From the NCBI GenBank assembly GCA_964013405.1, contig CAXGWI010000031.1, positions 1 to 28,316 on the forward strand: a DNA stretch of 28,316 nt, read 5' to 3'. A model generated the notes under the pieces. The model was not told where the DNA came from. It did not search any database and saw only the letters and a program-made list of their open reading frames with translations. This DNA is from an uncultured Myxococcales bacterium (GTDB lineage: Bacteria; Myxococcota; UBA4151). Below, in pieces: positions 1 through 28,316 of the stretch; positions within the stretch are counted from its first letter, which is position 1, and each line of letters begins with the position of its first letter. The position numbers and the translations under genes were made by a program.

Positions 1-464
1 GGACTCGGGATCAGATCCTCGACGAGCACGAGTTCGTCTGGGACCTCGACGACGAGCCCCCGACAGCGATCAACAGGCATCTCGAAAGGACAAACCGCAC
101 CGATGACCTGAAAGTAGCGGGTCTCAACATTGCCCAGCTTAAAGCCATAGGCCCGACTCCACTCGGCCCCCTTGGAGCCAAGCGTGGCTTGGTTCAAAGT
201 CACCTGAGCCCCCTCAGCCGGGAATTGATGTTCTGCGGCAAGATGTTGCCGCAGATCGACTGTCTCCCCGCTCTGAAAGGCAGCCACGGTATTGTCCAAA
301 TAGCCCGCTGACGACAGAATCCAGATATAAACCCCAACGGCGCCAAGATAGAGCAGGATCGCACTGAGACGACGACGACTCGGCGGGGAAGGGGGCGGCG
401 CTGAAGAGTGGGCAGCCGCTTCGATCGCCGCCCAATCTACCGCCTCTTCAACAGAATCAGTCAC
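1..464 (-). CDS. Hypothetical single-pass membrane protein, 3' end runs off the window (not in the ORF track)
   Basis: Read manually. GTG at 464 overlaps the ispDF stop, and the frame stays open to base 1: MTDSVEEAVDWAAIEAAAHSSAPPPSPPSRRRLSAILLYLGAVGVYIWILSSAGYLDNTV...RYFQVIGAVCPFEMPVDRCRGLVVEVPDELVLVEDLIPS. RRR is followed by a hydrophobic TM segment. Confidence 0.75.
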   Translation of the reverse strand, partial: MTDSVEEAVDWAAIEAAAHSSAPPPSPPSRRRLSAILLYLGAVGVYIWILSSAGYLDNTVAAFQSGETVDLRQHLAAEHQFPAEGAQVTLNQATLGSKGAEWSRAYGFKLGNVETRYFQVIGAVCPFEMPVDRCRGLVVEVPDELVLVEDLIPS

Positions 465-1599
465 CGGCTCGCTCCCTGAGAGGCGGCAGCGTTACCGTCG
501 CAAGGGCCTGTACTGCAAGCCCCTCGCGCCGTCCCGTGAAACCCAAACCTTCCGTGGTGGTGGCCTTCAAGTTGATCGACTGGGCCGGTAACTCTAACAG
601 TTGACTCAGACGCCCTACGATCAGTGCTTTGTAGGGTCTCAGACGCGGCTGTTCGCCAATCAAGCACAGATCCACGTGCTCCACGCGCCCGCCAGCCTCT
701 GCCACCAAGCCCATCGCATGGGCCAAGAAGATCGTTGAGTCTGCATCGGCCCACCGGGCCTCGCTGGGCGGGAAATGCTCACCGATATCCCCGGCCCCCA
801 CCGCGCCAAGCAATGCATCGACCAGCGCGTGAAGAAGAACATCCGCATCGCTATGGCCCGCAAGCCCTAACTCCCCTTGTAACTCGCAGCCGCCGAGATA
901 GAGGGGGCGGCTCGCATCATAACGATGGACATCAAATCCTTGCCCCACCACAGTCCTCCGAGGGCGAGATGGCAGGTCCGTTGGACGGGTGATCTTGATG
1001 TTCGCCTCCTCCCCTTCCACTCCCATGACCGGAAAACCGGCCGCCAGCAGCGCTGAGGACTCATCCGTCGCCCCCGCTCCATGGGAACCAAGAGCCTGCA
1101 GTAGCCATTCCCGCCTTGCGACCTGGGGCGTTTGAACCCGCCGGACATCGGCCCGAGTCAGGCCGGTGCTCGGCTGCCCCGATCCGTCCAGTTGGATCAA
1201 GCTATCGACGCTGGGGAGCAAGGGAACCGCTGCCCCCGTCTCAGCGGCTGCCGCACAAAGCCTACGCACCAGTTGGGGATGACAAAACGGGCGGGCGGCG
1301 TCGTGAACGGCCACCAAATCAGCGTCTACGGGTAACGCGGCGAGACCACAAAGGACCGAGTCGACCCGCTCCTTGCCGCCGGGGACGACGGCCAGCAGCT
1401 CGGGGCCCAATCGCTCCAAACCATGCTCTGATCCGGGGGCACCGACGATAACAAGCCCTGCAATGCCTCCCTCAAGGAGGCAGCGAGCCGCGTGAAACAG
1501 GACTGTGTCCCCATCATCGAGGCGCAGGGCAAGCTTATCGGCACCGAAGCGTACGGATCGCCCCGCGGCCACGAGAACACCGTGGCAAGTCGACTGCAT
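457..1599 (-). CDS. ispDF: Bifunctional IspD/IspF (MEP cytidylyltransferase / MEcPP synthase)
   Basis: IspD motifs AAGRSVRFGADK, GGKERVDSV, VHDAARPF, VQTPQ, TDESS, NIKITRPTDL. IspF motifs GQGFDVH, GHSDADVLLHALVDALLGA, DIGEHFP, NLKATTTEGLGFTGRREG. Start trimmed to ATG 1599, just after the carD stop. Confidence 0.96.
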   Translation of the reverse strand: MQSTCHGVLVAAGRSVRFGADKLALRLDDGDTVLFHAARCLLEGGIAGLVIVGAPGSEHGLERLGPELLAVVPGGKERVDSVLCGLAALPVDADLVAVHDAARPFCHPQLVRRLCAAAAETGAAVPLLPSVDSLIQLDGSGQPSTGLTRADVRRVQTPQVARREWLLQALGSHGAGATDESSALLAAGFPVMGVEGEEANIKITRPTDLPSRPRRTVVGQGFDVHRYDASRPLYLGGCELQGELGLAGHSDADVLLHALVDALLGAVGAGDIGEHFPPSEARWADADSTIFLAHAMGLVAEAGGRVEHVDLCLIGEQPRLRPYKALIVGRLSQLLELPAQSINLKATTTEGLGFTGRREGLAVQALATVTLPPLRERAGD

Positions 1600-1612
1600 G
1601 AAGAAGTCCCTG

Positions 1613-2128
1613 TTAGGCGATCGACTCGAGGGACGCGCCATCAAAGATCGCGTCGAACTCAGCCTGGATCTCGGTCACCTCGGTCTCCGTCGCTAAACTG
1701 AGTTCCTTCACCAAGAGCCCCTGGGCTTTATCGAGCATCTTGCGCTCGCCAAAACTCAGATCCTTGCCCGTGCGCAACAAGCAGAGATCACGCATGACCT
1801 CAGCGACCTCAAAGATCGAGCCCGTTCGGATTTTCTCCGTGTATTCACGCTGACGGCGATTCCAAGTGGTTTGATCCACGGAGAGTTCACGCGTCTGGAG
1901 AATCTCGTAAACGGTTTCGATATCCTCAGCTTCGACGAGACCACGTAGACCGACTTTCTCCACCTTCGTGATGGGGACCTTGACGATCATATTGTTGTCG
2001 AGAACTCGCAGCACATAAAAGGTCGCCTGGGTACCACCAAGCTCCCGAGACTCGATCGCCTCGACCCGCGCGACCCCCTCGGTGGGGTAAACAGCGAGAT
2101 CTCCGACTTCGAACGCCTGACCGTGCAT
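1613..2128 (-). CDS. carD: CarD/CdnL family RNA polymerase-binding transcription factor
   Basis: FEVGDLAVYPTEGVARVEAIE, VKVP...VGLRGL, conserved WNRR(Q)REY, LSFGERKML, LVKELS. AGGAG SD before ATG 2128. Known carD/cdnL-ispDF synteny. Confidence 0.93.
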   Translation of the reverse strand: MHGQAFEVGDLAVYPTEGVARVEAIESRELGGTQATFYVLRVLDNNMIVKVPITKVEKVGLRGLVEAEDIETVYEILQTRELSVDQTTWNRRQREYTEKIRTGSIFEVAEVMRDLCLLRTGKDLSFGERKMLDKAQGLLVKELSLATETEVTEIQAEFDAIFDGASLESIA

Positions 2129-2134
2129 AAAACC

Positions 2135-2156
2135 ACTCCTTGAACCGATTAGGAGT
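2135..2156 (-). promoter_or_regulatory. Short hairpin ACTCCT-N10-AGGAGT covering the carD Shine-Dalgarno
   Basis: Perfect 6-bp inverted repeat at 2135-2140 and 2151-2156. The 3' arm on the mRNA is the AGGAG SD. Confidence 0.3.
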
Positions 2157-2266
2157 CTACAGCATGGTCCGGTCAAAAGCCACAAGAGTGTGCGCAGAGG
2201 GATGATGGAAACCTACCAAATTTCAAATCATTGGCAGCGACACCCTCTTCAACCCGAGAGTATGAG

Positions 2267-2608
2267 ATGAAGCCCTTTGCCCTCATCGCCGTCGGTGCAG
2301 CCCTCGGTGCACTGCTCCGTTGGCGCCTCGCCCTCATCATGACGTTCCCCTGGGGAACCACCTGCGCGAACCTTCTGGGCTGCTTTATCCTTGGCATTTT
2401 GGTGGTTCGAGTGACTCCCCAGCAGGCGATGTGGCCCCTCATAGCGATCGGGTTCTGTGGTTCACTGACCACCTTCTCCACTTTTGTTTTTGACCTATGG
2501 AGGCAGGGCCCTGGGCCTGCAGGTTTAAACTACCTTGCCCTCAACCTCCTCGGGGGCTTTGTTCTCTTTATCGCCGCCGTTAACCTGTTTCGCCCTGCTG
2601 GTTCTTGA
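2267..2608 (+). CDS. crcB: Fluoride channel Fluc/CrcB
   Basis: GAALGALLR, FPWGTTCANLLGCF, GFCGSLTTFSTF. Four hydrophobic segments. Start taken at ATG 2267. Confidence 0.93.
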   Translation: MKPFALIAVGAALGALLRWRLALIMTFPWGTTCANLLGCFILGILVVRVTPQQAMWPLIAIGFCGSLTTFSTFVFDLWRQGPGPAGLNYLALNLLGGFVLFIAAVNLFRPAGS

Positions 2609-3626
2609 GCGCCTGCCAGAGCTCTCGAGCCTCCCCTTCGACCTGTCGGGGAACCTGCAACTGAACATGGGCCAGCAGATCCCCCCGGTGACCCGCAGGA
2701 TGGGGCAAGCCAAGATCCCGTAGAGGCAACACGGTGCCTTCACCCGTCCCGGGTGGAACCGAAAGCACCACCGGGCCGTCCAAGCCCTCGATCTCCACAT
2801 CCCCACCGAGCACCGCTGTTGGTAAATCCAACGGGAGGGGCTGATGAAGGTCTGCCCCGTCCCGTACCCAGGGTTCAGGGGCATCCTCGACCCGAAAGAC
2901 GACCAAAAGATCGCCAGGGGGAAGTTGGGGGTTGGACTGGTCGCCCTCCCCGCGCAAGCGAACCTGAAGGCCTGACGAGACCCCGGCTGGGACCTGAATC
3001 ATCAAGTCGCCGGCCTGAACGACGGCTCCAGCACCATCACAGGCAGAACAGGGATCCTTGATCACACCACCGGCCCCCTCACAGCGTGGACAGGTTGTAC
3101 TCATCACAAAGAGCCCTTGCCGCTGGACCACCTGACCCGTTCCCGAACACATCCCGCAGGCCTCGGGGCCCTGTTTCGTCTCTGAGCCCGTTGCACCGCA
3201 GGGCTGACAGGGTCGGTGGCGCCGGAGACTGATGGAACGTTCTGCACCGGTCAAAACTTCGGCAAAAGGCACGTCGAGACGAACTCGTAGGTCGCGCCCT
3301 TTACGGGCCTTTTGGAAAGGCCCACCACCGAACAGATCACCAAAAAAATCGCCAAAATGACTGAAGATGTCGTGAAGGTCTGCACCAGCGGTTTGCACCC
3401 GGCCCTCGACCCCCTCGTGACCATAGCGATCATAGAGGTCTCGCTTCTCTGTATCGCCAAGAACCTCGTAGGCTTCACTCGCCTCTCGGAAAATCTGTGC
3501 CGCCTCCGGATCGTCGGGGTTCTGGTCGGGGTGGTGGGCAAGGGCAATTCGTCGAAATGCTTTCTTGATCCGTGTCGCATCCGATGTGCGCTCCACACCA
3601 AGCACTTCGTAATAATCTCGCTTCAT
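2580..3626 (-). CDS. dnaJ: Class A DnaJ chaperone
   Basis: KRDYYEVLGV, HPD motif, G/F region (DIFSHFGDFFGDLFGGG), four Zn-finger repeats (CQPCGATG, CGMCSGTG, CPRCEGAG, CSACDGAG), C-terminal PGDL domain. GGAGG SD before ATG 3626. Confidence 0.93.
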   Translation of the reverse strand: MKRDYYEVLGVERTSDATRIKKAFRRIALAHHPDQNPDDPEAAQIFREASEAYEVLGDTEKRDLYDRYGHEGVEGRVQTAGADLHDIFSHFGDFFGDLFGGGPFQKARKGRDLRVRLDVPFAEVLTGAERSISLRRHRPCQPCGATGSETKQGPEACGMCSGTGQVVQRQGLFVMSTTCPRCEGAGGVIKDPCSACDGAGAVVQAGDLMIQVPAGVSSGLQVRLRGEGDQSNPQLPPGDLLVVFRVEDAPEPWVRDGADLHQPLPLDLPTAVLGGDVEIEGLDGPVVLSVPPGTGEGTVLPLRDLGLPHPAGHRGDLLAHVQLQVPRQVEGEARELWQALKNQQGETG

Positions 3627-3732
3627 GCACCCGCCTCCACGGGCACCAGATAGGGAGCCCAAAGCCGGACCGCAAGGCCTAGCGCCCCAACCAGAGCGGA
3701 GGGCCTCAGGAGGCGATGGGACAACAAAACAA

Positions 3733-3772
3733 CCAAAAAACGCCCAAGAAGGTCATTTTTGTCGTTTTTTGG
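3733..3772. repeat. Inverted repeat CCAAAAAACG-N20-CGTTTTTTGG in the divergent dnaJ/exbB intergenic region
   Basis: Perfect 10-bp arms at 3733-3742 and 3763-3772, in an AT-rich patch. Confidence 0.55.
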
Positions 3773-3900
3773 CGATTTCTCTTGTTATCTGCCTTTTGCA
3801 TGGTCGACTTGGTCGCTTTGGACTTCTTGACTGCGCTCGTTCTTAAGCTAGAAACCGGAAGCGCCAATCGATATAGGCGCTTTGCCTAAGGAAGAATGCG

Positions 3901-4575
3901 ATGACCTCAGCAGAGCAGGGCCATACCGTCAACGAGATCACTCAACTGATGGTGCAAATCAGTCGGGCCGGGGCCGGCACTTGGATCATGTGGTTCATGG
4001 TTGCCTTATCGGTTGTCTCACTCATTCTCATCGTCGAGCGCTTTATCTTCTTTTGGCGACGTATGGGTGATGCCGAGCTTCTCTACGCCGAGTTGAGCGA
4101 GCAACTGCGCGAGGGGGACCTTCCAGGGGCGAAGGCCTTGGTCGTCGATCAGGACAACCTCGTTGCCAACATCGCCCAAACAGGGATCGAGCGACTCAGT
4201 GATGGCCTAGAGAGTTGTCAGGAAGCGATGGAAGCTCGCACCGCACTGGAGCGCCTACGCTTTGAGCGGGGCCTGACGGTGTTGGGCACCCTTGGGGCTA
4301 ACGCTCCCTTCATTGGACTGCTCGGGACCGTTGTCGAGATCATCGTCACCCTGGGTCGGGAAGGAGGAATCTCTCCGGAGGTTCTACCTCTGATGATGAA
4401 AGACCTGGCAACAGCCCTCGCAGCGACAGCGGTCGGCCTTTTCGTGGCCCTGCCCGCCGTGGCTGCCAACAACTACTTCCGCCGGCGCCTTACAACCGGT
4501 CTGGCCGCCTCCGAAATCGTTCGCCGAGAGCTCGCCGCCTACGCCCTTCGACTGCCGCCAAAAGAGGGGCACTAA
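3901..4575 (+). CDS. exbB: MotA/TolQ/ExbB proton channel family protein
   Basis: TM1 IMWFMVALSVVSLILIVER; TM2 LGTLGANAPFIGLLGTV; TM3 ALAATAVGLFVALPAVAANNYF. Followed by exbD and tonB. Confidence 0.88.
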   Translation: MTSAEQGHTVNEITQLMVQISRAGAGTWIMWFMVALSVVSLILIVERFIFFWRRMGDAELLYAELSEQLREGDLPGAKALVVDQDNLVANIAQTGIERLSDGLESCQEAMEARTALERLRFERGLTVLGTLGANAPFIGLLGTVVEIIVTLGREGGISPEVLPLMMKDLATALAATAVGLFVALPAVAANNYFRRRLTTGLAASEIVRRELAAYALRLPPKEGH

Positions 4576-4577
4576 CA

Positions 4578-5018
4578 ATGGCTGGCGGCGGTGGCGACGG
4601 CGAAGGGTCCATCGAGGACATCAATGTCACGCCTCTCGTCGACATCATGCTCTGCTTGATGGTCATCTTCATCATCGCAGCAGCGATGGTCGTCGCCTCT
4701 CCGAAAGCCATCGAAATCGACCTCCCAAAGGCGGCGAGCGGCGAACAAAAGGAACGCCCTAAAACCTTTGCGGTGACCTATGGTGCGAAAGAGGAGTTGC
4801 TGTTTAACGGCGAACGGGTCGACTGGGACACGATGCGCCGACGGGTGCGTCTTGCGAAGAAAGCGAACGAGGAAGTCCAGGCCATCATCGCGGCTGATGC
4901 CAAGTTGGCCTATGGTAAAGTGATGCGCCTCATCGATGCGATCCGTGTCGATGGTGTTGAGCGCTACGCCCTCAATATCGACCACGACCCGGCGACCAAC
5001 CCGGTTCAAGAGGATTGA
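4578..5018 (+). CDS. exbD: ExbD/TolR family biopolymer transport protein
   Basis: INVTPLVDIMLCLMVIF with the essential TM Asp, IDLPKA, IAADAKLAYGKVMRLID. Confidence 0.92.
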   Translation: MAGGGGDGEGSIEDINVTPLVDIMLCLMVIFIIAAAMVVASPKAIEIDLPKAASGEQKERPKTFAVTYGAKEELLFNGERVDWDTMRRRVRLAKKANEEVQAIIAADAKLAYGKVMRLIDAIRVDGVERYALNIDHDPATNPVQED

Positions 5019-5022
5019 GGTC

Positions 5023-5781
5023 TTGAGCGACATCGGCGTTGCGGACCTTCTCAAGGCCCGGCGTCGACGACGCCTGGGCTTGATCGTTGCGAGCCTCATG
5101 GCGCTCTCTGCTCATGGTCTGGTTGCGGCCGGTGCCAGCATGCTTAGCGACGAGCAGAAGGCGGAACTTCGCCGACGGCTTCAACTCAACATCAACGTCA
5201 AAAAGCCCAAACCCAAGCCAAAAAAGAAAAAAGAGCCGGAAAAGCCCAAACCCAAGCCGAAGCCAAAACGGAAGAAGCGGCGCAAGATCGACTTTACCAA
5301 AAAGCGCGCCAAGCCCAAGCCGGTGGAAAAGCCCCCCGACGAGCCCCCACCCCCGGTCTTTGGCGTGAGCCTCTCGTCCACCTCGTCCACGGGCGCGGGG
5401 ATCACCGTGAGCGTCGGCAACACCCTGGCGATGGATCCAGCCAAATCAAAGAAAGTAAAACCGAAGGCTTTTCGCCCCGTCCCAACCCAGGAGTTGAGCA
5501 CCCGGCCCAAACTCAGTCGAAGAGCCATGCGTAAACTGCAGTCGCTACCCTACCCCCCCAAAGCGATGGAAATGGACCTAGAAGGTCGCGTATTGCTGCA
5601 ACTTGATATCGACGAAAAAGGCAGGGTCATGGCCGTCAAGGTCCTCAAAGATCCCGGTGCCGATCTGGGCGCGGCAGCGAAAAAGATGTTTAAGAGCATT
5701 CGCTTCGTCCCCGCGACGGTCAACGGAGAACCCGTCGCCTCTCGGGTCCGATTCAAATACGACTTCGTGATCGAGTTTTAA
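5023..5781 (+). CDS. tonB: Energy transducer TonB family protein
   Basis: N-terminal TM with His (LGLIVASLMALSAHGLV), Lys/Pro-rich linker, TonB C-domain YPPKAMEMDLEGRVLLQLDIDEKGRV...FVPATVNGEPV. TTG start at 5023 after GAGG. Confidence 0.87.
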   Translation: MSDIGVADLLKARRRRRLGLIVASLMALSAHGLVAAGASMLSDEQKAELRRRLQLNINVKKPKPKPKKKKEPEKPKPKPKPKRKKRRKIDFTKKRAKPKPVEKPPDEPPPPVFGVSLSSTSSTGAGITVSVGNTLAMDPAKSKKVKPKAFRPVPTQELSTRPKLSRRAMRKLQSLPYPPKAMEMDLEGRVLLQLDIDEKGRVMAVKVLKDPGADLGAAAKKMFKSIRFVPATVNGEPVASRVRFKYDFVIEF

Positions 5782-5782
5782 G

Positions 5783-6571
5783 GTGGAGCGCTTGACGCTG
5801 CGGCTCCCAAGTGGGGAGCGGCCCGTTCGGCACCTGGGAGAAGGCCCCACGGTGCTCTGCCTCAATGGCCTCACCCAAACCACCGCCAACTGGACTGGCT
5901 TTGCCCGGCGCCTCGCCGCCCGTGGCTATCGAGTCGTCCTCACCGACCTGCCCGGACAGGGTTCTGTGCCCCCACTGCCCCAGGGAGGTCCCCCGGCCCA
6001 AGCAGAGCTTCTCGTCGAATTGCTGGATGCACTTTCCCTCGACCACAGTCATCTCCTCGGCTTTAGTTTTGGGGGGCGTGTGGCCCAAGAACTCCTGTCC
6101 CAAAGCCCCCATCGAATCGGTCGCTGCATCTTCGTCTCCACCAGTCTCCGGCAAAGCCAGGCGGCAGATCTGGTGGTCAAGGGATGGCTGAGCGCTCTCG
6201 ACCATGGCGGTGTCGAAGCCCTTGCCAGCCACGCGCTACCTTGGATTATCGGTGACCAACTGCTGGGTGGCGATCTCGACTTGATCGTTCGAACCACGAG
6301 CCGAAGAAACAGCGTTGAGGGTATCCGCAGTCTCATCTTCGGTCTTCTCCATCACAGGCCGCCTCCGCTCGCTGATCTAAGCCATCACTGTCTGGTGGTG
6401 GCTGGGGGCCGGGACCGGTTCGCCCTCAGCATCGACCAGCGCTGGGCCGCTGAACAACTGCCCAACGCAAGTTTTCTTGAGATCCCAGACGTGGGTCACA
6501 CGGTCCCCGTCGAAGCCCCCGAAGCCCTCGCTGAAGCCGTGGACGTCTTTCTCACTCAGGCGGCACCATGA
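5783..6571 (+). CDS. Alpha/beta fold hydrolase
   Basis: DLPGQGS, nucleophile elbow GFSFGG, acid residue in GGRDRF, catalytic His in GHTVPVEAP. Substrate not assignable. Confidence 0.88.
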   Translation: MERLTLRLPSGERPVRHLGEGPTVLCLNGLTQTTANWTGFARRLAARGYRVVLTDLPGQGSVPPLPQGGPPAQAELLVELLDALSLDHSHLLGFSFGGRVAQELLSQSPHRIGRCIFVSTSLRQSQAADLVVKGWLSALDHGGVEALASHALPWIIGDQLLGGDLDLIVRTTSRRNSVEGIRSLIFGLLHHRPPPLADLSHHCLVVAGGRDRFALSIDQRWAAEQLPNASFLEIPDVGHTVPVEAPEALAEAVDVFLTQAAP

Positions 6572-7440
6572 GCAAGGCAGAGGTCTTTTTCGCCACCCCC
6601 TTTCGCCTTCCTTCCCCCGAGGAGCTCGGCGACCGGGTGGTTGTGCTCGATATCGCCTTCTGCGCAACGGGGCCAAACCGAAGCTACGAGTCGATCACCC
6701 GGCCTTTTATCGAGAGCCTCGGTACCCGACTGAAACTCTGGGTCGACCACCACGATCATGAACGCAACGAAGACTGGGCAGAAGACGAACGCTTCGTCCT
6801 CGTTTCAAGAGATCAGCACCCGGCTTGCCCCGAGCTCATCACGCCGGCGCGAGTCCAAGGAGCCGGCCCGATCGACACCATCGTCTGCCACCACGATTTT
6901 GACGGGATCGCCAGCGCCGCTCGATTCCTCCTCGGTGGGGAGGATCCCTATCCGGGCTGTGAACTCGACGCCCGGGCCATCGACTCCCGGGTGGGAAAAG
7001 CCTCAGCCCACGCCGAGCGTCTCGCAGGCGCACTGGCCGTACGACATGATGATGTCATGCGCCGGCTCGTGCTGGGGGCCCTGGTTCACGGCCGAGAGAG
7101 CAGCGAGCAAGCCAAACAGATCGATCGAGCCTACGAGAGCCACCAGAAACGGGCCCGGCGAGCCCGAGAACTCGCGGCGACCGGTGAACGAATCGGTTCG
7201 GTTCTGCTGATGGACAACCGGGGTCACAGGGAGAAGGCTGACCGCACCGTTGCACTCTTGGAAGGTCAAAAGCGGGCGCCCGTCGCAGTCTTTCTTGCCG
7301 GCGATGGCCGCGTCACAGTGGCCTGCGACGCGGCCCTCGATCTGGACTTGTGCGCGCTCTTTGAAACAGGAGGCGGCATGCGCAACCGAGTCACGCTAAC
7401 CATCGACCGACTCGACGAGGTTTTACGGAAACTGCCCTGA
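6568..7440 (+). CDS. DHH-family phosphoesterase-like protein with atypical motif order
   Basis: VVVLDIAF, WVDHHDH, IVCHHDFDGIASA, AIDS, C-terminal GGGMRNRV (DHHA1-like). ATGA overlap with the hydrolase gene. Confidence 0.65.
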   Translation: MSKAEVFFATPFRLPSPEELGDRVVVLDIAFCATGPNRSYESITRPFIESLGTRLKLWVDHHDHERNEDWAEDERFVLVSRDQHPACPELITPARVQGAGPIDTIVCHHDFDGIASAARFLLGGEDPYPGCELDARAIDSRVGKASAHAERLAGALAVRHDDVMRRLVLGALVHGRESSEQAKQIDRAYESHQKRARRARELAATGERIGSVLLMDNRGHREKADRTVALLEGQKRAPVAVFLAGDGRVTVACDAALDLDLCALFETGGGMRNRVTLTIDRLDEVLRKLP

Positions 7441-7465
7441 TTCCCACTTGCTCGAAAACCGAAGC

Positions 7466-8095
7466 TTAATGGGAAGCAACATACCAAATCGCCCCGACAA
7501 AAAGAGACATCGCAAGGCCAGCGACGGCAATCCACAGGCCGATATGACCACTTTCTGGATCTTCCTCTTCTTGGGCCTGCTGAAAGCGGCCCGAATTCAG
7601 GCTCGCCCGCTCCATCAAAACGTGGGGCATGGTCACCTCTCCCGTGGGGTGCTCCCTGAGGGATTCCGGACTCTTTCCTGCACTTTCGAAGATGCGCATC
7701 GCCAAGTGCCTCAGGTAGAAGTCAGGGTTCTCGACACGGGCGAGGATTTGCGCCGCCACCACAAAGAGTTGCTGATCTGAATCATCGATCGCATCCACAA
7801 GTCGGGCCGTCGGCATTCCAGTATTCTCAGCCCCTTCGAGACCACTCGTCACCCCTTGCTCTCGAGTCCAAAGCACGACGAGGCCACCGAAAGTAAACTC
7901 CTGGCGCATGATCACACCGGCCTGATCGACCCATGAGATCACATCAGCGGTGGCACCACCACGGTGCCAAACGCGACGCAGCCCATCTTCACGAAACTCT
8001 GTGTCGCCGACGTAGACTCGGCGCAGACGACTGGCCACCATGGCGATGGACGCCTCGTCAGCAGATAGCAGCATTCGGCCAAGTTGCGAGATCAC
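7466..8095 (-). CDS. Hypothetical protein with a C-terminal transmembrane anchor
   Basis: Fills the gap downstream of mgtE. Beta-rich N-half (RRVWHRGGATADVISWVDQAGVIMRQEFTFGGLVVLW), acidic linker, terminal TM IGLWIAVAGLAMSLFVGAIWYV. Start uncertain. Confidence 0.7.
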   Translation of the reverse strand: MISQLGRMLLSADEASIAMVASRLRRVYVGDTEFREDGLRRVWHRGGATADVISWVDQAGVIMRQEFTFGGLVVLWTREQGVTSGLEGAENTGMPTARLVDAIDDSDQQLFVVAAQILARVENPDFYLRHLAMRIFESAGKSPESLREHPTGEVTMPHVLMERASLNSGRFQQAQEEEDPESGHIGLWIAVAGLAMSLFVGAIWYVASH

Positions 8096-8136
8096 AGGGA
8101 GTCCAGCCTAAATCCCGGTGCTCAATGAAGCAAGAA

Positions 8137-9447
8137 TCAGGACAGAAGTGCGGTGGCCGTGAGCATGTAGATCAAAATACCCGTGATGTCGTTAGCGGTG
8201 GTCACGAAGGGCCCCGCCGCAATGGCTGGATCAACACCGAGACGACGAAAGACCACCGGCGCCAGGGCGCCGATCGCTGTCGCCACGCTCATGGCCGCAA
8301 ACATAGCAACCCCCACCACCAGACCAAGGGTCGGATCTCCCAACCAAATCACCGACGCAGCCCCGATGATGCCACCGCAAAGCGTGCCCATGAAGAGACC
8401 GATACTCCCCTCACGAAAGACGATGACCCCCACGGCAGCCGGGTCGATTCGGCCCGTGGCGAAGCCCCGAATCACGATCATGGCGGACTGACTGCCCACA
8501 TTGCCCCCCATGGCCGTAATCACCGGGACAAAAGCAACAAGGGCGATGGTCTGCTCCAGCGTCGCCTGGAAAATCCACAGCAAGAGACCGGTGCAAAAGC
8601 CGCCAACCAGGTTGACCACCAACCAAGGCAGACGGATCAAGCCAATACGAAAGGGCCGGTCGCCGTAAAGCAGTTCCTCCGCATCGGAGCCGACCATTCG
8701 ATAGGCATCTTCATCCGCTTCCTCCTCCATGACTTCGACAACATCGTCGACGAGAATTCGCCCTAAAAGACGACTGTCGGCATCGGTGACCGCAAGGGAG
8801 ATGATATCGTATTTGGCGAAGACCCGAGCCACCTCCTCCTGGTCGACATCCGGCCGAACCTCGACGAACTTCGCCTCCATTAGACCAGCGATGGGAGTTT
8901 CGGGCTTTGCCAAGGCCAGTCGAGCCATACGAACCGTGCCGATAAAGCGCTCATCGTCATCAACGACAAAGATGAAGTGCATGTTCTCCACATCATCCTG
9001 CCAGGCTCTCAGGGCCTGGATCGCCTCGGTTGAAGTGGCAGACCTACGGATGCTGGCCACCTCGACCTGCATGAGTCCACCAGCGGTGTCTTTAGGGTAT
9101 TTCAGCAGTTCGCGGAGGTCTTCTGCTTCTTCGGGCTCATCCTGCTCTCGAACCTCAAGGACCCGGACGACAGTGTCCTCTTCTAGGTCACCGAGGACAT
9201 CGGCCGCATCGTCGCTGTCTAGCTCCCCGATAAGTTCGGCGATCTCTCGCACGGAAGTTTGCTCAAGGAGTTGCTGGCGATCCATTGGATCCAAATGGAC
9301 CAACAAATCGGCCCGCTTCTCCTCGTTGAGTCGGGAAAGAAGCTCGCTATGGAGACTGGGGTCACACTCCTCGAAGACCTTGGCCAAATCGGCTGGGTGC
9401 ATCGACCGTAGCGCGGCCGTATCTAGAACCCGATTCGACTCAGCCAT
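8137..9447 (-). CDS. mgtE: Magnesium transporter MgtE
   Basis: N-domain HPADLA...DDAADVL, YPKDTAGGLM, CBS pair, RLPWL, MGGNVGSQS, DPAIAAGPFVTTANDITG with the conserved pore Asp. Confidence 0.96.
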   Translation of the reverse strand: MAESNRVLDTAALRSMHPADLAKVFEECDPSLHSELLSRLNEEKRADLLVHLDPMDRQQLLEQTSVREIAELIGELDSDDAADVLGDLEEDTVVRVLEVREQDEPEEAEDLRELLKYPKDTAGGLMQVEVASIRRSATSTEAIQALRAWQDDVENMHFIFVVDDDERFIGTVRMARLALAKPETPIAGLMEAKFVEVRPDVDQEEVARVFAKYDIISLAVTDADSRLLGRILVDDVVEVMEEEADEDAYRMVGSDAEELLYGDRPFRIGLIRLPWLVVNLVGGFCTGLLLWIFQATLEQTIALVAFVPVITAMGGNVGSQSAMIVIRGFATGRIDPAAVGVIVFREGSIGLFMGTLCGGIIGAASVIWLGDPTLGLVVGVAMFAAMSVATAIGALAPVVFRRLGVDPAIAAGPFVTTANDITGILIYMLTATALLS

Positions 9448-9533
9448 CGCCAGCCCCCATGCGCCTCATGTCGCAATCCTCGTGATCGGGCAATGGGGGA
9501 CCGAGAATAGGAGGTCAAAGCAGCACCCGGTCC
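9440..9533 (-). promoter_or_regulatory. Candidate structured mgtE leader with overlapping hairpins and a 9-codon uORF (MRRMGAGDG, 9469-9440)
   Basis: Stems GGACCGGG/CTCGGTCC (9533-9526/9505-9498) and CCCCCATTGC/GCATGGGGG (9499-9490/9462-9454). GAGGA SD lies 7 nt before the uORF ATG. Confidence 0.35.
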
Positions 9534-9567
9534 AAGGGGAAATCAGCCGTGAATCACGGGGTTTCGA

Positions 9568-11004
9568 CTAGTCGCAGAGCGTTTCTTGCTCTTGGTCCAC
9601 ACCGAGTTCGATCAGCACCTCGCCCTTCGCACTGGTCCGCCCACTGGAACACACGGCCCGCAACTCATACTGGCCCGGGTTCAAATCCACGGCTTCGCCG
9701 CTGACCGCCTGCTTCTTGCTGCCATCCTTCTTGGAGGTCACCAACCACGTCCCTCCACTGCGCTCCCCGGCCTTCAGCATCGTCAAACGAAACCGGCTTT
9801 GACGCCGGCGCAGGTTCACCACGAACTGGCCATTCTCCCGAACTTTCAACAGATCTCGGCTGGGAATGATTGCGCCATCGCTTGCCACCACCCTGAGCGG
9901 CCACGAACCCGGTGCCACCCGGACCGCCTGACCCACAGGAAAGCGAGATACAACCTCACCATTCTTGGGGCTCAACAACTCCACCATCCCGTAAATGGGA
10001 GCTTCTCCCCGCGTCAGCCGCGCGATAACGGTGCCAAATTTTGGTCGCTTGCCAACCTTTGAGGTGACTCCAGGCCTAAGTGAAATCTCCTCGGCCTGCT
10101 CACCACTGACCAGACCGGCGATGTCACCACTGGAGAGCCGGTAAACAACTCGGTAGTCGCCGGGGGCCATACGCCACCGGTCGCCCGCTGGGTTATCGAG
10201 CACCACGTCGCCGCTGGGTCGGCGCTCGACACGCAGATCGGCATAGGGCTCATCGAGCCCCCACCGGAGGGTCGCCAAGCGCGGACGAATCCGCTGACTT
10301 GCCCGGCCCTTTGGCTTCAGCAGGACCTCCCCTGCTGGCCAACGGTGGTTTACCAAATCATCATCTAAACTCGCTTCGAGTCGATAGCGACCCGGTGGCA
10401 GCTCAAGCCATTGGCCTGCGGGGGCATAGCCCCGACTCTTGTTTTCCACATCAAAAGCTTCAAACTGTCCTTTTTGACCGCCGAGGTCGACACGGACCTT
10501 GCCCACATCCATAGCGATCGTCAGCTCGCGGGTCTCCTCTCCCTTCACGGTCACGAAGGTGTCAAAGAAACCTCGATTTTTCGGATCGACAATCCGCAGC
10601 CCCCAGCGACCTGCGAGGAGGGGAACCTGGGCCCCAGGGGTGGCGGTAGCGGTCTCCCCCGTGGGCAACTCAAAGTCGAGGCGGGACCTGAACTTGCTGC
10701 CTTCTCGCTTCGTCCAGACAATCAAATACCCCACGCTGAGATTAAGCTTCGTCGAGCCCTTCACACCGCGGACAATCTTGACGACCTCGCCGGTGGAGCG
10801 GCGACACGTGACCTTCAAATCCAAGGGCAGGTCGTCAGCCCACGGCAAGCGCTCCCGAGCCGATTTACCGACACCACTGTCCAAGCGAATGATGGAACAG
10901 ATTCGATCCGATTGACCGCCGTTGACAAAGACATCGACCTTGAAACTCGCGGGTTCCGGCGCAGGGGCAGCGAGCAGAAAAAGAAGGCTCGCATTGAGGA
11001 GCAT
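9568..11004 (-). CDS. Secreted basic protein with about 5 PEGA/prealbumin-like beta-sandwich repeats
   Basis: Signal-like MLLNASLLFLLAA. Repeated G-x-x-(V/L)-x-L-x-PG-x-(Y/W)-x-L motif (GAQVPLLAGRWGL, GQWLELPPGRYRL, GDRWRMAPGDYRV, GQAVRVAPGSWPL, GEAVDLNPGQYEL). ATG directly abuts the upstream stop. Confidence 0.75.
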   Translation of the reverse strand: MLLNASLLFLLAAPAPEPASFKVDVFVNGGQSDRICSIIRLDSGVGKSARERLPWADDLPLDLKVTCRRSTGEVVKIVRGVKGSTKLNLSVGYLIVWTKREGSKFRSRLDFELPTGETATATPGAQVPLLAGRWGLRIVDPKNRGFFDTFVTVKGEETRELTIAMDVGKVRVDLGGQKGQFEAFDVENKSRGYAPAGQWLELPPGRYRLEASLDDDLVNHRWPAGEVLLKPKGRASQRIRPRLATLRWGLDEPYADLRVERRPSGDVVLDNPAGDRWRMAPGDYRVVYRLSSGDIAGLVSGEQAEEISLRPGVTSKVGKRPKFGTVIARLTRGEAPIYGMVELLSPKNGEVVSRFPVGQAVRVAPGSWPLRVVASDGAIIPSRDLLKVRENGQFVVNLRRRQSRFRLTMLKAGERSGGTWLVTSKKDGSKKQAVSGEAVDLNPGQYELRAVCSSGRTSAKGEVLIELGVDQEQETLCD

Positions 11005-13254
11005 CTACAAACGCTCCGCGCTTAGGATGTAGCGGGCCCGAGGATGGGTATCGATGGAGTAGACCCGCAGATAGTACGTTCCCGTCACTGGAAAGCGATG
11101 AATGATCTCCTCCTGGGATCCCACATCCTCCGAGCTGGTAATCAGCGTCGTTCGGTCCGTACTGCGTAAACCTAGATCCAAATCACCATCAACGGCATGG
11201 AACTGGAGTAGAATGCGAACTCGGTCACCCTGGTTCACATCGAGACGAAACCAGTCATCGTCGCCATCACAGGCCCCGCCGACAAAGTTCTGGTCAAAGG
11301 GTAGTGGTGCGGCCGTCTCGGGGTTGTTGTTGGGCTCGGCCGGATCAGGGCGACAATGGAAGGCTGGGTCAACCTGGAAATCCAGCCGGTACAAGCCTAG
11401 ACCGTCATCGGCACTATGGACCCGAGCCAGTACCTGGGTCTGTTCGTCGGCCTGGTAGACGGCCTCGTGCAGACCACCGAGCCCCCAATGGGCACCAATG
11501 GCCGTGGTTCCAGTTCGGTCGTAGAAGCGAACATCGACGTTCAACTCACTGGCTTCAAAATGGGTCGTTGCGTACAAGCGCTGCCCGGCCGCAAGTCCAA
11601 TCCGATACCAGTCCACATCCCCAGCACACAGGGAAAGCCCCTGACGGGCCCCCTGATCAGGATTGATCACGGCAGCCTCTTCAGGGCTGTCGTTCGCCTC
11701 GTCGGCATCGGGCTCGCAGAGGAAAGGTCCGTGAATCACGAGATCGTGGTTATAGGTCATGCTCTGACGGTCGGCGGTTCGGACCTCGATCAAGAGGTCT
11801 TCGGGCCCCGCTGCTCGGTGGTAGAGTCGCTCTTCGTCCGTCCCGATGTTTCGACTCACCATCAACACTTGGTCATCGCTGTTGATCAGGCGCAAATCGA
11901 GGTCACCCTGCTGGGCGTTAAAGCGGGCCGTGTACTCGAGCGCTTCGCCCGCTGCGAGAGACACGGCATAATAATCCACGTCAAACTGACAGAGGCTTAA
12001 CCCCCCCTGCTGCCCGGCCTGCAGTGACCGGGGCTCTTCTCGGTCGTTGTTCGGCTCCAGGCCGTCGTCCTCGCAGGGTTGGCCGGGCCCGACACGCAGT
12101 TCCATCGCGTAAGGTGTGTTGCCCTGAAGATGAGCCACCTTGATGTAATAGAAGGCATCGCTCCCAGCGACGAAGTCAAAGCCAGCCGAGCCTCGAGGCG
12201 GCCCCGGTACATAACGCAGCGTGGAGATCCCATCGGGGGCCACCAGATAGACATCGATGCGGGCCCCATCCCGAAGATCGGTCAGTTGGGCTTCAAGCCG
12301 GTCACCTCGATTGAGAAAGACCGCGTAAAAGTCATCGTCGTCCGGGCACAGCGTCAGATGATCCATGCGTAGCTGATCGGTCTCGAAAATCAGCGGCGTC
12401 GCCGAGGCAAAACTATCGTTTTCTTCATGAATATCGTCCCGACACGGGCCCTCGATGGGCTCGCAGAGACCAGTAATGACGTCACAACGTTCCGCAAAGG
12501 AACAGTGCAGGTCGCTCGTACACGGATCAGGGCGAGGCAGACACATCCGAGTGATCAGGTCACAATATTGGTTTTCCGGGTCATCACAATCCTCATCCCG
12601 ACGACAAATGTTCTCGCTCTCACAAAATCCGCTGCGGTGATTGCACCTCAGCCCAGGGCCGCAATTCTCATCACTGACACACTGAACACAGGAGCCTTCA
12701 TAACAGAACTCCCCTGGGGCACAGTCTTGGACCTGCGTTTCCTCGGTGCATTCGGCTGCACCATCCCGCTGGCAGCGACCGGAAACGGGGTGACAATTCT
12801 CGCCGGGCTCACAGGCGGTTTCGGGAAAGAGTTCCGCCAGGTCGCAGCCGACACTGGGAATACAATAGAAATGCACCTGGTCGCAGTCCTGTCCGACGGG
12901 ACAGTCAGCCCGACGGGCACAGGGCAGACCTTCGCTCGCGTCCCGGCATAGACCCAGCGCACAGAAGCGAGAGAGACCGCACTCCGCGTCCTCTTCACAC
13001 TCGTTACCGAAGCCGTCCCGAGTCCGACAGACTTGCTCATGGCGAGAGCAGTATTCATACCGGGCGCATTCACTGTCTTCACTGCAAGGTGGAATCGCTT
13101 CGCATTGGCCATTTTCCGAACAGCGCTCCCCCTCAGCGCAGTCCGCCGCCTCGCTGCAGGGCAGCGCGATCGGTCCCGCATCCGGGGGCGGGGGAGGAGG
13201 CGCCGAAGGGCAGGCGATGAGGACCAGCAGAAGCGCGCTAGAAAGGCCGCGCAT
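11005..13254 (-). CDS. Lipoprotein B2: Cys-rich repeats plus 4 PPC (pre-peptidase C-terminal)-like domains
   Basis: Lipobox VLIAC, poly-Pro/DAGP linker, C-x2-D-x2-C-x5-C-x4-6-C repeats, then four modules C..D..E.N(D/N)...LC..D.D.(Y/W)...GDLDL...YYL.V (11008-12444). Confidence 0.82.
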   Translation of the reverse strand: MRGLSSALLLVLIACPSAPPPPPPDAGPIALPCSEAADCAEGERCSENGQCEAIPPCSEDSECARYEYCSRHEQVCRTRDGFGNECEEDAECGLSRFCALGLCRDASEGLPCARRADCPVGQDCDQVHFYCIPSVGCDLAELFPETACEPGENCHPVSGRCQRDGAAECTEETQVQDCAPGEFCYEGSCVQCVSDENCGPGLRCNHRSGFCESENICRRDEDCDDPENQYCDLITRMCLPRPDPCTSDLHCSFAERCDVITGLCEPIEGPCRDDIHEENDSFASATPLIFETDQLRMDHLTLCPDDDDFYAVFLNRGDRLEAQLTDLRDGARIDVYLVAPDGISTLRYVPGPPRGSAGFDFVAGSDAFYYIKVAHLQGNTPYAMELRVGPGQPCEDDGLEPNNDREEPRSLQAGQQGGLSLCQFDVDYYAVSLAAGEALEYTARFNAQQGDLDLRLINSDDQVLMVSRNIGTDEERLYHRAAGPEDLLIEVRTADRQSMTYNHDLVIHGPFLCEPDADEANDSPEEAAVINPDQGARQGLSLCAGDVDWYRIGLAAGQRLYATTHFEASELNVDVRFYDRTGTTAIGAHWGLGGLHEAVYQADEQTQVLARVHSADDGLGLYRLDFQVDPAFHCRPDPAEPNNNPETAAPLPFDQNFVGGACDGDDDWFRLDVNQGDRVRILLQFHAVDGDLDLGLRSTDRTTLITSSEDVGSQEEIIHRFPVTGTYYLRVYSIDTHPRARYILSAERL

Positions 13255-14773
13255 AGGGCATGCTCTCCTCTAGGGTGCGGAAGTTGAGATCAGGCCAGTC
13301 CATCTGGAGTGCTTTCCACATGGTTTGATCTTCCTCGAAGTCCCAAATTGTCTCGAGTTGCAAGAGACCCATCACATAGATCCGTAAGACCGCCTCCACC
13401 GGTGCCCGTCGTTCACGGGCATCCTCTAGGTTGGCGGCCCAATAATGAACCCAAATCTGATAGGTGTCCTCTGCGGGCTCGCGAATGTTGATGTTTTCGG
13501 GCCCAAAGCCCATCTGATCGTCGATATCGAGGCGGGGGTGATTTTCCTGAATCTGATACCAATCGTCGGGAAAGCGGTTCGAGAAATACGCATCCCAGCG
13601 GGGGTCGAAGGCCGTGAAATCGTCTTGTTCCGGTTCGGGGTCGGGGTTCAGCCTGATCAGGTGCAGATCGAGGTCTGCGGTGGGATGATCCCAGGTGAGT
13701 TGAATATGAAGCGCATCGGCAGGGACCGCTCGGAAACTCACGATGGCCGGGTCCACAGACCGAACCCCCATGGTGTCGACGACGTGGAGTTCAACGGTGT
13801 AATCGCCGGCGAGGTCTGCGATGATGCCGCACTCGCTTTGGTCGGCGTCCCTTAGGGTCGCCGTCGAGCCATCAGGCCGTCGGATCAGGCTCCAATGATA
13901 GGTCTCGATCCCCACCCCTTCCACGGAACTATGGGACGTGCGTCCATCGATCACGACTTGGTCGAGGGGCTCGATGTTCTCTGGGTCATTGACGAGCACA
14001 GCCTCGGGTACGGGGGGCTGATGCCCGCTCCCTTCGATGGGGACCTCCACAACGCTCCGATTGGGATCGTTGCTGGTGATTTTGACCAGCCCGGAAAACG
14101 GGCCCAACTCCGGTGGCAGAAAAGCGATTCTTAGTTGGGCAGTGAGGGTTGGGGCGATGGCCTGATCCACGAGGCTGCCCGCCAAGATGCCTGTGAAAGG
14201 GCACTCGCCGAGCAAGTCAGGGCAGATCACCTCCACGTTGCGGACATAGAGGTCATGAACACCTACATTTTGAATCTCGAGATTGGCAAAGCCCCGATCG
14301 TTGATCGCCGTCGGGCCAAAATCCAAGGCCTCCGGCGTGACTCGGATCTCGGGTAGGCCCTCGTCTACCCCTTCAGCCAACAATGGGATGGAAACCGTCC
14401 CGATATCCTCGTCGAGGGTGGTGAGAAGAACGGTTCCTAGCAGTTCCCCTTCGACGACAGGCTCAACACTGACGGAGAAAATGGCACTGGTCGCCGGCGC
14501 GAGAAAGGAAGGACAAGTCCCTAAGGAGAAGGCCGGCTCCGTATCCTCGGAGAGGGCACAACTGGTGATCTCAATCGGCACCATGGTGGGATTACCTAGG
14601 GTCACCTCCTTGGTCACCCGTTGGGCAATGGGAACCGCCTGAAAATTCACCGGGTTGGGCTCCACCATGAGCTCCCGCTTTACCCGGACAATTTCTTCCT
14701 CTTCACAATTAGCTGCGGCCAAGGGCAGCAACAACAGGAGCAGGGAACTGCGGCCAATCCTCGACATGATCAC
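13238..14773 (-). CDS. Lipoprotein A2: two choice-of-anchor-D/ASH Ig-like domains, a PKD-like domain and a C-terminal YfaP/DUF2135-like domain
   Basis: Lipobox AAANC. VEPNPVNF..V / VTPEALDFG..IQNVG..SNDP Ig motifs; IDGRTS..YHWSLI.RPDGS...DLAGDYTVEL; LTWDHPTADLDLHL...DIDDQMGFGPENINI...YQIWVHYW. Start GTG 14773 or ATG 14767. Confidence 0.8.
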   Translation of the reverse strand: MIMSRIGRSSLLLLLLPLAAANCEEEEIVRVKRELMVEPNPVNFQAVPIAQRVTKEVTLGNPTMVPIEITSCALSEDTEPAFSLGTCPSFLAPATSAIFSVSVEPVVEGELLGTVLLTTLDEDIGTVSIPLLAEGVDEGLPEIRVTPEALDFGPTAINDRGFANLEIQNVGVHDLYVRNVEVICPDLLGECPFTGILAGSLVDQAIAPTLTAQLRIAFLPPELGPFSGLVKITSNDPNRSVVEVPIEGSGHQPPVPEAVLVNDPENIEPLDQVVIDGRTSHSSVEGVGIETYHWSLIRRPDGSTATLRDADQSECGIIADLAGDYTVELHVVDTMGVRSVDPAIVSFRAVPADALHIQLTWDHPTADLDLHLIRLNPDPEPEQDDFTAFDPRWDAYFSNRFPDDWYQIQENHPRLDIDDQMGFGPENINIREPAEDTYQIWVHYWAANLEDARERRAPVEAVLRIYVMGLLQLETIWDFEEDQTMWKALQMDWPDLNFRTLEESMPYARPF

Positions 14774-17700
14774 CGAACCGTCACCTCGAAGCGATAGGCG
14801 GCCCGTCGGGCCGCGGGCCCACGCACTTTGAGGGCGTAGAAACTCAAGACCTGATCGGCGGTGAAGCGAAGTTCGTGAATCGACAGCGGCGGATCATCCC
14901 GGGTCTCATCGATAATTCTCCCGCTGGCGACTTCACCGCTGCTGTTGCCTTCATCATCGAGGCCATGAAGGGAGAGATCGATCTCGGCATCGCCGACGAC
15001 TCGGACTGTCAGTTCGTCGCCAGCAGCGAGGAGCAACTGGTACCAGTCGGAATCAAAGCAAAGCACAAGGTCTTCGGTCAGATCGTAGTTGCCCACCTCA
15101 TCACGGATCAACTGGGCTTCTGCCAGGGAATTCCCCCCGGCCGCCTCCCGGTCATCATCCTCACAGGAGAGGCTATAGGCCGCGGTCAGTTGATAGCTCT
15201 GAATGTCTTGGCCATCCCAACGATCCACCATGAGATAGTGGGCCCCACCAGCGGTCGAGGCCACATGGATCTCCTCGCTGTCTGTGTCGACACCGACGCT
15301 CGCCGCCACTGGCTCCTCATCGGCATCAAAGAGATAGAGGTCGATATCACCTTCGCCACCAGCGAAGGCCGCGGTCAACCGGACCTCGGTCTCTGCCTCC
15401 GGCTGGATGAGGTACCAATCCACATCGGTTTCACCACAGAAATGCCGCTCGATCGCCTCAACCCCTGGTGGCAAGAACGTCGCCTGGACTCGCTCATTAT
15501 TGGGTTCGCCCTCAGCTTGGGGATCCGGACAGAGCTCAGAACTCTCAACGCCCAGATTCAAGACAAAGGGTGCACCCTCAGCTCGCTCCTCCTCAGTGGC
15601 TTGGTTATTCCACCCAACCCAGATGTAATAATAGGCCTGGCCCCCGGCTGCGTTGATCGCTCGGGCCTCTCGGTGCCCAACCGGCCCCGCACCATAGTGC
15701 AGCGGCGTGGCTCCATCCACATCGAGAACACGCAAATCCAAGGGAAAGCGCGGGCTATTCGAAAGCCGGGCAGTCAAGCGCTCCCCGGGATTTAGCATCA
15801 CCTTGAAGAGGTCCACGTCTTCCGGCGTGCAGAGGGCCGAGTCATCAACCAATGCGACGCCATTTTCATCCATCGCCACAGCCCGAGAGCCGTCGGGATC
15901 TCCCGGCACATCCTCTTCGTCACCACAACGAAAAGGCGGCGCAACACGTAACCTCATCACATAGGGGTGCGTCCCCTCCCGTGCTTGAACATCGGCGCTC
16001 CAGTTCACCTTCACATAAACGTTGCGCGGACCGTCCTCTTCGTTGGTCCATTCCACGGATTCAACGCCCGTTGGGCCCTCGCCCCGGGCCAAAGCCTCTC
16101 GTCCGGTCGCGGACAAGAGGACCAAATCCATGTTGGGCGGATCGCCCTCTTCCGCTTCCGTGACGATACTCGCTTCGATCGTATGGCCCTGGGGCACACG
16201 GACAGCGTAGGTATCGATATCGTCATCGCAGAGGAATCGGCGGATCTCCAGGGGGCGGTCGTTGAGAGAAAGCCCTGTCGCGTCCTGTCGACTGTTGTTC
16301 GGCTCATCGATTTCGCAGGGCGGTGGCGTACTTTGGTTGACCTGCAGGCGATAAGCATAGCTATCTTGAGCATCCGCGTTGGATTTCACCCGCACTGAAT
16401 AAGTTCCCGCCACAAGGGCCGTGGCGGAAGTGGACCCGGTCCAAGATCCCTCAGCGAGACGGGTGGTGCCGAGGATCTCAAATCCGACGCTCTCCGGGGA
16501 ATAGATATCCACCTGGAAGCGCCCCTCCGGCCGCACGGCAAACTGACAGATAGACTCGATGCAAACCGTTCCGACCGGATGGTTGGGATGGTTGCAGTCC
16601 TCATTGCGGAAGCACTGAGTCGTGGGCTGGGCAACCTCGGTATAAGCCACCTCGGGAAGAGACAGTGTCACCTCTAGGTTCTGGCCGCTTTCCGCATGGA
16701 TTCTGTAGAAGTCTTGGTCACCACGGCAGAGGACCTGCTCCAAGGTATCGAAGAGCGGCCCCTCTCCAAACTCAGTCATGGGCACACCGGCCGAGCTGTT
16801 GTTGTTGGGCTCGTGGGCATCGGCGGGACAATTCGGTTCGGGCAAACGGCAGCGATAACTCGTTTGGTCGCAGGACCAGCGCGGGTCACCACCATGCTCC
16901 TCCTGGCAGTTCTCGTCGGAGGAACACAGGGGGATCACACATTCATTGTTAGCCAGAGCGCAGACACGCCCCGTCGGCGAGAGACACTGAAGTTGAGGGG
17001 CATCCGGCGTGCCCACATCAAGGCAATAGGTCTCCGCCGGACAATCGAGATCTGTGCTGCAACTCTGCTCCGTGGAACGCATGCAGTCCACATCCCGGAG
17101 ACAGCCGCCGCCGCCGATGCACCGACCGGTCACCACGTTACAATGGGTGCCCTGATGGCGCCGGCAGGTCGAGGTGCCCTCTGAGTCCGTCACGCAACGC
17201 TCACCCTGGGGGCAGGCCCCGCCACCGCTGCAATCGAGAGCACTTCCCTCGCCCGTACACTGGGTGTCATCGAGACACTGGACACAGCGACCGTCGACGT
17301 CGTCATCGCAAAGTTCGAACTCGCGACAGTCCTGATCCTGCGTGGCGCGGGTGCATTCCCCGGCCTCGATCTCCCGACAGGAGTTGCTCTCCACATCGCA
17401 ACTCTTACCATCGGGACAAGCCAGCTCAGCAAAGAGATTGGCGTAGCGACAACCTAGATCTTCCACACATGTATTCGCCGAAGGGTGGCAGCGCTGACCC
17501 GGCGCACAGTCACCGTCCCGGGCGCAGGTTGGGCGCATGCAACTGTACGCGACACAACGCAATTGGTCCGCATCACAAACCGCCCCGAAAGGAAGGCAGG
17601 CCCGATCGTCGACACAGTCGACCTCAAGGGCATTCGCAACGCATTGAATCACCTGAACGGCATCACCAATTCGACTGGGATCCCTGGCACAGTTGCTGTG

Positions 17701-18111
17701 GTCCGGCTCACCATTTTCCTGGGGGCCACAGTCATTGGCTCCCGCATTCAGACAGTTACCACCCCAGCAGAAAGACAGCGCGGGACAGTCGCCATCCGTA
17801 CGGCATTCGCAACCAATACCATCGCCAAGATCGCAGGGCGCAACGCAGATGTTTCGCTCGCTATCGCAGGCGAGTTCATCGTCGCACTCATCATCGTAGC
17901 CACAGTCTCCCAGCTTGCAGATCCCGCTCTCCCGGTCACACCAACTCCCCGAGCCGCAAAGAATGGCACCCTCTTCTTGGCCAGCGGCGCTGTTTTCTGG
18001 AACGCAGCGGTTCTCAAGATCAGGCCCTGCGTCAAAGCTGCCGACGTTCGTCGTCTGGGGACAAGCCGCAAGAAGCCCAAGGATAGGTACGAAAAGACGA
18101 AGATTTCTCAT
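14770..18111 (-). CDS. Lipoprotein B1: extended Cys-rich repeats plus 5 PPC-like domains (paralog of B2)
   Basis: Start re-called at ATG 18111 (GAGGA SD; MRNLRLFVPILGLLAAC lipobox). Cys repeats are collinear with B2. Five PPC-like modules with EPNN-type motifs (14773-16830). Confidence 0.82.
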   Translation of the reverse strand: MRNLRLFVPILGLLAACPQTTNVGSFDAGPDLENRCVPENSAAGQEEGAILCGSGSWCDRESGICKLGDCGYDDECDDELACDSERNICVAPCDLGDGIGCECRTDGDCPALSFCWGGNCLNAGANDCGPQENGEPDHSNCARDPSRIGDAVQVIQCVANALEVDCVDDRACLPFGAVCDADQLRCVAYSCMRPTCARDGDCAPGQRCHPSANTCVEDLGCRYANLFAELACPDGKSCDVESNSCREIEAGECTRATQDQDCREFELCDDDVDGRCVQCLDDTQCTGEGSALDCSGGGACPQGERCVTDSEGTSTCRRHQGTHCNVVTGRCIGGGGCLRDVDCMRSTEQSCSTDLDCPAETYCLDVGTPDAPQLQCLSPTGRVCALANNECVIPLCSSDENCQEEHGGDPRWSCDQTSYRCRLPEPNCPADAHEPNNNSSAGVPMTEFGEGPLFDTLEQVLCRGDQDFYRIHAESGQNLEVTLSLPEVAYTEVAQPTTQCFRNEDCNHPNHPVGTVCIESICQFAVRPEGRFQVDIYSPESVGFEILGTTRLAEGSWTGSTSATALVAGTYSVRVKSNADAQDSYAYRLQVNQSTPPPCEIDEPNNSRQDATGLSLNDRPLEIRRFLCDDDIDTYAVRVPQGHTIEASIVTEAEEGDPPNMDLVLLSATGREALARGEGPTGVESVEWTNEEDGPRNVYVKVNWSADVQAREGTHPYVMRLRVAPPFRCGDEEDVPGDPDGSRAVAMDENGVALVDDSALCTPEDVDLFKVMLNPGERLTARLSNSPRFPLDLRVLDVDGATPLHYGAGPVGHREARAINAAGGQAYYYIWVGWNNQATEEERAEGAPFVLNLGVESSELCPDPQAEGEPNNERVQATFLPPGVEAIERHFCGETDVDWYLIQPEAETEVRLTAAFAGGEGDIDLYLFDADEEPVAASVGVDTDSEEIHVASTAGGAHYLMVDRWDGQDIQSYQLTAAYSLSCEDDDREAAGGNSLAEAQLIRDEVGNYDLTEDLVLCFDSDWYQLLLAAGDELTVRVVGDAEIDLSLHGLDDEGNSSGEVASGRIIDETRDDPPLSIHELRFTADQVLSFYALKVRGPAARRAAYRFEVTVR

Positions 18112-18122
18112 GGATTCGTTCC

Positions 18123-20018
18123 TCAGCCACCCGTCGGGGGGATGGGGTCGACAGGCCGGTTGGTTGGCTGGCAAATCAACCGGCTGCCACGACAGACACT
18201 TTGAGAGCAGGTGCCCTCTGTGCACAGATAATCAGCCGGACATTCGATGTCGGACTCGCAGATCAATGCGGTGGCATCCGTGACACAGGACTGACCACGG
18301 CGACAGTCATCATCACTGGCGCAGGTACCACCCTTTTCAGTGGTGATGATGACGGATTCCCACCAGGCACCGGTATCCTCCAGCACCGCCTCCACCTCGC
18401 AGGACAGGAGTCCATAGAGGTGGACTCGTACTGTCGCGATGGTCTCACGAACGCCGCCCGTTGTCGGTGTGGCCCGGTAGTAGTTCACTCCAGCGACATA
18501 GTCGCCCAGTCTGGGCTCATCGATGCTGATGTTTTCTGGGCCATAACCATTCACATCATCGATATCGAGACTCGCGCCCCAATCGAGGCCCGGATCACGG
18601 CAGTTGCGGTAGTAGCAATCCAAGCCATTGTCTCGATAGACCGCCGAGTCTCCAGTACGCAGAAGGTGAATATCCACATCACTGGTGGGGTGATCCCAAA
18701 TCAACTGGATGGCGAGGGCATCCTGCGGAATCGCCTCAAACTCAACAAAACAGGGCTGAGAGCGAACATCGAAAGTGTCTTTGACGATTAACTGGACCGT
18801 GTAGGGTCCGGCCAAATCCAAGCCTGGCTGCTCCCGGCCGGAACTTTCGAAGACGAAGGCTGGGCGATCACCATTGGGGTCGGTCAGGACCGCAGTGGAG
18901 CCGTCGGGGGCACTGATGATGCTCCAGTGGTAGCTCGCAATTTCCGCGCCCTGAACCTCGGTGTAGCTCTCTTCGCCGGTGAGTTGGACATCAGACAAGG
19001 GCTCGATGTCCTCTTCCACATCGAACTCCAGATTGCCATTCACCGCGTAAATTCCGCACTCCGCAACGGGTGCCTGGTGACCCACACCCCGCAGTTCGAT
19101 GGCCGCACCATCGGGATAGCTGGGGTCGTTGGTTTGGAGCAGAAGAGCCCCTTCATAGGCGTGCAGACCCGGTGGTGCAAAGGTCACCACCAGATTGGCT
19201 GCGGCGCCGGCCTCGATAATCAATGAATCCGCCGTGACCGAACCGCCGATTGAAAAGACGGGAACAGGGTCACTTTCCGCATCGGGACGAGTGATGGGGT
19301 TGTCCGCCCCCATTTCGATCCCATCCAGCGTCAGGACCCGCTCACCAACGTTACGAATCTGGACGCGGCAGACGGAAGTGTCGCCAACGCCAACCGCGCC
19401 AAACTCACAGACGGCGTTGACCTCTGGCGTCGCCGGCGTCCCTGGAATGGGGATGATCTGCATATGCGGCACACCTCGGTCGACACCGGTGGCAACCAGC
19501 TTCACCTCCACGATCGTGCAATCGGCTGGATCGCCCAAGGGGCGCTCTTCCTCGGCCCCGCGAAAGAGGAAGTCAGGGTAACGACACTTGGTCTCACTGA
19601 GCGCGCCGTTGGTCGCATTCGAGAACAACAACAATGTGCCTTCGATCTGGGTTTCACCCACCGTCGGGCGGACTTTGACACGAACTTCTTTCGTGATGCC
19701 CGCTTCAAGAAGCATGGGGGTCGCTTCAACGGCAAAGGCCGGATCCGAATCCCCGCTCATCCGAAACTCAGCGATCTCGAGCGGTAGATTCACGGGGTTA
19801 CTGACCAGCACCGTCCGTTCGGTCCACGCGGCCAGAGGGGCCTCACCGAAGTCTAGCCGGCAGTCCCCCGCGTGCCCAGTGCACAAAGGCTGGACTTGTT
19901 CCTCTTCGGGAACGGCCAGTTTCACCTGGGCTTTGATCTCATAAACATAAACCTCTTCCTCGCAACCGATGGTGGCGAGAACAGGCAGCAGCATAATCCA
20001 AGGCAAGCGACGAACCAA
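18123..20018 (-). CDS. Lipoprotein A1: Ig-like domains, PKD-like domain, YfaP-like domain and a C-terminal Cys module (paralog of A2)
   Basis: Start re-called at TTG 20018 after GGAGGA (MVRRLPWIMLLPVLATIGC lipobox). LDFGE / EFGAVGVG..IRNVG..TNDP; IEPLSDVQLTG..YHWSII.APDGSTA..DLAGPYTVQL; IQLIWDHPTSDVDIHL..DIDDVNGYGPENISI. Confidence 0.8.
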   Translation of the reverse strand: MVRRLPWIMLLPVLATIGCEEEVYVYEIKAQVKLAVPEEEQVQPLCTGHAGDCRLDFGEAPLAAWTERTVLVSNPVNLPLEIAEFRMSGDSDPAFAVEATPMLLEAGITKEVRVKVRPTVGETQIEGTLLLFSNATNGALSETKCRYPDFLFRGAEEERPLGDPADCTIVEVKLVATGVDRGVPHMQIIPIPGTPATPEVNAVCEFGAVGVGDTSVCRVQIRNVGERVLTLDGIEMGADNPITRPDAESDPVPVFSIGGSVTADSLIIEAGAAANLVVTFAPPGLHAYEGALLLQTNDPSYPDGAAIELRGVGHQAPVAECGIYAVNGNLEFDVEEDIEPLSDVQLTGEESYTEVQGAEIASYHWSIISAPDGSTAVLTDPNGDRPAFVFESSGREQPGLDLAGPYTVQLIVKDTFDVRSQPCFVEFEAIPQDALAIQLIWDHPTSDVDIHLLRTGDSAVYRDNGLDCYYRNCRDPGLDWGASLDIDDVNGYGPENISIDEPRLGDYVAGVNYYRATPTTGGVRETIATVRVHLYGLLSCEVEAVLEDTGAWWESVIITTEKGGTCASDDDCRRGQSCVTDATALICESDIECPADYLCTEGTCSQSVCRGSRLICQPTNRPVDPIPPTGG

Positions 20019-20088
20019 CGGGTCCTCCACATTCAAGATGTCAACAACGCAGACACGCTAGCAGAAATCCCCCATGCTGACACGGTTC

Positions 20089-22818
20089 TCAGCCACTTAT
20101 TACGCGCGCGACCTGTTTCAATACATCTTCGATCCGAAAAGGTTTGGAGAGAACGAGCTTGGCTCCAGCCTCACTGACAGCCTCTCTATCGATGCTATCG
20201 CCCCAGCCGGTGATGAAGCCGAAGGGGAGGCCTTCGTGCTCTGCGCAAAGTCGCTTGGCCAGCCCCCATCCATCCAATTCCGGCATGCCGAGATCACTCA
20301 GAATCAGGTCTGGCCGAGTCTTACTGAGGACCTCCAGACATTCCAAACCGTTGCGAGCCTCAAGAGTTCGGTAGCCACCTTCCTGAAGGATCTGAACCAA
20401 TAGATCGCGGACGTCATCATTGTCTTCGGTGACCAAAATAAGATGATCACCCTGGGCTTGTGGGGCGATGCTCTCCACAACCTCTGCAGGTGCGGAAACA
20501 CCCTCAGGAACCTGGGGTAAATGAATGGTAAAACGAGTCCCCTTCCCTAACTCGCTACCCACGGTCATTCGCCCGCCACAGCGCTGAATAATGCTGAATG
20601 AAACCGCAAGACCAAGGCCCGTTCCTTCCTTCCCCTTTGTCGTATAAAATGGGTCAAAGATTCGCTCGCGAACCGATTCCGGCATCCCGGCACCATCGTC
20701 CTCACAAACCAGGAAGCACTCCCCCTCGCCTTCACCGGTATGAAGCCCGAGCGTCCCACCGCCCCGCATGGCATCAAGGGCGTTATTGACAAGATTTGTG
20801 AGCACCTCGCGCAACTCCCGGCTATCAGCACGAACCGTGGCCACATCGCCCAGGTTCAAGTCCAAATGCACCGGCCCCCCAGCCCGCTCCACCCACTGGG
20901 CCGATGTTTGAGCGATGGTGTCTCGAACGACCTGATCCAAGTCAGCAGCCTGATCACGGGCCTCCGGGTCCGGTTGCTGCCGGCTGAACTCCTGAATTCG
21001 ACGCACGGTTGCCGCACCGTCGAGGGCTGCCTGTTCGATCACATCGAGGGAAGCGAGCCAGTCCGGTTGGTCAATCTGTCGCCTTAAAAGTTGAGTGCGA
21101 CCGAGAATTGCCGCCAAGACATTATTGAAGTCATGGGCAACCCCCGCGGACAGGGCCCCGAGCCCTGCAAGCTTTTCACTCTCGAATTGTTGCCGCAACG
21201 CGCGATCGCGCTCCCCTTGTAGTTTCTTTTGCTCCACGGCCAAAGACGCATGACTGGCCAGAAGTTCAAGGGCTTCGATCCGACTCGCCATCCCCAGACT
21301 CATTCGAGACCAATGACAGACGAGAAGCCCGCTAAATCGGTTCCCCCGGGTGATGGGAACATGAAGCCGCCCGTCCCCTTCAAGCCAACTGTTCCCCTCG
21401 TGGGCCGCGGCCAGGGCGGTGGCGGCCACAGGAATTGCTGCTTGCTCGACCTCTGAACTCAAAACGAGCCCTTCGTCGCGCTGCCAATAAAGGCTGACCC
21501 GCCCGGCACCACTGATCAGCTTTGCTGCTTTGATGATTTCCTGATCGATCACCGCCCCATCGACAACACCGAGGATCTGGGCCGCCAACTCATCGAGCGC
21601 CTGAAGATGACCGATCTGCTCCGCCTGCTCTTGATGCAACCAACTCCGATAAAGGGCGGGGGCCAACTGGGAGGCCACCGACTCCAGCAATCGTTCCGTC
21701 TCTTCGCCGAATGAACCCGGATCCCGATTGTAGGCCTGTAGGGTCCCCATAGGTCGGTCGCCGTGAACGACCGGGATCAGCAACTTGGAGCCGAAATACT
21801 CCAAGATCAGGGGATGGAGCAGGCCAGCCTCCGTCGGCTCGCTGAGCAACTCCGGAAAAGCTTGGCTCTGCTCTGCCACCTTATTCTTCAGCGGGACCTC
21901 GTAGGTGTAGCCTTCGTCACCGATGACATCGGTGAGGGCCTTGGGAAGGCCACGGTGAGCGACCACGGTGAAGGTGCCTGGCGGCTCGTCGGCACGGGTG
22001 GCAACCAGGGCATCAAGGCCGGGCTGCTGGGCCAGAATATCCACCGACAGGTCAAGGACCGTGTCCAAATCCATCGCTCGGTTGACCACCGTAGCGACCC
22101 GATTGAGCACGCGGAGTTCCCGATTGGTCCGCTGGAGATTTTGCTTATCCCGGCGACTCTCCGTGATGTCGCGTAAAATCCCAACGCTTGCGGGCAAGCC
22201 ACGAAACGTAATTTTGCTCACAGAAACCGCAACCGGGAAGGTCCTTCCCGAGGAATCCATCGCCTCGAACTCATAATGACTGTCCACGGTTTCGCCGGCG
22301 GCGATTGCATCGACTCGGGCCTGGATAATGGCATGACTTCCCGGCGCGATGAGGTTCTCGAAATTGAATTCGGGAACGCAGACCTCCTGCCGGGAATAAC
22401 CGTAGAGTTGCTCGAAACGCCGGTTGATGAACACGAAGTAGCCGCGCTCATCGAGGATGTAGATCGAATCACTGCTTTGTTCGGTGAGGGCTTCGAGCAG
22501 TTCGGACTCAAAGGCTCGATGCTCCCCAAAACCAGCCAACTGTCGCAGGGCCCGGGCCAGGGCGTCAGGGCCCGGCTCGGGGAGGTGCTTTAGGGTGCGC
22601 AGGTTCTGGTCGGGGCGGGCCATGGGACCAATGGCTAAAAGCGGCAGATCGCTGGGAAGGCCTCGAGGGGGGTGAATCTCCATATAGACGCCCACCTCGG
22701 CTCGAGTGGGCAAGGCCGACACCCAGCCCGACTCGCCAAGGGCCTGGTTCAGAAGGGTAGAAATCGACGCTGCCGCCGACTCAGAGACCCAAACCTTTAA
22801 CACTTCCGGGGATTTCAC
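20089..22818 (-). CDS. Hybrid sensor histidine kinase (PAS-PAC, two GAF, HisKA, HATPase, C-terminal receiver)
   Basis: PAS (SSDSIYILD..FINRRFEQLYGYS..GILRDITE), GAF segments, H-box GVAHDFNN, N-box NLVNNALDAM, DDGAGM, FDPFYTTK, GTGLGL, receiver EDNDD..SDLGMPELDG..ITGW..KPF. GTG 22818 preferred over ATG 22869. Confidence 0.92.
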   Translation of the reverse strand: MKSPEVLKVWVSESAAASISTLLNQALGESGWVSALPTRAEVGVYMEIHPPRGLPSDLPLLAIGPMARPDQNLRTLKHLPEPGPDALARALRQLAGFGEHRAFESELLEALTEQSSDSIYILDERGYFVFINRRFEQLYGYSRQEVCVPEFNFENLIAPGSHAIIQARVDAIAAGETVDSHYEFEAMDSSGRTFPVAVSVSKITFRGLPASVGILRDITESRRDKQNLQRTNRELRVLNRVATVVNRAMDLDTVLDLSVDILAQQPGLDALVATRADEPPGTFTVVAHRGLPKALTDVIGDEGYTYEVPLKNKVAEQSQAFPELLSEPTEAGLLHPLILEYFGSKLLIPVVHGDRPMGTLQAYNRDPGSFGEETERLLESVASQLAPALYRSWLHQEQAEQIGHLQALDELAAQILGVVDGAVIDQEIIKAAKLISGAGRVSLYWQRDEGLVLSSEVEQAAIPVAATALAAAHEGNSWLEGDGRLHVPITRGNRFSGLLVCHWSRMSLGMASRIEALELLASHASLAVEQKKLQGERDRALRQQFESEKLAGLGALSAGVAHDFNNVLAAILGRTQLLRRQIDQPDWLASLDVIEQAALDGAATVRRIQEFSRQQPDPEARDQAADLDQVVRDTIAQTSAQWVERAGGPVHLDLNLGDVATVRADSRELREVLTNLVNNALDAMRGGGTLGLHTGEGEGECFLVCEDDGAGMPESVRERIFDPFYTTKGKEGTGLGLAVSFSIIQRCGGRMTVGSELGKGTRFTIHLPQVPEGVSAPAEVVESIAPQAQGDHLILVTEDNDDVRDLLVQILQEGGYRTLEARNGLECLEVLSKTRPDLILSDLGMPELDGWGLAKRLCAEHEGLPFGFITGWGDSIDREAVSEAGAKLVLSKPFRIEDVLKQVARVISG

Positions 22819-22940
22819 CAGGCGTCTCCAGACCGGCACAAAAGCACCATGGCATAGCAGCCTGCCCATGGGAAGCGATCTGGAGGCTTGCCAAGGCGGC
22901 GGTCATCTGGCTCTCCTTGAGCGGCAAACAAGGGGCGCAC

Positions 22941-24413
22941 ATGTTGATTCTAGCCATCGATCAAGGAACCACCGGCAGCACCGCATTACTCGTCGATGAG
23001 CAACAACGAATACTGGCGAAACGAAACCAAGAATTCCCCCAAATCTATCCCCAGCCAGCCTGGGTTGAACACGACCCAGAAGCGATCTGGGCGAGTGTTT
23101 TAGGCGCAACCAATGCCTGTCTCGATGCGGTGCCTGGCGCCCGGGATCAAGTGGGCGCGATCGGCATCACCAATCAACGGGAGACCACCGTCGTCTGGGA
23201 GCGGGCATCGGGACGGGCTATTCATAACGCAATCGTTTGGCAATGCCGGCGAACAGCGGAGGTCTGCGCTGCGTTAAAGGCCAACGGACTAGAGGATGAG
23301 TTTCGTCATCGGACCGGACTCGTTCTCGATGCCTACTTCTCAGGCACGAAGATCGCTTGGCTGCTGGACCATGTGAACGATGCCCGCCGTCGTGCCGAGG
23401 CCGGCGAGCTGGCTTTTGGCACCATCGACTCTTGGCTGATCCACAAGATCACCGCCGGTCAAAGCCATGTGACCGATGCGACGAACGCCAGCCGGACATT
23501 GGTGGCGAACCTGGCAACAGGGGACTGGGATGACTGGTGTCTCGATCAACTCAACATCCCCCGGGCTGTTCTGCCGACGATTCTCGATTGTGATGGCCTC
23601 TTTGGTCGCAGCGTGGGGTTTTGTGGCTTGCCCGACGGAACGCCAATCCATGGCGTCCTCGGGGATCAACAAGCCGCGCTCTTCGGCCAAGCCTGCTTCC
23701 AGCCCGGAGACGCGAAGTGCACCTACGGCACCGGCGCCTTCCTCTTGGCGAATTGCGGTGGTGAGGTCACCCACTCCACCCATGGACTCCTCGCCACGCC
23801 TGCCTGGCGCCTCGGGGGGCAGACCACCTACGCCCTTGAAGGCTCGACCTTTATCGCCGGTGCGGCGGTCCAATGGCTGCGCGATGAGTTGCAGATCATC
23901 GACTCGGCCAGCGAGATCGAGGCCCTCGCAAGCCAGGTTCCGGACAGTGGTGGCGTCACCTTCGTCCCCGCCCTGGCAGGCCTGGGTGCGCCCCATTGGC
24001 GCGGGGACGCCCGAGGTGTGATCACAGGCCTCACTCGCGGAAGCGGACGGGCCGAGATCGCCCGGGCCGTCCTCGATGGAATCGCACTCCAAATCGTCGA
24101 CCTGCTCGAAGCGGCGATGGCCGACTGCCCTGCACCGCTGGCTCGCCTCAGGGTCGATGGGGGTGCGGCCGCTAACAACCTGCTGATGCAGACCCAGGCT
24201 GATCTCCTAAATGTGGCCGTTGACCGCCCGCCGATGCTTGAATCGACGGGTCTCGGTGCTGCTTTGGTCGCTGCCCTGGGCGTGGGCGCCATCGACCAAC
24301 TCACAGATCTACAACAGGACTGGGCGCTGGAGCGGCGCTTCACACCCCAACAGGACGATCACTGGCGAGCAGGCCAACGAACCCGCTGGCAAACGGCCGT
24401 TGAGAAGGCCTAG
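22941..24413 (+). CDS. glpK: Glycerol kinase
   Basis: AIDQGTTGS, WVEHDP, GITNQRETT, AIVWQCRRT, DAYFSGTK, TDATNASRT, GDQQAALFGQ, KCTYGTGAF, YALEGS, LRVDGG. Confidence 0.97.
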   Translation: MLILAIDQGTTGSTALLVDEQQRILAKRNQEFPQIYPQPAWVEHDPEAIWASVLGATNACLDAVPGARDQVGAIGITNQRETTVVWERASGRAIHNAIVWQCRRTAEVCAALKANGLEDEFRHRTGLVLDAYFSGTKIAWLLDHVNDARRRAEAGELAFGTIDSWLIHKITAGQSHVTDATNASRTLVANLATGDWDDWCLDQLNIPRAVLPTILDCDGLFGRSVGFCGLPDGTPIHGVLGDQQAALFGQACFQPGDAKCTYGTGAFLLANCGGEVTHSTHGLLATPAWRLGGQTTYALEGSTFIAGAAVQWLRDELQIIDSASEIEALASQVPDSGGVTFVPALAGLGAPHWRGDARGVITGLTRGSGRAEIARAVLDGIALQIVDLLEAAMADCPAPLARLRVDGGAAANNLLMQTQADLLNVAVDRPPMLESTGLGAALVAALGVGAIDQLTDLQQDWALERRFTPQQDDHWRAGQRTRWQTAVEKA

Positions 24414-25207
24414 ATCTCGGCACTGACCTCTTCGGCTTCGGGAGCAAGCCCGGGGTCCTCAGTCCGCAATCTGCGCCAGAAGGCGGCGATGGAATTATAG
24501 CCCACATAGATCCACGACAGGGCGAGAAGGACCCCGTAGGGCTCCCGCAGGAAGAAGGCCAGAGAGGCTGGGATCAAGGCGAGAACGCAGATCCCCAGCA
24601 GCGCACTTCCCCGCACCGTGAAGTCCTTAAAGCTCCGCATGCGAAGGTTTGAGACCATCAAACAGGACACCAGGACCACATAGATACTGATCTGACGATG
24701 GAGCGGTGCAGGGTCTAGACCGGAGCGAGCAAAAAAGCCGACGAGGGAGATGAGGGCCAAGGCACCGAGGGGAATCGACAAGCCCACAAAATCGCTCTTT
24801 GCGTCCTGCCCCCGCGCGGCCAATACATTGAACCGGGCCAGTCGGGCCGCACCAGCAGCAACAAACAAGAAGGCCACAAAGAAGCCCACTCCACCGTGAT
24901 CTTGCAGCACCCAGCGATAGATCAAAATCCCGGGAGCGACACCGAAGCTCACGAGGTCTGCCAGACTGTCGAGTTGCACACCAAAGTCGCTCTGTGTCCG
25001 GGTCAGCCGAGCCACTCGCCCGTCCATCGTGTCGAAAATAGCAGCAAAGACAATGGCCAGGCAGGCGGTGAGAAAGTCCCGCTGCGATGGGTCCGTGGTG
25101 CTCGCTTTGAGGATCGCAAAAAACCCGCAAGCGATCGAGCTCATCGTAAAAAGGTTCGGCAGCACAAAGAGCGCCTTGGACAGATCGAGATCACGTAACT
25201 TGGCCAT
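24410..25207 (-). CDS. pssA: CDP-diacylglycerol--serine O-phosphatidyltransferase (type II)
   Basis: LPNLFT, CDP-alcohol motif FDTMDGRVARLTRTQSDFGVQLDSLADLVSFGVAP, ARLARFN, FVGLSIP, LMVS. Confidence 0.92.
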   Translation of the reverse strand: MAKLRDLDLSKALFVLPNLFTMSSIACGFFAILKASTTDPSQRDFLTACLAIVFAAIFDTMDGRVARLTRTQSDFGVQLDSLADLVSFGVAPGILIYRWVLQDHGGVGFFVAFLFVAAGAARLARFNVLAARGQDAKSDFVGLSIPLGALALISLVGFFARSGLDPAPLHRQISIYVVLVSCLMVSNLRMRSFKDFTVRGSALLGICVLALIPASLAFFLREPYGVLLALSWIYVGYNSIAAFWRRLRTEDPGLAPEAEEVSAEI

Positions 25208-25209
25208 AA

Positions 25210-25503
25210 TCAGCAGCCCTCGGACTCGCTGCACGGCGCTTCGGCCAAACCACAAGCAGCCCAATCCCCGCGGGCCAGAGCATCACAGTCGCAGGTCTCC
25301 AAGCGCTCAAGACAAAGTCCTTGAGCCCCCTCGCTCGCGGCGCCCAAATCCATCCGAGCCTGCATTTGACTGACGCAGAGGTTCACTTCCGAGCGGCTGT
25401 CACGGCAACTACAAACCCGGGTCCCCAGGTCCTCACACGGATCGCCACAGCCGGTGATCACCACGCAAACCACAAGGAAATAAGGAGCGAACCGATGCAG
25501 CAA
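25210..25503 (-). CDS. Small Cys-rich lipoprotein
   Basis: Lipobox VITGC, 10 further Cys including two C-x6/7-CxC-x9/10-C units. Stop is 2 nt before the pssA ATG. Confidence 0.72.
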
Positions 25504-25622
25504 ACCAAGCGCCTTTCAAAGGCCCTCTATATTGGGGTGGGCTGGGGCGCAATCACGCATCAAGGGTTTCCTTTGCTCGATGGCAACATCACTGGCACGC
25601 TAGAGCAGCAAGAGGGGGTCCC

Positions 25623-25901
25623 ATGAAGATCGACGCTGCACTACTTCCCGGTGGCTACGAGTGGATCGTCATTCTCGTCGTGGTGCTGATCTTCTTCGGG
25701 CCCAAAAAGCTTCCCGAGTTGGCCCGGGGACTTGGCAAGGGGCTCCGCGAGTTTCGCCAGGCCTCCGATGAAATGGTTGACACCATAAAGAACGCGGACC
25801 TCGAAGAACCACGGGAGCTTCCATCGGCCAGTGAGAGCCTGCCGGTCACCCCAAGCACGGAGGCGGCGGAAGCGGCACAGGACCGCAGCGACTCCACTTG
25901 A
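25623..25901 (+). CDS. tatA: Twin-arginine translocase TatA/TatB family subunit
   Basis: [45 protein letters not shown]. Confidence 0.93.
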
Positions 25902-26683
25902 GCCAGGACCCGAATCAACTCACGTTCCTCGAGCACTTAGATGAGTTGAGAACTCGACTCATCCGAGCGATCGCCTGCGTCTTGATCACGGGCATTGCAG
26001 CCTTCGTCTTCAAGGAGGAGTTGTTTGAAATCTACAAGAAGCCGCTCCTCCCGCTCCTTGAAAAAGACCCCGATCTCCTTGTGGTTCTGAGCCCGATCGA
26101 GCCCTTTTTGGTCTACATTAAGATCAGCGTGGTGACGGGCATTTTCATCGGCCTGCCGTTCTTACTCCGAGAGCTCTGGGCCTTTCTGGTGCCCGCATTG
26201 TCACGGGATGAGAAGCGGGCAAGCCTGCCATTTTTACTGGCGGGGACCACTTGCTTCATGGCCGGTGTCCTCTTTTGTTACTTCTTGGTCCTCCCCGCAG
26301 CGCTCACGGTCTTGCATGACCTGCTGCCGCCCACCGTGAACGCCTCCTATTCGATGGCGCTCTTCTTCAATTTTATCACGGCCATGCTGCTCGCCTTCGG
26401 CTTGGCTTTTGATCTGCCCGTGCTGATGGTCTTGTTGGCGAAACTTGGGATTCTGCACCCGGCCTGGTTGGCCCGCTACCGCCGCTATGTGGTGGTAGGA
26501 CTCTTTATCCTCGCTGCCATGGTCACCCCCCCTGATCCCTTTACCCAAGTGGCCATGGCGCTGCCCCTGTGGCTGCTCTTCGAGATCGGTCTGGTGGTCA
26601 GTCGCCTGGTAATCGCCGCCAGCCCGGTCCCGGAGGCAGAGTCCGAAACTCCAGAAGCTGGAGCGAGCCCCGAGTCGGGCTGA
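25898..26683 (+). CDS. tatC: Twin-arginine translocase subunit TatC
   Basis: [52 protein letters not shown] overlap with tatA. Confidence 0.96.
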
Positions 26684-27215
26684 CCTGAAAACGAACCACG
26701 GCGTGGTCGTCCACCGGATCTCTTCCCTGATCGTAGCCACGACGCCCAATGACCAGGGTGCATTGGTAACGCCAACAAAAACCAGTCCAGCGAGCCAAGT
26801 GCCGAACATCATGGCGCCATTTAAGTGGGACCGGCTCGGTGCCATCGACCTGGGAAGCCTCCGGTCGCAGCGCCGCAAAATCATCGAGAAAGATCGTCAT
26901 GGGCCGACCGATGGGGACAAGCCGTTCAAGTAGGCCCGCCACGGCCTCATAGCTACGGGGTGACAAGACGAGAAAACTCGCTTCCCCGTCCAACAAGCGG
27001 TCGAGACAAAAGCTTAAGGGATCAAGCCACAACACCGAGCAGCCCCGACGGTGAAGGTGTTCGGCCCAGCGCCACAGCCGTTGTTGACGCCGTTCAGGGT
27101 CAGGCCCTGACACGCTGACCAGGCGCCCCCGCGGCAGGATTTGAGCGCCCAATCGGGCCATCGCAGGTTCGGGGATCTCGTCGCCCTGTGGTCGAGCCCT
27201 TGTCCAATCGAGCAT
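26598..27215 (-). CDS. Degenerate RecA-fold protein (Walker A lost; ImuA-like)
   Basis: ATG 27215 shares its first base with the comM TGA (TGATG). LPRGRLVSVSGP, G.SVLWLD, LVLSPRSYE, IFLDDFAALRPEA and CTLVI match the RecA core in order, but GPDPERRQQ replaces GPESSGKTT. Confidence 0.7.
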   Translation of the reverse strand: MLDWTRARPQGDEIPEPAMARLGAQILPRGRLVSVSGPDPERRQQRLWRWAEHLHRRGCSVLWLDPLSFCLDRLLDGEASFLVLSPRSYEAVAGLLERLVPIGRPMTIFLDDFAALRPEASQVDGTEPVPLKWRHDVRHLARWTGFCWRYQCTLVIGRRGYDQGRDPVDDHAVVRFQVSPTRGSLQLLEFRTLPPGPGWRRLPGD

Positions 27216-28316
27216 CAAGCCGCACTGGCCAGGGACTGCAGTGGATTCGCCGGCCGAAAGGTCATCGCCTCCACAAGATGGTCGAGGTGCAGGTGTGCTT
27301 TGGCCTCCAAGTCGGCGATGGTCCGACTCACCCGAAGCAGACGGCACAAGCCCCGTGGCGACAACAAATGTCCATCCAGTGCCCGACATAGAAAGTCATT
27401 AATTCGCTGATCACCATGGGCAAGAGCGAGACTTTCTCGGGCGCCCAAATCGCCATTGGCACAGCCCTGCCGATCCAGCGCTAATTGCCGGGCATCCTCC
27501 ACCCGCGACCGCATCGCCACGCTGGTCTCAGCGGCGGAGTCATCAGCCCCGAGGACTTGGCCAGAACTCGGGGCATCCAACATCATCTGCAGGTCGATGC
27601 GGTCCATGAGCGGGCCACTCATCCGTTCCTGATAGCGGGCCACCGAGGGCGGTGAACAACGACAGCCCCGTTGCTCACTGCCCCAATAGCCGCAGGGACA
27701 AGGATTGGTCGCCGCGACCAAGATAAACCGAGCCGGTAACTCCATAACGCCCTCCGCCCGCACCAAACTCAGCCGGCCCTCCTCAAGGGCCTGGCGCAGA
27801 CTCTCGATGGCATTGCGGCGAAATTCGCCCACTTCATCAAGGAACAAGACGCCGCCATGAGCGCACGTCGCCTCGCCGGGCCTCAGGGGTCGTCCGCCAC
27901 CGACAAGCCCAGCACTGGTGACACTGTGGTGGGGGCTCCTAAAGGGGCGCTGGCTCGCGATGTTGGCGGTCATCCCAGTCACGCTGGCAACCCGTAGAAC
28001 CTCGAGGCGTTCCTCTGGCCCCATCGATGGCATGATCCCTGGGAGCCGGCGGGCCAACATGGTTTTTCCGCAACCGGGCGGGCCGCTAAGCAACAGGTGA
28101 TGGGCGCCACTGGCCGCGATCATCGCCGCCCTTTTTGCCCGCTGTTGCCCTCGAATTTCGCTAAAGCAGTAGCTTGTTGGCCCACAGGTCGGAGCAGCGA
28201 CGGAACCAAGGCTTTGGGGCTCCCCCTTTCCCTCCAACCAAAGAAAGACCTGCCGCAGGGCCTTAAATCCGAGGACCTCAATGCCATCGACCAGGCTGGC
28301 TTCATGGGCATTTTCA
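27215..28316 (-). CDS. comM: ComM/YifB Mg-chelatase-like AAA+ ATPase, 5' part outside the window
   Basis: IRGQQRAKRA, GPPGCGKTMLARRLPGIMP, RPFRSPHHS, GEATCAHGGVLFLDE, AATNPCPCG, SGPLMDRIDL, LSPRG..LRVSRTIADL. The frame stays open upstream of 28237 to the window edge (ENAHEASLVDGIEV). Confidence 0.95.
   Translation of the reverse strand, partial: ENAHEASLVDGIEVLGFKALRQVFLWLEGKGEPQSLGSVAAPTCGPTSYCFSEIRGQQRAKRAAMIAASGAHHLLLSGPPGCGKTMLARRLPGIMPSMGPEERLEVLRVASVTGMTANIASQRPFRSPHHSVTSAGLVGGGRPLRPGEATCAHGGVLFLDEVGEFRRNAIESLRQALEEGRLSLVRAEGVMELPARFILVAATNPCPCGYWGSEQRGCRCSPPSVARYQERMSGPLMDRIDLQMMLDAPSSGQVLGADDSAAETSVAMRSRVEDARQLALDRQGCANGDLGARESLALAHGDQRINDFLCRALDGHLLSPRGLCRLLRVSRTIADLEAKAHLHLDHLVEAMTFRPANPLQSLASAA

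Follow-up and report, generated by a model that had tools for sequence, protein, structure and literature searches.

A degenerate RecA paralogue, likely an eroded RecA1, follows comM in a family of uncultured Myxococcota

In eukaryotes and archaea, the recombinase is regulated by degenerate paralogues, and the paralogues of Rad51 and RadA (RAD51C/XRCC3, Shu, and archaeal RadB), which are recombinase duplicates that lack filament or ATPase features, act at filament ends. To our knowledge, the closest described case of a degenerate recombinase paralogue in bacteria is ImuA. The ImuA/ImuA′ proteins consist of a RecA core without the terminal domains, and of the groups ImuA1–3 described in PMC12926913, ImuA1 and ImuA2 lack Walker motifs, as is reported there for actinobacterial ImuA2. 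M. xanthus ImuA belongs to the group that bears Walker motifs (PMC12926913) and is reported to hydrolyse ATP (PMC11002988), and an ATP-dependent helicase activity is reported for M. smegmatis ImuA (preprint 10.64898/2026.08.14.744951). Myxobacteria carry duplicate recA genes, each with its own promoter (PMC7029660); M. xanthus RecA1 (MXAN_1441) has a length of about 340 aa, and strand exchange and LexA cleavage have been reported for it (PMC7029660). The helicase ComM has been described as part of a transformation module with DprA and YraN (PMC12012524, PMC13663708), in which DprA recruits ComM through a C-terminal winged helix (PMC12012524); a two-hybrid assay gave no interaction of ComM with RecA (PMC13663708), and the accessible portions of these two papers describe no RecA-fold accessory protein.

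The window analyzed here, a stretch of 28,316 nt from an uncultured Myxococcales bacterium, ends within a comM/yifB helicase gene (27215..28316, minus strand), of which it holds the 3′ 366 codons; this frame matches Mg_chelatase (E 1.6e-80) and Mg_chelatase_C in Pfam and the YifB family (TIGR00368) in NCBIfam. The gene is truncated by the contig end, and its in-frame remainder lies beyond the window at the end of contig C12, which carries the first ~143 codons of comM together with a sigma-54-type box; in genome G001 the gene order is identical on a single contig. The comM stop codon (TGA, 27217-27215) is part of a TGATG stop/start overlap (27213..27217, minus strand), and its final A opens the ATG of a 205-codon ORF (27215-26598, minus strand) encoding P0001, a 205-aa RecA-core protein that has neither the N-terminal arm nor the C-terminal domain and lacks most of L2. 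The neighboring gene is a convergent tatC (25898..26683, plus strand; Pfam TatC, E 2.4e-66), which lies outside the system and overlaps the ORF tail to tail by 86 nt (26598..26683); in a sister genus a different gene follows the short ORF. Thus, the original prediction that the ORF starts on the comM stop and is followed by a convergent tatC rather than by imuB-dnaE2 was borne out. The overlap of comM with the short gene is also present in G001, L015, G002, G003, and G005, where its letters and lengths differ. Because stop/start overlaps are frequent among the co-oriented genes of the window, we regard the translational coupling of the ORF to comM as putative.

P0001 was not assigned to any family in Pfam (E ≤ 0.1, SulA included) or NCBIfam. 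A search of PDB sequences with P0001 gave 20 matches at E ≤ 10, all of which are RecA, and the best of them reached an E value of 0.078 with the single chain and of 0.003 with a six-sequence profile. The ESM Atlas model of P0001 superimposes on RecA with a TM score of 0.70–0.72. An AF2 model had a pLDDT of 78.8, although its 26-row alignment included five RecA rows, which makes this result partly circular; with this model, the top 50 Foldseek hits were all RecA, and VIA gave a Z score of 17.2 against RecA (rmsd 3.4, 188 aligned). The AF2 model built from the six sequences alone had a pLDDT of 42, and the best Z score in its fold search was 5.0. All motif pairs that had been proposed between the ORF and RecA do align to RecA. 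On the basis of sequence and models, P0001 has the RecA-type α/β ATPase core fold, as anticipated.

For the analysis of individual motifs we used nine sequences of the P0001 type and an alignment of 12 of the 23 sister-genus-type proteins, and we took residue roles to be those of E. coli RecA. The P-loop of P0001 is degenerate (residues 37-44, 27084..27107, minus strand), with GPDPERRQ replacing GPESSGKT: the first Gly is retained in 9/9 sequences of the P0001 type, Lys is replaced by Arg in 9/9, and Thr by Gln or Leu in 9/9, whereas GKT is present in 12/12 sister-genus sequences. At the position of the RecA catalytic Glu, P0001 has Leu67 (27015..27017, minus strand), and this residue is Leu in 9/9 sequences of its type and Asp in 12/12 of the sister-genus type. 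The Gln sensor is also lost, so that GKT, catalytic Glu, and Gln sensor are all replaced in 9/9, and the L2 columns are mostly gaps. The acidic residue of the Walker B strand (residues 108-111, 26883..26894, minus strand) is retained (Asp in six and Glu in three of the nine, Asp in 12/12 of the sister-genus type), and newly conserved residues (Arg, Leu, and Trp-rich motifs) are fixed in the P0001 type. The alignment of P0001 to RecA opens at about RecA residue 33-46 and closes near residue 245, leaving out the N-terminal arm and the C-terminal domain, and P0001 lacks motifs and domains that are expected of a RecA recombinase (RecA1 or RecA2). What sets it apart from M. xanthus RecA1 is the absence of both terminal regions, of GKT and the catalytic Glu, and of INQ/L2, and the losses that had been predicted from one sequence hold across orthologues. 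A strand-Pro-helix segment (residues 81-99, 26919..26975, minus strand) aligns with the core polymerization surface of RecA; Pro86 is invariant (21/21 sequences of both types) and Phe81 is nearly so (20/21), and the predicted model of P0001 has a strand at residues 82-84 and a helix at 89-99. In RecA this surface is the acceptor of the N-terminal arm of the neighboring subunit (10.1101/2020.12.14.422803). We predict that P0001 is a non-hydrolysing pseudo-ATPase. The label "catalytically dead" given in the original prediction is thus consistent with the motif losses in the P0001 genus and has to be limited to that genus because the sister-genus orthologues retain Walker A and B; moreover, caution over it is advisable because ATP-dependent helicase activity has been reported for the ImuA of M. 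smegmatis although actinobacterial ImuA2 is described as lacking Walker motifs.

One explanation for a gene with these properties is an ordinary ImuA that has moved out of its cassette, and the gross architecture of P0001 does resemble that of ImuA1 and ImuA2, which are described as lacking Walker motifs (PMC12926913). A profile of the P0001 type, however, gave mean scores of 19.7 bits for RecA1-type proteins (36 proteins), 17.2 bits for RecA2-type proteins (31), and 0.5 bits for ImuA (17), hhalign of the family profiles gave 96% for RecA1 versus 66% for ImuA, and ImuA formed a separate clade in the tree (98/94). Because the reverse test gave the short proteins similar scores with the ImuA and the RecA1 profiles (5–24 bits), we base the separation of RecA from ImuA on the forward profile, hhalign, and the tree. 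The source genome contains an intact recA on contig C1, a radA, and a complete imuA-imuB-dnaE2 cassette on contig C20, and a separate imuA lies ahead of imuB-dnaE2 in each of G000, G001, G002, G003, and G004. Given the convergent tatC, the imuA in the C20 cassette, and the RecA-like profile scores, we rejected the identification of the ORF as ImuA, and we also rejected an imuA displaced from the C20 cassette as that cassette has its imuA; the ImuA reading is largely refuted and very improbable. The original prediction had taken the ORF not to be an ordinary ImuA and had asked for an intact recA and any imuABC cassette elsewhere, and these points were supported. The protein RadA/Sms combines a Zn finger, a RecA domain, and a Lon-like domain in about 450 aa; the ORF, with 205 aa and no matching domains, was rejected as RadA/Sms, and a separate radA is present in 5/5 genomes. 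A genome scan for a second RecA-N-terminal-arm motif found RecA alone.

The pairing of comM with a short RecA-fold gene recurs, as the original prediction had suggested it might, across a family of six genomes that have the short gene and no full RecA1. The short gene is located directly 3′ of comM in 5/5 family genomes with an assembled junction, and in G004 the two genes are found at the ends of separate contigs. In the sister genus (G002, G003, and G005), comM overlaps a gene for a RecA core of 159–166 aa; proteins of this type stop short of the trans-acting lysines, and they have GKT, the catalytic-position Asp, and the Walker B Asp in 12/12 sequences with pairwise identities down to 34–49%. 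The two short types are only 14–21% identical to each other, and the tree unites them (96/89) through very long branches. When seven candidates per genome were scored in 401 genomes of the phylum, a combined profile matched with E ≤ 1e-43 in the six family genomes only, and the next matches (E ≥ 1e-18) were long RecA-like frames. Searching genome contigs and metagenome contigs by pattern gave one locus each, and these two loci are near-identical to one another. Two of the four matches in a search of representatives (P0048 and P0049) were discarded as repeat artefacts, and P0046, which appears to be frameshifted, was excluded from the profiles.

To place the short gene in the context of the phylum, we searched 55 genomes outside the family for RecA, 39 of which had a listed comM position. 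In 22 of these 39 genomes, a recA lies on the comM strand no more than 6 kb downstream of that gene (a contig end truncates one such case), 13 of them with recA directly adjacent to comM, and among the 28 outside genomes with two recA genes, 21 have a comM-linked copy. Similarly, 20 of the 26 best-scoring outside comM loci, which are no random sample, have a recA inside the 1.5-kb flank, one split and one cut. In the largest family, the starts of comM-linked copies resemble the recA1 primer of M. xanthus and those of unlinked copies resemble its recA2 primer, the primers of PMC7029660 serving as the M. xanthus reference. Thus, comM followed by a full RecA1-type recA is the usual layout in the phylum, and the ORF occupies the slot of RecA1. 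Family genomes have one full recA in five of six cases and none in G003, with a second copy in none of them, and this single full RecA groups with RecA2 (31 rows, SH-aLRT 98). In a quick tree the P0001 type attaches to a RecA1 subclade (98) on long branches, and its best profile scores also go to RecA1-type proteins. Because AU tests did not reject descent from RecA2 (p 0.57–0.68) and the branches are very long, we base RecA1 ancestry on synteny and on presence and absence, from which the ORF is likely an eroded RecA1. Full recA1 genes start 11–94 nt after comM (14 loci), and the comM/ORF overlap is therefore probably the derived outcome of a 5′ deletion. What the original prediction of a pseudo-ATPase partner missed is that the gene was not newly recruited but fills the slot of a complete second recA in most relatives, and because this adjacency to comM is inherited it says little for a physical partnership or a joint function. 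The accessible text of PMC7029660 does not mention comM in connection with the duplicate recA genes, and neither a comM-linked degenerate RecA nor the link of comM to recA1 is described in the mainly open-access literature searched. Within that literature, the ORF is a real degenerate RecA paralogue that has not been described.

Genes of the sigma-54 regulon are preceded by a box with a −24/−12 consensus. A perfect match, TGGCAC-N5-TTGC, is found 43 nt before comM (C12:44697). Among 44 windows upstream of comM, counted after removal of duplicate loci from one genome, 25 have the box with no more than one mismatch, versus 0 of 44 coding controls and five of 1,956 other upstream windows of the source genome. 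The six family windows among the 44 have 0, 1, 2, 2, 1, and 3 mismatches, and rpoN is present in 5/5 genomes. By the box and rpoN, comM and the ORF are predicted to form a sigma-54-dependent operon. A LexA-like box is common to the upstream regions of recA and imuA, and the pattern derived from these sites was absent on C12 before the comM operon. The ORF thus differs from imuA, which is linked to the LexA-like box and lies in its cassette, as well as from the full recA of the source genome. The ComM-DprA-YraN module is represented in that comM, dprA, yraN, comEC, and radA are all present, although comM is apart from dprA and yraN, both of which are on C41. Because no sigma-54 box was found in the source genome before comEC, dprA, yraN, or the comEA-like genes (best sites with 2–4 mismatches; the comEA-like scan covered seven HhH loci, one read in the wrong frame), a competence regulon is unsupported.

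Our preferred reading, which we hold tentatively and at a little short of an even chance, is that the ORF is an eroded RecA1 that is co-expressed with ComM and caps or restrains filaments of the remaining RecA, acting as a non-catalytic brake when imported DNA is recombined. In such a history, the 5′ deletion would have removed the N-terminal arm and brought the start codon to the stop of comM. Loss of L2 and of the C-terminal domain would date to the family ancestor, and that of the P-loop to a later time, in the P0001 genus. With the acceptor surface for the RecA arm retained but the arm itself, L2, and the trans-acting lysines missing, P0001 could join the end of a filament without extending it, and once the comM operon is on, a filament capped in this way might limit strand invasion or pass the D-loop to ComM-YraN. 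In favor of this reading, uptake genes are present, with dprA identified in 5/5 genomes, comEC in 5/5, yraN in 4/5, and a comEA-like gene in 5/6. There is a precedent in M. xanthus, where ImuA with only the core polymerization motif reduced RecA1 filaments in vitro, and where entry of ImuA at the filament end that stops growth has been proposed and partly shown (10.1101/2020.12.14.422803). The identity of 14–21% between the two short types is difficult to reconcile with one conserved RecA-binding surface, and conservation of the Pro and Phe may have structural reasons.

Instead of a cap, the ORF could be a slowly decaying recA1 vestige under weak selection for fold stability or operon position and with no specific partner, and its evolutionary rate speaks to both readings. 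The ORF has five orthologues at 58–75% identity and one at 41%, all 205–209 aa long. Compared with G001, dN is 0.34 and dS is 2.3, which is saturated, so that NG86 and YN00 failed and the omega of 0.14 is that of a single LWL85 pair; in the comparison with L015, the proportion of differences is 0.63 at third and 0.25 at second positions, and because L015 and G001 are near-identical the two comparisons count as one. These values indicate that the ORF is a real gene under purifying selection, in line with the original prediction, and of the outcomes that had been named as speaking against that prediction (no RecA fold, an unselected recA remnant, or an ImuA in its cassette) none was found. Omega is lower for comM (0.07), imuA (0.065), and recA (0.02), and the ORF has the highest dN of the genes compared; its faster evolution than that of comM, imuA, and recA is a difficulty for the cap model. 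A vestige would also be consistent with motifs that disappear step by step from one genus to the other, with variants listed from one run on low-depth contigs (three of eight nonsynonymous and five synonymous in the ORF, versus two of ten nonsynonymous in comM), and with the extra recA copies that have been eroded independently in G040, G045, G050, G029, and G054, all of which score RecA1 > RecA2 > ImuA. Such eroded copies in other lineages fit general decay and count against the cap model. Yet the frame has stayed open at 205–209 aa across saturated dS, new invariant residues have been fixed in the P0001 type, and GKT and both acidic residues have remained invariant in the sister genus despite its divergence. 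Furthermore, the ORF frame holds a nine-residue identical block within the tatC overlap, where the tail of tatC diverges, while over the final ~10 residues of the ORF both frames are conserved, which may be an effect of tatC. We therefore consider a vestige unlikely.

Two further readings retain a function and assign it elsewhere. That the ORF is a direct cofactor or loader of ComM, linking the ComM hexamer to the end of a RecA filament, is suggested by the stop/start overlap in 5/5 assembled junctions, compared with the spacing of full recA1 genes, and by the sigma-54-type box common to both genes; overlaps are nevertheless frequent in the window, and RecA and ComM do not interact in the reported two-hybrid assay (PMC13663708). 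The DprA found here ends in a winged-helix-like tail whose DprA_WH match is weak (E 0.007, below the cut-off), and because the winged-helix recruiter of ComM (PMC12012524) thus appears to be present, a ComM-loader role is less needed. We consider this reading quite unlikely, and of the three roles originally proposed (capping, loading, and restraining) loading ComM is the weakest. We also rejected the idea that the ORF replaces a lost ComM-binding tail of DprA, since DprA retains a similar tail. Proteins of the SulA type are likewise stripped RecA cores, and the short proteins resemble them in size (160–209 aa) and in having no arm, L2, or C-terminal domain. A neofunctionalized scaffold with the RecA fold whose target is unrelated to recombination, for instance a SulA-like division checkpoint that is expressed with the comM operon, would also agree with the strong divergence from RecA and the new conserved surface residues. 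P0001 does not match any Pfam model, including SulA, at the threshold used, and RecA and Rad51 paralogues rank highest in its structural comparison. The 50 structural matches listed do not include SulA, which by itself does not count against it. We consider such a scaffold quite unlikely.

If the cap reading applies, the family would give bacteria a second route to control by degenerate paralogues, with a living intermediate in the series from full RecA1 through a form of 160 aa whose Walker motifs are intact to a 205-aa form without them. The range of the degenerate form is six uncultured genomes, and its function is a proposed one. A wider picture, which we regard as doubtful, is that natural transformation in Myxococcota is driven by a comM-recA1 operon under sigma-54 that supplies a recombinase of its own. 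In this marine family, RecA1 would then have become, step by step, a bacterial "Rad51 paralogue": initially a nucleotide-binding mini-RecA and later a cap devoid of the P-loop, which terminates RecA2 filaments and passes the D-loop on to ComM. The phylum-wide link of comM and recA1 under a sigma-54-type box suggests why myxobacteria retain two recA genes. The comparison with Rad51 and RadA paralogues is by analogy only, as the ORF was separately derived from bacterial RecA and is found in one family among 401 genomes. In the structural comparisons, RAD51-paralogue complexes (Z 15–17) and RadB (Z 14.5) were among the top matches of P0001, and RadB-like clusters ranked first in the Atlas feature search.

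A sigma-54-type -24/-12 box lies just before comM in the genome under study (G000, contig C12, 44697–44711; outside the window), and across the phylum such a box with at most one mismatch was found in 25 of 44 comM upstream windows, the loci considered being L057–L082 and L143–L161 together with the C12 site. Additional recA copies that have eroded independently occur in other families (L143, 1544–2323, in genome G040; L156, L172, L086, and L155). The eroded copy in G040 is located one gene downstream of comM and has retained a GKS Walker A motif, and the comM-linked recA of G096 (L077) consists of two overlapping ORFs of 246 and 124 aa, a split that is a frameshift or an assembly error.

In the sister genus, the short RecA gene is followed by a small ORF on the same strand (L045, 18905–19303 region; L052, 742–1050; L085, 1221–1601) and then by a ribonucleotide reductase-like gene pair. 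Judged by eye, the small ORF looks like a ribbon-helix-helix type protein. A second lexA heads the imuA-imuB-dnaE2 cassette in this genus (L045, L048, and L049 in G002–G004), and ImuB at these loci is shorter (425–462 aa) and has no IMS-domain match. The genus of G000 has one lexA and a cassette without lexA. Another good LexA-like box in G000, at C9:43751, is found upstream of a gene.

Within the window, five large genes follow one another closely on the minus strand (9568–20036) and encode Ig-like (HYDIN/ASH/Cep192-type), PKD, PPC, and Cys-rich domains; the products are probably secreted or surface proteins. Divergent from tatA, a Cys-rich lipoprotein-like ORF of 97 aa (25210–25503) has no Pfam match, and its counterpart at locus L015 shares 75% identity.
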